A stretch of DNA of 62,108 bases, the filler included. It is 14 parts of 14 records of this genome, joined end to end, with 100 filler letters (N's around TTAATTAATTAA, not from the genome) between each part and the next. Parts side by side here need not be neighbours in the genome. Positions count along the whole stretch, not along the records: positions 24,381 to 29,634 come from SRR7504441_52599; 13 more parts are not named here. One strand, given 5' to 3'. The position numbers and the translations under genes are program-made. How positions within the stretch are numbered: position 1 is the first letter of the stretch; each line of letters starts with the position of its first letter. Shown here piece after piece: positions 1 to 62,108 of the stretch. The notes beneath the pieces are model-generated. The model did no database searches. It saw only the letters and a program-made list of their open reading frames with translations, and was not told the DNA's origin.

Positions 1-155
1 ATTAATATTTGGCGGCACGTGGTTGCCAGCTCGCGCAAAGTTCTACGTACTCTGGCATACCTGGCAGGTACCAGACAGGGATTAGTTTTGGGATTAGCTT
101 GGATCAGGGATTCTTGCAATCGTCTACGTATTAAGACATTTGAAAGGTGGCTCTT

Positions 156-2764
156 TCAGTTCAGAGCCTCGGCAGCAGCCTCTCCTACGGCCTCTTCGGC
201 GGCCCCCTCTTCGGCGGCCCCCTCTTCAGCAGCTGGCTCCGCATCCTCTGGAGTAGACTGCTGCTTCGCCCCCTTAAAGAAGATGGTGAACAGCGTGATC
301 TTCTCGCTGTCGAATATTGGCGGGTTCTGGTTGTGCATGTATATAGTGCCCCAGATGAACGCGGTGAACCACTTATCCATGTTCTTATTCTGAACGTATC
401 TGCGGACCAGAATCTGGTGGGGCACTGGTAGCAGCCCGACCATAGTGCTCTCTTGGATGACCTCGAGCAAACTGACACACCCTCGGCCCGCATCCCTGCC
501 GCTATGCACACCTAGCTTCGCCTGTGCTCGGATCCTTCGAGCAGATTGCTTCCATCTTAGGGGCCAGCGCAGCCAGCAGCCTTTGCAGCGTCTCGAGGGG
601 CAGCTTCTTCTTCCAACTCTGCTCAATCGTATCAAAGCAAGCTGAGCAATGGGAGGCGCCTGAAGCCACTGGTCCGTGGCTGCAAATTCAATAGTCCCCG
701 GCTCCTTCTCGCCGCCAGCTGGTGCCTCCGCCTGAGACCGCGCTGATGCATCGTGAGCACACAGTCACACCTCGGCAGGCGCAGCTACTGCCTCAGCCTC
801 GGCCTCAGCGGCCGCCTGAGCTTCTCTCAGCCGGCCGTTGATAAACTCCTCCTTGCTCAATACCCCGTCACCGTTGGCGTCCATAGTCTCAAACTCCTGC
901 TCGGCTTTCTTGGTCACTGCCCAGGCTCAGCCGTGTAGAGCCTCGCTCGCACCATCGGCCACTAGCGCATCGTGAGAGACCACAAGCGCATTGGACGCTG
1001 TCGACACAACACGGAGAGAACTCTGGATCCCAAGCCCAGTCAGGCGACACGTTGGGCGGGAGCCCACCAGTTGCTCGAAAGTGGCCTTGCGTCTAATGAT
1101 GGCATAGATGAGCTGCGGGTTGCCTGCACCTCTGTGTCACGCCGATTTTGAGCACGAGCTGCACCTGAGTACTGGTACTGGATCACATTGTTGAATATCT
1201 CGATTAGCATTAGCACGAAATGGTGCGCCCGCTCTCGAGTCAGCAGCAGCTTGGGGGTCGAAAAGATCTCAAAGAGTCCGAGCAGCTTGACCGCTGCGAC
1301 AGAAGAGAGAGAGCCTATGTACGGAGACACGTTGCACAGCACAGTGAGCAATGTGTCGATCATTGTATCGCCCCGCTCCACGCCGTCGACTATCAGTTTG
1401 TGCACCGCTAGCACAATCAGGTCGGCATAGGTGCCCGACACCTGGCCTTGGCTCAGCGGCTCAGCAGGCTCGCACCCACCGAAGGTAGATCTGTTGGAAG
1501 GGTCACCACAAGATCCGAATTGAGCAGCACGCCAAACTCTCTCTCGCCGGACATCCTAAGCAGGATAAATGTGCACACGTTGAGCAGGCCCATCTTAGAC
1601 GGCTCCCGCCGGGCGTCCACCATGAGGTAAACAATCGGGAGCACCAGATCTCTGAACCGTCGCTCCGAGAGCACGTACGCGACAAAGCTCGGGTTGAGGT
1701 CGATCACGTCCCAGAGCAGGATGAGCAGCTCCTGGTGGCAGTGAATCTGCTTCATCCCGCCGGACAGGTATGTGTTGCTTGCTTGCAACGGGTTAAGCAG
1801 CAACCTCACAAACCCATCAAACAGCCGACCAAGCGACTCCGGCTTGCCCATAGAGCCGATCAACCGCACCACCTCATTTGACGAGGCCGCCGTGGCGGCT
1901 GGCTCCCCTGGCGTCCGGAACCTGCAGCCAGCCATGAGACGAGCCAGCAGTCTGGCCGAACCGCTGGTTGAGCATCACTAGCATCAAGTGGAGCGCCGTG
2001 TCGACCATCGGCTCCTGGTAGTCGGCAAACATTTTGCCGCTGTACGGTACCCCCCAGCCCACGGGATCGTACGCGAATATCACGTTGATCATCGAGAAGC
2101 ATAGTGTGGGTGCCAGGGTGTTGCTCGCGTCTACTATGGCTAGCATGAACCGATCCTGCGAGGTTGTCACCGCCTCAAGCGGCGCGTAGATCGCGCTGGA
2201 CGAGCAGGCTAGCATGCACCGGAGCACATCGTGCCGCGCCATCGCCATCGTCGAGCTCGGCGCCCGGGCCGACATCCAGAGTAGGTGCCGTTCGATTCCC
2301 GACTCGGTGGTACTCGCTGGCTCATCGGCGGCGTAGATGGTGCCGTCAGTTACAAACAGCAGCCTGACCAGCGTGTGGGCCATTCGGACGCCCAGCTGCT
2401 CTGACGGCTCCCCGGACCACAGACAGCTCTCCAGCAGTCCATCGCTGTCGTGTTCGAGCATTATGGGCATCACCCGGGTGAGCATCGAGCAGGCACGCAG
2501 CGCGGTCACGAATGGCTGGGCCCCGTCGGCCGCGTTCTGCATCGCCGAGACCGCCTCCCGGAGCATCTGCTTCATGTTGCCCGGCTTGTGCTCCCGTATC
2601 AGCCGAATGTCCGACGGCGAGAGGTCCTGGAACACGTCCCATATGGTGAGTGCGTGCGCGCCCCACAGCTCAGCCCAGAAATCAGGCGACGGGTCGGGCA
2701 GGTCGTCCTCCTTGAGCTGCAGCACCGCCTGGCAGAAGTGCAGCTTGCTATCGCTGCTACCCAT
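156..2764 (-). CDS. HID1: HID1 family protein (Golgi/TGN, dense-core vesicle biogenesis), 8 introns
   Basis: N-terminus MGSSDSKLHF (myristoylation motif as in HID1 MGSTDSKLNF). Conserved blocks YDPVGWGVPY, FILLRMSGEREFGV, QYQYSGNPQLIYAII, SWKKKLPLETL, GLLPVPHQILVRRY. Introns include 1922-1961, 1442-1479, 917-952, 732-770, 619-659 (GC-AG) and 472-511. Confidence 0.92.
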
Positions 2765-3330
2765 CGCCTGCCGCACCGACGCGCAGCGCTGTGTCGATCG
2801 ATTACAGACTGCAGGCTACGCATAGAGTCTACTTGAAAATACCCTTTTAAAAGCGAGATGCATGCGGAGCACCTGCGGGCGGCGCGGGCAGAGCTCGGCC
2901 CGGGAGCGGGCTTGCCGCTCCACACGGTCTCACCTTTGCCGGTGTGCGCGGCCTGTGCCGCGTGCCGGGCCAGCAACCCACTGGCTCGTGATGAGGAGCG
3001 CGGTGTCGACCATATGCTGGACATGTGTACTTCCAAATATCCTCCAACCAACCGCTTCTAAGTCGCGGCGACGGTGCTGATTTGCGCAAGATGAAGCTGC
3101 ACCGGCCTGGATTCTCCATGTACGGCAAGACTACAACATCTCTTATGAAGAATAGGTCTAAATAAGTTATAGAACCAAACGTATGCGACCATCGATCGAT
3201 ATATATATAAACCAATTGAATATCCATGGACACTGTCAGTGGACACTGTAACCACTTTGTACGATTGTGTTACAATATCTTGTTGGTAGCTTACATACTA
3301 TTAGTGTACTCATCAGTTTCATTGTTTTCA

Positions 3331-3506
3331 ACTAAAATCTACTCTCACTAAATCTAATCTAAACTAAAATCTACTCTCACTATACTCTCACTAAAATCTC
3401 CGTGTCGCAATGTTGCATTCTGACACGGGGAATCTACTCTCACTAAATCTACTCTCACTAAAATCTACTCTCATCAGAGACTCTGAACTAAAGTCTACTC
3501 AACTAA
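3331..3506. repeat. Degenerate minisatellite, ~15-nt unit AAATCTACTCTCACT
   Basis: About 6-7 full or partial copies at ~3334, 3367, 3382, 3431, 3445, 3460 and 3491. Confidence 0.8.
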
Positions 3507-3838
3507 ATGATCGATCTATTGATTGATTTGATTCTCTTTTCCATGAAGCTGAACCATTGTGCCCGCTGGCTCTTGTACTTGTTGCAGCCTGGGATCACCG
3601 AGCCGTTGATCTTGTGCTTGTCGTAGAGGTCCAGCGGGTCCAACAAGTCCAGGTCGGCCTTGCACTCGTCCTTGTTCATCATGTCAGCGCGCTTCCCGGC
3701 CTCAACGGGAGGGCCGACCTCCTCCTCTTGTTCACCGAGGTCGATGCGGGGCTGGTCCTCCTCGGGCACCGGCCGGTTGCGGGTCTGGGTAGGCATGTTG
3801 GCGAAGCTGTATTGTCGCTCGCCACCTCCCGAATACAC
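3503..3838 (-). CDS. Hypothetical protein
   Basis: GC-rich ORF with coding-like composition inside AT-rich flanks; no family recognised. Confidence 0.45.
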   Translation of the reverse strand: MYSGGGERQYSFANMPTQTRNRPVPEEDQPRIDLGEQEEEVGPPVEAGKRADMMNKDECKADLDLLDPLDLYDKHKINGSVIPGCNKYKSQRAQWFSFMEKRIKSINRSII

Positions 3839-3901
3839 ATTGCGAGGTTAAGAGAATGAACCGAGATTTCCTGTACGAATACATGTATTTGTGTATTGTA
3901 T

Positions 3902-4001
3902 NNNNNNNNNNNNNNNNNNNNNNNNNNNNNNNNNNNNNNNNNNNNTTAATTAATTAANNNNNNNNNNNNNNNNNNNNNNNNNNNNNNNNNNNNNNNNNNN
4001 N
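3902..4001. other. Artificial contig-join spacer (N44-TTAATTAATTAA-N44)
   Basis: The identical 100-nt spacer with stops in all six frames also occurs at 8971-9070, 14799-14898, 18250-18349, 24281-24380, 29635-29734, 34304-34403, 37497-37596, 41568-41667, 44835-44934, 49442-49541, 52784-52883 and 58950-59049. Confidence 0.98.
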
Positions 4002-4204
4002 CGTCCAGCAGCCCGCCGCTCTCAGCCTGCAGCTGCCCGGCCAGCACGCCAACCCGACGCTGCGCGCCCATATGCGCGGTAGTGCAGTGTTGAAATGCCT
4101 CCCAATAAAATAAACCGCAAGATAATACTAGGAGTTACAGTACGATCGAGCCACAATCGTACTGTCGTGAGCAGCTGCAGCGAGCGGCGAAGAGGCGTGC
4201 TGTA

Positions 4205-5243
4205 ATGGCTCGAAGGGGTCTGAGCCGCGGGCCGGACGGACGGATCACGGTGCACAGCCACGCGGTGTTGGATGGGGGTCTGGCCACCGAGCTGGTCACA
4301 CGCGGGGTGGATCTCGACTCGGACCCTCTCTGGTCGGCAGGCTGCCTGCAGGACTGCCCCCAGAGCATCAAGCAAGCCCACCGGTGTTTCTACGACGCCG
4401 GGGCCGACGTGGCCATCACCGCTTCGTACCAGGCCTCCTTCGAGGGGTTTGCCACCCGAGGACTCGACCGCGAGGCCGCTGGAAGGCTGATGCGGCTCTC
4501 TGTACAGCTCGCGATCGAGGCGCGCGACGAGTTTGCCGAGGCCAATCCGGACCGGCGGGCCCCGCTGGTGGCGGTGGGCTGGGCGGGCGGGCTGGGGTGA
4601 TACTGGCTGGCAGGCGAGCGTGGGGCCGTACGGTGCGATCTTGCACGACGGGTCGGAGTACCACGGGCAGTACGGGCTGAGCCAGGAGCAGCTGGAGGCG
4701 TTCCACCAGCCGCGGATGGAGCTGCTCGCCGACAGCGGAGCGGACCTGCTGGCGATCGAGACGATTCCATCGCTGGTGGAGGTGAAGGCCATGCTCAGCT
4801 GCCTGGAGCGTCTCAACAAGTCAGGGCGGGCAATGAGTGCGTGGGTGTCGGTCGCGTGCAACGGACCGGCCGAGCTCAACAGCGGCGACTCGATACGGGA
4901 GGTGGCCCAGCTGTGCGACCAAGCGGCGGATGTGTTCGCGTTTGGAGTCAATTGCACCCCGCCGCAGCACTGCAAGTCGCTGCTCGAAGCTGCGGGTGAG
5001 CAGACCTGCAAGCCACTGCTTTTGTACCCAAACAGCGGCGAGGAATGGGACGGCGAGGCACGAGGCTGGAAACAGGCCGCCGTGGGCGAGATTAAACTGA
5101 CCGGCGAGCTCAAGTCGGACTCGCTGGCCGGGCTGGTGGCCGAGTGGAGAGCCGCTGGAGCCAAGCTGATCGGAGGCTGCTGTCGGGTGTCGCCGGCTGT
5201 GATTGAGCGGATTGCCGGTCTGATGAGCGAGGACCTCAATTAG
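4205..5243 (+). CDS. Homocysteine S-methyltransferase (MmuM/HMT family), 1 intron
   Basis: Motifs VLDGGLATEL, LWSA, ASVGPYGA, GSEY, ETIP, GVNC, YPNSGE, IGGCC. GT-AG intron 4574-4613 joins two ORFs. Confidence 0.93.
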
Positions 5244-5357
5244 AGAGGCACTGGCTAACCTTAATCGAGAGGCATTAGCGCCGGCAATCGTACGTACATA
5301 CGCAGTACCGGTACGAGTACTGTACAATGAATTGATCGATTGATTATCAAAGCTTAG

Positions 5358-6338
5358 TTAGAGGTTGCTAAGGTGTTTGAATCTGTCATCTTCCAGCCAG
5401 GGCTTGGGATACTTGCGGCAGACCAACATCCCTCGTTGCACCGCACCCCTGCGCATCAATTCCTCGGCCCATCGAACACAGTTGCTATATTGCATAGTGT
5501 TGAGGAATTGCTTGGCTGCCACACCGTTCGCGTGCGTATACCCGTTGGTCATGATCAAATAGAACCAGGGCATGCAGATCATGTCCGCAATCGTATACTC
5601 GTCTCCGCATATATACCGCTTCCCCTCTAGGTGTTTGTCCAGCGTGTCACACAGTCGCTGCACCTCCTGCCCGTACCGACACAGCCCGTAGCTCCGAGCC
5701 TCAGCCTGCTCCGCTGGCGCATATACCATAAAATGACCGAAGTTGCCGGTGATCGGGCCTTGCCCGGCCATCTGCCACATCACCCAGTTGAGACACTCCG
5801 CCCGCACCCGCGGCTCGCTCGGCAGAAATCTGCCGCCCGGCTCGCACCGGCCATCTAGCGAGCCGCACCGGCCATGCTTGTCAGCCAGGTAGATCATGAT
5901 GCTGGCCGACTCAAACAGCCGTATGGGCGCCCCACCATCCACCGGACTGTGATCGACTGCGGCCGGTATCTTGCTGTTCGGATTAGCCCCGACGAACCCG
6001 CCGGAGAACTGGTCACCTTGCCAGATCCGGCAGACGTGCGCGTCGTACTCGAATCCGGGCACCGCCGCAGCCAGCTCCTCGAGCAGTATCCCGAGCTTTT
6101 GGCCGTTGGGAGTGGCCAGCGAGTAGAGCTGCAGCGGACTGGGGCCGGTCGGGAGAGGCTTGGAGTCCCGGGCGCCAGAGCGGGGCGAGTTGAGCCCAGC
6201 CACTCTGCCGTTGAGGTTGGTCTGCCTGGCCAGCAGCTGCTCGATCGTTTCGGGCGGCTCGAACTCCATGCGAAGCCGTACAGTACTCTCTGGAGTGGGC
6301 CGATAATCACCGAAATAATAACGGCTCCCGGCCCCCAT
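5358..6338 (-). CDS. Glutathione S-transferase, YghU/Ure2p (Nu-class) type
   Basis: Motifs QLYSLATPNGQK, NPNSKIPA, FESASI, WQMAG, GNFGHF, YTIADM. A 39-nt in-frame GT-AG intron lies near 5830-5868. Confidence 0.9.
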   Translation of the reverse strand: MGAGSRYYFGDYRPTPESTVRLRMEFEPPETIEQLLARQTNLNGRVAGLNSPRSGARDSKPLPTGPSPLQLYSLATPNGQKLGILLEELAAAVPGFEYDAHVCRIWQGDQFSGGFVGANPNSKIPAAVDHSPVDGGAPIRLFESASIMIYLADKHGRCGSLDGRCEPGGRFLPSEPRVRAECLNWVMWQMAGQGPITGNFGHFMVYAPAEQAEARSYGLCRYGQEVQRLCDTLDKHLEGKRYICGDEYTIADMICMPWFYLIMTNGYTHANGVAAKQFLNTMQYSNCVRWAEELMRRGAVQRGMLVCRKYPKPWLEDDRFKHLSNL

Positions 6339-6670
6339 CGCTAAAACATCGCTACGTATACTTGTACCCGTGCTACGCACCACGCACGCTACTAAGCGCT
6401 ACCATAAAGAATTGTCGATCGTACTTATTGTAATGCAGATGATTGTATATAAGTAACACTAGTAACGCATGTACTTCCGCATACGAGTACGTACACATGC
6501 TTGGAACCGATGATCATTCCACTGGTAATTTAGAACCTGTAACAATGATACACACAGCGAACCCACCGCACTGCGCTTTCACGCTACTTTCAGCACATTG
6601 CTGCTGCGTGCCGGCACCTCAGAATAGCCTCGGGAACACACTTAACTACCAACCACCGTATTGATACTGC

Positions 6671-7890
6671 CTACTGCTTCGGCTTTGCTGACGTGGCCTG
6701 CTCGACGAAGGGTAACGATTGTACCTGCGCCATACTGATCAGCGCAGCCCTAGGCTGGTGCTTACTTCTGTCGGTACTGGTCGCACGCTGTGGCGCGATA
6801 CTCCTGGGCGGCCTGCCAGCCTCTCAGCACAGCCCAAGCTCTTCAGGGCCACTTGTATGCTCTCTGGATCACCGAGCTCCTCAGCCGTGCCCTCCAGGTG
6901 CGCCTTGTGCTGCCGCTCGTACTCGCACTCCTTGGCCAGATGAACCTGGGCCAGGTGACGGCCCTGCCGCCCTCAGGCCACACCTCAAACTTGCGCTCCA
7001 CTTTCGCGTCCAAGCTGTGCTTCTGGCTCGGCGAGTTCATCATCTGATAGAAATAGTCAGACGTGACATAGTATGATACCTGGACCCCGGCATCAGCCCC
7101 ACCCCCGCCAGGCGCACCCCGGAGGCGGTCTCAAGCTCGCGTCGGAACTCGCTGTTGCGGCCAAAGCTGAATACCCGCTCCTCGTATCCAGAATCGTTGG
7201 TGGAGAAGAGCGAGCCTCCTATGCTAAACAAAAGGAGCAAGACTAACGGCAGGATCTGGAGCAGCCCAGCCGCCAGCGGCTGCTGCGGTTGGTTCGCTTG
7301 CTGCTGACCCCGGCGAGCGCGGCCCTGCATCGTCAGAAGCTCAGTCGCGTACAAGCCAGGCGGCTCACTCCGCCGCCAAAGAAAGCGCGGAACACATCAT
7401 CCATGTCTGCTGCCTGCGCATGGTGCCGCCGAGCCGTAGGGGAGGGCTGGTTGTCGTCGGGCGACTTGCCCCAGCTGCGGCCGGCTTGCGGGCCGCGCCC
7501 CAGGCCGCCCACCGATCGAAGAAAGCTCGCTTCTCCGGGTCCGAAAGTACCCCGTACGCTGCCTGGACACCGCTGAGCCAGAATATGGTAGGCCGAGCGC
7601 GCCTGGATGTCCTTAAACTTGCGGGCGGCGGCCTCCGGATTCTCTGGGTTCTTGTCAGGGTGGTACCGCAGCGCCAACTGGCATGGACTCAGCCTCGCCT
7701 TGCACCGCGTCTCACCTTGTGGTAAGCCTTTTTTACGTCAGCAGGCGAGGCGTCGGTCGCCACACCAATCACCTTCAGTGCACACCAGCTCAGCACGCGC
7801 GATGAGCTGGCGCTGCAGCCCGCGCCCACAGAGGCTCTTTATCGGCGGCTGATTAAGGGCCGGCACCGAGTATGGATTGCGGGCGGGCAT
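6671..7890 (-). CDS. DNAJB12/DNAJB14-like ER membrane J protein (J domain, TM helix, DUF1977), ~9 introns
   Basis: Spliced J domain NPYS|VIGV..KKAYHK|LALRYHPDKN, a TM helix QILPLVLLLLFS, and a C-terminal C..E...AC pattern of DUF1977. Confidence 0.85.
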
Positions 7891-8504
7891 CGTCTCACTG
7901 CCACATCCGCACTCCTGGCCCCGCCGCACTGGATGCACCGCCGCCCAGGATGCACCTTGCGCTCGCGCCGAAGTGACGCAAACTGGAAGTCTTCGCAAGG
8001 TTGAAGACCCTGGCCTGATCATCATGGGCGGCGAGAGTAGATCTGTGCGCATGCGTGACCAAGTACTATCAATGCGTACTATATGCGTACTGCGAGAGAC
8101 TCGGCCGGCCGGGTAAGTCTATAGTACTACATTGTGTCCTCGAGAAAGCTTTCTTACTTGTACGAGTAGTATTACATAGTATCGCGTAGTATTTACAAGT
8201 AATATGGTCCAGCCGTACCTGGTACGTACTTGGATTGGTTCTAGATCTCCTAAAATAAAGCACATGCAAAGTTAACTTGATACTCGTACAGCATCAAACT
8301 TGATACAACAAAGCACATGCAAGCTGTAATTGTGCACCGTATAGCATCAATCATTGTCGATATCATACTCTCGTGTGCAATGTGTCGTCGTGCTTGCTCG
8401 TGGTATATGTACACCTGATCGCAATGTGTCGTCTATATGTACACCTGATCGAACCCGGACGAAGAAGTGCCGTTCGCATCATTTTCGGGCCAGCGAGGGC
8501 CTTT

Positions 8505-8970
8505 CTAAATGTCCACATCAAATTCGTCGTCAGTAGGTATGACGTCGACATTGGGGCTTGTTTGCTGATCCTCAGCCACCTCTACGGCGGTGTTACCGTC
8601 CATTTTCAGTCCTTCCTCGAGATCCTGCAGGCCCGTGTCTAGCTCTCCCGGCTCAGTGCCCATGGTGGGGGGCGATTCTACATCTGGAGCCAATACTGGA
8701 GCCAGTACTGGAGCCAGTACTGGAGCTATACCCGCTTGGAGCGAGGTTTGGCACCCTGGCGGGCCGTACTTTCTGTGCAACTTTCCCCAGAGCCGCTGTT
8801 GATCGTGTTGATACCGCTCGGCCGTCTCCGCGACCTTTTCGGCCAGCTCCGGGAGCCGCTTAGACAGGTAGAACTGCCTGAGCTCTTCTGCAAACTCCGC
8901 GAGGCCCAACTGGCTGCCACCGGAGCCTACATGCATCGGGTTGACAACCGGAGTGATCGTGTTCATAGTA
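8505..8970 (-). CDS. Hypothetical protein (possibly 5'-partial) with an FY..P....V....Y......L...L..KYG motif and PVLA tandem repeat
   Basis: ORF runs to the contig edge. A 12-nt repeat (actggagccagt) lies at ~8685-8725, followed by an acidic C-terminus. Confidence 0.55.
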
Positions 8971-9070
8971 NNNNNNNNNNNNNNNNNNNNNNNNNNNNNN
9001 NNNNNNNNNNNNNNTTAATTAATTAANNNNNNNNNNNNNNNNNNNNNNNNNNNNNNNNNNNNNNNNNNNN

Positions 9071-11316
9071 GTAGATCACAAAGTTCTGCATCCGAGTGAA
9101 AATCTTCCTAGAGATCACCATTGCCTTCACAATTGTCCCCAGACCGGGCTCAGTCAGCACAATGTCCGAAGCTGCCTGCGCCGCCTCTTTGGCTCCAGAC
9201 ACAGCGATCCCCACGTTGGCTTTCTTGAGTGCCGGGGCGTCGTTCACGCCATCGCCGCACATCCCAACAAGGTGCCCGAGTTGCTTGAAGGTCTGGACAA
9301 TCAAGTACTTGTGCTCTGGGAGGACCTTGGCGAACCCGTTCGACTCGCTGCACACCTCGCCGTACCGCTCGCCGAGGCTCTTGTCGTTCATAATGTCCTT
9401 AATATTCACCTCGGCCTTGAAATGCTCGATTCCAGCTAGGATGTTGCTACCCATTCCAAGCGTCTTGCACGTCTCCTTGGCAATCGGCAGATTGTCGCCT
9501 GTGATCATCTTGACTTCGACCCCGAATCTATTGGCCGACTTGATCACCTCCGCCGAGTCTGGCCGCACAGGATCCAGAAACGTGATGAGTCCGACAATGT
9601 ACCAGCCCTGGTACTCTCCGGCCTCGTCCAGGCTAACGTCGTCCGACTTGGCCACAGCTAGCACCCGGACACCGCGCTCCTCAAAAGACTCGACGGCCGC
9701 CACGTACTCCTGGCGCGCCTCGTCGCTGATCGAGGACATGTTGAGCAGCTCCATCGCGGCGCCTTTTGCCACTCGGAACTTCTTTCCATAGAGCAGCCCG
9801 TCACTCGAGTCTACTATCTGAGCCATCACCCGCCGCCGCTCCGAGTTGAAAGGATCAAAGTCCTCGGCGCCTTCAGGGGTTTTGCCGTACGAGAACCTGT
9901 CGAGCTCTTGACGCGACGCGGCGCTCGTGGAGGCCAGCAGCATTGTGTCAATCGGATCGAACGTGGCATTGTTTTGGGTATCAATCTCCTCATCGCCAGT
10001 GAGCTCCTGCCACTCACGCCAGCGGGTGGCCAGCAGCGCCAGCTCGAGCAGGTGCCGTCGGTTCCAGTTTTTGCCCTGCGCGAACATCCTGTGGAATCCC
10101 TGCTTGTGTCTGCTCGGGTGGTCAGGCTCCAGCAGTGCAAACGCAGCCGCCTGGTGAGGGTCATCCAAGTCCCACTCGGCCTTGAGCTGCATCTTGCCCT
10201 TGGTGAGCGTGCCCGTCTTATCCGAGCACAGCATCGTGATCCCGGCCAGCTCCTCTATCGATGAGATTCGGCTCACAATAGCACCATCCTTTGCCAGTTC
10301 TCCAGCCCCAAGCGAGAGGGTCACTGTGCACACCACCTTGAGCGCGATCGGGATCGACGCGATCAGCAGCACAACACAGAACCCGAGCGCGCTCCCAAAG
10401 CTTTCTTTGGGAGGCCCGGCGAGAACATAAATGAGCAGCGTGACGGTGACCGCGGTGCCAACTGTCACGAGAGCGATGAGCAAGTCTTGCAGCACGATCT
10501 CGAAGTTTGACTGGTCGGTGGCGCTCACCATCATCGACATGGAGCCCATCGCCGTCTGCAGCACACTCAGAGATCGGCCGGCCGGCCGCGCGCACATTGC
10601 TGCCGGTCTTGTAGACTACGCCCTCGGCCTCCCCGTCTTTGATCTCTGTACCCATCTGGGCAAGGTCGCCTGCCCGCCGGGTCAGCCACAGCCGGTGCCC
10701 GCCGCCCGCCTGGACCAATCTTGACCGGCTCAGATTCGCCGGTCATGGCAGAGGCGTCCACGCGGATCGGCTTCTGGTTTGGGAGCACGCGTATGTCCGC
10801 CGGGATGACGTCCCCGTGCTTGATGGCCACCACGTCGCCCGGGACCAGATCCACCGCCTTGACGTTGCTCTGGCAGCCGTCCCGCCGCACCAGGCAGGTC
10901 TTGGGCACTTGCTGCTGGAGGGCGTCCAGCTCCTTCTGTGCGCTCAGCTCCTCGAAGAACCCGACAAATACGTTGAGGAATTGGAGCAGCAGCAGCACGC
11001 ACGCGTCGATCAGGCTGGACCGGGCGTCCTCCCCCCACCAGTGGACCCCGGTCTCGACCACCTCAATCAGGATGGCGCCCCACACCACCACAGGCATCGG
11101 CTCCAAGAAGAGCTCCTTCATGAGCTTGAGGCATAGACTCTCCTTCTTCTCGTCCAGGCTGTTCGGCCCGAAGATCCCCAGCCGCCGCTCGGCCTCGCCG
11201 GTCGAGAGCCCCCGGGAGCGGTCGGTATCCATCCACCAGTCTTTCTCAGCGGCCTCATCCTGGTCCGCCCCCGGGTGCAGCAGGAGCGTCTCCTCCTCGG
11301 TGACCGTCGTGCTCAT
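9071..11316 (-). CDS. Plasma-membrane-type H+-ATPase (P3A P-type ATPase), 3'-partial
   Basis: Motifs GLSTGEAERRL, PGD, TGES, IPIAL, CSDKTGTLT, KGA, DPVRPD, MITGD, GDGVNDAPALK. Introns at 10670-10709 (GC-AG) and ~10557-10596. Confidence 0.92.
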
Positions 11317-11569
11317 CTCCTCCGAAGGCGACCCCGTCGTGCTGCGCCGGGGTGGTTCCAAGGTCCCTGCCGACCTCGGAACCTTGGGCACAACCCACCG
11401 CCGCCGCCCGAGAGCGCCAAGGCTTCACTGTGGCGAATATTGTTCACTTATCGACTGATGGACCGTTGCAGATTCCAACGGAAAAAAGGCCAGACCATGA
11501 GACCAGCCACCAGGCGGGCCGCTGTCATGCGCCTGGTAAAGGACTGGAGCAAGCGCAGCGGCTGAGCCG

Positions 11570-14500
11570 ATGGACTGTGCAGCGGTGCTGGCCCAGCTGA
11601 AGCGGCTGTTCACCGGGTGCGACAAGCGGCGATGCGGCCGGTTGGACCTGGCTGACCTCAGCCTGTGCGTGGCCGGCTGGTACCGCGAGCACGACCTCCG
11701 GAGCACCCCGGCCCAGGCCCGGAGCCAAGTGAGCCAGGCGCTCAAGCAGGCCGGCTACCCGCCCGACGCCGCGCTCGGGTTTGGTCAATTCCTGATGCTG
11801 TTCGGCCAACGGAAGGAGCGGCCGGGCAAGCTGCCGTTCAGGGTGCCTAAGCGGTGCAGCCGGCAGCTGCTGCACCAGGTACACGAGGCCGGCCGGGCGG
11901 CGGTGTTCGCGCCGCAGCAGGTGGAGGAGGTGGTGAGTGAGCTGACCCGGCTGATCGGGGACCGGGCGGCTATTCGGAGGCTGCAACGGCACTTCGAGCA
12001 GGCCGAGGTGTGGAAGGACACCTCGGCTGAGCTGCACGGGGCCTCGGCAGAAGATGTGCTCACGCTGGTCATGATTGTGCTGATGAAGGCTGAGGCCAAC
12101 CCGCTCTCGGCGGCGCTGGATAGGTTTGTGTCGGCAGTGATCGATGGGCTGGCTAAGCCGCGGCCGGTGCGCGTGGACTTGGTGACAGTGACAGGACCTC
12201 TGAAGGAGTTCATGGCGGTGATGCTCCGGGTGCTCCAGTCGCTCTGGCCGCAACTCCACAGGCACCAAGAGTCCACAATAGAGGCGGTTGAGACTGTTGT
12301 GCTCCTGCACCTGTACGAGCCTCTGCTCGCCTGCTTCCGAGCCGAGTGCGCCAATGACGAGAAGAAACTTGCTGGCCTGATGGCCCAGCAGCTCTCACGG
12401 GAGCAGCTCCAGTCCCTCGGGGTGCCCACGCCGCTCCTAGAGCGACCGGAGCTGCTCAGTGAGGCCGCTGAGCAGCTGGCGTTATTTGCCCACTTCCAGT
12501 CGCCGGTGCGGAAGGCCGGGTGCATAGGGGCAGCATGCCAGCATCTGGCAGTCGCAGTCGAGCAGGCCAGGCTGATGCGGTCGCTCGGTGCCGATGAGAT
12601 GCTGCCCTGTCTGGCGGCAGCCGCGGCCCAGTGCCGCGTGGACGACCTGGCGGCCCAGCTCCGGCTTGTTGAGTGGACCCTCCCAGAGCAAGTAGCCTCG
12701 GTGCGCAGCTGCCAGCCAGCCGCTGATAGTCTCTCAGGAGTCTCACGGATACTATGTGGCTCTGCTCTCGGCCGCCGTGCTTCAGCTCACCTCCAAGCTC
12801 GCCTCGCACAACAAGGTGCCTGCCTGCGCCTAGTCCAAGCATCACTCTGCGCCAGAACAAGGCCGGCGCCGCTCGGTCGCGCTTCCTGCAACGGCTCGGT
12901 GCGCCTCACCCGATCGCAAGCTTAGTCGTGCGCAGGTCCGCTCTCGCCACGGACTGAGGAGAGAGCAAACGAGTCTCGGGCAAACCAGTCGGCGGCTCGC
13001 TCCGAGGATGAGGAAGACGAGGAGGCTGAGGACGATCTGCCGCTGACCGAGCCAGCCGCGGGCGAGGCCCAGTCGACCCGACCGCGGAGCGCCAAGTGGG
13101 CTGTTGCCCTGCCGCTCAACTTGGCCAAGCCCGCAGCCGAGCCCGCAGACGCAGAAAGCGCGCCTCTGCATGGGCCTAGGAAGGTGCCTTCCAGGAATGT
13201 AATGACAGGCGTGCCCAATGCGCTCAGCCCGAGCTCAAAGCGGCGACGGCGCGAAGAAGAGCTGCAGCGAGTGATGGGGGAGCTGCATACCCGGCACCGC
13301 AGGCCAAACCGCTCGAGCCCGAACTTGCTCACGCCGCGCGCGGCTGCAGCTGCCAAATACGGGCAGCGCAAGCCGGCGGGTGCGGTAGCTCGCCCGGGTG
13401 ATGCTCCGACGGGTGCAAAGAGGGAGGCGAGTGGGTGCAAGACTTGCGGCTTCCTGCAGAAGTGCGACCTCGCTGACGCGTTTGCTGGCACCGGGGGATT
13501 CAAGCGAAAGTGGTGCGAGTTACATGGGGACAAACTGGAGCTATTTGGGGAGAGTAGGACACAGCTCGAGACTGTATATACAATCATCCGGCTGCTGGCG
13601 TCGCAGTCGGCCGTACTGACGCTGTTGACCAAAACAGGCGAGGTGGGCGCCTGCTCAGAGTGTGCATTGGCTGATCGGTGTGGGCAGGCCGCAACTGAGC
13701 AAATGGTGGCGCTGAAGGCGACCAGCGAGGAGGAGATGGGGCAGTGGCGGCAGTGGATCGAGGCAGGCTCACGCAAAGGAGCCGCCCCGGCCGACGCCAC
13801 ACGGTCTGAACAGCGGGTCGGCTCGCAGAACGCAAAGGCTAAGCAAGCGGCGGCTGTGCTTCTAGGAGCCCTTTACGGAGGGTGGCAACGGCGTCACCTT
13901 GCTGGCGCTCTAGACCCTGCTGTCAGCACAGAGGAAGCGATTTGGCGCGAGGAAGCCGCCGGGTGGGCAACTGTGCTCAATCAGGCGCTCGCATCTGTGC
14001 AAGCTTGCACAGGGATGGCAGAGCAGGCCATTGCGTCCAGCCAGTCTCCCACGCCGACACCAGGCAGCACCGACGCGGCTCAGGCCGAGGCGGTGCTGGC
14101 TGTGCGTCAGCGCGATCTGGCCGCGGTGGAGGCGCGGCTGGCTGAGTGTGAAGGGGAGAAGCAGCGCCTGGTGGACGAGATGGAGCAGTATCTAATCCAG
14201 CAGAGCGCCCAGGCCACAGCCACCAGTCTAGTACAGAGCGTTAACTATCAGCTCTTCGCGATACGGGCACTGGATCGGGCTCTGGTCAAATCTTGTGGAT
14301 CAAGCTCGCAGGCTAGACGGCTGGTTGCACAGTGGAGGGCTCGGTGTCTGCTATCGGGCCGGTCGGTCCAGGCCGTGCTCGAGCAGCGGGTTTGCGAGGC
14401 GGTGGAGCAGGGCGAGGAGGCCATGGAAGTGGCTGCTGCACAGATGAACCTACTAGCCGCGAGTGAGGAGCAGGTCGAACGGCTGGTGGAGTGCTGCTCT

Positions 14501-14707
14501 GCGATGGGTGAATGGCTGATCGAGCTCTGCGACAGCGAGAGTACCCAGATGATCGGAGCTGTCCCGGAGCATGTAGCGGAGTGCTTGGGATCGGCGGGTG
14601 TCGTGCTGCCGCCGCATGCAGAGACGTTAGAGTACAGATACTCTCAGATGCTGGCCACGCTTAGAGGGCTCGTTAGCCGACGCCCCCTTTTGCCTACAAG
14701 TACCTAA
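11570..14707 (+). CDS. VPS9-domain Rab5-family GEF with N-terminal EF-hand-like region, PH domain and C-terminal coiled coil
   Basis: VPS9 motif P..K..CI...LGADEMLP...ESHGYY. Three GT-AG introns (12701-12936) join it in frame to ORF 13121-14707, which has PH-like GFLQK...FKRKWCEL...LKATSEEEMGQWRQWI. Confidence 0.72.
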
Positions 14708-15088
14708 TAAAAAGTATATGTGCTTGATAGTCAGGACGAAGTGGCGGAGGAGGGCCTAGTGGTTTCGCGGCGGGCTTACTCACCATGTTTGTTCTTCGNN
14801 NNNNNNNNNNNNNNNNNNNNNNNNNNNNNNNNNNNNNNNNNNTTAATTAATTAANNNNNNNNNNNNNNNNNNNNNNNNNNNNNNNNNNNNNNNNNNNNGT
14901 TTGCGCAGTTGGGACCCATCAAATCTATCGAGTACCTGTCGAGTACACTATACTCGTACTGATGGAAGGCTTAAACTTACTACTCGTAATTATAAATTGA
15001 ATGCATGCCCAGTTCATTCAATTTAATGATGAACATTAGATCAACACCCCGTGGATGCACAACTTTCACAAGTACGTATCTACAAATT

Positions 15089-16972
15089 TTATGGCTGCTC
15101 TCTTTGGGCACCTCGAGCAAACAAAACTCTATGCACCCCTGTTGCTTCAATGAGCTGCTCGTCCACATGCTCTGCAATCGAGTCGTCGACGAAGACACAA
15201 CACTCGCCATTCTCCCCGCGCCAGCCGGGGCGTGCATCATCGCAAATGACTGCCGCTTTTGAGCAGCCTTTACTCACACTGTGGACTGAGATCTCGCCAA
15301 CCCCCTGCCAATCGGGTCACCTCAAATAACATAATTATGCTGCCTGATTTTCGAGGAAGCGCAGAATATCGTCGCGGCGACTGGATCGAGTCACTATCCG
15401 AGTCTCCCACGCAGATGTAGCTCGGCCTTCTAAGTGTAGCTCGAGCAGCTTCTCGTCGAGGTAGTGGTCGCCCTGAAGAGGAGAGCCTCCCCCTCGAGTG
15501 CTTGCAAAGGTTCTATCGAAGTCGTACCAGACACAAGACGGTTTCAAGCTGGCCACGAGCGCTGCCACGGTTTCGCCATCTCCAGTGTGGAGCCGGCATT
15601 TGGCACACGAGCAGCCGTCACACAGAAAGCAGCGAGACTGGTGAGGGCACCAAACCGACGATGGAGCCCATCTGGCGCACTTGGCTTTGAAAGGGCACCG
15701 GCCAGCTTCCCGTGCGTTGATTTCGCAGACGCGACACACGCCTAGCTGCAGCCACAGCGAGCTGTGCTCCTCGCCGCACTCGGAACAGCTCGTACGCTTC
15801 TCAGCGTGGCTGCTCACCCAGGCCGGCCAGCCGTGTACTGTGATCTCCTCACACATTGCTGGGATGTACCGCTCAGCTAGCTGCTGACCAGAGGCCACCA
15901 ACTCAGTCAATCCGAACCCTGCCGGAGTCATAACCGTCGTCAGTCCTGCGCTGTCCAGCTCGCCTGCTAGAAACACCCGGCGATCTGGGCTCTCTGCAAC
16001 ATCCACGATGACTTTAGCCCACTTGATAGCTTCAAGAAGCCCGTCTCGAATCCCACAGGTGGTCTGATGGTGCTTAGCCGCCGTGATCGCCACCGCCACC
16101 GGGCTCCCCTGTCGCCACAAGCGCTTCTCGTCAGGCCGCAGCTGCCGCCGGGAATTCCCAGCTGCCGATTCGACCAGCGGCATTGCACCGAGCCTGCTCA
16201 CACAGAGCTCGGCTCTCTCGAGAAGGAGCTCGAGCACCTTGATGTGCGCCTCGAGCTCCGCGGCGATCCGGACAGCTTTGCCGCCCCCTCTGGCCAGCAG
16301 AGAGCACTCGATCAGCCTGCCCTCTGGGCTCGAGGCCAAGTCTGACGGCAGTTGCCATCCAGCCTCGCAGGCTCCCGGCGGCTCCTCCTCAGCCGCGGTT
16401 GGCTCGATCACGTCGGTCTGGACCTCCAGTTTGGCCAGGAACTGCTCGCTCACCTTCAGCAGTGTGTGCGCCTTTGTCCCCTGGGCTCCACGCTCCAGCC
16501 GCAGAGGCCTAGGCTTGCGCGGATCGCGGGGGACGCAGCAGATCGCCTTGGCACTCCTGCGGGCGTCCAGCACCACCGCCAGCACCCCGGTGAGCCGGCT
16601 GAGCCCGTCACACAGCTCGCGGTGCCGCCCGCTCCGGATGAAGCCACGGTCCGTCACCTCCGGCTCCTGCTCCCGAAAGAATGTCGCCAACTGCCGCAGG
16701 TGCACCTGGGCCCTGAGCGCCCGCTCGTGCAGCAGCAGCGCCACCCGCTTGTAGCACACTAGCTCCCGCCGCACGGCGAACCCGGAGCGAACCGGCCCAA
16801 GTCTGGCTAGCAGCCGCTCGGCCGGCTGGAGCAACCCGAGGTCGCGCTCTACCAGCTCCCACCGGCCCGAGGCGAACTGGTGCAGCTCGGTGGTCCGGGC
16901 CTCCAGCACGCACGGCCCCGGCACCCGCTCAGCCGCCACCGCCCGGTACCGGACCTCGTCGAACCCCGCCAT
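15089..16972 (-). CDS. Protein with Cys-rich (CxxC) zinc-binding region and C-terminal HAD-superfamily domain
   Basis: HAD motifs YDFDRT, IVTR, SKAAVI, VFVDDS. The last exon is reached through GC-AG intron 15305-15343, which contains in-frame stops. Confidence 0.65.
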
Positions 16973-17059
16973 CTAACACACAGCTCGATGGCCGTTGTGG
17001 AGGTTTGTGACTGGAGATCAGAACTCAGGTCCTCAGCTAGGGCCCTAGCAGTTAAAACA

Positions 17060-17449
17060 ATGCCAATGCGAGTGCGTCCATCGGTGCTGCTGGCCGGCGT
17101 GCTGGCCCAGGCGGTGCTCGTGTCGGCCGGCCGGCAGGGGGCGGGCAAGCGCACCCGTGTTGAGATCCGAGACCTGTCGCAGGAGGCGTGGGGGCAAGTG
17201 GCGACCTGCATGTGGTTCATGAAGAACACAAGCACCCAGGCGGGCCGGGCCAGGTATGGCCCTGACTTCATGTCGTACGACTCGTTCATCATCAAGCATG
17301 CAGTGGCCTCCAACGATCTGCGCGGGGACCAGGGACACTTTGGTCCGCCGTTCATCACCTTTCACAGGCTGGTTGCAATGGCACACGAAGGTCGATCGCG
17401 TTCAATGCACATGTACGATTCCCACACCACAGGTTTCTTACGCCCCTGA
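17060..17449 (+). pseudogene. Tyrosinase-like N-terminal fragment (signal peptide and CuA region), apparently truncated
   Basis: Signal peptide, RVEIRDLS, YDSFIIKH, GHFGPPFITFHR (CuA histidines). No CuB-encoding sequence was found before the next gene. Confidence 0.6.
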
Positions 17450-17991
17450 GCTGCTCTGTAGCCCCTGCGCATGATCATTGGTTGTGTTGCGTAGCCCGGA
17501 GGCCGCCCTTCCTTTGTCGTTTCAAATACCGCAAAAGCATGGTGGGAATCGGTTCCACATATCCAAACCCGGTGCGCATGCACGCAACACTGGGTTGACG
17601 AACGCTCCGAATCGCGAGCTTTAGCGGCGGTCGTATGGTCATCACTCTGCGCAGGTATCACACTTCTTATGCCATTGTACACGTGTTAACTGTTAATTAA
17701 GATCGTATAATCATGCCGGAGTTCTACCGTTCTACTTACAAATAAACCAGATTCTACTCGTAGATGACGGTGCATGCACTCGAGGCAGTGGTTAGCCTGC
17801 CGGGTACCTGCCGGGGATCCGCCGGCGTATCAAATTACGAGTACGTACAGCTAGCTATAGGTTGCTGTCTGTCGACGTCGCGGACTCGGGGCGGCTTGTG
17901 GATCATTTTCTAACGACAACATGGAGAGGGCGTCCCTCGGGTCGGGGTCGTCGACGTCAGTCGCGTGCACGACCAATCCCGGTGAGACGAG

Positions 17992-18249
17992 ATGGGTCGC
18001 AAGAAGGCCGACAAGGAGAAGAGCACCAAGGGCAAGCACGCCAAGCACGAGCCGGCCGATGACCAGACCAAAGACTACGAGGGAGCCGCGGCAGAGGCGG
18101 CGCGTCGCAAGGCCGCAGCGATGGCCGAAGTGCCGCCCAACCCGCTCCTCGCGCACAATGGGAGCAAGGCCGAGCTCTGGCTGATGAACGGCGGTTACAG
18201 CGCGCTCAAGCCGGCGCTTGCGTTGCCGGAGAAGACGCTGGTCCTGTTT
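17992..18249 (+). CDS. Hypothetical protein, 3'-partial
   Basis: ATG-initiated, Lys-rich ORF running into the contig end. Confidence 0.55.
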
Positions 18250-18720
18250 NNNNNNNNNNNNNNNNNNNNNNNNNNNNNNNNNNNNNNNNNNNNTTAATTA
18301 ATTAANNNNNNNNNNNNNNNNNNNNNNNNNNNNNNNNNNNNNNNNNNNNTATTCGTGATCGATATGAAATGAGATTTAAGTAGTACGTACATGATGTCTA
18401 TCGAGACATCGTTCTTAATGTTCAGAGCGTCCAAAGCTCGCCGTTAATACGAGGGTGCCGGGGTGATACTCTGAGATTCTACTTGGAAGTATCTTATATA
18501 CCTATTTCGACCTCGCTGAATCGATTTATGATACTCCCGAGGACTCCCGGAGCTTTTTTAAACCCGATATTTGAATTTGAATTCGAAAAATCATCAGTTT
18601 CAGCGGGCCTCTGAAATGAAATCGTGAAATCTGAAACACTGATAGGTCTGCTGACATGATTTTTAAACGAAGCTCATCAGGACTTCGCAGCAGCAGCGCG
18701 GGCAAGGCAAGCTTCGCGGC

Positions 18721-21700
18721 ATGGTTGATGAGCGGGCAGAGCTGCTGCGGCGGCTCCAGGCCGGGGAGGAGGGTGCCTACAGCGCAACGATGCAGTACCT
18801 ATGGCCACGGGAGCACTGGTGGTGCAAGCACGGCCAGCTGATGCAGCTGTGCGCCTACGTACTCCAGTTCCACAACAATACAGTCGAGCCCTTCCGCGCC
18901 CGGATGGGCAGCCAGCTCGACAGCTGCCCGCGCTGCGTGGCAGCATACCACGCGGCAAAGCCCGAGGTGCGTCAGCGGTTCACCGCCCGATATTCCCCCG
19001 AATCAGTCAGTAAATTCTTCGGCAAGCTCCGAGCGCTCGACTGCGGGAGGCTGGCAGCCGGCCTGGCCAGGGAAGGTCAGCCGGCGCTTAACGCGCTGCA
19101 CGAGGTGCTCCACTACCAATCGACTCTCGAGAGTGCAGTCTTGTGCACAGCAGTTGCGCGGCTGGTGCGCCGATTCGGTCATGGGTTGCCGGCGCCCGAT
19201 TGGTCGAGCGAGGAATGGGGCCGGTCGCGGTGCGCAGGGATGTACCGGCTGCTGCTGCACAGCGACACCCAGCTCCGCAGCTGGAGCCACGCGGTGGTCC
19301 AAGCCTGGGGGCCGATCCAGAGCCCGGAGCAGCTGGTGAGCATTCTCCCTGTGGCCGAGAGGTGCCTCCAGGTGCTCGAACAGGACGACTTCCGATCCAA
19401 TGCCGCCGGCCCCGAGCCGACCGACCCTGAGATTCGGTTCCAGCACACCCGCACCGGGTTCTGGAACGGGTTGTGCGCAATGCTAGAGTCCGTGGAGGCA
19501 GTGGCATTTGGGCAGCTCGTGAGCAGCTTCCCGACAATGCTCGACACCGTGACGCTGCAGCTTAGCGCCGGTGTTGTGCTCTGGCAGACAATCAGGTGTC
19601 TGGCAATCTTCATTGAGCGACTTGGCGAGGACTTCTGGGAGCTGTGCTCGCTTAGTCCGGAGTTCCTCATAGACAGCGTGGTGGCTGTCTGCTTGCAAGA
19701 CAGGCCACTGGAGCTACTCCACCGGCACGCGATCAAGCTCATGGAGGCCGCCGCCGGCTCACTGACCACTGCAGCGCACGCTGCCAACCTCGGCTCGATC
19801 GGCAGTTTTCTGCTCGGTGCTTTGGTGCTTTCAAGGTCGACTAGCGGCACGATTCGCTCAGTGGCCCGGATTAAGGGGCTTGGGGTGGTGGCCCAGTGCG
19901 CTGAGTACGATATTGCGCTCCCGGGGACTGCGACTGCCTGTTCTGCTGCTCTTCGCCAGGCCCTCTCGCTGACTGGCAGCACAGATGCGCTCAGAGCGCA
20001 GGGGCTCGAATGCCTCAGTGCACTGCTTTGGCATGACGTTCGGTTGGCTGAGCAACTTATGCAGCCGAATTGCGCCGCTACTCAGCGGCAATCGGCGAGC
20101 GATCGGTACTGGGAGCTTGCAGCGACCGGCTGCAGCTGCAACCCGGCTGTGTTAGAGCTGGTGCTCGAGTGCCACATGTCTCTGGGCTTTGGGGACGGTG
20201 CATATGACAGCCAGATGCCGAGCGCTGGGCGGCGGCTTCTGGCTAAGCTCCGCAAGGGCCTGTGCGACTGCCTCGCCCAGGCTTCATTGCTATCGCTTTC
20301 CAGCGAAAGCTCCGCCAGGGGTTTGATGTTTCTGCTGCTCTGCCCTGACGCCCTGGTGAGGACTGCAGTGGAGGCAGCGTTGAAGAGGTTGGCCACCACA
20401 CAGAACCGGCGCCAAGCTCTCTTGTATACAATTAGGAAGTACCCTTCAGCCACAGTGCGCGCCTGGGAGAGTGGAATTGCTGGCATTCTGCAGGTGAAGC
20501 CTCGTAACTGCTTTGGGTGCTGGTCAGCTGTGTCTCAGCTCTCCCACATGCTTCCAAGGCTTGCCTCCGAAGAAGTCAGCCTGGAGGCCGTGGCATGTCG
20601 CAAGCTAAACCACGGACTTTGGGCGATACTCCGCAGAATTCTACAGGCGGCTCCGAAGTTTGCCCAAAATGCGGCGTTCGAGGCAACAATGTGCCAGTTT
20701 CTCGACGCGTTCCTTTCCTTTTGGCGGGAGTATGCCTCACATGGAAAAGACGAGATTAAAAGTGATGCCAGGACCGAGCTGCTTATCATGCTCCTCTACC
20801 TTGGACCGGCTTGCACTGGAGAATCGCTGCGTCGAAGGTGGATGCACCTCGCACTGAAGCTATCGTCCGACTTGAACGCTGCCCAAATTTTAGCTCCGAC
20901 CCAATCGCTAGTCGAAGCGACACGAGCATGCTTTTGCGCAATGCATGGCGCACTCACGCAGTCTCAGCGGGAGCAGTTGCGCGAGGCATTGCCATGGGTG
21001 CTCAAGAGTGGTAACGTTTCTCAAGGAAGCACAGAGCAGTGGCCTTCTAGAGGCCCAACCAATGCTCAGGCTGCCAAGATCCCTGCCGCCAAGCCGCGTG
21101 CGCAGACCTCGGGAACACAAGCTGCCCCGACCAGAATGATAGGTGCAAACCGAAGTCAGGCTCCGAGCTACAAGCCTGCACTTAAAGATCCAGTGAATTC
21201 GCATAACTGGTCAGCCTACTTGGGCCCTGACAACCCGGAGGAGTTCGATGCGCGGATGTATGCAGCACCTGGAGCAAACGATACCAAGAGGCCGAGGAGA
21301 AAGGTGCAAATGATGGATGGTTCGGCGGCAAAGTTGTCAGCTAAGGCCGTTGCAAGAAGGACATTGCAGGCAGTGGCAACCCAGGAGAGTGTAGAGAAAG
21401 CCGCATTGAAGGAGATGCAGCGTGAGGTGCTTTCATGGGACATGGAAAAGATTCTTGACCCAGCTGACGTCATGAGCCTCCAGCCAATTCTTCGCGCCCC
21501 GAAGACCATACATGAATATCAAGCTAAACTTAAGCCGATGCTTCTGGATGAGGTTCGCACCCAAGTTAAGCAAGCAATTGAGCTGAAGCCTGAGGGGCTG
21601 AGCGCCAAGCTCGTGTCAGTAGAACGATCTTCAGAGTTTCACACTATGCGACTTTCCCTCACAGGCTCAGGGATTGACATGCGCGAAAATGTAAATTTGC

Positions 21701-24149
21701 CACTGATGCGGTCCTTTAACTTTTGTTTGGTAGGATCTCGTGTTGGTGTCAAAGCTACAATTGGCTGAGCTCTGCGATGAATCTCGGCCATTAAGCTCTC
21801 GACAACTTTACGCGCTGGGTCGCTTTGACAAGATCATCCGAGCCCCAAAGCGTAAGGAAACAGCTTCCTTGCCGGTATTCCTGCCAATGGTGCCTGCTCA
21901 GTCATGACCATGGTTGGCCCTGTCAGGAAGCAAGCGTCGTCATATACATGGGTCAGGCTGCTAGGTCGGGCATTCTCAAGAAGAGCATGTCCATTGGATC
22001 TTCGTGGTTCTTATCGAGGCTAGATAGCCTGACGACCGCGTTCCGCCAATGCACCGCTCTTGCAGCACTGCCGTACTTTGACAAGTCTCTGCAAAGCACC
22101 GTGCTGAATCCAACTTACTTATCAACTAGCAGAGGAGACACTGTGTCCAAAATCTGTGAGAGCGACTACAATCCAAGCCAACTTCGGGCCATTCAGGAGG
22201 CCAGTGCGCTGCAGAAGGGCTTTTGCCTCCTCCAAGGGCCGCCTGGCACTGGCAAGACACACACAATTGTTGGACTTCTTAGCCAGCTTAGCTCATCATC
22301 TCTCGGGTGCAAGAGACGTATCCTACTTTGTGCCCCTTCGAACGCTGCCGTTGATGAGATTGCTGTTCGGCTGATCGCCGGTACTCGGGCGAAGGATGGC
22401 AGTCTTTGTCGTCTCAAAGTTGTGCGAATTGGCAACCCGGAATCAATTCATCCAGACGTGCGTGGCATTCACATTGACACTGTTGCCGGGCAGTCTGGGA
22501 CGGAACAAGTAGATGCCAAAGAGATCGAGCAACAGACCTTACAATCTGAGCTCCAAGAGGTCACGCTGTGTTGTTGACCGCCCTCTAACGCTAGCTGTCA
22601 GGTGCGTACAGAGCTGGAAAAGGTTGGGGCGACTATTGGCAAAGTCCACCGAGCACGGGCAGAGTTGTCTGATGGCATGGATGATTACGAATCAATGACT
22701 ATCGAACTGACCCAAATGCATGAAAAAAAGAGCAAACTGAGCCGGCAACTGGGATCCCTCTTGGGCAAGACGCGAGGAATGCGCAAGGAGGTCGCCCTAT
22801 CCAGTTTCACTTGATGTGCTGACTCGACGCTATTTACAGGTGTCCGGTATACGCGAACAAGCCAAGATAAGAGCGTTGGAGTCTGCTGATGTAGTCTGTG
22901 CCACGCTCACTGGAAGCGGAGTGCCATACTTGCGCCAGGTGAAAGCTGGGTTCGATACAGTGGTAGTAGACGAGGCAGCACAAGCAGTCGAGCTTGCCAC
23001 GCTGATTCCGCTGCGGAATGTGTGCAAGTGTTGCATCATGGTGGGTGACCCGAAGCAGCTCCCGGCCACAGTCCTATCTCAGCATGCTAAGCGCGCAGGG
23101 TACGATAGGTCCATGTTCGAGCGAATGCAGCAATGCGGCCATCCGCTCCACATGCTTGATGTCCAATACCGTATGCACCCAGACATATGTTCATTCCCAT
23201 CTAGGCACTTCTATGGCGCGAAACTGACTTCCAGTGAGACAGTCTTCCAGCGAACCAACCCGCGAGCTCGAGGTAGAGAGGGGTTCCTGGAGGCTGTGAG
23301 GTTCTGTGACACGCATGGTCAATGTCCAGCCCAGCAGACCTCTAACAAATCTTGGAAGAACCCCGGCGAGGCGCGGCTTGTGGCTGAATTGATAAAGGCC
23401 GTCGCAACCATGTGTGTTGGAATCAGCCATCAGTCAATTGGTGTCATAACGCCATATGCCAGCCAGGCACGTGAGATTCGCGGTTGTCTAGCTCGCAGTA
23501 CATCAGGGCTTCCATTCTCGGGTTCGGATATCGAAGTGAATACTGTGGATGGATTTCAGGGTCGGGAGAAAGAGATCATCATTTTATCTTGTGTTAGATC
23601 CGGGGGGCGCGTTGGCTTTGTCGCAGGTTATCCCAAGCCTAGTTGCTTCTCACTCATCCTCGTGCTTTTGCAGATACGCGTCGGATGAATGTCGCAATTA
23701 CCAGAGCAAAGTACGCTCTTGTCGTCCTAGGAGACGGCAGTACTTTATCCCAGAGTCCAGATTGGGCAGCCCTGGTTGCCGATGCTAAAAAGAGAGGGTT
23801 CTACCACCAGATTGATCCCAAAGCTGCGGCCAAGGTTGTCAAATTCAGCAATCCAAAACTTAAACCTGAAAAGAGGCCTGGTCATGATAAGGAATCCAAG
23901 AGACCCAAAGCAGTAGCCAGACAACCGTCGGTTAGCGAACCGCCAAAGAGCGGCTCTCGTAAATCGCACGAAACTCCTCGAAGCAATCTGCAGCGTGAAC
24001 AAACTGTGCACCCGATGAAAGCTTCTAACCTGCAGCAAACAAAAGCCAAACCTAAAGCCGAAAAGCCTAATTATAAAAGGCTGCTTCACGAAGCAAGTGC
24101 AACCCCAAAAGAGAAAAAGCGCAGGACCATTGTGATTCTCGATGATTGA
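18721..24149 (+). CDS. SETX: Senataxin/SEN1 SF1 RNA-DNA helicase, 5 introns
   Basis: SEN1_N motif HWWC...CPRCVAAYH. Helicase motifs LLQGPPGTGKT, CAPSNAAVDE, VDEAAQ, VGDPKQL, QYRMHP, ITPY, VNTVDGFQGREK, RRMNVAITRAK. Confidence 0.93.
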
Positions 24150-24380
24150 TCAACACGAGATGTAAAGCTTAATAATGTTAATAGCCTAGCTACCATACTA
24201 TACGAAGCTAGTCTACTATAAGAGTATCACAACTGAATATCATGCTACTGGTGTAGTCGGAGTCCTCGAGCTCCGGCCGGNNNNNNNNNNNNNNNNNNNN
24301 NNNNNNNNNNNNNNNNNNNNNNNNTTAATTAATTAANNNNNNNNNNNNNNNNNNNNNNNNNNNNNNNNNNNNNNNNNNNN

Positions 24381-24937
24381 GACACCGGCATGCCGCTGTT
24401 TGGATTCAGAAGCCGGCGAGCTGACATTGGCATGCCGCTGTTTGGATTCGGGCAGCCAGCCCAGCACTTCGGCGGCCCGCTCTAAATCCAGAGCAGACAC
24501 TTGAGCCGACACCTCGGCCGCTGTTCGGGCTCGGGCCTCGGGCGCGCTCCCCGTCTGGGCCGTCTGGACCTCGGGCGATGCAGTGACGTTTGTTGGCGAC
24601 GCTTGGGCCTGCCAGGCAGCTCAGCCAGCCGTCGCCAGTGTGAGATCACCTCTGGGCTGGACTGGCGAGCGCAGCGCTTGGTCACCTCGTTCAGGAATGC
24701 TATCTCGGGCAGCCCTTTGCAGGCCGCCCGGAGCGCCTGCACGAACTCCTGCCGGCGCACCGCACCGCCGCCCGCTCTGAGCAGCGCGCGGAACGGCTCC
24801 TTGAACTTGAGGGCCGCCGGGCCGCCGACCAGCCTGCGGGCCTCTTCGAGCTGCTCGAGCTGGGTCGCGCTGAGCGCGCCGGTGCCGCCGCAGTCGAGCG
24901 CCGCGAACAGCTTCTTCATCGGTCGGTCGGTCGACAT
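24381..24937 (-). CDS. EF-hand-like protein, 3'-partial
   Basis: LFAALDCGGTGALSATQL is EF-like. A 42-nt-period repeat lies at 24387-24449 near the contig edge. Confidence 0.5.
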
Positions 24938-25098
24938 CCCTAGGCCTCACGCTCCCTCCTGGCGCTCAAAGAGCACTGCCAACGGCGGCACCCGACGCAT
25001 CCTCCTCCAGACGTCCAACAGCCCCCTGTCGGGTCCAACTGGATCAACGGCAGCTGGGATAAAACTGAATCCCCAAGCCGTAAGCCCCGGGGTGCAGC

Positions 25099-27669
25099 AT
25101 GGAGGGACTGAAGCCTTTGAAGCTGATGGTCCGGTGGCCGGGCGGGCAGCAGCGGCAGGAGGTAGAGGGAGACTGCTGCGTGCGGGAGCTGCAGGTCGTC
25201 GTGGGATCGCTTACCGGGATTGCGCCGGAGCGCCAGAGGATCCAGTTCGGCGTCCCGCCCAGTGCGCTGCCGCTCGCCGACCCGGACGCCCCGCTCCGGG
25301 AGCTCGGGCTGGAGCGGGGCGACATCGTGATGGTCGAGCCCGATCAATCGGCCGAGCCCGAGCCACCGACTGTCAGCCAGGCGCCGCACCCGACGGCCAG
25401 TGGCGGGCGATCGTTCGGGTCCGGAGCAATCTCGGGGAACCTTGGAAGCAGGGACGGTTCGGCCACTGTCACTGCCACCACGCTGGGTGAGCCGATCGAA
25501 TCGGCACCGCCAGAGGAAGAGCAGTTGCATCCGACCATGGCTTCGATGCAGCAGCAGGCGGCACCCAAGACTGCCCTCGAGCTGTATGACCTAGTGGTCG
25601 AGACATGGGGCGAAGCCGTGCCTGCCGACACGTGCGAGCGCATCCGGAACGACATTGCGGAGGTGGAGGCCACCGCCGGGGCTGACATCGTTGTGAAGCC
25701 TGTCAAGGACTCGCCACTCCATTTGGAGGTGCGGCTCAAGAAGTTTGACCAGCAGTCGGCCCTCGGGCAAGACCTGGAAGTGCTCGCCAGAGCCTGCGGG
25801 CGGTACCCAGCCGCTGTGGAGCTTGTGGTCGAATTCGGACTGGACTACCCGCACAGCCCGCCCTTTGTGCGGATTTTCACACCGCGACTGCAGTATCTGA
25901 CTGGTAACGTGACCTTTGGAGGCAGCTTCAATACATTCTACACGACACCTGATGGGTGGCAGGGCGGGACAGCCATATCCCTGGCGCAGCTGCTTGTGCA
26001 GCTGAGGGAGCAGCTACTGCAGGGGAACGCCCAAGTAGACGCCCGCAACTTCCAGGCTGCCGAGAAAACCAGCAACGCCCTCTGCTACTCGGAGGAGGAA
26101 GCGAGGGCCGCCGAGTCTAGAGTGGCGACGCACTCAGACCAGATCGCCGGAGGGCAAGGCGAACTGGGGAAGACAGGGCGGGAGTTTCGGAGCTTCCCGT
26201 CGTCTCATTTCATCCAGCAGACGGGGAAGATGTTCTCACGCAATTTTGAGATGGGCAACCGGGTCTACCTGCATAAGAAGGTGGCGGGGCGGGCGGTGGC
26301 TAGTGAGGGCCGGGTGCAGGTGATGGAAGAGATGATGCTAGATAATCCAGATTTCAAGTTCCCGATGTACTTTGAGCTGACAACCCCCAACAACGTGACC
26401 ACCCATGTCTGCCCCTTCGAGTTTCAAGAGCTGCCCGAGCGGGACATGGTGGTCTTGCCCTCATGGCTGCATAAAGACCTGCAGCTGATGCCCGGGCAGC
26501 CTGTCAAGCTCCGTTGTGTCCAAATGCGCGGCCAGCCCGTGGCGATCAGAGTGATGCCAGTCTCCAAGGCGTTCAGCGCCGTGGAGAACCCGCAGGCCCA
26601 GCTTCAGTGGGGGCTGCGGCGGTATGGCACACTCACAATCGGCGACTCAATAGTGGTGGAGACTGCGCAAGGCCCCACACTGCTGCATGTCCTTGGAGTG
26701 CAGACAGACGAGGGCCCGCTCCCGCCTGGCTGCGGCACTTCCATTGTGCCGATGGGCAACTCGCCGCTGCGCGTGCTGTGTGACTTTGCTCCGTCGCCCG
26801 AGGATGCGCCAGCCGAGCACAGCCTCATGCACATGGAGATGATAGTTAGAAGCAACGAGGCCCCGGAGCAGATATTGGCGGAGGTGGCTGCGGCCAGTGG
26901 GATCAAGGAGTCCCGACTGAGGAACCTGCAATGCCCTGAGCCGGGCAAGCTGGTGTTCACCATCTGGGATGACGGGAGCACGCCAAGTGCAGCCAAACTG
27001 GCAACTGAATTAATTGTAAAATGGCACCAGGGCCGGTTACTTTCGTCAGCGCTGGACCTGGCAATCAACGACGAGAATTACAACACCACACTGGCTGCGC
27101 TGGAGGATCCTGACGGCAAGCAGCTGCAGCAGACCCTAGCACGGGCAGTGCCGGTGGGCGTCGAGGTGGCACCCGGGCTGGACAATGAGGCAGCTGATAG
27201 CCCGTTCCTAGCACTCGGCCTGCACAGGGAGGCGTCCGTCTCGCTAGTGGAGGAGAGGCTGTCTGCTCTTGGGTTTGCCAGGGAGGACGTGCGATTTGTT
27301 GTAAACCAGACGAATGGGCTATCCATGTCGATCGCGGAAAAGATGCTCCGGACTATGAGGGAGCTTGAGAGTGAACATAGTCATGTGAGCAAAGATCAAA
27401 TTCATTTCCTAATTGCAGCCTCGCATGGGGATCTGGATTTGGCGCGGAGCATGCTAGGCCAGCACAATGCGACCAGGACGACAGGTCCTGGCGTGGGGGG
27501 ATACAGCGCTGCTGCGGATACTGTTGATGATGAAGCCATCCTTGCGCAGATACTAGAGCAGAGCCGGTCAGAGTTCACAGAGGCACAAGCACAACCCGGC
27601 ATGCTAGACACGACAGACGACGATGAGCTGCTAGCACGCATGCTAGCACAGAGCATGGAGGATCGATAG
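25099..27669 (+). CDS. Multidomain ubiquitin-pathway protein: UBL, inactive UBE2Q-like E2 fold, UFD1 (UT3) domain, UBA-like, 2 UIM
   Basis: Single 856-aa ORF. UBL TGIAPERQRIQFGVPP; E2 DYPHSPPFVRIFTPRL..GNVTFGGS; UFD1 GNRVYL..FPMYFEL..THV..FEF..VLPSW..YGTLTIGD..DFAP; UIMs DDEAILAQILEQS and DDDELLARMLAQS. Confidence 0.85.
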   Translation: MEGLKPLKLMVRWPGGQQRQEVEGDCCVRELQVVVGSLTGIAPERQRIQFGVPPSALPLADPDAPLRELGLERGDIVMVEPDQSAEPEPPTVSQAPHPTASGGRSFGSGAISGNLGSRDGSATVTATTLGEPIESAPPEEEQLHPTMASMQQQAAPKTALELYDLVVETWGEAVPADTCERIRNDIAEVEATAGADIVVKPVKDSPLHLEVRLKKFDQQSALGQDLEVLARACGRYPAAVELVVEFGLDYPHSPPFVRIFTPRLQYLTGNVTFGGSFNTFYTTPDGWQGGTAISLAQLLVQLREQLLQGNAQVDARNFQAAEKTSNALCYSEEEARAAESRVATHSDQIAGGQGELGKTGREFRSFPSSHFIQQTGKMFSRNFEMGNRVYLHKKVAGRAVASEGRVQVMEEMMLDNPDFKFPMYFELTTPNNVTTHVCPFEFQELPERDMVVLPSWLHKDLQLMPGQPVKLRCVQMRGQPVAIRVMPVSKAFSAVENPQAQLQWGLRRYGTLTIGDSIVVETAQGPTLLHVLGVQTDEGPLPPGCGTSIVPMGNSPLRVLCDFAPSPEDAPAEHSLMHMEMIVRSNEAPEQILAEVAAASGIKESRLRNLQCPEPGKLVFTIWDDGSTPSAAKLATELIVKWHQGRLLSSALDLAINDENYNTTLAALEDPDGKQLQQTLARAVPVGVEVAPGLDNEAADSPFLALGLHREASVSLVEERLSALGFAREDVRFVVNQTNGLSMSIAEKMLRTMRELESEHSHVSKDQIHFLIAASHGDLDLARSMLGQHNATRTTGPGVGGYSAAADTVDDEAILAQILEQSRSEFTEAQAQPGMLDTTDDDELLARMLAQSMEDR

Positions 27670-28144
27670 ATGGTGGATAGATGTAGATACTGCGTAGATG
27701 GATCTACATTAATTAACGAGCACAAGATCGAACTTTACGATAACTTTACGACTTGTGATCCTACCTGTATATGAACTCGTTCACTTTACGTTCACTGATC
27801 GGAGTAATGATAAAGCTTGCTCTATCTTATTGGTATCTTATTGGGGGCATTGCTTTAAACAAGGTTCCTAATAAACGAATTGCTCGAGCTCATTCCCACC
27901 TAGGTTATGTTAAGTTATGTGATGAGCTAATGTGAGCCTTAAGGACCCGATCCTTGAGCTCACCTAAGCTCACCGGTTTTAACACATGATTTAACATCTC
28001 GAGAAATCACACCTCGATTCATGGTTCCACCTTAGACTACCTTAGACTAAACTCAAGTATGGACTGTCAGACAACGACAGTTACTATTGACGCGTCTACT
28101 GAAGGCTTCCGTCGGTTCTAAGTGAGTTGGAACCGCAATTTGCG

Positions 28145-29415
28145 TTAGTCGAAAAGCTCCCAGCTGTCGTCGTCTTCCACCCGCTCACACGGCTTTGTGA
28201 CAGCTTTGCGCAGCACCGGAGCTTCCACCTGCCCTAATATCAGCTCTCGGCCCAAGCCGGCCAACTCTCCTCCGGCCTTCGCACCAAGCTCCATATCTGC
28301 ACATGCGGGCAACCTGCCGCCGCATCGGGCTCCCCACGCAGTCGTACGCACCTTTGTTCAGCTCGGGGTCCAGCTCGGACAGCGCGCACTCAAACCAGCG
28401 CTCGAGCAGCTCCCAGAGCCGGTCCTCCGCCTCCGATCTCCGGCTGCCCCTGCCTGAGCGAGAGCATCGGCTGTGATAACCGGTGCGCCAGTATCACTAC
28501 GGTCTCCGGGGTGCATAGACTGGCCAGCGTGCGGGCGAGCCGCGAGCTCCCGTCGTCGTTGTACCCAAGGTCCGACCCGAGCACCTGACCGGCTGCTCTG
28601 CCCCAGTCGCCTCCGGGCGCACAATGTCAAAGCTGCCTGCCAGCCAACTGTGCGGCTGCCCCCACTCTAGCGGCACCACAGTCCCCTCCACCTGGTTGGG
28701 CAGATTGGCCTCGGCCAGTCCGCAGAGCTCCGCCCGGTCTGTAAGCGTCACGCGCGCTCCAAGAAGACCGGCGCACACGCCAACCAGCCCTGCAGACCGA
28801 TCCGAGCCGGACCCCGGCATAGGTGCACCGGTGCCGCTGCCCAGCTCGAGCGCGCTCTTGCCAGCCCAGGCGCCCGGCTCGAGGTATTTCTCCAAGTACC
28901 TTCCACCTCCGGTCGGCCGGCCTGGGGAGGGGGCGGCACCGGGCGAAGACCAGCCCGGCATCCCAGACCATCCCGCCTGTGAGCCCCCCCTCCACCAGCA
29001 GCTGTCGGTCCTCTCTGATGGCCAGCTGCTCCCCCAGGAACTCCAATCGTCGCTCCATCACCAGCCGCTGACCGTCGCACCCATCAGCCGCCCCGATCCG
29101 CACCGGCGGCGTCCACACCGCCAGCGCCCGATCGCCGCAGCTCACGCCCACCTGGAAGACTGCGCCGGCTGCCGCGTCGGCCGGGATCGTCAGCGTGCAC
29201 TGCCCACGCCCGGTCTCGTCCAGCCGGACCAGCTCCGGGGCGCAGGCGGCCGGGCCGAGCGCGGTGATCTGGCACTCGAGGCCGGGCAGCGGACTGGGGA
29301 AGCCGGCCTCGTCCTGCAGCTCCCAGCAGAGCTCGGAGGTCCCGCTGGGGGGCAGCGAGACTGGGACAGCCCGGCTGAACACCAGACGGAGCAGCGACTG
29401 GTCCGCCTCAGCCAT
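28145..29415 (-). CDS. METTL21/Methyltransf_16-like protein-lysine methyltransferase, multi-intron
   Basis: Motifs TGGMVWDAGLVFA, ALELGSGTG|LVG, VTLTD, LEWG, FDI|VLGSDLGY. The exact last exon is uncertain. Confidence 0.85.
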
Positions 29416-30155
29416 CACAGACAACTCGCCCGGGCGATTCCGGTACTTGATACCGAGTACTTGTATAGACTACTAGATCACCGTTTGCAAACCGCTTGAA
29501 CTGTTGAGTCTCGCCTGCCCAGAGACGAGGACGACGAGGAACGTGACTGTGATAAACCCATCGGCACACAAGCGACCACACAGCTAAGGCGACATCTTAG
29601 AGACCCAGACTAGGCGTTCGGGGTGGGGGCGGGGNNNNNNNNNNNNNNNNNNNNNNNNNNNNNNNNNNNNNNNNNNNNTTAATTAATTAANNNNNNNNNN
29701 NNNNNNNNNNNNNNNNNNNNNNNNNNNNNNNNNNCCAGCCCGACCAGCTGGCCGCCAGCGCCACGTGGCACAAGTCGACTCGCCATGCGGCAAGCCTTTT
29801 CAGATTGCCAATCGGCAATCTTGCGGCGGTTAGCAACATTAAATTTTTCCGGATGGACGGTCCAGAGAGACCTAGACGAAAATCAATAAACCGCGCGAGT
29901 GAGGATGGACATGTAATTCATGTATCGAGTTTAAGACTACGTATTGAGTACTCAAGTCCAAGGCTCAGTTGCGTGCTTTGCACCGTCCGGTCAACCAGCC
30001 CGGCGTGATCCTTAAATATTGAGCTAGGAGCTTGCTCATGATACTCTATTACTCTATTGATCCATGTTGATCGGATCATGATCATGACGTTGATTGGTAC
30101 GGAATTGAATCGCGAGTTGAGTCAGCAATCGAGACACACCAGCTCAGAATCCGCC

Positions 30156-31307
30156 TCAAACGCGGCACATCCGCTGCACCACCGACGGGCCGGCTTCCTG
30201 CCAATCGGCCTGCGTGACCCACATCCGATCAAACGTGGGCAGCGAGGCCAGCACGGAGCCTCCGGTCCACACGGCGTGCTTCCTCTCGGGCGGTGCGACC
30301 ACCTCCACCTCGCACCAGCTGAACAGCTGCTCCAGCTCCAGCCGCAGCCGCTCTGGCAGCCCCCTGAACATGGAGCCGCCGCCCGCAAGACAGATGTTCT
30401 TGCACAGTGGCTTCCGGGCGTCCATCTCGCTCTGCTCGATGGCGATCTTGGCCAGATCGTGCAGCCCCTGGTCCGCCTCCCGGCCGGTCATCCACTCCGG
30501 CTGGAACAGCCCCTCCGGCGCCGCAATTAGCTGCTCATTCAGCGTGACAGTATGCCCATCTGGCAGCTCATAAAGCTCCGGCTCAAAGCTCTCCTCAGCC
30601 GCGTCAAAGTCGGCCGCCACCCAGCAACGGCTCTCTACCAGCTGGGCGGCCGCTTGGGCCGGGTCTGGCACGCATCCTTGGAGCAGCATGCTCAGGTACT
30701 CGCGCACGTGCCAGCCTCCCAGCTCGGCAGTCTGCACAGCCGGCGGCATCACCCAGCCATCATACACCGGCACGGCCCGGGTGACCGTGTGCCCCACGTC
30801 CAGCGCCAGCCCGGTGGTCCGGCCGGCCGCGAACAGCGTGAGCTTTGGCCCGGAGGCCACGCAGGCCCGGGACAGTTGATGGACCTCCAGCAGCTGCTCG
30901 ATCATCTTCTCCCGGACTTGCCACCCGCCGGTGCAGCTCTCGCCCTCCGAGACCAGCGCCCCGGGCCCGGCCCGGCCCATCTCGGCGCCGACTGCCTTGA
31001 ACCCGCGCCGCCACAGCTCGCCCAGCTTGTCCCAGTCGGTCAGCACACCCAGCCGGTTGGTTGGCCGGCCGCCGTCGATCTGGCTGTCCAGCACCGCGGC
31101 CGGAGCCTCCTCCCCGGCCCGGCCCGCCTTAAGCCAGCCGCTCCCGCAGTCAAGCACCAGGTCGGGCCCGCGCCAGTCAACCCGGATAGCGTGGAGGTCG
31201 GCCGCTAGCCGTTGCTCCGGATCGGCCCGCTGCTCCCGCCGGGCCCCGATCCGGGTCTGAGCGTGCTCCAGCCGGCCGGCCAGTCCGCGCGGGGACATCG
31301 CCGGCAT
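30156..31307 (-). CDS. Divergent actin / actin-related protein
   Basis: Motifs LVLDCGSGWLKAG, GRTTGLALDVG, YELPDG, PEGLFQP, LAGGGSMF, PPERKHAVWTGGSVLASL. Confidence 0.88.
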   Translation of the reverse strand: MPAMSPRGLAGRLEHAQTRIGARREQRADPEQRLAADLHAIRVDWRGPDLVLDCGSGWLKAGRAGEEAPAAVLDSQIDGGRPTNRLGVLTDWDKLGELWRRGFKAVGAEMGRAGPGALVSEGESCTGGWQVREKMIEQLLEVHQLSRACVASGPKLTLFAAGRTTGLALDVGHTVTRAVPVYDGWVMPPAVQTAELGGWHVREYLSMLLQGCVPDPAQAAAQLVESRCWVAADFDAAEESFEPELYELPDGHTVTLNEQLIAAPEGLFQPEWMTGREADQGLHDLAKIAIEQSEMDARKPLCKNICLAGGGSMFRGLPERLRLELEQLFSWCEVEVVAPPERKHAVWTGGSVLASLPTFDRMWVTQADWQEAGPSVVQRMCRV

Positions 31308-31383
31308 GGTGGTCACGGCCCTGCGAAGCCCACTCAAGGCGTGGACCGGTGTCCGGTGTCGCTTGTCAGTTGGGATTGATTCG

Positions 31384-32848
31384 ATGGTGGGAAAGCTGGC
31401 TGTGGTGCTTGCGCTGTCGTGCGTGGCGTGGGCCGAGCAGCCGGGGGGCGGGCTGACGGTGCACGATCTCTCCGGCTTCCAGGCTCAAGAGCTCCGCCGC
31501 GACCAGAGCCAGGCCAAGGCCCTCGGGCTCCAGGAGGCCGCGGCGGTCCGCCAGATGCGCCGGGCCGAGCGACAGGCGGACGGCTCGGCAGACGCCCAGC
31601 TGGTGGCCGACACGGCGGCCCAAGAGCGCGAGCGGGCCGTGCGCGTGGCTCGGGCCGACCAGGCGACGGCCGAGGCGGCGGCCATGCGACAATTCACCGC
31701 GGCGCTGGGGGATGCGGAGCTGGAGCGGGCCCGGCGGCTGAGCGAGGCCGAGCGGCAGGCGGGGGCGGCTCGGGCGGCGGCGATCAACACGGAGCACGAC
31801 CGGCTGGCCGAGGCGGTGCGCGGCTGGGTGAGCGACGTGTCGGGCCAGCGCGAGCGCACCAACGCCAGGCTGGTCAGGATCGCAGGCAAGCAGCTGCCGC
31901 CCGGCGGGCCCGCGGCCACAGCGGCGGCCGGGGTTGTGTTGAAGGAGGCCCGGTCGCCCATTCGGCAGAAGCACAAGCACGACGTGCTCGCCAGCTTTGG
32001 TCGGTCGAGCGTGCGGTCGACCCACCTGCTCTCTCCAGACACCCTGGCCCCGGCGCTGATCGCGCGGAACAAAGAACTCTGCAACGAGGACCGGCAGCGG
32101 GGTGACCGCTGGATCGACCAAATCGAGCTCAATCGGACCGCGGCTCTGCAGCGGACGGAGATGGACGAGGTGGGCGCAGGCCGCTCCGCCGGCGGGATGG
32201 CGGGGCAGGTGCAGGTGGTGCAGGCGGCCCACGAGGCCGCGGCCCGGGCGGCCCGGCGGAAGGCCGAGCAGGCGGTAGCCTCGATGGGAGCCGAGCAGAG
32301 AGCCCAGATCAGCAAGCAGCAGGCGGCCGAGCAGGCGGCCGAGCAGCACCGGTGCGCGCATTGGGTGGCTGCTGCCGATCGGTTGCAGGCTGAGCGAGGC
32401 CAAGCGGAAGGCGGCAGGCGAGCTGCTCCGGCACAAGATCCAAGCCGCCGAGCACAAGCAGCAAGAGTGCGCCTGAGGGCTGCGGGCTGGGCTGAGCGGG
32501 TCGGGCAGGGCTGATGCGGCCACCCGGGCTTGGGAGGAGGGGCGGGAGCGGGCCAGGGAGCAGGAGCTGGGCCAGCTGGAGGAGCTCGAGCGCAAGCGGA
32601 GTGAGATGATCCGCGAGGCCGAGTTGGAGCGGCAGAGGCTGATCAAGAAGGCCACACTCGAGCTGGAGAGGGCCAAGCTAAAGGCCACTCAGGACAAGCA
32701 GCGCGCGGTGGCCGAGGCCGAGGCCCAGAGGCAAGCCGCGATCCGAGCCGCGCAGAATGTGCAAGCACAAAACCCTGTTGGTCTACCGAGGTCAGCGGCT
32801 AGTGGGGGAGCGGGTGGATCAACAGTGCCGTTGGTGGAAGATCTGTAG
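31384..32848 (+). CDS. Secreted Ala/Arg/Glu-rich coiled-coil protein, 3 introns
   Basis: Signal peptide MVGKLAVVLALSCVAWA. GT-AG introns join the ORFs up to the stop at 32848. Confidence 0.65.
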
Positions 32849-32987
32849 AGCATGGCTGATGCAGTTTTGATGAGACTAAACGCTTTAAATATGTTTTAAT
32901 ACACGTGTACATGATCCAAGTGCTCAATCAATCCGGAATCAATCCGAACAGAGTCAGGACCGAATCATGGTCTGAATCATGCGCACG

Positions 32988-34270
32988 TCAAGGACAAATC
33001 GTCTCATGAATCACCGTATCATCGTACGAGTTGGGTATGGGGGTTTTGAGGTCCACCTTCTTGCCCTCGGCCAGCAGGTCCTGGAACTTTGGCAGCTTGG
33101 CCGCCGCTGATAGCTGCCAGCCGCTCAGCCCCCCGGCAAGACGGGCAGCACCTTGCAGTCGATTATGGCCAGCTGCGGCCGGAGCAGGCAGCTATCGGTC
33201 TCCTTCCACTTCATCAAGTCGTTAAGCAGCTCGGGCTTGTCATCAAACTGGCCCAACGCTCAGCCCTGTGGCCACGCCCGCCCGCACCCCCCAGCTGTTG
33301 AGCATTTGCTTGAGAGCACTCCTGTCCGTGATCAGAGGGGTAGTCCGCCAGCGGAGCAGATCCACAAACGAGTCCTCCCCGGCGTTCACCTGCCGCCGAT
33401 TAGAAAGTCCGTTGGCCTGCCATACCCCGTGCTTGATCAGAACGGCCTGGAGCAGCGCAGTGATCGCGTTGTCTTCCTCGCTCCCCACCAGCTTGCTGAG
33501 CTCTTCCTGCCGGATCTGCACCCAACGGCTCGCCCGGCCCCGGCCCGGCCCCGGCACGTCGTGGTAGAGCAGCCGGCTGGCGTACGGGTTGGTCTGCTTG
33601 GGTGCCATTGACTTGGCCAGCTGCGACCAGCTCACGGCCCTTGCGGCCGAGCAGAATGCCTGGGCCATTTTCTGCGCGTGGGCCGCGTTGACGCTCAGCT
33701 GGGCGGTGGCCTCGGTGATGTCTTCCTGCAGCTGCCGTTGCTCCTGCTTGAAGCACTGCCGCGCCCGCTCGCCAGCAGCCGCCGGGCGGGCTACCGTGAG
33801 CTTGTCGTAGGCGGCGAACCGTTCGAGCATCCACCGGAGGTTCTTGAGCGCTGTGATGTACTTGAGGTCGGGCTGGCTCGAGGCCCCCACTGTGACGTGC
33901 TCGAAGTCCATCATTCTAACCACCTGAGCAGCGTTTGTCAGCGGGTGGCGAACGAGCAGCTCGCACCGGCTGCTTTGGGCTGTCGACCGAGCAGTCGCCC
34001 TCGAAGACGATCAGGATCGAGGTGCCGAGCAGGTGGAGCCCGTGCTGGGCCGCGGCCCACACCAGAACCTTGTCGATGAACTCGATGGCAGTCCGCGCCA
34101 CGTCCCCGCGCTGCGACCAGTCAGCGCGCACAGCCGCCGGCGCACCAGCGTGTCGCTCTCGTCCCTGAAGTAGTTCTCTATCAGCTTGGCCCAGTTGGCG
34201 TCCATCACGCCCGCCCCGTCCGCCTTGCTCAGACGGTCCTTCACGCCATCCGAGCAGAACCGCTGCACCA
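32988..34270 (-). CDS. Inositol polyphosphate kinase (IPK family) C-terminal part with extension, 5'-partial
   Basis: LLGTSILIVFEG and VRMMDFEH...DLKYITALKNL match the IPK SLL and IDF motifs. Confidence 0.7.
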
Positions 34271-34403
34271 CCGCCAGTCAGCCCCCCCCCCCCCCCCCCC
34301 CCCNNNNNNNNNNNNNNNNNNNNNNNNNNNNNNNNNNNNNNNNNNNNTTAATTAATTAANNNNNNNNNNNNNNNNNNNNNNNNNNNNNNNNNNNNNNNNN
34401 NNN

Positions 34404-34931
34404 GAGGATGAGGAGGACGAGGACGAGGACGAGGACGATGACCAGCAGCCCGTGCAGCCCGTGCCTTTGCCTGTGCAGCAGCCTGCACAATCGCAGCAGG
34501 AGCAGTATGACGAGGATGACGAAACAGAAGATGAAGATGAAGATGACCAGCTGCAGAGCTCCCAGGCGCAACCAGCACTGGTGCAGACCGCACCCCCCAC
34601 TCCGTCACCGACTCCAGTGCCGCGGCCTCCACGGAAGCAGAAGCGGAAGAATAGGAAATCACGTAATAGAACTAAGCGCAGGCGACGTCGCTCGCAGCCG
34701 CCAGTTCAGCAGCCGCCAGCTGAAGGGCCGCCAGTAGCGCAGCCGCAGCAGGCTCAAGCTAGCAAGCCGCTACGTCGGCGGACTCGCGGTGGAGTAAGAC
34801 GCAGGCGACGCAGATCGACGGAGGCACAGCCAGCTAACCCTCAAGTGCAGCAGCCAAAGCGGAAGAAGAAAAGGAAAAAGGCGCCACGTAGTACAACCAA
34901 ACGTAGAAGACGCCGCCGCTTCAGAGGTTGA
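34404..34931 (+). CDS. Low-complexity protein C-terminus (acidic tracts then Arg/Lys-rich tail), 5'-partial
   Basis: Open frame from the contig edge with D/E tracts, Q/P-rich stretches and poly-R/K clusters. Confidence 0.6.
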   Translation, partial: EDEEDEDEDEDDDQQPVQPVPLPVQQPAQSQQEQYDEDDETEDEDEDDQLQSSQAQPALVQTAPPTPSPTPVPRPPRKQKRKNRKSRNRTKRRRRRSQPPVQQPPAEGPPVAQPQQAQASKPLRRRTRGGVRRRRRRSTEAQPANPQVQQPKRKKKRKKAPRSTTKRRRRRRFRG

Positions 34932-35246
34932 ACGTTTACAAACGTTTAAACCACATCTTTTCAAAATGCTTCGAGATAATTATAGAGTGGCTTGAGGAGG
35001 ACCAGATGGTTACATTGACTGCGTCTATTATAGAATAGCATTAAACCATGTCACTTTAAATCACTTGTGAAGGGTAGTGGAGGGTACCCTAAATGCGAGT
35101 TATTAATCCGCCTTCTCAGTTTTAGTTGTTCGTACCAAGTACGTACTAAGTACGTACGAGTACCGCGGTACCGTCACGCCGTCAGCTGTGTTTGATCTTT
35201 GATCTGGGCGGCGTATCCGTTAAAACCCTTCGGCGGCCGCTCGCGC

Positions 35247-36136
35247 ATGGAGGATTCAGCGTGCCCACCGGTGTCTGGTGTGCAGGCTCCTCGCTGCCAC
35301 TGCTGCGCGGCCAAGATTGGACCGAGCCTGCTGGCGTGCAACCTGGCCCGTATCTCGGAGGAGGCCGGCCGGGTGCTCGAGGCCGGTGCGGACTATCTGC
35401 ACTTGGATGTGATGGACGGCCACTTCGTGCCCAACATCTCGTTCGGGCCGCCGGTGATCAAGTCGCTGCGCAAGGAGGCGCCCGAAGCGTTCATCGACGT
35501 GCACATGATGGTCTCGCACCCGCACAAGTGGGTGGAGGACATCAAGGCCGCCGGCGGGGACCAGTTCACATTCCATCTAGAGGCCGCCGCCAACCCGCCC
35601 GCCCTGATCGAGATGATCCGCCAGGCTGGGATGAAGGCGCCCGGCCCGTCGGCCATCGGCTGAGCCTGGGCAGGTTGGGATGGCGATCAAGCCTGGGACG
35701 GCTGTGGAGGATTTCGGGCCGTTCGTGTCGTTGGTGGATATGGCGCTGGTGATGACGGTCGAACCCGGGTTTGGCGGACAGAGCTTTATGCCGGCCATGA
35801 TGCCCAAGGTGCGCAGCCTGCGCGCCCAGCGTCCGGAGCTGGACATCCAAGTAGACGGCGGTCTCGGGCTCGGGACAATCGATGAAGCGGCGGCGGCGGG
35901 TGCCAACATGATCGTGGCGGGCAGCGCGGTGGGTGTCCGGTGCCGGCGGCGGCAGCGAGGAGTGGTAGGTGTTCAAACCGGAGCCCGGAGCGGCGATCGT
36001 GATTGCGCTGCTGAAGCGGAGCGTGGAACGGGCCGGAAACGGGCGAGACGAGGCGGATTGCTCACCATTGCCTCAGGCGGCGATCGACTATCTAGCTAAG
36101 ACGGAAGTGAGCGCTAGCAAAGCTCCAAAGCTGTGA
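35247..36136 (+). CDS. RPE: Ribulose-phosphate 3-epimerase (cytosolic type), 2 introns
   Basis: Motifs [50 protein letters not shown]. Introns 35637-35673 (GC-AG) and 35929-35968. Confidence 0.95.
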
Positions 36137-36290
36137 CCACTCGTGTGCTGGACCCTAGGCTTACACACGGCAAACTGATTCATCTAGACTAAATGATCAC
36201 CAGTCGACACCCCAATTGCAAGCCAGATAATAATTCGGCCCTCGGGTGACTCCAAAATTGGCAACAGGCGCAACTATCGAGACGGGCGAG

Positions 36291-36997
36291 ATGGCTAGCT
36301 CTGCAGAACTGGGCGACGCTGCGCCCGAGTGGAAGGTCCAGCTGTACAGCATCATGTCCCACTTCGTGGCACAGGACGGGCTGCCGCGGCGCTGCTGCGT
36401 TCTGGACCACGACGACCACAGTGGGCGGTCCCGACCGGCGGGGGCCCACGCGGGGGGCAGTCCACTTGATCTACCGGTGCAACTGCCCAAACAACTGCGA
36501 GCCGCAGGACATCAACTTACCGATAACGCTCCAGATGGTGTGCGCAACCCCAGGCCGGCCCGACACCCGCGCCAGCTCAAGACAGTCTATCCGGAGGAAA
36601 GGATGCATATACACCACAGAGCCCCCGCCACCACCCCGGCCTCGGTGGCTGCCGCGGGCGGGTGGCGCTCAGCCGCTGGACAGGAGGCGGCAGTGGCGGC
36701 GCTGCCGGTGTTTAGATGGACGGCTGGGGCCGGCGATGCTCTAGACCCCGGCTGCGCGGTGTGCTGCGCGGGGATAGAGGAAGGGGACGAAGTGATGCAG
36801 CTGCCCTGCGGACACCTGTACCACAGGCGAGGCGGACTGCCGACAACGAGGAGCTGAGCTTTGGCAGGGAATGCGTGCTGCCCTGGCTGGCAAAGGCCAA
36901 CACGTGCCCGACTTGCAGGAAGGCGCTCGACGCAAAGGAACCAGACACCACCACGTCCGTTTTAAGTGCCTTTATCAACGAATCAGATACCGATTAA
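36291..36997 (+). CDS. RING-H2 E3 ubiquitin ligase, 3 introns
   Basis: CAVC...LPCGHLYHR|ECVLPWL...TCPTCR after removal of GC-AG intron 36827-36867. Confidence 0.85.
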
Positions 36998-37816
36998 CTA
37001 ATAGCACAGTGATAGTATATAGTGTACGGCATTAACTACCATTCTTAATAATAAGTCGTCTATTTTACAATCTCGGATGTGTGCGCAATTGATGTACGAG
37101 TACGTACGCTCAATTACCATTAGTGCACAAGAACCAAAGACCAATCAACATTTTTACAATCGATGGCTCAAGTCTTGCTCTGCGGTTGTTCACTTAGCCG
37201 TTCACTCAGCGGCCTCGCAGTTGTACCTGTCCCGCGTCAGCCCCGTCTCCCTACGAGGCCGCACCGTAGCCATGACCGTACGTATAGCCCGGCCATTGGG
37301 TTGCCGGCGGCGCACCTCGGTACGTTGCCGGGACCAGCGACGGGTACTGCCTCGCATTATCGGTGCTTATCAGCCCGAGCCCGAGCCGCTCGCTCGGCGG
37401 GAAACTGAACTTGTGCACCATTTCGTCCAGAGCGTTCAGCACAGCTCCAGTCCCGGGCTCGTAGTGCGGCTGGATCTGCGGGATCTCGCCCACGTGNNNN
37501 NNNNNNNNNNNNNNNNNNNNNNNNNNNNNNNNNNNNNNNNTTAATTAATTAANNNNNNNNNNNNNNNNNNNNNNNNNNNNNNNNNNNNNNNNNNNNGTGG
37601 TGTCAGATGATCTCAGAACTACACATGACTTTATGTTGTCCAGAGTGGTGCAGAGTGGTGGCATGTGCAAAGAATCGAATGAGTACGTCATTTGAGATCC
37701 AATGTTGAAATCTAGCATGGCTTAGGAGCAGTATAACTTAAGAACGAGAAATCACTCGAGGTCAGCCCGACTGCTCGACTACGACCAGTCACGACCGAGC
37801 CATTAATCTTGAATCG

Positions 37817-39107
37817 CTAACAGGTGGCCTGGTGCAAGGCTTGAGCCACCCGGGCCACGTTGTTGGTGTTGAGCCCGGCAATGCTGATCCGGCCGTCGTT
37901 GGTCATGTAGATGCTGTTCTCGCGGCACTTGAGCACCTGCTCGGGCGAGATCCCAGTGTAGGCAAACATCCCGATCTGATCAGTCACGTGGGTCCAGTCC
38001 AGGCTGGAGCCGGCAGCCTTGAGCTCGCCCACTAGCGAGTGGCGCATGTCTATAATCCGGTCGGCCATCAGCTTGACTTCGTCGTGCCACAGCTTGTTCA
38101 GCTCAGGATCGTTCAGGACGGTGTCCACGATCCGGGCACCCCACACAGGGGGGTTGGAGTACATCGGCCTAATCACCAGCTTCAGTTGGCTCATCACCCG
38201 CTCCTTCTCCTCTGCCGAGTCGCACACCACCGACAGGCATCCGATCCGCTCGCCGTACAGCCCAAAGTTCTTGGCAAACGACTGCGCCAGCATAATCTGG
38301 TGCCCATCCTTGATGAATGTGCGCATCGGGAGCGCGTCGGCCACGGGATCGCCCGAGGCAAAGCCCTGGTAGGCGCTGTCGAAGAAGACAAGGTGCCCCT
38401 TGGATTTGATCGCGTCCGAGATGCCTTGCCACTGGGCCGGCGACGGGTCGACCCCAGTCGGGTTGTGTGCGCACGCATGCAGCAGCACGATCTGCTGGTC
38501 GGCAGTGTTGGCGGTGATGTCCTCGATCATCCCGTCGTAGTCCAGCCCCTTGGTGGCCGGGTCGTAGTACCTGTAGGTCTCCCAGCTGCCCGGACGAGTC
38601 AGGGGCCGGCAAGGGGGAGTCCCACCTTAGTCCGGCGTCCGCGAAGCAGTTCTTGTGGTTAGCCCAGCTCGGGTTGGGGATCTTGATCGTGACGCCCTTG
38701 GGCAGGAACCGCTGCATGAAGTCGGCCGCCACCCGCAGCCCGCCGGTGCCGGACAGGCATTGGGTCGCCGCCAGCCGGCCGGCGTTGAGCGGCTCGCAAT
38801 CGGCGCCAAACGCGAGCGAGGTGGCCGCGCTGACGAACGGGGCGTGGCCAGTGATGGGCAGGTACTCGTGATCCACATCCATGTCCACGAGCCGCTTCTC
38901 GGCCTGACGGACAGAGGAGAGGACCCACGGCTTGCCATCGTTGTCCCGGTAGGCCCCGACCCCGAGGCTGACCTTGTCGGGGTTGGCGTCGGCCTTGAAC
39001 AGCTCGTTCAGCCCGAGGATGGCATCCGGTGGCCCCTGCTCCACACCCGCCCAGAACTTCCGCTGCCCAAGGCTCCGCGCAGCAAATAGTGCCCGGCGTG
39101 CCAACAT
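37817..39107 (-). CDS. GOT2: Mitochondrial aspartate aminotransferase, 1 intron
   Basis: Arg-rich presequence. Motifs GPPDAILG, LGVGAYRD, SGTGGLR, HACAHNPTG, DSAYQGFASG, SFAKNFGLYGER. Intron 38586-38625. Confidence 0.95.
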
Positions 39108-39194
39108 TCTCGGCTCGCTTCACTCGTTCAGCGAGCGCTGTAACGGCAATCCTCTTCTTCAACGACCTGACTTGCGAGCGTGGTCGGGCTCACA

Positions 39195-39560
39195 ATGAAC
39201 GATTCTATAGACCCACGGGACCAGGTGCCGGGGCCTTGGGGCGCGGGGGGGCTGATCCGGGCGGGAAGGAGGAGCTGCAGAAGTTCGTGCAGATGAAGCA
39301 GCTGGAGGCGGCCACCTACGAGCAGCTCAGCAAGTTCAACCAGGTGCCGACCGACCGGCCCGCCGCCCGACCGGCCCCGCAGATCTGCTTCGACAAGTGC
39401 TTCGACAAGCCCGGGGCCAAGGTGCCGCGCGCTGCCTGCCCGGCCCGAGTATTGGCTGCAGATGTCTAGCTACGAGAAGGACTGTGTCCAAAACTGTGCC
39501 GCCCGGTTCCTGGATGCCCAGAAGCTGATTGTGGAACGGATCTCCCAGCGCGGCAGCTGA
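39195..39560 (+). CDS. TIM8: Small Tim chaperone, Tim8-like, 3 introns
   Basis: Spliced product ...EELQKF...ICFDKCFDKPGAKMSSYEKDCVQNCAARFLD has the twin CX3C motif. Confidence 0.85.
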
Positions 39561-40023
39561 GCTCAGCCGCGCGGTCCCACGTCGGGGGCTGCTTCAGCCG
39601 CCGACGTGGACATGCGGCAGCCATAGCATCGGGTGGCGTCTTATCCGAGCCGGCGCCTTTGGGATGGCAGCGCTGCGAGCGCCAGCTGGTGGTCGATGAT
39701 GCGGCACCCGAGCTGTGGTCCTGGGGAACCACTAGGATTAGCTGGTTGGTGGGAACAGAGTTGGTGATTGGCCCATGCAGTAGTTTGCTTGAATGGCCTG
39801 TTAGTACTGTTCTTAGCAAGCACTTCTAGTCTTCTACTACGAATTGTTATTATTTAAAATCAGCTGAACCTTATCCCGGAGCCGCTTGAACTAGTTGGTG
39901 GCTTTTAATGATGGGACCATAGATCAGTGGCAACCTCAGGGCAATGCTGAGCCGGCCTACCGACTCTCTAATTAGCAATGCTTACTCGTATAATTCCCCT
40001 AGTCGACAGATGCCTGACAAATC

Positions 40024-41412
40024 CTAGAACGTAATCTTGTCAAAAGACGACATCAGTCGGAGCCCACACGCCAGCATGTAGCACATGTTGGCTACCACGT
40101 TGAACGCAATCAGCCCGCGGCTGGCTTTAGGCAGGATGGTCCTCAGCAGCAGCGAGTAGAGGCAGGACAGTATGATCACCCACTTCCGGGAGCTGGAGAT
40201 AACTCTGTTGTGCCGCCCGTTCAGTATACTAAACGCGACCAGCGGGAGCCCGGTCAGCCCGGAACGGAGCACCACGGACGACATCTGGCCTTGGATCTGG
40301 GCGCTCCGCTTGTTCTGACTGCTCTTCCGCCAGAGCAGACTGCCAGCAATCGCCCGCACTGTGATCTTGAGTGCCTGGCCCTTGCGCAGCTGGGTCACCG
40401 CGTGCACCCAAATCACGTGCATCCCGAGCACCATATTCGACCCGACAGAGGCGGCCCACGCAGCTGTAGTCAGCCAGCCGTTCTGGCCGCCCGGGTTGGA
40501 CTCATTCGCTGCGGCTCTGATGTGCAGCTTGCTGATCTCGGCGTGGAGCTTATCGTACAGCCGTTGCTCAGTCTCGTACAACTCGTTGAACACCTTCCCG
40601 CCGTTGGCTTGACCCTCGGCCACCACGTTAAATAGCCGGCTGGCCGCGCCAAGCGAATGCTGCTGCGACGCTTTGCTTTGCCATGCCACAAACATCTGCG
40701 GCCGGGCTCGGCGTAGCGCGAGCACCGAGAACTCGCTGATCCTGGGGCAGTCCCGGATGTCCAGGCTGACCAGAGAATGGGCCATCCAAGTGACTGCCTT
40801 GAGCGCACTATCATCCAGCTCGGGGCAGCCAGCAATCTTGAGGCAACTGAGCGCAGGGCACATCCGGACTAGCGCGTTGACCGACGGCGAGCTCACCGCC
40901 GGGTTGCCGCACAGGTTGAGCTCGAGCAACATCGGGCAGTGGTTGGCGATAGCCCAGGTGGCCGCCTCCGACACGTCGCAGTGGCTCAGTTCAAGCAGCC
41001 GCAAGTGCCTGTTGGCCTGCACCGCCGCAAGCACCAGTGAATCCGGGAGCGGCTGCCCGAAGATCGAGATCGAGATGAGCCGGGTGGCCCGGGCCGGCCG
41101 GACCAGCAGCTGGCGGAGCAGCACCTCGGTGAGCCCAGGACATTGGTCGAGGACCACTTGCTTGAGGTTGGCCAGCCGGGCCACCGCCGACACCGCCAGC
41201 GGGCTGATCCGGCACCGGGAGCACTGAAGCGATGGTATCCCGGGGAAGATCGCGCAGGCGCCGATCAGCGCGGCCGGGCTCTGGTTGGCAAGGTGTAGGT
41301 CAGTGATTTGAGAGACCACCGCGCACAGCCCGCGAGAGGCGGCGCGTAACTGCAGGAGTTGGGGCAGGCTGGGGGACGGATGCCGGTTCACCACCAGCCC
41401 TAGCGCCTCCAT
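40024..41412 (-). CDS. Cys-containing LRR protein (FBXL/AMN1-like) with C-terminal hydrophobic helices
   Basis: Repeated LxxLxLxxCxxxxD units, followed by hydrophobic C-terminal segments. Confidence 0.75.
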   Translation of the reverse strand: MEALGLVVNRHPSPSLPQLLQLRAASRGLCAVVSQITDLHLANQSPAALIGACAIFPGIPSLQCSRCRISPLAVSAVARLANLKQVVLDQCPGLTEVLLRQLLVRPARATRLISISIFGQPLPDSLVLAAVQANRHLRLLELSHCDVSEAATWAIANHCPMLLELNLCGNPAVSSPSVNALVRMCPALSCLKIAGCPELDDSALKAVTWMAHSLVSLDIRDCPRISEFSVLALRRARPQMFVAWQSKASQQHSLGAASRLFNVVAEGQANGGKVFNELYETEQRLYDKLHAEISKLHIRAAANESNPGGQNGWLTTAAWAASVGSNMVLGMHVIWVHAVTQLRKGQALKITVRAIAGSLLWRKSSQNKRSAQIQGQMSSVVLRSGLTGLPLVAFSILNGRHNRVISSSRKWVIILSCLYSLLLRTILPKASRGLIAFNVVANMCYMLACGLRLMSSFDKITF

Positions 41413-41954
41413 CCTCTCAATCCACGCCCCCGGACGCTCTCGCCCCGTGGTGGAAAGGCTCGCTTGAGCACTTGAACTCCTCGTGATGCAAGTGTGCCGT
41501 TATGCCAGCCGGCCAGTCAGCTAGCGTAGTAAGGATATGGTGCATGCTCAAGATGTGTGGGAGGCATNNNNNNNNNNNNNNNNNNNNNNNNNNNNNNNNN
41601 NNNNNNNNNNNTTAATTAATTAANNNNNNNNNNNNNNNNNNNNNNNNNNNNNNNNNNNNNNNNNNNNAGCCCGTGGTTGAATAGATCGGCCACCCACGTG
41701 GCGAACAATTGTGACCGGCGCGACTACGGGGCGACTGAGCTGCAGAATGAAATACGTATCAAAGACAATCATGTCAGCGGGTACTCGTAGAACTAGTTCA
41801 CAAACTACAATTTAAACTACAATGAATGTGCCACCTTTTGCTAGCGCCAAGTGCCGCCAACAGCGCAACACTGAACAAAAGACGGAGGTTGCAGCTCCGC
41901 GAAAAAGATGAGTGAATCGGGCAATTTCATTGCGGCGGGACGACGTGTGGAGTC

Positions 41955-42544
41955 ATGCGGTTGAGCCGCGTCTGCTGGGTCGCGGCGGCGCACGTGATTG
42001 TGCTCTCGCTTGCGAGCTCAGAAGACACATGGGAGGAGCAGCACGCCCCAATAGAGCCGCATGCTGCCACTCAGCTCGCACAGTCTCACGCCCTATTCGG
42101 GTACGTGCCCGGCTGGGTCGGCCCCGGGCTTGACGACCCGTCTGTCTCAGGCGGAGAGCCAGAGCTTGGATGTGCGGTGTTCTTGAACTGGACTGCACAC
42201 ACGATCAGCCCTATCTGTTGGAGAGACTTCGTCTGCACCCTCCGGTTCCAGGTCAGAAATATAATCTAGTACTGGTTGACGACACTCCTTATCAAATCAA
42301 GAAGTGGAATGAGTTTGGGCAATTCAAGCCTACGCCTGGCAAAGAGGTCATGATACCCGATGCACCGCTGGAGGCATGGCAATGGAAAGGCTCAGAGACC
42401 CCAACCTTTAATGAGGCGTGGGGTGTTGTTAATTCAAAGTCCGCGCGGAACTGGAGACAAGGAGATCCGGACGCTTCAGCCGAGGATTTGATGGAGCCCG
42501 TTGACACATACTACAATCAAATGTCACGAGTAAATGAATGCTGA
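41955..42544 (+). CDS. Hypothetical secreted protein, 1 intron
   Basis: Signal-peptide-like N-terminus. GT-AG intron ~42101-42150 joins it to ORF 42170-42544. Confidence 0.5.
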
Positions 42545-42629
42545 TAAATGAATGTTGATATTGAATTGCCGAATTGCGGTCGGCGCGGTCGGGAACGGGG
42601 TGATACTCATGTCGTTAGATCTGCATGTG

Positions 42630-43805
42630 ATGGGGCTGCCGACCCTTCTTCTCGCCCTGCTGGTCGCCCCCACTGTCCCCGGCCGGTCCCAACAGCCGGC
42701 TCACCCTGGCGCAGGCGTGCCGCCGGGGCGTCCCCGAGCTGCCGGCTGCCAGCTTGGAGAGTCCCCCCCTGCGCACGGCCCGCGTGCTCGCCATCGGCAA
42801 CACAATGTGCGCCTCTGCTCGGGGGGGGGGGGGCGGCCGAGCCTGGGGTGCAGTCTGGACACGGTCCTGAGCATGCCCGAGGTGCCGCGCGACGGCAAGG
42901 TATGGGTGGAGTCAAAGCAGCGCTACGTCGGCGGGCAGGGCGCGAACGCTGCTCGGGCGATGTCCCTTCTCGGGATGGAGGTCAGCTTCGTCAGCCGGCT
43001 GGGCGACGACCCAGAGGGAGGGCTGGCGCTGGCGGACTACGCCGCGGCCGGGCTGGACATGAGCCTGAACGCCGGGCTGGTGACCAAAGGGGCACGGACA
43101 ATGTCCGCCGTGGTGACGGTGGCCACCGCCACTCAGCAGCGGACTTGTCTCATGCACAGAGACCCGCACTTGGCCAGCGGGCAGCCGGAGAAAGCCATCG
43201 CCGCCGCCGCCGCCCGGCTAGCCAGTGGAGGGTTTGATTATGTTTACACAGACGGGCATTGCTTGGAGTTGGCGCTCCCGTTGGCGAAGCTGGCGGTCGA
43301 GCACGGAGTGCCTGTGATAGCAGACCTGGAGATGGACGGCCAGGATGAGCGCGCACTGGTTCAACTGGCCCGACACCTTGTGGCACCGCTGGGTGTGGTC
43401 CAACAGCTCGCTGGTGAGACCGAGCCGGGTGCAGCGCTCGAGGCTGTTGCCAAAGGCAGGCAGCAGTTCACTGTGGTGGCCACTGACGGTCCGAACGGGG
43501 CGTATGGGCTGCAGGCCGGGACCACCGACCTGCTGCATACGACCCCTGCCAACATCCAGCCGGTTGACACCACGGGCGCCGGCGATGCTTTCCACGCGGG
43601 ATACCTGGTCGGCTTAGTGCAGCCTCACAGCACGCTGCCGGGCGCGATGGAGTACGCTACGCGGGTGGCAGCGGCAGCCTGCCTGACCGAGGGGCCGGTG
43701 CTCACGCCGCGGGCGGTCCGAGAGCACAAGCTGCTCCAGTTTGAATTGAATGGTAAGGATGTGCCGTTGCGAGGCGGCTCGAGCAGCCGGGCTGACGAGC
43801 TATGA
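42630..43805 (+). CDS. PfkB-family sugar kinase (sulfofructose-kinase/ribokinase-like), 2 introns
   Basis: Motifs VLAIGNTI|LDTV, GGQGANAA, LGDD, DTTGAGDAFHAG. Introns 42663-42714 and 42807-42853. Confidence 0.88.
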   Translation: MGLPTLLLALLVAPTVPGRSQQPAHPGAGVPPGRPRAAGCQLGESPPAHGPRARHRQHNVRLCSGGGGRPSLGCSLDTVLSMPEVPRDGKVWVESKQRYVGGQGANAARAMSLLGMEVSFVSRLGDDPEGGLALADYAAAGLDMSLNAGLVTKGARTMSAVVTVATATQQRTCLMHRDPHLASGQPEKAIAAAAARLASGGFDYVYTDGHCLELALPLAKLAVEHGVPVIADLEMDGQDERALVQLARHLVAPLGVVQQLAGETEPGAALEAVAKGRQQFTVVATDGPNGAYGLQAGTTDLLHTTPANIQPVDTTGAGDAFHAGYLVGLVQPHSTLPGAMEYATRVAAAACLTEGPVLTPRAVREHKLLQFELNGKDVPLRGGSSSRADEL

Positions 43806-44081
43806 GGCGATTGGCTTACGACTATAGCTGTGTGTACGAATGACTATATAGTATTGATCTGGTTTTATTAAAGTCATGTGGATAGGAATAATTGTCAACG
43901 TATTGTCGACGTGTTTGATCATGAGTTACGTACTCTTGCCTTTGCATATTGCTTTTATGTAGTAGTGACCACCGAACAAGACGTCGCACGTTTGCGCCTC
44001 TAGGTCAAGCCTCTCGTCCGCGCTTGCATGCCGTGATCCGATCACGTCGCCGGGCATCACAAGGGTGTCGGTGGGTAGCTA

Positions 44082-44540
44082 TCAGGCCCGGCGCCTCATC
44101 TGCCCTGCCCGGACTGCCGCGTAGAGCATCGAGCCCGCGAAGTGTTCCCGCGTCGACTTGGGCTTGGTCCCCCAGTCCGGCCGCTGCTCCCGGGCCCGCA
44201 GCTTGCTCTCGCTCTTGTTCACCCAGCTCAGCGCCTCATCAAACTCGTTCGATCGGCTCAGCCGCTTCCCAAGCTCCAGAAGCTCGCCCGGGGATCCGGC
44301 CTCAGCCGTGGCACATACCACCAGATTCACTGGCCGCGGGCTCAGCGGCCGACGTCCGGCTTCGGAGCGGGCCGAGAGCGGGCGGGTGTGCCTATGGCGA
44401 GTGTGGCGCTCAGAGTCGTAGCAGGTCCGTCGGGCCGGGCGCTGGGGCCGGTCGAGCGCGGTGAGGTCGAGAGGTGGGACTCGGAGAGGGCTGAGCGCGG
44501 TGAAGGCGGCGGTGGCGGCGGTCTGGGTGGGGCAGCACAT
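44082..44540 (-). CDS. Hypothetical helical (TPR-like) protein
   Basis: GC-rich ORF with ELLELGKRLSRSNEFDEALSW; gene structure uncertain. Confidence 0.35.
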   Translation of the reverse strand: MCCPTQTAATAAFTALSPLRVPPLDLTALDRPQRPARRTCYDSERHTRHRHTRPLSARSEAGRRPLSPRPVNLVVCATAEAGSPGELLELGKRLSRSNEFDEALSWVNKSESKLRAREQRPDWGTKPKSTREHFAGSMLYAAVRAGQMRRRA

Positions 44541-44934
44541 GTTTGTCGGGCTGGGTTAGTCGGCCCGGGTCGCTGACCGGCGGCATTCTACCAGCCGCTG
44601 CTTCTAATCCTGGCGAGGAGTCTTTTTATCTTGTCGGTTGGCGTTGGTCTGCAGGCCAGGGCCGCGTCCTCCTCACGCGCGTCATGACGCTCAGGTCATT
44701 CAGGGCTCTCGGCCTCGGCGCCGCGCTGGCGACGGCGGTATGCCTCGGCTCGGCGGCGGCGAACTCGTACTCTACTCGTTTTACTTGTTTTCGAGTACGT
44801 AAATGCGTGTGGCGACATGGCGAGGGAGACCGCANNNNNNNNNNNNNNNNNNNNNNNNNNNNNNNNNNNNNNNNNNNNTTAATTAATTAANNNNNNNNNN
44901 NNNNNNNNNNNNNNNNNNNNNNNNNNNNNNNNNN

Positions 44935-45682
44935 CCTTGAGCACCGTCAGGAAGTGGTCGGTAAAGTCCTGCTCACTGATCGTGTTTGAGTGCCCGGTCC
45001 GTATCAGAAGATCCGACCTGCTCCGGGGCGACCACATCGTTCGTGCGCCCTCAACTCCGTTGGCCTCCGACTGCTTGGCCAGGAGCATCAGCTGCATCGC
45101 GTCCAGCCTGCCCGGCAGCTCCTCCGCCGGCAATGCCCGGCACAGCTCCGAGAACGCCTGGGAGAGCCGCTCCACCCGGCTTTCGCTGGCCGTGCTGGTC
45201 CCAGTGGGTTGGACGTTGCTCAGGTCTAGCTTGGGGACTGCCACCCGGCTGACCGGCTCCTCCTCGTCCTCCTCGGGCGTGTCGAACTCCTCGGGGTCCG
45301 CCTTGGGCGGCGAGAAGGCGCTGCCGGGGTGGGAGCCTACCTCGGGCACCGATGGGAGCGACGGCTGGTGCCGGCCTGGAGTGTTCGGAACCGACGCTGA
45401 GACCGGGGGCAGGAGGATGCCGGCGTCCCGGGGGCTGGACGGCGCCGACTTGATCGAGTGCACGGCCATCGGCGGGGCGCCTCGCCACTGCCTGACCACC
45501 CGGCCGCCCACCTCGAGCGTAGCAGTGATTGTGGCCCCCTCCGGGGCGTTGGTGCAGAGCTGGGCGAACTCTTCGGCCTCCTCCTCCGCTGGCGACCGGC
45601 TGAACGCGGCGAGCAGCTTGATCGAGCCCCAGGCGGCCAGCGCGCCCGCCCCGAACGCGAGAGCAAATTGCTTGCTCTCCAT
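44935..45682 (-). CDS. Hypothetical protein with N-terminal hydrophobic anchor, 3'-partial
   Basis: Starts MESKQFALAFGAGALAAWG and stays open to the contig edge. Confidence 0.6.
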
Positions 45683-45787
45683 CGCAGCCCGTCCGCCACG
45701 CGACTCAGCACACGGCCGCGTTCGAGAGCGATTTTTCAACGGAGCCAAACCAACCCGCCCGGGGTCTGGCGGCTGTGCTGCGTTCGG

Positions 45788-47280
45788 ATGAAGCTGGATG
45801 TGCTGTGCAGCGGGGCGCCAGTGCAGCACGGCCGACCGTGGGTCCGGGCCGGGCCGGCTGGACCTGGGGCGGGCAGGTTTCAGTGCCGGCTGGCGCTCAC
45901 TGAGCTGCCGCGCGCCGCGCCCGTGCTGGTCGAGCGGCTCACCGCCAGGGCAGCCCCCGGCCGGCCCGGCTCAGCCCCGGCCAGATATACGGCTACGCAT
46001 TGGTCAACTCGTCCAGGATCCGGGCCACGCAGCTGGCTGCCGGCTGTGGCCCGAGCGAGGCCCCGGAGCTCGCCCAGTTCGCGGGCCGGGCCAACGCGGT
46101 CCAGCTGTTCAGCACGGCCCCCCTCCAGCTCGCCGCGCGCACGATGCTCTCCGGGCCGCTGCGGCTCGGGCTGGAGGCGCCTCGGCGGCCCGGGCGGGCT
46201 GGAGACCCGGACAGGCCTGGCTGCCACCGGATCTCCCACCCAGCTCGGGGTCGGCATCGATGCGCTGCTCGTACTGGCTGGCGGTGGGCGGTGGACCGGT
46301 GGGCGCGGCCAGCGTGGGGTGCAGGTATCAGTGGAGATCAAGGGCCGGCAGCCGACCGGTCCGCTGATGCTCGAGTTGCCGTGCCTGCTCGCGACTGGTG
46401 AGCGGGCGAGTGGGCGGGCTGAGTGCTGGTTCAGGTGGGTGGGAGCCTGGGCTTTGGCCTGCGGAGCTGGGGCAAACGGCCGAGGAGAGCTTCCCTGGAC
46501 ATAGCTGGGACGAGGCCGACCTGCCTGGGATAGCGGGTGCGCCGGGTGCGCTGCCGGCGGCTGAGGGGTCTGCCAGCAATATTGAGCGGAGCATCGCGCG
46601 AGGCAGACGAGGACAGGCCGGACGTTCTGCTGGGGGCGATCAGCACAGGCGCGCCCCGGCAGCCGCGGGCGGTTGATTCGGGCGGCAGCTGAGCTTGATG
46701 ACGGGCCGTATCTGGTGGAAGGGGATGCAGATGAGCAGGCAGCAGCAGGCCGGCCGAGGGTTGAGCTCAGGCTCAGGTGTGCTCTGTGTGGCTGCGAGGC
46801 GACTCGGTCGAGCAAGGCGGGCTGCTCACCGGCATGATCGACTTCAGCCAGCGCAACTGCTGCTGCCAGCGGGCAGTCATGTCGCTGCACGTGCAGGAGA
46901 TCATCCACACGCCGTTCAGGTGCCTCCCCCTGCGGCTGCAGCTGAGCACCGGCAGCGCCTCGGGGCGGGAGGAGCGGATCCAGCAGCTGCACGTGCAGGC
47001 GGTCGAGCAGACCGAGTTTGCCGAGCAGATTGGGTTCGCGCTCCCGGTGGCCGGGCACGCGCCCGTCTCGCACCAGAGCGCAGTGATCTCTGTGGAGTGG
47101 ATGCTTCGGATAGAATTCAGCATCAAGACGCCGGTGAGTTGGCTGGGGGCAAGGGCTGAGCTAAGGCAGGCCAACCGCGGGGCCGAGGAGCTGATGAGCT
47201 GGGAGGTGCCGCTGCGGGTCCGGCATGCGGATGTGTTCCAACCCGAGGAGGTCTCAGCTTGCTTGCACCTCGGCGATTGA
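45788..47280 (+). CDS. RGP1: RGP1-like (Ric1-Rgp1 Rab6 GEF subunit), ~7 introns
   Basis: Spliced blocks LFSTAP, LPPDLPPS...CSYWL, GFALPV...ISVEWMLRIEF and MSWEVPLRV resemble RGP1. Confidence 0.65.
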
Positions 47281-47452
47281 TAGGCGATTGATTTCAATTT
47301 CACACTTGGAGGGCAACTACTCTATCTAATAGCTGATGATAGTGATCCGCTATGAATGATCAGATCATTACAAAGTGAAATATCGTCACGAATACAATCA
47401 TCACGAATCATCTCTTCATGTCAACATGAAATCGCTACATGTACGTGCATAG

Positions 47453-48733
47453 CTACCCGTGTTGGGGCGACACCTTGAGCATGGCTACCCCATGGCCGGG
47501 GACAACCCGAGTGAAGCCAGCCGCGTGAATCCCGACGTCCCGCTGGGCCCACAAATCGCGCACCAGCATCCGATCCGCCTGACGCGGCCCGAGCACACTC
47601 CAGGATACGTTCAGAGTCGAAGGCTCACTGGCCAGATTCCAGAGGGCCAGCGCAAACGTGCCGTCACTCAACGGCTTGGCGATGATTTGGGAGCCGTCGC
47701 CCAAGTCCACAACCGAGCCCTGGATGCCCCAACGGTCCTGATTGACTCGAATCAGCTCCCGGTTGGTCAGGATGGCAAGCGTCTGTGGGGAGAGCCGCCG
47801 GATGTCACAACCTAGCATCAGTGGGGCTGCCATGATCACCCACAGCGCGTAGGTCGCCCGCTCCTCGACCAGGCTCATCCGGCGGTTATCCGGCTGCTCG
47901 GTGCTGCCGCACCAAAGATCCCCAGCAAAGTTCCAGGAGCCGGGCTTCTGAAAGAATTGGGCGCCGCGGTAGTTCTGGAGCACGTTGTGCACCGTGCTCT
48001 CGTACGAGTTACCCAGGTCGTTACCTGTGTACCACATGTGCGCCACCGACGGCCCCCACACCCACGGCAAGTCCTCAAATGTGCGTGCATACGACGCATC
48101 CGCCGAACCGTTCGGACTGTAAAGCAGAGGGACGTGGTCGCCCGCGCCGACCTGGATAATCATCGGCCGGCCGGTCGAACGAAGCGCTGCAGACATGGCC
48201 CGCTGGTTGCTGACCAGTTGTCGCCAGCTCCCGTAGTTGCAGTTATCTACTTTGACCCAGTCCACTCCCCAGTCCGCGAACCCGCCCGCATCGGCCGCCT
48301 CGTGCCCCTGAGAGCCCCAGTTGCCTCCACACGCCCGTGCCGAGGCAGAGGTGTAGATTCCAATCTTGAACCCTCGCGCGTGCAGCCAGTCGGCCAGTGG
48401 CCGGATTCCACCGGGGAATTTGGTTTGGTTGGCCACAATCCGCCCGTCGGAGTCTCGCGGCGCTGGCTCCAGGCAGACTGCACCGCCCGTCTCGGGCTCC
48501 CACGGCCCGTATCTGGCGCACGCCTCCCACCCCTCGTCTATCTGGAGGGTCTGCCAGCCGAGGGCCTTCAGGCCGGCCGCCTCGAGCGCCAGGGCGGTTT
48601 GCTGGATGAGGGTTGCGTTGACCTCGAAGCGAGCTATGTCCCAGGAGGTCCAGGCCATCGGCGGGGTCTGCGCCAGCTGGTCGTCCAGTCCCGCGACCAG
48701 CGCCAACCGGATCAGCCAGCCTCTCATCGACCA
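47453..48733 (-). CDS. Secreted GH27 alpha-galactosidase / alpha-N-acetylgalactosaminidase
   Basis: Motifs LAQTPPMAWTSW, IDEGW, FPGGI, DWGVDWVKVDNC, APLMLGCD, NQDRWG; intronless. Confidence 0.92.
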   Translation of the reverse strand, partial: WSMRGWLIRLALVAGLDDQLAQTPPMAWTSWDIARFEVNATLIQQTALALEAAGLKALGWQTLQIDEGWEACARYGPWEPETGGAVCLEPAPRDSDGRIVANQTKFPGGIRPLADWLHARGFKIGIYTSASARACGGNWGSQGHEAADAGGFADWGVDWVKVDNCNYGSWRQLVSNQRAMSAALRSTGRPMIIQVGAGDHVPLLYSPNGSADASYARTFEDLPWVWGPSVAHMWYTGNDLGNSYESTVHNVLQNYRGAQFFQKPGSWNFAGDLWCGSTEQPDNRRMSLVEERATYALWVIMAAPLMLGCDIRRLSPQTLAILTNRELIRVNQDRWGIQGSVVDLGDGSQIIAKPLSDGTFALALWNLASEPSTLNVSWSVLGPRQADRMLVRDLWAQRDVGIHAAGFTRVVPGHGVAMLKVSPQHG

Positions 48734-48896
48734 TGCATGCATCCTAGGAGTTTACAACGAACTTTGTCGGCGTGACCGCAGATCCGCCTTAATTTAAATA
48801 CCAGTTTACTTCTAAAAACAAATCAGTTTCACACTGTCCCTCGGCGGTCCCTCGAGGCGTAGAGGCAGTAGAGTCTTGCACTTGGTTGTGAGCAAA

Positions 48897-49441
48897 TTAT
48901 TGTATCGTGCACACCTCCTCGTTCACGTCTTTCCTCCTCCACCGGTTGGCTGAGTCGGGAAAGCTTAGTCCACACCCGAGCTCCCAGTAATGCCCCCCCT
49001 TGAACCCTTCCAACTGATCCCGGATTGGCTCCAGTTCGAGTCCCATATGCCCGCACTGCGCCCCGGCCACCATGCACCCAAACACCAGCGCAGGGCCCAA
49101 CGGCTTGTTAAGCCGCATCATCCCAAATATGGCTGCAGCAATGAAGGAATCTCCGGCCCCGAGCGTGTCGACCAACTGAGCCGGCGGGCAGGCCGGAGCA
49201 TGAAGCAGCGTTCTGTCCTCGGCACGCATCGCGTACGCGCCTTTGTCGCCCCACGGGCAAATGAGCACCGCCCGTCGAGTGTTGACCAGTTCGAATTCGA
49301 ATTGATGGTCCAGGAAGGCCTTGGGCTCGCTAAAGCCCCTGCTGAGTGCAAACTCCTTCGAGTAAAAGCAGTAGTCCGCCAGCCGTGTCAGCTGCCCAGC
49401 TGTCACGCCGGCAGCCCCGGCAAGCTCACCCGCTCCGGAGC
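48897..49441 (-). CDS. KHK: Ketohexokinase-like PfkB kinase, 5'-partial
   Basis: Motifs SKEFA, LICPWGDKGA, VDTLGAGDSF, FGCMVAGAQCG. Confidence 0.8.
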
Positions 49442-50051
49442 NNNNNNNNNNNNNNNNNNNNNNNNNNNNNNNNNNNNNNNNNNNNTTAATTAATTAANNN
49501 NNNNNNNNNNNNNNNNNNNNNNNNNNNNNNNNNNNNNNNNNTCGAGTCAGAGCAAGATCACGAGCTCGAGTTGGTTGCCGATGAGCCGCCAGCCGAGCAG
49601 CATGATGCAGAGCCATCGGCCGACGACGCGGCTCCGGCCTCGAGCAATGGCAGTGCCCCGGCCCAGACTGGCTCTCCTGCCGATGCTGATGCTTCCAAGA
49701 AGAAGCCATGCATCATAGCCTAAGTACTTGAGCTTACAATGTGGGCAGAAATGAGCAAATCCCTGAAATCCCACGGGTTTGCACGGCCGTTTGCACAAGG
49801 CAGTATACAGTACGTATCGGTCACGAGTAGTTCACGAGTATCCGCAAGTAATCCGCGAGTTCTTTTTGTGCCACTGTGCTACCAATGTGCAGTATTAACG
49901 TGATTGTGTGTACACTATACTATGTACTATAATTATTCAAATGTAACAACAGTAAACATCTTAAGATGAAATGCCGTGTGTATTGGAAGGGAATTGCACA
50001 GTGATGTACTAACCGGTGATGCAAGATACAGAAGCGATTCCTTGTGTTTTT

Positions 50052-51030
50052 TCACCTGCGGCTGTACTTGCGCAGTCCACCGCTGCCGAATAGTGGCCGG
50101 TGGGCCTTGGGGTCGGCCGGGTTTAGGTGTGTGATGATGTCTCCATTGTTCCTGTAGTTGCTGTACGCTGCCCGGCCAGTCAGCGCTGCCATCAATCGTT
50201 GGATACCTGACGGGTTGGCCCGCAGTGTGCTCAGCTCAGGGTGCGAGTACCCGATCACCGGCCCTGCCGCTTGGCTCACCCGGCCCGGCCCGGGGGGCAC
50301 CATAGCCGTCCGGCCCGATCCTGCCCTTGCTCTCGAAGTCCAGTTCGGCCCCGCGGATCGGGCTGGTATGCCCGATGATGTCGCCAGAGCTGGTCGCTGC
50401 TAGCTGCACCTGCCGCTCCACCCGGCCCTCCTCCTCGTGCTCGAATAGGTGGTCGTCCCGGTGCGCTATTATGTCCCCGCTGGTCTGCTTGGCCCGCGAG
50501 GGCAGCGCGCGCAGCGTGGGGCCATCGTCCTTGCCGTCAGGCGAGCCGGACACTTGGCCGGCGGTGAGCGCCCGGAACATGGGCCGGTACATCACGTGGG
50601 TGCCGTTGGGGTCGGCCCCGAGCAGCATTATCTGGGAGCTGATCGCCTTTGGCAGGTGCGGGGCCAGGTTGTCCATCACCCGCCGGTACTGGCCGGTGGT
50701 CACGCTCCCCTTGCCATCCCCGTCAATGTGCTTGAACGCCCCGACCAGCAGCTCGATCGGGGTGTGATTGAGCAGCTCCTCCCGCAGCTGCGCCACGTCC
50801 AGCACCTGCCAGACCGCTCAGCCCCGCCCCGAGCCCGGGCTGGACCTCGCGCCCGCCCCGTATGAACGTTTGCTCTCCGAACGCCTGGCAGGTGACATCC
50901 ACGTAGCCCATCTGCCCCCAGCCCCGTCGGCAGGGCCCCAGGCCCTCTCCACCGACTGCTCCGGATCGGTGTCCAGCGCCCAGGGCGTCACCACCTCTGC
51001 CCGAGCGCGGCTGGCGTATGCAGCAGCCAT
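50052..51030 (-). CDS. EF-hand protein with repeated SGDII motifs, 3 introns
   Basis: EF-hand AFKHIDGDGKGSVT; (S/N)GDII occurs three times. Confidence 0.6.
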
Positions 51031-51091
51031 GATCAACGCTCAATCTGCGATAAATAAATAACGGCCGCCGCCTTGCAGCTGTCCATTCGCG

Positions 51092-52252
51092 ATGGCCGCA
51101 GCAGCAAGCCGTGGGCTCCCGAAGCTGCACCTGGGGACAATGACGTTCGGGTGGTCGCAGGCCTCGTCCCCGGTTGACGTGCCGGTGGCCGGTGCGATGC
51201 TCGCCCTCTTCCAGCAGCACGGCGGCCAGCTGGTGGACACGGCCCGGGTTTACTCGGGCGGGGCCTCCGAGCAGATCGTGGGGGCCATCCTGGAGGAGCA
51301 GCAGGCCAAGAAGCCAAAGCTCGAGGACGGGAGCTGCCCGCCGCCCCCGCTGGTGGCCACCAAAGTCAACCCGATGGCCCTGTCCAAGGAGGGCGGTGGG
51401 CTGTCCGCGCCCAACATCCGGCTGCAGCTGGAGGCCTCACTGGGCGCAATCGGGCTGCCTGCAGTGGAGACGCTCTACCTGCACCAGCCGGACGGGCAGA
51501 CCGCGCTGACCGAGACGCTTGCGTGCACGCACCAGCTGGTCCAAGAGGGCAAGGTGCGCCAGATCGGACTGAGCAACTACTCGGTGGCCGAGACCGAGCG
51601 GTGCATAGCGCTCTGCCAGGAGCACGGTGCGGCCCGGCCCGGGTGCGGGGCAGCGGCGGGCAGGCTGGACGGCGCCGGTGCTGTACCAGGGGCTGTACAA
51701 CGCGATCAACCGGCGGGTGGAGGCTGAGCTGATCCCGGTGACAGTGGGCCTGCAGCGGGTCGCCTGAGGTTGGGGCAGCTGCTCCACAAGCACTCGATCC
51801 GGTTCGTGGCGTACAACCCGCTGGCGGCCGGGATGCTCACAGGGAAGCACTCCAAGGCGGGGGAGGTCCCGAGCGGAAGGTTCAAGCAGAACCCTAACTA
51901 CTTGGATCGGTTCTACAAGGACGATTGCTTTGAGGCGGTCGAACAGATCAAGGCAGCCTGCGACCAGGCCGGGATCGGGATGGTCGAGGCCGCCTACCGC
52001 TGGCTCAACTGCCACTCGGCGCTCGAACCAGAGGACGGGCTGCTGCTCGGGGCCTCGACAGTAGAGCAGCTCGAGGCCAACCTTGTGGCCTGCCAGCACA
52101 CCCAGCCGCTCCCGCAGCCAGTGCTCGACGCGCTCGACGCGGCCTGGCAGACCACCCAACCGGACGCCTTCGCCTTCTGGCGGAGCTACTCGGCCGACCA
52201 GCCGGGGCGCGAGCAAATGGACCCAGGCGGCTCGTACGTGGTCAAGAAGTAG
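51092..52252 (+). CDS. Aldo-keto reductase, AKR7 (aflatoxin B1 aldehyde reductase) family, 2 introns
   Basis: Motifs LGTMTFG, DTARVY, ATKVNP, YLHQPD, IGLSNY, YQGLYNA, YNPLAAG, RWLNCHS. Confidence 0.92.
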
Positions 52253-52914
52253 CCGCATGCAAGACTAGGCCTCCTCAGACTGGCGCACAGCCATGTGATT
52301 AGTACTGACGTCACGGCAACCCTGGTACAACCCTGGTACGAGCAACTGTACGTACGTAACCGTGGTCACTGCATTCGGAGAGAACAATAACCTATGACTT
52401 TATAAATGTGACATAAAATAACTCGAATAGCAGTGAATAATCATCCGCAATCAATCATCCACAATATTAACTCAAATAGGAGTGTGAAACCACGTGCTCT
52501 CGATCGCCAACCGAAAATATTTTATTTGAGTTTGATGAAAGCGTTTGATGAAAGGCGAGGCTTTATACCACTAAAAACAGCTGTAAGTCGGGCGTGCCGA
52601 TCACTTCCAGCTCCATCTGCCGCCCGGCCGCGACTCGATAAACTTTTCAAACCTCAATCGTCGGACCCTGCCGGCCTCCTCTTCGGCTTCCTCTAGAGCC
52701 TCCCTCCAGCCCACAGCCCGCCGCCGCCACCGCCCGACTGCCGCCCGACCAGCCGCTCGCTCGGCCATTTCCCGCGCGCTGTGNNNNNNNNNNNNNNNNN
52801 NNNNNNNNNNNNNNNNNNNNNNNNNNNTTAATTAATTAANNNNNNNNNNNNNNNNNNNNNNNNNNNNNNNNNNNNNNNNNNNNGACGCAATCAGAGAGAC
52901 GCAGGTTACGACCA

Positions 52915-54159
52915 TTATTTTTCTTGACACGCATATTTGTTTGGTTTGATGTACCGCTTAGCAACAATCCGATGCTCCCGAGGCAGCCTCGTGTCCCTGA
53001 ATGGAACGACTCCACCCATCTCGGCAAGCCTCATGTAGTCAATCTTTGCCGAGCGCCCCCCCGACTCACTCAGCTCCCGGTACCACTGTTTCCGGAGCCG
53101 ACAAGTCTCAGTGTCCGGCAGATCGCCTCTGGCCTCAGGGCACAAGTCAAAAAGCCGTTGGAGCACGAGTGCAGCAGCCACTCCGAGATTGTAGCTTTCC
53201 GTGAACCCATGCATGGGTAGAAAGACCCGCCTATCCGCTGCTTGGAGCATCTCGTCTGACACACCAGCGCTCTCCTGCCCGACAACCACCGCGAGCCGCT
53301 GCGGCACAGCTAGTCTGTCTGCAGTTAAAGCAACCGCAGTTTGATCCAAATCTGTAGCCCACACAGTCCGCCCGTCCTGCCTCAACGCGGCGAGGCACTC
53401 TAACGTCGTACTGAATGTCCGGACATCCAGATGCGACTGATACAACTGAGCTCTCGAGAACCCCATCAGGTGGTCTGGCCGCCGGGCCCTATGCCGGGCT
53501 GAAGGCCGGCCTCCACGCATCACAGGAGCTTGGACCAGCCATACATGTTGCACTCCCATCGCCTCACAAGTGCGCATGATCGCCACGTGGTTGAAATCAT
53601 CGGTGCAGTTCTCAAGCACGAGCATGAAACGCTCGGTCCGGGCTCGGAGCACCGTCTCCGCCTTCCTCATTACCCTCAGCGGATCTTCTGCGCTGTCTGC
53701 ATCCAATGGATTAGCCTGCTCCAAGGCGCTCTCGATCTGCTCCTCACTGCACCCCGTCTCGGCTGCCATCTCCATTGAGTCGAGGAGCATCTTCTCTCCC
53801 GACTCCTCCGAGGCAGCCGCGGCCGCCTCCGAGGCCGCGACGGTGCCGGGAGCGAGACCCGGGTTCTGCGCATGGAACGCTGTCCACGCACTGTTCTGGA
53901 CGGTCGGTACGAAGCTCTCCACACATTGGGCGCATTTACGCCGATCTGGCCCGCGCCTGGCCTGCTTGGCGGCGTAAGCGGAGGCCGGGCGCATCCTGCG
54001 GCACATAGCGCACTGGAGCTGCGTCTCGGCCGTATTATTACAGGCCTCCGGCGCTGTCGGCGCTGGGTCTGGCGCTGGAGCGGAGCGCCAGCGGCTGGCT
54101 ACTGTGGCGGCGGCCACCCCGAGTCCGAAGCCACAGAGCAAGTCTCGCATCGCCACCAT
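52915..54159 (-). CDS. SpoU/TrmH-family tRNA 2'-O-methyltransferase with N-terminal Stc1-like zinc finger
   Basis: Motifs LVLENCTDDFNHVAIMRTCEAMG, VVGQESAGVS, LPMHGFTESYNLGVAAA, plus a CxxC...CxxC finger. Confidence 0.85.
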   Translation of the reverse strand: MVAMRDLLCGFGLGVAAATVASRWRSAPAPDPAPTAPEACNNTAETQLQCAMCRRMRPASAYAAKQARRGPDRRKCAQCVESFVPTVQNSAWTAFHAQNPGLAPGTVAASEAAAAASEESGEKMLLDSMEMAAETGCSEEQIESALEQANPLDADSAEDPLRVMRKAETVLRARTERFMLVLENCTDDFNHVAIMRTCEAMGVQHVWLVQAPVMRGGRPSARHRARRPDHLMGFSRAQLYQSHLDVRTFSTTLECLAALRQDGRTVWATDLDQTAVALTADRLAVPQRLAVVVGQESAGVSDEMLQAADRRVFLPMHGFTESYNLGVAAALVLQRLFDLCPEARGDLPDTETCRLRKQWYRELSESGGRSAKIDYMRLAEMGGVVPFRDTRLPREHRIVAKRYIKPNKYACQEK

Positions 54160-54317
54160 TTCAGAGTGCAGGGAGGAGGCACCGCGGCCGTGGCCGTCCG
54201 GAGATGAGTGGATCAAGCCGTTACAGACATGGGCAGCAGGGGCGCGGACAGGGACAGCTGGGCCTGTGTGGGGCTGGCCGGCTGGGCCGACGGCCCGCTG
54301 ACCTCCGCCGGGACCGC

Positions 54318-55008
54318 CATGGCCATCGCCCCGAGCGTCGGCGCCGATTGGGGACCTGGGGCGGCCAAGGTGCATATGCTGCCCGTCGGCCCGAGAGCCG
54401 AGAGTCTCCCGCCTCTCCAGAGCGCAATGGTTAGAGTGCGCCAGACGCTCGCAGCAGGCTCAGGCGCCGTGCAGCCGGTGCGGCCACCGGTTGGGCAGAG
54501 GCTGACGGCCGGCAGGTGTGCATCGACCCGTCGGACTTGGCCGAGGAGATTGCAACCCGCGAGTCGGCTTACTGTCGGGTGCGGGCGTCTGTCGCCGAGA
54601 GCCGGAGGCGGATGGACGATCGGTGCGGGGTGGCGATGCAGGCTATCCAGGAGAGGGCCGACGAGGACTTGAAAAAGATTGGAGAGAGCGCTGGGCAACT
54701 GCGTGAGATGGGAGAGCGCGATGCGCTGTTGAAGAGGATTCAGGAACGGCAGGCGGCCATGGAGGTTAGACTCGACAGGTGGGCGGTGGGCGGTGCTTGC
54801 CGGTGCTAATCGGCCGTTTGTCAGGCTCAAGCCGAATCGGCATAAGTTTCCGCGAGGCGCCCCAGGCCAACGAGATAGGTGCGGGTCCTGGTCAAGACGG
54901 AGTGAGGGTGTGGGCCAGGAGCCTCGGGCTGATCCATCTGACCAACTCTGGGACGATGCGCCGCGCCCGATGAGCTGTGCAGCCGTGGAGCAAAGGCCGT
55001 CTGACTGA
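54318..55008 (+). CDS. Hypothetical coiled-coil protein, multi-exon
   Basis: Coiled-coil-like exon 54516-54778 flanked by GT-AG introns; start codon uncertain. Confidence 0.4.
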
Positions 55009-55199
55009 GAGGCCCGGCTGAGGTGTCTGTTTACGCGTGTCTGTCACGCGGCGTGGATTGTACTCGTACTTCTGGGAGTCATACGGTGCATTACATGTAC
55101 ATAAGTACGTAAATCTAACGTAAATCACTAATGACGATTATATGTACGGTCGCGATTCTTTGTCTTCTTGTGCTTAGCTATCGCCTGGCCTGGCCCGGC

Positions 55200-58100
55200 C
55201 TAGCTTTCTAGTTGTTCGCAAAACGAATTAAATTCCCTGAGTGCGTGCGCTTGGTGCTCCTGAGACTTGCTGCTCCGCTCGCCCGCCGGCCGCGCCTCAA
55301 GCTCGTGCTTATACCAACAGTCCGTGCCATAATCGCACCGGTCAAGCGTCCCCACTAGGTCCGGCCGCTTGCTCCCAACCGAATACTTGTCGGATCCGTC
55401 GTGCCAGGGATCTGGCCTCGAGAGGGCGCGGCCTACAGCTCTCTTCAGATGCCGGGCAAGTATCCGGTGCCCAGCCGAGTTTGGGTGAAGCTTATCAGGC
55501 ATTAGCCTGCAACCCGCTCTCACTACAGTGGGGCTGCCCGCTCACAGACCGTGTGTCAACTGCCCGGCCCGAGCCGTCTAGAAACTCACTGAAGCAGTCT
55601 ACAAACAGCGTGCGCGGCCTGTCATTTTGTGATGGCTCAGCCGCACGGCGGCGGCACCGGCCGTCTAGGTGCTGCCGCAGCTGCCGATTAATATCGCTGA
55701 TCGTTTCGAGGATCCCGATAGGCCCCGGCCTGTGCGGCTCGCGCCGTGGCAGAATGCTCAGCAATAGCACGGTAGCCTCTGGCTTAAGGCGGTGTGCTTG
55801 GGAGACCAGAGAGAGCAAGCTGTCCACTATCCGCTGGACCGACCAGTCTGACCGGCCAAGGTTGTTAGTGCCTATCCCGACCACCACCACCTACAGCCCC
55901 GCCGTCAGCATCCGCCAGCGCCAGCGAATGCCTCTAGCAAAGGCCAGTGCCGTGGTTGGCTGAGCTGAGGATCCTGCAGCCGCCACAGTGCGTGCTGGAT
56001 CTGGTCGCCCGCAGCCGCGAAGCAGACCCCTTGGATCTCACGGGCCCGGTCCCGCTTGTTCAGCTTAAACTCGCGATCCCAGATCTATTCGAGCGCTCAA
56101 TTGCGACCTTACTGTACGGCACCTCCGGGACTCCTTCGTTTTTATATCTGTGCACTCCAAGCCTGATCCGACGCTCAGAATACGGACACTCGCTTACAGC
56201 ACCGCGTGCCGAGCCAGCATTCAAAGATGGAATCTCCTAAAAACAGCGTATTGGCTAACGGGCCCATCTCCCTGCCGCCCGATCGGCCCTCCACCAAGCG
56301 CAAGGCTCGCCTGGCTTCGGTGACAAACGCGCTATGCAGTCGTTGCCACTCAGGCTCTCGTCTCGGCTCCGCACGCACCGCCACCCGCCGCACGGCCGAT
56401 GGGAACGTCCTGGGCTGAAGCCGCACCGGGGCCTGCTCGGCAGCGAGCTCCGACCGCTGCTGAGACTCGCGCCAGCCACTTGGAGCCTCGTCGGGCCTGC
56501 AGACACGGCTGACGGGGTTACTCAGGCAGCTCGCTCACCCCTCGCCCGGCCGACTGTGCACTCCGCTGGGCGCCTCAGCGATCTGCCGTTCTATGCGCGC
56601 GGCGACCTGTCCTCCGGTCAGCCGCTTTCTGACTGACTTAACCAACCTTGAGTTGGTTCTGAGCGCAGAGCATATGAACCTCGCCGCGCTCGCTTACGGC
56701 CTCGGACCCGGCAAGCTGGGCTTCGATCTGCGCTTCCAGCCTGTTCCTGCTCTGCAGCAGGCACGATCCGCGCTCTGCAGGCTCGCCTGCGGCCTGTTTC
56801 AAACGATTCGAAAGCTCCGACAGAGGGAGGTCGTCGGGACTCTCAGGTGCGCTGTCGGAAGGTGCGGCCTGCGGCTGCTCGGCCGTGACGACTGCCGGCT
56901 CATCGTCTGACGAGATCTCAACTACCGCCTCAGGCTCCGGCTCGGGCTCCGGCTTCGGCTCGGGAGTGGGCTTTGGGGCTGCGGTGTTGAAATGCCGTTG
57001 AACCTGTAGCCGTGCTGGCTTGGGGATTGGGCGGAGCGCACACCTCTAGTTTGGACCGGAACTTCTTGCCTCCCGGAGCTGTGAAGTAATAATCCCACTT
57101 GGGTTTGCCACGGAGGAGCCTACTCTTGGCCTGACACACTGTCGGCGCTGCCACGGGAGGGCTGGATGGTAATGCCTGGCATTGCCACCCGACCAGCCGG
57201 GCATGCGGGCAGTGGACCGAGAGGTGATCTCTGAGTTTATCAAGCATCTCTTCCGCCACCTGCAACCGAACTCGTCCCGGGCCGGGCAGGCCGGGCCGAC
57301 CTTGGCTCTCTCAGCTGGGCATGGCGCGGCGGACTGGTCAGCTGGCTGTGCGGGCTGGTTGTTTAGCTCCAACGACAGGCCGTTAGCGGGCGCATCGGAT
57401 GGCTCTTTAGGCGTATCTGCTTCGAGCTTTGTCGGTTGGCTCAGTTGTGTCGGCTGTTTGGGCTGAGCTGCAGGCTTCTGAGGCTTGACAGTAGCTTTGC
57501 CCGTAGGCAGGTGTGCTGGCTGGCTGGACCCAACAGGGGCCGGCTGTGACAGCGCTTGCCCTGCAACAATACATTTAATCACGTCAGGCCTGCTCATAAA
57601 CACCCTGCCAACCCCGATCAGCCGCCTCCTGCACCCTAAACATCACCAAGACTCGCTCTCGCCGTTCTCGCCCGGGAAGTACACGTCATATTTGCCGTTG
57701 CTGGCAAGCTCCTCCACAGTGCCCGTCCACAGCCCATCATACCTGCCCCCTCGCATCAAGCCTCGCGCCCACAGATTGGGCACTCTCACCCATGAAATCT
57801 GCGCTGCACCTTGGCGCCCACGAGGCAATATCCTTCCGCAAACTCCGTCGGCAGGTCCGCGCAGCCCTCCTCAGCCCGCCGAACCCTCCGCGGCCCTGTG
57901 TGTCCGTTAAAATCAGTTAGGCCCCTGCTGGCTGACCTGCTGGTCCGAGTAAGTCAGCCTCGACCGGGTGAGCCCAGGCGCTCGACCTATCAAGGCTCAG
58001 GCACGGCCGAGCTGCGGCCGGACCGATCCATACCCACCACCCGGCCGCCGGCGGTGTGCACCAGCTGCGATGTGGCCAGCACCCGCCCCGTATCCCACAC

Positions 58101-58949
58101 CAGCGCCACGAACCATCTCTCTCCGTCCTGCCCACCCCACATCGTCACCAGGCTCCGGCAGCCCATACCGCCAAGCAGCTGGCCTCCCAGCGCTCCGTCC
58201 CGTCCCGCCGCTTATCCAGCTTGAGCTGCCGCCACTGCGGCCGCTCGTAACGATCTTTCTCTAAAACCACACTCCTCACAGGCGGGAGACCTCCCAGCAA
58301 AAACAAATAAACAGGCCCTCCCGGCTCCGGTATCTCGGATGGAACGTGCCATTTGACCCGGATGCCTTCGCCCGCCGAGCTGGCTTCCACCCAGAACACG
58401 AAGGGCCGTTGCAGGTCGTCGAGGTCAGCCAGCCGAGGCGGAGCGCTCGCAACTCTGGTGGCTGCCTGAACCACCCACACCGGCTCGGGAGAGCCATCGA
58501 GCTCCACTCGACAGATCAGCCCGCCGGCCGACGACAGCTTGGCCCCGCGCAGCACCCCCTTCCGCCACGCGCCCGCGAGCTCCACCTCGAGACCGGACCC
58601 TTCGCACATCCCCTCGGGCAGCCGCGGCGGCTCGGCCAGCCGCCGTACGTTCTCCAACGGAACCCACTCGGCCGGCCCACCGGCCAGGCCGGTAACGCTC
58701 ACCCGGTGCGACTCCATCTGGGCGACCACCCGGTCTACCCACTCGCCCGCCGCCACCCGGACCGCTACCACTGACTGAGGCCCGAACCCCGGCTCCGGGT
58801 CCTGCGGCCGGACGGAGGGCTTGGGCTGCTTGGGCTGCCTGGGATGCTCGGCTGGAGTCGGGGCCGGGCGTTTGGTCGGGACCGCCCCGGCCGGCTTGGT
58901 GCGCGCGGCGGCGGCGGCAGGGAGGCCGGGCTGGTTGTGCTGCGGGCAG
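55200..58949 (-). CDS. Agenet/Tudor + MBD + SGNH (PAF-AH-like) hydrolase fusion protein, 5'-partial, ~12 introns
   Basis: Tudor LVGAKVQRRFHG|YDGLWTGTV...KYDVYF; MBD GWQCQ|AKSR...KWDYYFTAPGGKKFRSKLE|VQRHF; SGNH FLGDSI, AGDQIQHALWRL, GIGTNN, PDKLHP. Introns 56607-56646 and 56497-56538 join the two halves in frame. Confidence 0.75.
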
Positions 58950-59049
58950 NNNNNNNNNNNNNNNNNNNNNNNNNNNNNNNNNNNNNNNNNNNNTTAATTA
59001 ATTAANNNNNNNNNNNNNNNNNNNNNNNNNNNNNNNNNNNNNNNNNNNN

Positions 59050-59579
59050 AAGTCGGGTTTGCAAACGCGTTCATGTACGCCTACTCAGTCCGGCCGCGGA
59101 CACATGCTGACCACAAGATGTCGGATGACGTCCCGGAGCCTGTGAAGAAGGCGCGGCTGCAAGAGGTGATTGCGACCTTCAGGAGGGTGGCGGCGGAGCG
59201 AAACCAAGCCGAGCTCGGAAGGCTGCAGCTGGTGCTGGTCAGCGGGAAGAGCAACAAGAGCGGCGGTGCCGGCCCGAGGTGGCTCACGGGGCTGACTGAT
59301 TCGAACAAGCGGTGCATGTTCTCGGACATCGCAGTCCCCGGGCCAGACGGCAGTCGCGAGCTGAGGGCTGGCGACTACGCAGTGGTGAGGGTGACAGACG
59401 CTGGCGTGACTAACCTGCATGCCGAAGCCCTGTACCGGACCAGTCTGGTCGAGTATGCGGAGCGATTTCACGGAGGAGCGAGCTGCTCGCCCGTGGATGC
59501 TGACACCGCAGCCGGGCTGTACCAGGCAGCAGCGGGAGCCAACGTAGAGCCACGGACTAGCTTTGCGATGGCCCAATAG
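59050..59579 (+). CDS. CDK5RAP1: CDK5RAP1/MiaB tRNA methylthiotransferase C-terminus (TRAM domain), 5'-partial
   Basis: FMYAYSVRPRTHA..DDVPEPVKKARLQE followed by the TRAM domain. Confidence 0.88.
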
Positions 59580-59804
59580 GTCTGGGTGCCCTATGCGCCG
59601 GACCGACAATTCCTTATACGATTCCTTAGGAATAATGCGCATACGTAGTTTGTTCTACTCATACGGTACGGGTACTCGTACAGTACATGAGAAATCTTGT
59701 ACGGTAATCTTGTCATCAGACCTGATTGCTTAAAACAAACAATCCATTGATCTTTAATACAATATGGTTGTACACGCTAGTGCACGCTATCAAGTCCCCC
59801 TATG

Positions 59805-60460
59805 TCAGTCTATTGCCATTTGCTCCACGCCCGACTGCGCCCAAGCAGGTGGGCCTAGCCCTACTTGTGCCCCCATCCCCACCTGTCCGGCGATCTCAGC
59901 CGGGTCGCCGGGCCGGGGGCGTACTCTGGCGCCCTTGACCGCGGCCCGCTCCTCCTCGTTGCACCCGATGCAGAACACTCGATCGAACCTCATCTCGTAG
60001 CTGCCCGCCCGGTGATGGCCGGCGGGGCGCGAGCCGGACTTGGAGGTGGAGCAGAAGGAGCAGAACAGGTCCATGCACCGCTGGCACTGGACGGTGCACC
60101 CCTCGCACACCGGCTTCTCGCAGAAGGCGCACTTGTCGGTCTCGGCCGCTTTGGGTTGCAGGCACACCGCACACGGCAGGCAGCCCCTCCCACCGAAGCT
60201 GGGCTGAGAGACCTAGCCGGCCGGCTGGCGGCCGGTCGGGCCGGGCGAGCCACCATGTCCTCGGCGATGTTCATGACCACCTCACCGAACATGACCTTCT
60301 TCACGTTCCGAGCTGCCCCGGGCCTCCAGCCGCGCCCGGCCGGCTGCTCACCGAGCTGGGGCTGCGACGAGTCGAGCCGGTGGCATTTGGTCCGCCGAAC
60401 GGTCGTAGATCCGAACTGCTCGACCGGCCCGCCGAACGGGCTCCGTCGCTTGGTGATCAT
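59805..60460 (-). CDS. SIVA-like Cys-rich protein, multi-intron
   Basis: N-terminal KRRSPF and C-terminal CAVC..CAFCEKPVCEGC..CQRC..FCSFCST..Y..DRVFCIGC. Confidence 0.72.
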
Positions 60461-60581
60461 CCTATAGAGAGCTCGTGGAAGGCTCCCGCCGCGATTCAAG
60501 CAGGGCTGACAACGGATTCTAACGGCTTGAATTGAACTCGCTCCCAAACAGCGTCTCCACCTGCCTGTGTGTGTGGACTTG

Positions 60582-62003
60582 ATGGGCTACCTCGACGACC
60601 TCCGGGGCCGCAGCGGCCGGATGCCGGGGCCGACGCACGCCCCCCCGCCACCAGGACTCGGTCCGTCCCTGATCGGCGAGTGCACGCCTTCATACCAGCA
60701 CGCAATGGCCAGCGCTGTCGACGAGAGGGTTTCCCAGCAGCGCGCCACCCGGGCTGACGGCCTGGTGCAGCGGCGGCTGGATGCGGCGGCCAACGCCAGC
60801 CAGTGGGGGACGCTCACTTCGGGCTTCGAATCGAGGGTCGACATGGAGCACCAAAACCTCAGCCACCGCGACCTGGTGCCGGCTGCCCGCCGGCCCTGTG
60901 GCCAGCTCGGGGCAGACCGGCCGGATGCGGCTGGCGCACGAGCGGCAGATGATCGAGAACCAGATCCAGTACGAGCTCGAGCGCCGCCAGGCATCGCCGC
61001 TCGCCTGCCGCCCAGCCAGCCGCGGTCGCAGGCCCGGGCCCAGCCGCCGATGCACCGGCCACAGGGCGGCTTCGTGCCGGCCTCGGTGGGCCCCCAGGGG
61101 CGGGGGCCGGAGCGATCTGCGGGTGCAGGAGGGGCACGTGGAGTTCAGACGAGGCAGCTACCTCGACAGTCTGATCCGCAGCGCGCAGCGCCCGGTGCGC
61201 CGCTCCGACCCACCAGGCTGACTCTGCGGGCGCAGCTGGTCGGCGGGGAGCCGCCGGTGTCGCCGGAGAAGCCGGTCGTGCCGGCGGCTGCGTCAGAGGC
61301 GAAGCAGCAGGATGACGATGCGGTGACGATGGCGGAGATCCGAGCAAAGATTGAAATAGTAAAAGAGCACAGAATCAAGCAAGGCCTCTCAGCGGACGAA
61401 CCGGAAGACAAGGCGCCCCTGCCACCCGCCGAGGTGTACGACATTAAGTACGAGCCCAAAGTGGAGCCAGAGGCGTCTCCTGCCGCCATGGAGGCCGGTC
61501 TGCGAGAGGAGATCGCACGGCTCGAGGCCGAGCTTGCATCATCTCGCAAGCTGACTGAGGCCGTCTCTTCGCCGGCAGCAGAGCCAATCCCGGAGGCGCA
61601 GCCGGAGCCCGTGGTATCTCCTGCGGCCGCTGATAAGGTGGCGCTGCAGCCAGGCCCGGGTCAGTTGGCTGGCAGGATCAGGTCCCTTCAGTGGCGATAG
61701 TACCGGACAGTACGCCTGCTCGCATGGCCTCAGACAGGTGGCTTGCGGCTGTGGATGGCCCGAGCCATGGACAGGCATGAGCGACTGCTCCAGCTTCAGA
61801 GCAAAGTGAATAGGATCCTGCCAGCTGACGGCATCCCGGGCAAAAGCCTCTGTGACATGAACACCGACGAGCTCAAGGCCGTCACACAGCAAGCGCTCTC
61901 GTCTGCCGAAATCAACGACTTGATTGCCCCCGCCCGGTCAGCAAGTATCATGCAGCTCCGGGCCCAGCTCGAGCAACTCAAGGGCGAGGAGGCCACCAAC
62001 TGA
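60582..62003 (+). CDS. Hypothetical coiled-coil protein, multi-exon
   Basis: Several coding-like ORF segments linked by short introns; stop at 62003. Confidence 0.55.
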
Positions 62004-62023
62004 GCCGACGTCTGCTTGTGGCT

Positions 62024-62107
62024 CCTGTGTTGGTCCCCTGTGTTGGTCCCCTGTGTTGGTCCGTTGGTTCGTTGATAAATAAATCAACGAACCAACGGAC
62101 CAACACA
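62024..62107. repeat. 13-nt tandem repeat (ctgtgttggtccc x3) running into a perfect 25-bp inverted repeat
   Basis: Arms 62052-62076 and 62083-62107 are exact reverse complements around a 6-nt loop, aaataa. Confidence 0.9.
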
Positions 62108-62108
62108 A

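Follow-up and report, generated by a model that had tools for sequence, protein, structure and literature searches.

The window analysed here, a stretch of 62,108 nucleotides (filler included) that forms a chain of 3-6 kb contigs from a fragmented assembly, carries a gene of a marine protist in which a UBE2Q-like E2 fold is fused to UT3, a domain known from the Cdc48 cofactor UFD1. The product, here called P0001, is probably (at roughly 0.65, as judged from sequence) a soluble adaptor that would link ubiquitin to the Cdc48/p97 unfoldase, with a UEV-like pseudo-E2 as one of its modules, and it belongs to a protist family built on the same E2-UT3 core.

The reading frame occupied positions 25099 to 27669 of the plus strand, on which all features given below are also located, and comprised 856 codons plus a stop; another in-frame stop was situated five codons upstream of its ATG. 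Contigs from RNA libraries, at least 99 % identical to the ORF, matched it at 25577-25727, 25765-25976, 26732-26881 and 27227-27762. They originated from four runs (three studies), with poly-A and oligo-dT libraries among them. The gene is transcribed and native to its own genome; the RNA contigs are partial, and RNA libraries may contain DNA. Within the frame, a 39-nt GT..AG segment at 26281-26319 (VAGRAVASEGRVQ, residues 395-407) had no counterpart in any of the other 33 rows of alignment A2 or in the orthologue P0160. Its GC content was 0.79, and the AF2 pLDDT fell below 50 at residues 395-400. A neighbouring gene on the same contig appeared to contain GT..AG introns of 38, 39 and 40 nt, as deduced from conserved Methyltransf_16 motifs at which the reading frame changes, and the segment, which the RNA contigs do not reach, is probably an in-frame intron of this type. 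Because of this candidate intron, 856 aa is unlikely to be the mature length; the mature protein probably has 843 aa.

Residues 150-345 (25546-26133) formed a domain with the UBC fold of E2 proteins (Pfam PF00179), as indicated by sequence, Foldseek, VIA and an AF2 model with pLDDT above 90. UBE2Q1 and UBE2Q2 were the best match to residues 174-345 in both sequence and fold: phmmer searches of the PDB returned 2qgx (UBE2Q1) at E 3.9e-11 and 1zuo at E 3.7e-08, Foldseek comparison with both structures gave TMt values of 0.76-0.91, and VIA aligned the AF2 model to 1zuo_B with Z 19.5 (rmsd 1.3 A over 137 residues) and to 2qgx_B with Z 18.3. A Pfam scan of P0001 at E<=1 did not list UQ_con. The motifs YP..PPF.R...P and GG are shared with UBE2Q1/UBE2Q2, from which P0001 differs by its fusion to UT3 and by Asn278 (codon AAT, 25930-25932) in the column of the catalytic Cys. 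There, UBE2Q GGAICMELL aligned to GGSFNTFYT, and the active-site loop displayed Asn instead of Cys in pairwise and 150-row alignments alike. The AAT codon was found without differences in two RNA-library contigs (runs X5 and X7), and Asn occupied the same column in P0160 and in a related fragment, P0002. Since Asn replaces the thioester Cys, the E2-like domain is predicted from the alignment to be unable to carry ubiquitin. UEV proteins (Mms2/UEV1, the UEV of TSG101) are UBC folds without the thioester Cys that bind ubiquitin rather than carry it. Unlike them, P0001 appears to have lost its Cys independently, within the UBE2Q-like branch, and no UEV chains were seen among its phmmer matches in the PDB.

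The E2 part was followed by a UFD1 UT3-like domain with conserved linker helices (residues 346-572, 26134-26814), which displayed the double-psi barrel and, like UFD1, the N1 and N2 subdomains distinguished by Pfam. PDB chains of UFD1 matched this part at E 6e-08 to 1e-06 (phmmer); comparison with 2yuj gave E 1.5e-10 and TMt 0.78 with Foldseek, and Z 19.3 with VIA (rmsd 2.7 A, 182 residues). Pfam scores of P0001 remained under the cut-offs for UFD1_N1 (PF03152, 26.4 versus 29 bits) and UFD1_N2 (PF24842, 27.4 versus 37 bits); P0160 scored 31.5 bits for UFD1_N1, above the cut-off, and 26.8 bits for UFD1_N2. In the AF2 model (pTM 0.61), the E2 domain, linker helices and UT3 look like one unit, with pLDDT above 90 throughout and conserved linker columns. 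No UT6-tail-like region was recognised in P0001.

Both acidic residues that characterise the UT3 cleft in the UFD1 family appeared to be replaced. Gln503 (26605-26607) corresponded to Glu143, an alpha4 residue of the cleft, when P0001 was aligned with the complete chain of human UFD1; among 29 family rows, this column held E in 10, Q in 8, T in 8 and other residues in three. Arg558 (26770-26772) fell in a column where 23 of 26 family rows hold an acidic residue; from the register of the DF-AP motif, it would be equivalent to Asp189 of human or Asp191 of yeast UFD1. According to part of a recent preprint (bioRxiv 10.64898/2026.03.07.710261), the cleft Glu and Asp (human E143 and D189) bind the C-terminal strand of ubiquitin, and E145K and D191K in yeast abolish binding of UFD1 to that strand. 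With both positions altered, the UT3 of P0001 may handle ubiquitin unlike UFD1, from which the protein also differs by the E2-like domain placed before UT3. Q503 and R558 are both common to P0001 and P0160, so the changes are conserved and not random.

The N-terminus (residues 6-81, 25114-25341) was modelled by AF2 as a beta-grasp domain (pLDDT ~80) of the UBX-like, OTU1/YOD1 type. Its best PDB match was 2kzr (OTU1; phmmer E 3.6e-10, residues 20-87), while UBL domains matched far worse (UBLCP1, E 0.13-0.19). Pfam OTU1_UBXL (PF21403, cut-off 22.7 bits) was absent from the listing of P0001 itself; the orthologue rows P0004 and P0160 exceeded the cut-off with 25.5 and 23.9 bits, respectively. GVPP at residues 51-54 aligned to GYPP of OTU1, where P0160 reads GTPR. 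P0001 resembles OTU1/YOD1 in this N-terminal domain, yet the OTU protease domain of that deubiquitinase is lacking and the Tyr of the aligned loop is Val. In the portion of a review considered here (PMC5389986), the YPP loop of the OTU1 UBX-like domain is described as inserting into the p97 N domain, and UBX, UBX-like and PUB are given as modules that bind Cdc48. The same source describes UBA-UBX adaptors (p47/Shp1, FAF1, UBXD7 type), which combine a ubiquitin-binding module with a beta-grasp that binds p97-N, a logic that P0001 would share; P0001 differs from these by the reversed order of modules, its beta-grasp being N-terminal, and by the additional E2-UT3 core. A regular expression for the SHP motif of the UFD1 UT6 tail, built from the consensus in that part of the review, found no match in P0001 or in 24 other family proteins. 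Docking would therefore use beta-grasp or PUB modules. The UBX-like domain might also fold back on UT3, which is itself p97-N-like. Between the UBX-like domain and the E2 part lies a low-complexity, predictedly disordered linker (residues 86-145, 25354-25533; pLDDT below 50 at 86-133) that is poorly conserved relative to P0160. An FGSG stretch near residue 107 was considered as an SHP box and rejected, as it does not fit the consensus. The results up to this point agree with the preliminary description, which had proposed a single 856-codon ORF (segments of which recurred in RNA-library contigs), an Otu1/YOD1-like ubiquitin-like domain (backed by 2kzr), a UBE2Q-type E2 fold (backed by the PDB matches and VIA), a Cys to Asn replacement at 25930-25932 (backed by the alignments, with the same codon in RNA contigs) and a UFD1 UT3-like domain, this last confirmed by PDB and VIA matches although its Pfam scores were sub-cut-off.

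Towards the C-terminus, a small alpha/beta region (residues 577-657, 26827-27069) was conserved in P0160 and displayed pLDDT values of 45-67; an Atlas structure search with residues 572-800 returned no usable match, and Pfam gave nothing at E<=10 for residues 560-856. Two UBA-like helical bundles, as modelled by AF2 with pLDDT 81-95, are weakly supported: a three-helix bundle with an LSALGF motif (residues 714-759, 27238-27375) and a helical pair or bundle (residues 765-791, 27391-27471, pLDDT 86-95). The best PDB matches of the C-terminal profile, the Ddi1 UBA (E 0.23), which concerned the first bundle, and the UBA-like domain of USP25 (E 0.31), which concerned the second, were both sub-threshold. 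Pfam UBA appeared at E 0.098 at the corresponding place of P0160 only, and hhalign of the C-terminal profile with the UBA_4-bearing P0016 gave a probability of 0.1. The UBA-like region announced earlier was thus found again as helices in the model, whereas its profile matches all stayed under the threshold. The two UIMs proposed along with it were not confirmed. The UIM consensus consists of an acidic run followed by hydrophobic-x-x-Ala-x-x-x-Ser-x-x-acidic; the strict pattern had no match in P0001, nor did Pfam provide one. Two acidic helices (residues 810-825, 27526-27573, and residues 840-855, 27616-27663) fit only if the Ala position allows Ile in the former and Met in the latter, and only the latter, at the very C-terminus, is conserved in P0160.

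The orthologue P0160, from an independent transcriptome, is 876 aa long, 52 % identical to P0001 and collinear with it over the full length; the fragment P0002 displayed 76 % identity. A phmmer search of 1.84 billion representatives yielded 748 matches at E<=1e-3, many of them spanning both E2 and UFD1 parts. UFD1_N1 and/or UFD1_N2 were detected by Pfam (E<=0.01) in 20 of 21 relatives (both in 19), UQ_con in 15, UBA_4 in eight, UBX in seven (five at or above the cut-off) and PUB in one (51.5 bits). The E2-UFD1 core was also encountered in euglenids, diplonemids, heteroloboseans, one stramenopile and one dinoflagellate, in all at least six named protists of several supergroups, accompanied there by UBX, PUB, UBA or zinc-finger modules. 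The core of these fusions aligned end to end with that of P0001, from which they differ by UBX, UBA_4, zinc-finger, WWE, EF-hand or GYF modules, by long N-terminal extensions and, in some, by a retained Cys. An N-terminal UBX-like domain was confined to close orthologues of P0001. Lineage specificity, as stated in the preliminary description, consequently applies to the exact set of modules and not to the core. In databases, members bear names such as ufd1 (Symbiodinium natans CAE7606035.1), hypothetical protein (Willaertia magna KAL9654342.1) or C2H2-type domain-containing protein (Percolomonas cosmopolitus A0A7S1KQC0). The UBC plus UFD1 architecture proposed earlier for a search in protists is widespread there, but no description of such a fusion was found in the literature searched, in which PMC2408969, bioRxiv 10.1101/2025.03.28.645892 and bioRxiv 10.64898/2026.02.26.708172 were searched by term. 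The family is apparently undescribed.

In a tree of E2 domains (FastTree, 119 columns), the fused domains separated, with an SH-like support of 96, from a group of 88 rows made up of E2Q-like proteins that stand alone. Cys was kept in 10 of the 29 rows of alignment A2 having a residue at that column, and at least seven changes of Cys state were needed in the tree. P0011, P0016 and P0018 are examples of relatives with Cys.

In the proposed adaptor, the N-terminal OTU1-type UBX-like domain would dock on the Cdc48 N domain; UT3 and the UBA-like bundles, possibly joined by the acidic helix at the C-terminus, would hold ubiquitin chains; the Cys-less E2-like domain would bind ubiquitin in the manner of a UEV or serve as a scaffold; and the UBE2Q-like E2 fold fused to UFD1 UT3 would form the rigid core of the family. 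A p97 adaptor had already been suggested in the preliminary description, and domain homology remains its basis here, namely the OTU1-type domain, the relatives with UBX or PUB, and UT3 as in UFD1. Several observations go against it: Pfam UFD1 scores were below cut-offs, OTU1_UBXL was unlisted, and the loop aligned to YPP reads VPP in P0001 and TPR in P0160. The UT3 cleft also seems altered, and the motifs resembling UIMs do not have the conserved Ala.

Other readings of the protein were considered less probable. N-terminal UBL and C-terminal UBA are the pattern of the proteasome shuttle factors Rad23, Dsk2 and Ddi1, and P0001 might be such a factor, with a UBL addressing proteasomal receptors, UBA-like parts holding polyubiquitin, and the E2-UT3 core adding ubiquitin-binding surfaces. 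The UBL-to-UBA order of modules agrees with this, as does the Ddi1 UBA as best PDB match of the C-terminal profile (at its sub-threshold E value), and the altered UT3 cleft weakens the link to the role of UFD1 at Cdc48. A shuttle factor nevertheless seems unlikely, as the N-terminus matched the OTU1 UBX-like domain far better than the UBLCP1-type UBL and the paralogues within the family are equipped with the Cdc48 modules UBX or PUB. It is likewise improbable that the E2-UT3 core is unrelated to ubiquitin and that its re-wired cleft accepts a peptide tail or a ubiquitin-like modifier other than ubiquitin, the pseudo-E2 being a pure scaffold. The charge reversal in a mostly acidic column and Gln at the Glu position speak for this possibility; against it, the UBA-like and UIM-like parts, together with the UBA_4, CUE and UBX modules of the family, point to ubiquitin, and the register of R558 relative to the UFD1 Asp is only inferred.

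Two further explanations concern the gene rather than the function of its product, and both are very improbable. A pseudogene in decay or a chimera created by the assembly, with a mixture of domains that has no function, could be imagined in view of the short contigs and the loss of Cys from the E2; however, all 856 codons are open, all parts recur in the same order and at full length in the orthologue from the independent transcriptome, RNA-library contigs match at 99 % identity or more, and AF2 models the domains with high confidence. Recent acquisition, by retroposition or from a giant virus, was the origin that the preliminary description had derived from an intronless gene. A long uninterrupted frame and the presence of UFD1-like proteins and E2s in giant viruses would agree with it, but this derivation failed on several counts. 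The contigs are short, and other frames of 400-1033 codons are present in the window, where long uninterrupted ORFs are common; the GC3 of the ORF (0.73) falls within the range of the other long ORFs (0.55-0.855); and the 39-nt segment is probably an intron of the genome's own type. Cellular relatives are 52-76 % identical, while giant-virus UFD1-like or E2 proteins, named earlier as a place to search, gave only single-domain matches at 14-18 % identity. With methods that find close relatives only, no match was obtained in viral contigs of IMG/VR (pattern plus tblastn, single-protein query) or in phage records (tblastn), and nothing was confirmed in metagenome contigs (single-protein query).

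The E2-UT3 fusion bears on annotation as well as on the biology of the family. Fusion proteins of this kind bear only automatic labels at present, and in-frame introns of 38-40 nt in this genome may hide within seemingly intact ORFs. As a wider and doubtful proposal, the E2-UT3 fusion could represent an old Cdc48/p97 cofactor class of several supergroups, lacking or lost in animals, fungi and plants; members with Cys would assemble or edit ubiquitin chains right at the unfoldase, those without Cys would be UEV-like receptors, and the cleft of the P0001 clade would have been re-wired (Q503, R558) to accept a target different from the LRLR tail of ubiquitin. Cys-bearing and Cys-less members of the family would lend themselves to experiments as pairs of active and inactive forms. 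According to parts of two preprints, UT3 of UFD1 starts substrate processing by Cdc48/p97 through unfolding of a ubiquitin (bioRxiv 10.64898/2026.03.07.710261), and this step is boosted by UBX proteins (bioRxiv 10.64898/2026.02.26.708172). A natural weld of UT3 and E2, with docking through UBX, UBX-like or PUB modules, would show how protists unite these roles in one chain.

The open reading frame under study (P0001; 25099-27669, plus strand) comprised 856 codons, with an in-frame stop five codons 5' of its ATG. Compared with PDB sequences by phmmer, its product matched the UBX-like domain of OTU1 (2kzr; E 3.6e-10, residues 20-87), UBE2Q1 (2qgx; E 3.9e-11, residues 180-315), UBE2Q2 (1zuo; E 3.7e-08) and multiple UFD1 chains (residues ~373-539, E between 6.4e-08 and 1e-06), the UBX-like, E2 and UFD1 regions being separate and in that order. 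All Pfam matches were sub-threshold (UFD1_N1 26.4 bits, UFD1_N2 27.4 bits and a weak RWD). AF2 without an alignment gave a pLDDT of 37; the model used, built with a 132-row alignment, displayed a mean pLDDT of 74 and a pTM of 0.61, with values above 90 at residues 150-345 and 360-570 and of about 80 at 6-81. Foldseek against the PDB placed UFD1 on top (2yuj, E 1.5e-10; 1zc1), with UBE2Q2 and UBE2Q1 ranking next (TMt 0.76-0.91). By VIA-align, residues 174-316 were superimposed on 1zuo_B (Z 19.5, rmsd 1.3 Å, 137 residues) and residues 346-565 on 2yuj (Z 19.3, rmsd 2.7 Å, 182 residues), while 2qgx_B reached Z 18.3; p97, NSF and PEX1 scored Z ~14 with their N domains, as expected given the fold of UT3, the UFD1 domain. 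The UBX-like (UBL), UBE2Q-type E2 and UFD1 domains announced in the preliminary description were thus confirmed.

In pairwise alignment, GGAICMELL of UBE2Q1 fell over GGSFNTFYT, so that the Cys column of the E2 is occupied by Asn278 (codon AAT, 25930-25932). This codon was unchanged in contigs from two RNA-library runs, X5 (25765-25943) and X7 (25826-25976), and the earlier proposal that the catalytic Cys was lost to Asn proved correct. In the active-site column of a 150-row alignment, Cys was found in 107 of the 113 E2-only rows and in 10 of the 28 rows spanning E2 and UFD1. Metatranscriptome run X3 also contained matching contigs, one displaying G>A and C>A within the ORF (27330 and 27349) and another with a 4-nt deletion in the 3' UTR (27708); these differences are probably strain variation.

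Of 1.84 billion representatives searched by index-free phmmer, 748 reached E<=1e-3, and a large number of these aligned over the E2 and UFD1 parts together. P0160 (876 aa) was a full-length transcriptome orthologue with 52% identity to P0001, collinear from the UBX-like domain through the last helix and carrying GGTFNTVYT as active-site loop. Its first 20-odd residues (within residues 1-26) ended in ...DVYKRQ and resemble translated sequencing-adaptor sequence; if so, translation would begin at the Met that directly precedes the UBX-like domain, matching the start of P0001. Among 21 relatives scanned with Pfam, 20 displayed UFD1_N1 and/or UFD1_N2 (both in 19), 15 UQ_con, eight UBA_4 and seven UBX (five reaching the cut-off). 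XAF1/TRAFD1/Di19-type zinc fingers occurred in four, WWE in three, EF-hands and CUE in two each, and GYF and PUB (51.5 bits) in one each. The C-termini of two relatives, P0004 and P0161, displayed TLTLTL runs soon after PPF.R or PRLQYLT motifs, perhaps originating from retained introns or repeats.

Named sources of relatives were Entosiphon sulcatum, Diplonema japonicum, Platysulcus tardus, Percolomonas cosmopolitus, Willaertia magna and Symbiodinium natans, and database labels were automatic only (e.g. "ufd1", "ubiquitin-protein ligase", "hypothetical protein"). With E2-UFD1 relatives in these six protists, the suggested lineage specificity found no support. In a weakly resolved FastTree phylogeny built on 116 rows and 119 columns of the E2 part, a branch with an SH-like support of 96 separated 25 of the 26 fused rows from 87 stand-alone E2Q-like rows; over this tree, the Cys state had to change at least seven times. 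Literature searches on the UBC-UFD1 fusion listed no description of it; P0001 belongs to a broad, apparently undescribed protist E2-UFD1 family.

Thirteen linkers of the form N44-TTAATTAATTAA-N44 (3902-4001, 8971-9070, 14799-14898, 18250-18349, 24281-24380, 29635-29734 and onward) split the window into contigs of ~3-6 kb. These artificial six-frame-stop linkers chain the contigs together to form the window, and genes flanking one of them need not be neighbours. The SEN1-type helicase gene "upstream" of the ORF (18667-24149, plus strand; SEN1_N, AAA_11, AAA_12; one 1033-codon exon) sits on a different contig. The contig bearing P0001 (24381-29634) held two further genes. A small divergent ORF of 151 codons (24485-24937, minus strand), with a basic tail and a weak EF-hand_6 match under cut-off (17.8 bits), started 160 bp upstream of the P0001 ATG, an arrangement that could be a bidirectional promoter. 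Downstream lay a Methyltransf_16 lysine methyltransferase gene (~28190-29415, minus strand; Pfam), of a family that includes the VCP/p97 methyltransferase; in a eukaryote, such adjacency is no evidence for a functional link.

Thirteen residues of P0001, VAGRAVASEGRVQ (395-407, nt 26281-26319), were lacking in P0160 as well as in the 33 remaining rows of the family alignment. The segment is 39 nt long, starts with GT, ends with AG and has 79% GC. In the Methyltransf_16 gene, the frame changed exactly at conserved motifs across GT..AG segments, from which three very short, GC-rich introns (GC 0.69-0.80) were inferred, of 40 nt (28939-28900), 39 nt (28828-28790) and 38 nt (28622-28585). The 39-nt intron is in frame and stop-free and would thus escape ORF-based reading. 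The helicase gene contained a 47-nt GT..AG intron (23627-23673, plus strand) within helicase motif VI. Being absent from the aligned relatives, bounded by GT..AG and similar to the introns of the Methyltransf_16 gene, 26281-26319 is most probably itself an intron, in frame and stop-free by chance; the RNA contigs matching the ORF covered none of it. The suggested absence of introns is not supported. Frames of 400-1033 codons were common in the window, and GC3 of the ORF (0.73) lay within the range of its other long frames.

A viral origin, also considered initially, found no support: IMG/VR and phage record searches returned no close viral relative, and the best BFVD matches were single-domain giant-virus UFD1-like or E2 proteins of 14-18% identity. 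Stand-alone UFD1-like proteins of giant viruses included A0A3G5A970 (Hyperionvirus), A0A3G4ZNS9 (Terrestrivirus) and A0A5B8IPP7 (ChoanoV1), with 14-18% identity to the UT3 of the model.

Residues 560-856 displayed no Pfam match at E<=10. AF2 predicted a small alpha/beta unit of low confidence (577-657), helical bundles at 714-759 and 765-791 (pLDDT 81-95) and two terminal helices. With a profile of residues 706-796 built from two sequences, the top two PDB matches, one per bundle and both sub-significant, were to the UBA of Ddi1 (E 0.23) and to the UBA-like domain of USP25 (E 0.31); the helical region is a candidate UBA-like one. The UIM consensus has Ala at a position held by Ile in the first UIM-like motif (810-825) and by Met in the second (840-855). 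Both matched a relaxed pattern only and the second alone was retained in P0160, leaving the proposed pair of UIMs unsupported. A canonical-looking UIM with Ala, judged by eye and not matched by the strict pattern, was seen in P0161 (residues ~27-41), N-terminal to a Cys-less E2-like domain. UIMs may be recurring accessories of the P0001/P0161 subfamily.

According to PMC5389986, p97 is bound by UBX, UBX-like and PUB modules, in the case of the OTU1 UBX-like domain by means of a YPP loop. Where OTU1 has GYPP, the aligned stretch of P0001 reads GVPP. The SHP motif was found in none of 25 family proteins scanned, which would point to docking on p97 through UBX, UBX-like or PUB modules instead of a UFD1-type tail. 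UT3 is described as binding two K48-linked ubiquitins and unfolding one, whose C-terminal strand is drawn into a cleft; the yeast substitutions L144A, E145K and D191K abolished binding of this strand (10.64898/2026.03.07.710261). In contrast to the cleft Glu of human UFD1, P0001 has Gln503 at the aligned position, and its Arg558 occupies a column in which 23 of 26 family rows have an acidic residue; both changes are common to P0160. As far as sequence indicates, they count against UFD1-like handling of the ubiquitin tail by P0001 and would be compatible with a re-wired UT3 specificity. From its domains, we infer that P0001 is a variant Cdc48/p97 ubiquitin adaptor.

Follow-up and report, generated by a model that had tools for sequence, protein, structure and literature searches.

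A probable fusion of putative chromatin-reader domains to an SGNH esterase on a metagenomic contig

The gene described here lies on a 6.07-kb, metagenome-type contig, one of the 14 contigs that, separated by spacers of N44-TTAATTAATTAA-N44, make up the window (i.e. the whole 62,108-nt stretch of DNA that was analysed). The host is most likely an uncultured, GC-rich eukaryote of marine type, with introns of roughly 40 nt. Unspliced, the minus strand at 55203-58949 contains ORF fragments only. Removal of 11 introns produces a single frame of 1042 codons without in-frame stops, in agreement with an earlier note on this DNA, which had seen only fragments in the ORF track and one minus-strand frame once short introns were taken out. 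The locus is thus read as, most likely, a single protein-coding gene with a predicted product of at least 1042 residues, the N-terminus of which is lost at the contig end. Position 58949, at which the span given in the earlier note stops, is that contig end; since it is a contig boundary and not a gene start, the coding sequence is 5'-truncated. The features, in the direction of transcription, are as follows.

55200..58949, minus strand: the whole gene as held by the contig; 12 exons, 1042 codons, stop TAG at 55202-55200.
58169..58949, minus strand: exon 1; 260 full codons, the first of them rich in Pro, Ala and Lys, followed by two Tudor-like-looking segments and the first part of a beta-rich region; GC3 0.82.
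58783-58625 and 58612-58433, minus strand: the two Tudor-like-looking segments in exon 1; no domain assigned.
58128..58168, minus strand: intron 1; 41 nt, GT-AG, branch-like motif GTGAC.
58034..58127, minus strand: exon 2, in which the beta-rich region goes on; GC3 0.87.
57896..58033, minus strand: intron 2; 138 nt, GT-AG, CTAAC.
57565..57895, minus strand: domain C, Agenet/Tudor-like (called Tudor in the earlier note); exons 3 and 4 and the start of exon 5.
57895-57790, minus strand: exon 3, part of domain C.
57789-57743, minus strand: intron 3; 47 nt, interrupting domain C.
57742-57647, minus strand: exon 4; 31 aa, part of domain C.
57646-57605, minus strand: intron 4; 42 nt, interrupting domain C.
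57189..57604, minus strand: exon 5; completes domain C, then encodes a Pro/Gln/Ala-rich linker and the first strand of the MBD (P-G-W motif at 57204-57193).
56989..57207, minus strand: methyl-CpG-binding domain (MBD), split by introns 5 and 6, with its core in exon 6.
57188-57148, minus strand: intron 5; 41 nt, splitting the MBD.
57147-57044, minus strand: exon 6, the MBD core.
57043-57004, minus strand: intron 6; 40 nt, splitting the MBD.
56647..57003, minus strand: exon 7; one open exon running from the last MBD helix into an acidic/Pro-rich and helical linker, with an in-frame ATG at 56673.
56607..56646, minus strand: intron 7, the first linking intron; 40 nt, GT..CAG/G, CTGAC.
56539..56606, minus strand: exon 8, linker; 22 full codons, too short for an informative codon score.
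56497..56538, minus strand: intron 8, the second linking intron; 42 nt, GTGAGC..CAG/G.
55425..56378, minus strand: SGNH (GDSL-type, PAF-AH Ib-like) esterase, exons 9-12, with an N-terminal W..H helix at 56351-56334.
56085..56189, minus strand: intron 9; 105 nt, weak GTGTCC donor, between SGNH blocks I and II; the junction fits the homologue alignment.
55891..55931, minus strand: intron 10; 41 nt, GC-AG, CTGAC, between blocks II and III; the junction agrees with the homologues.
55507..55549, minus strand: intron 11; 43 nt, GTCTGT..CAG/G, immediately before block V.
55203..55424, minus strand: C-terminal tail, in which 55337-55305 forms part of a CCCH-like motif.
55034..55199, minus strand: 3' flank; AT-rich (GC 0.38-0.46), with TGTAA at 55095.

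Ten of the eleven introns are GT-AG, eight of them 40-47 nt long, one 105 nt and one 138 nt. The eleventh, the 41-nt intron 10, must be GC-AG because there is no GT in phase. The exact donor of intron 9 appears to be the least certain of the set; this intron also has the lowest GC within the gene (0.52). The GC periodicity GC1>GC2<GC3 is present in all 12 exons. The 3' flank is probably the 3' UTR and transcript end, with the TGTAA presumably serving as a polyadenylation signal, as in green algae. The downstream neighbour on the same strand is a SpoU methylase gene.

The esterase was examined by aligning the spliced region with homologues. In a phmmer comparison it matched P0001 with 77.8 bits, colinearly across the exon 9/10, 10/11 and 11/12 junctions, and it was also colinear with four repeats of P0002. 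The four SGNH blocks named in the earlier note were all located: the GDS (56237-56229) aligns with that of P0001 and P0002; the block II Gly (within 56018-56004) and the GTNN (55872-55861) align with the homologues and with PAF-AH Ib; and the block V D-x-x-H, here D-K-L-H (55496-55485), aligns with D-G-L-H of P0001 and P0002. The catalytic Ser, Gly, Asn and Asp/His are matched to those of homologues that themselves score 1.9e-42 for Lipase_GDSL_2. Exon 11 alone matched that family (Pfam PF13472) with E 2.6e-6 to 4.2e-6 and 27.8-28.5 bits, the cut-off being 32.9. The Pfam scores of this exon and of the MBD fall under the curated cut-offs because single exons were scored. Against PDB sequences, all seven matches of exon 10 were PAF-AH Ib (E 0.09-1), as were the best non-repeat matches of exon 11 (E 0.0034). 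The W..H helix recurs before SGNH domains in P0001 (twice), P0004, P0005 and P0011, at a weak E of 0.008-0.03 in a 12-protein set. We regard the predicted SGNH esterase domain, with its catalytic blocks intact, as a solid assignment, and PAF-AH Ib as the best candidate for its nearest solved relatives; the substrate of PAF-AH Ib is a phospholipid. In the tail beyond the esterase, the CCCH-like motif gave a partial match to Pfam zf_CCCH_4, under the cut-off (E 0.036-0.039).

For the MBD, the core exon alone matched Pfam PF01429 at E 0.0015-0.0016 with a score of 18.4-18.5 bits, short of the cut-off of 21, yet all 23 of its matches among PDB sequences were MBD2, MeCP2, MBD3, MBD4 or ARBP, which bears out the earlier call of this domain. 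The core sheet and a G-K-K-F-R-S-K segment are present, and removal of a 41-nt intron is needed to bring the core and the P-G-W strand into one frame at the expected spacing. Identification as an MBD is supported by these comparisons. Methyl-CpG is contacted by two Arg fingers, an Asp and a Tyr. In one alignment with MBD2, which has a 2-residue gap at this place, the Asp, the Tyr and the second Arg are present and the first DNA-contacting Arg position is Ala, with a Lys and an Arg nearby. Because of this Ala, methyl-CpG specificity is uncertain.

The upstream domains were less readily matched. The 31 residues of exon 4 gave five PDB matches, three of them to plant Agenet structures (5zwx, 6ie4 and 7yt9, E 0.07-0.85), while exon 3 gave none, and domain C found no match in Pfam when its exons were searched separately. 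The Tudor domain previously proposed at ~57600-57820 thus retains weak, Agenet-like matches in exon 4 only and lacks a Pfam match; domain C may be Agenet-like, as these matches weakly suggest. Further upstream, the exon 1 segments at 58783-58433 had no match in Pfam, two chance-level matches in PDB and none usable in the ESM Atlas. The AlphaFold model of the upstream region was unusable (pLDDT 39.5), and no internal repeats were found among the upstream segments, with pairwise z-scores of -1.3 to 0.3. The Agenet-like repeats that had been placed at ~58450-58770 consequently drew no support from Pfam, PDB, the ESM Atlas, AlphaFold or the internal-repeat statistics.

Variation was recorded with independent small contigs of two further runs (X1 and X2), which match pieces all along the gene with 95-99% identity. 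All four variants in exon 10 are synonymous, a pattern that, at the level of sequence, shows purifying selection on this one esterase exon. The single exon 1 variant, at 58181, is also synonymous; in a related strain the exon 5 linker lacks 3 nt at 57455 without loss of frame; and the C-terminal tail has two non-synonymous variants. Intron 2 carries three substitutions and a 1-nt deletion (57915-57926) in a related-strain contig, a pattern that fits non-coding sequence. There is one variant in intron 11, at 55513, and an independent X2 contig, which takes in part of intron 10, covers 55916-56089 with no indels. One X1 contig has four extra letters at 56409-56411, in the exon 9 linker, which would put the sequence out of frame at that point. 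This contig has a depth of 9.9, versus 2.3-5.2 in the other X1 pieces, and it may stem from another organism because the likeness threshold was 80%. The interval 56538-56740 is covered by no contig of X1 or X2.

Whether reader domains and esterase form one protein turns on the join between the MBD and the SGNH domain. The two linking introns occur as the earlier note had placed them, at 56646-56607 (40 nt, GT..AG, CTGAC) and 56538-56497 (42 nt, GT..AG), and with both removed the frames join. When any GT-AG introns of 38-50 nt were allowed, the interval could be bridged in 987 of 2000 shuffles and in 997 of 2000 transplanted window segments; with ~50% of the nulls bridgeable, ORF continuity alone is no evidence for the link. 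We then applied strict criteria (39-47 nt, a YAG/G acceptor and T[GA]A[CT] within -30..-6), set after viewing the gene's other nine introns, which satisfy them in 7/9, 7/9 and 5/9 cases, respectively. Under these criteria the nulls were bridgeable in 44/5000 shuffles and 40/5000 transplants (0.8-0.9%), and the real sequence had one solution, introns 7 and 8. The codon-usage score also favoured the model frame, both for the whole linker (+31.2 versus +22.3 for the runner-up among six frames) and for exon 7 (+22.0 versus +16.0 for the next best frame), and in exon 5 the model frame scored best. GC in 100-nt windows falls below 0.5 only just after the contig's two stop codons, so that the earlier observation of no AT-rich spacer between the domains holds; TGTAA is likewise absent between them. 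The accompanying statement that no in-frame ATG could start the esterase separately was wrong as written, as two lie between the MBD and the GDS, at 56673 and 56267. The first shares an uninterrupted exon with the MBD end, and the second is 10 codons before the GDS, where a start would remove the helix conserved in homologues; the esterase appears to have no plausible start codon of its own. No homology was found for the linker. Intron features, codon usage, start-codon logic and the GC profile together support the predicted link, and we consider the fusion of reader domains and esterase in one gene probably real.

The same interval could instead yield two products from one locus, with no fused protein: an Agenet-MBD protein ending at the unspliced TAA at 56640-56638, or an esterase expressed from an internal promoter with either ATG as its start. 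The existence of those in-frame ATGs, the ease with which linker continuity is reached by chance in a stretch that lacks homology, and the frame-shifting insertion in one related contig all speak for this. Against it, the gene-end signals (an AT-rich dip and TGTAA) are missing between MBD and SGNH, the codon score prefers the model frame, and both introns are typical in length, acceptor and branch motif. ATG 56267 would delete the conserved N-terminal helix, and a separate transcript from ATG 56673 must start inside the upstream gene because that ATG lies in the open exon of the MBD end. We therefore judge two products to be rather unlikely. An artefact or a dead gene, i.e. a metagenomic chimera or a pseudogene in decay with its frame restored by convenient introns, might be suspected because the contig is a lone piece of 6.07 kb whose bin consists of short contigs, one non-canonical GC donor is needed and X1/X2 coverage is lacking at 56538-56740. 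This is very improbable given that independent contigs of two other runs match along the gene at 95-99% identity, every substitution seen in the esterase exon is synonymous, the catalytic blocks are intact, homology is colinear across the junctions and 1042 codons run without a stop.

Two further explanations accept the domains and differ over what the esterase is for or where it came from. The fusion may be real and yet use its SGNH part chiefly to bind lipids or membranes, perhaps anchoring methylated heterochromatin at the nuclear envelope, instead of removing a chromatin mark. PAF-AH Ib, the best solved relatives, act on phospholipid. The SGNH-like domain of Oskar is described as lacking catalytic activity and as probably binding lipid (PMC2848206). 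Here, however, the catalytic residues are all intact and exon 10 varies only synonymously, which together argue for retained enzymatic function and make a mainly lipid-binding role decidedly unlikely. The esterase part could also belong to or derive from a mobile element, as the ORF1p-like coiled-coil/esterase of a non-LTR retrotransposon that captured reader domains targeting methylated chromatin. SGNH esterases are encoded in ORF1p of CR1/L2-, RTEX- and Penelope-type elements (PMC3905857), with H191 and S228 as transposon-specific conserved positions of ZfL2-1 (PMC3905857), and transposons are reported to have captured MBDs and other readers recurrently (PMC6673714; bioRxiv 10.1101/2021.11.30.470311). 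The locus itself argues otherwise, with eleven spliceosomal-type introns, the SpoU methylase next on the same strand, no reverse transcriptase or endonuclease match in the 86 ORFs of >=170 aa scanned across the window (90 listed minus the 4 overlapping the fusion gene) and no second gene copy in the window. A mobile origin is accordingly highly improbable.

Several known systems resemble parts of this gene. The PAF-AH Ib catalytic subunits (PDB 1wab, 1fxw and 3dt6), which are SGNH acetylhydrolases, share the GTNN block III, the block II region and the N-terminal W..H helix; the resemblance is slight, however (E 0.0034 and 0.09 for the two exons), and they are stand-alone proteins of ~230 residues, whereas the esterase here ends a protein of >1000 residues with chromatin-type domains. 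The plant Agenet heterochromatin readers AGDP1 and AGDP3 (6ie4, 7yt9 and 5zwx) bind H3K9me2. Exon 4 matches the second half of their Agenet domain, but they have tandem Agenet domains and no enzyme, and the match is at E 0.07-0.85, with no match for the first half of domain C. SETDB1 has Tudor domains, and proteins of the SETDB1/2 type likewise combine, in a single polypeptide, an enzyme with a Tudor-family module and an MBD that precede it. Animal SETDB1/2 homologues are stated to carry the MBD (bioRxiv 10.1101/2021.11.30.470311). There the enzyme is a SET methyltransferase, a writer, whereas an esterase with hydrolytic, eraser-type activity is predicted here; no exon matched a SET domain in Pfam at E up to 10. 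In the esterase ORF1p of CR1/L2-type non-LTR retrotransposons such as ZfL2-1, where the esterase is catalytically conserved (PMC3905857), an SGNH acetylesterase-type domain also follows a helical/coiled-coil segment in a nucleic-acid or chromatin context. ORF1p is without an MBD, whereas the locus here is interrupted by 11 introns, has a housekeeping gene as its neighbour and lacks an ORF2, RT or EN in its vicinity. Finally, the OSK domain of Oskar is an SGNH fold recruited into a nucleic-acid/RNP pathway with Tudor-domain partners, but its catalytic Ser and His are reported as lost (PMC2848206), and both are kept here.

The combination of Agenet/Tudor, MBD and SGNH was not found described in the literature, and there were no fused relatives among 12 SGNH matches from 1.84 billion representatives, in keeping with the earlier impression of an undescribed architecture. 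Sequence searches found no orthologue of the same architecture; because the databases call metagenomic genes without splicing, such fusions in eukaryotic relatives could have been overlooked there.

The explanation we prefer, a single fusion gene with a chromatin function, is taken as a whole somewhat favoured. The protein would comprise, in order, a beta-rich N-terminal region, an Agenet/Tudor-like domain, an MBD, a Pro/acidic and helical linker of ~175 residues, a PAF-AH Ib-like SGNH esterase and, last, a short tail. Its Agenet-like and MBD modules may dock it on methylated, heterochromatin-type chromatin, where the esterase could then hydrolyse a short acyl, probably acetyl, ester; the substrate might be O-acetyl-ADP-ribose, a chromatin protein bearing an O-acyl group or an inner-nuclear-membrane phospholipid. 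That the protein acts as a chromatin-targeted esterase, in the sense of a reader-plus-eraser, we purely infer, and we hold it as a tentative and rather doubtful proposal. It is unlikely, though conceivable, that this represents a new class of eraser, in which an MBD and an Agenet-type reader would deliver an SGNH esterase to methylated heterochromatin to hydrolyse an ester-linked signal, for instance O-acetyl-ADP-ribose or an O-acyl protein mark. If true, the stripping of an acyl ester mark would be coupled to DNA or histone methylation.

The gene at 55200-58949 was modelled from the minus strand, with a script joining the exons according to their coordinates. With 12 exons and 11 introns (numbered 5' to 3') this gave a single open frame of 1042 codons, closed by a TAG at 55202-55200, which encodes a methyl-CpG-binding domain (MBD), a weakly supported Agenet/Tudor-like domain and an intact SGNH esterase. 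From 5' to 3', the introns measure 41, 138, 47, 42, 41, 40, 40, 42, 105, 41 and 43 nt. Ten of the 11 are GT-AG; the remaining one, at 55931-55891, must be GC-AG since an in-phase GT is absent. In this GC-donor intron (minus strand, 41 nt, within the SGNH domain) the CTGAC branch motif is an ordinary one, and the acceptor is TAG. All 12 exons show GC1>GC2<GC3 in the model frame, and exon assembly placed the two introns that link the MBD to the esterase (56646-56607 and 56538-56497) exactly where the earlier note had put them. A mini-exon with a 28-nt second intron within 56189-56085 was dropped, the intron being too short. A histogram of intron lengths over the whole window had no peak, as long ORFs in every frame of this GC-rich DNA mask it.

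Rather than a continuous piece of chromosome, the window consists of 14 contigs of 3-6 kb each, joined by linkers. The linkers carry stops in all six frames, and features cannot be read across them; contigs joined here may lie apart in the genome.

Linkers and downstream neighbour of the gene, in window positions
3902-4001, 8971-9070 and 11 more including 58950-59049: linkers, N44-TTAATTAATTAA-N44, with stops in all six frames
52918-54459, minus strand: SpoU rRNA/tRNA methylase gene, a 514-codon ORF without introns, domain match 9.4e-24

The gene's own contig spans 52884-58949, and the gene is truncated on its 5' side because its end, 58949, coincides with the contig end. GC around the gene is 57-68% in 1-kb windows. 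The SpoU neighbour has a long, Gly/Pro/Ala-rich N-terminal extension. Haptophytes make up most of the known members of the Atlas cluster nearest to it, a weak lead that the host lineage may lie near this group. The 3' flank of the fusion gene (55034-55199, minus) is AT-rich (GC 0.38-0.46) with a TGTAA at 55095, ~105 nt past the stop, and a similar GC dip follows the SpoU stop at the contig end (52884-52914). TGTAA serves as a poly(A) signal in green algae; the only host lead here is to haptophytes. The remaining contigs carry ordinary eukaryotic genes broken into overlapping ORFs (Hid1/Dymeclin, Sen1-type helicase, actin, P-type ATPase, aminotransferase and aldo-keto reductase). The Hid1/Dymeclin-family gene (159-2815, minus), in which four overlapping ORFs cover profile positions 1-303, 319-452, 458-551 and 744-812, could supply short introns of the same organism that are anchored by homology independently of the fusion gene. 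Rfam gave no match on the whole window.

Queries to profiles, PDB, Atlas and AlphaFold were unbroken translations of the window, and thus single exons rather than spliced domains. By itself, exon 11 matched Lipase_GDSL_2 at 2.6e-6 to 4.2e-6, short of the curated cut-off, as expected for a fragment of the domain. Searching 1.84 billion representatives with this exon (HMMER) returned 12 proteins (best E 2.8e-8), 10 of them SGNH proteins, mostly with tandem SGNH repeats; none had an MBD or Tudor-family domain. When spliced, the SGNH region is colinear with the homologues over all three exon junctions (77.8 bits to the homologue P0001), with the catalytic Ser, Gly, Asn and Asp/His in place. In the PDB, PAF-AH Ib was the sole family matched by exon 10 (7/7) and the best genuine match of exon 11 (E 0.0034). 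The TAL-effector matches of exon 11 (55552-55890, minus; E to 2e-12) are an artefact of summed repeats: a stretch of ~40 residues weakly resembles the 34-residue TALE repeat, of which many sum up, and no stretch passes singly, the per-repeat E being at least 110 throughout the two hits shown. An encapsulin match to exon 9 (E 1.1) was dismissed as chance. The tail (55305-55337, minus) carries a partial CCCH-like motif, C-x5-C-x3-H without the first Cys (zf_CCCH_4 E 0.036, positions 8-19 of 19), which is either a degenerate finger or the mark of a small intron missed by the gene model.

The claim of an MBD held up. Its core exon alone matched PF01429 with an E of 0.0016 and a score of 18.4 bits, the cut-off being 21; all 23 PDB matches of the core were MBD proteins; and removal of a 41-nt intron puts the P-G-W strand in the MBD frame at the expected distance. 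In the alignment with MBD2, an Ala stands where the first arginine finger would be, which makes the methyl-CpG specificity uncertain. The 'Tudor' domain called by the earlier note (57895-57565) stood only in part: its second exon (exon 4, 31 residues) is weakly Agenet-like, with plant Agenet structures in three of five PDB matches (E 0.07-0.85), but its first exon matched nothing in PDB sequences and the domain had no Pfam match. The Agenet-like repeats proposed further upstream found no support from Pfam, PDB, the ESM Atlas, AlphaFold or internal-repeat statistics; exon 1 gave no usable match in the Atlas, and a single-sequence AlphaFold model of its residues 51-260 was discarded (pLDDT 39.5).

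Whether the MBD and the esterase belong to one gene depends on the interval between them. Continuity of the ORF alone is no evidence for the link, since arbitrary GT-AG introns of 38-50 nt bridged the interval in 987 of 2000 shuffles and in 997 of 2000 transplanted window segments. Under strict intron criteria (a length of 39-47 nt, a YAG|G acceptor and, as branch-like motif, T[GA]A[CT]), modelled post hoc on what is typical of the gene's other nine introns, the nulls were bridged in 44/5000 and 40/5000 cases, and the real sequence had one solution, that of the earlier note. A 43-nt alternative for intron 7 (56679-56637) was dropped under the same criteria. The codon score of the linker, +31.2 in the model frame, was the top of six (next, +22.3). 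The only two in-frame ATGs between the MBD and the GDS motif lie at 56673, in an uninterrupted exon shared with the last MBD helix, and at 56267, a start that would drop a W..H helix recurrent before the SGNH domains in five homologue copies. GC falls below 0.5 directly past the contig's two stop codons only, and at no point from the MBD to the SGNH domain. Codon score, ATG positions and GC profile are independent arguments in the same direction as the intron criteria. The earlier note was largely right in its overall observation: the predicted fusion gene is probable, but its function is speculative.

Variation was read from two DNA runs, X1 and X2, with contigs of related strains (small pieces at 95-99% identity to the gene; word shares 0.09 and 0.08). 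No piece crosses 56538-56740 and no joints were seen. The esterase is under purifying selection in exon 10, where all four changes are synonymous. A 3-nt in-frame deletion in the exon 5 linker, three substitutions and a 1-nt deletion in intron 2, and one substitution in intron 11 are, with the exon 10 changes, consistent with the gene model. Substitutions in linker and tail are mixed, with nine non-synonymous and three synonymous ones over exons 5, 7 and the tail. One observation speaks against the model: an X1 contig of differing depth has an insertion of four letters at 56409-56411, within the linker part of exon 9. A (GAGCCG)n-like stretch at 56925-56964 (Pro-Glu repeat) draws many unrelated metagenomic contigs to an X1 depth of ~90-130, which is a low-complexity magnet rather than abundance.

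Relatives of the whole arrangement were not found: word-index homologue searches ('longer') gave no match for the SGNH exon, exon 1 or the MBD core (the last at E up to 10), nor did metagenome contig scans with the exon 1 protein or a degenerate DNA pattern of the MBD core peptide. In full-text literature, no MBD/Tudor plus SGNH/GDSL architecture was found described, and 'methyl-CpG-binding domain' and 'SGNH' occurred together only in an unrelated plant study. A broad survey of how chromatin proteins evolved leaves esterase and SGNH unmentioned in its main text (bioRxiv 10.1101/2021.11.30.470311). Already well known are reader-enzyme fusions (bioRxiv 10.1101/2021.11.30.470311) and the capture of chromatin readers by transposons (PMC6673714; bioRxiv 10.1101/2021.11.30.470311).

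We speculate that the predicted fusion acts on chromatin: the reader modules would dock the enzyme on methylated chromatin, where the esterase would hydrolyse a short acyl ester. A serious alternative to ester hydrolysis at chromatin is a lipid or nuclear-envelope role. The nearest characterised SGNH esterase behind a coiled coil, the ORF1p of the LINE ZfL2-1, binds acidic phospholipids (PMC3905857).

Predicted from one truncated metagenomic contig, the fusion should count as a lead and not as a finding. Fusions of a reader with an enzyme, such as MBD4, are the clearest natural hints to the pairing of an activity with a chromatin state; SETDB1 is another example (bioRxiv 10.1101/2021.11.30.470311). 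The fusion would have a counterpart in the ORF1 proteins of CR1/L2 retrotransposons, whose esterase is unexplained. To our knowledge, no known chromatin pathway includes an SGNH esterase; the fusion would therefore indicate an unsought ester-linked substrate at methylated chromatin. Alternatively, it could indicate that heterochromatin in a marine protist lineage is tied to lipids or the nuclear envelope.
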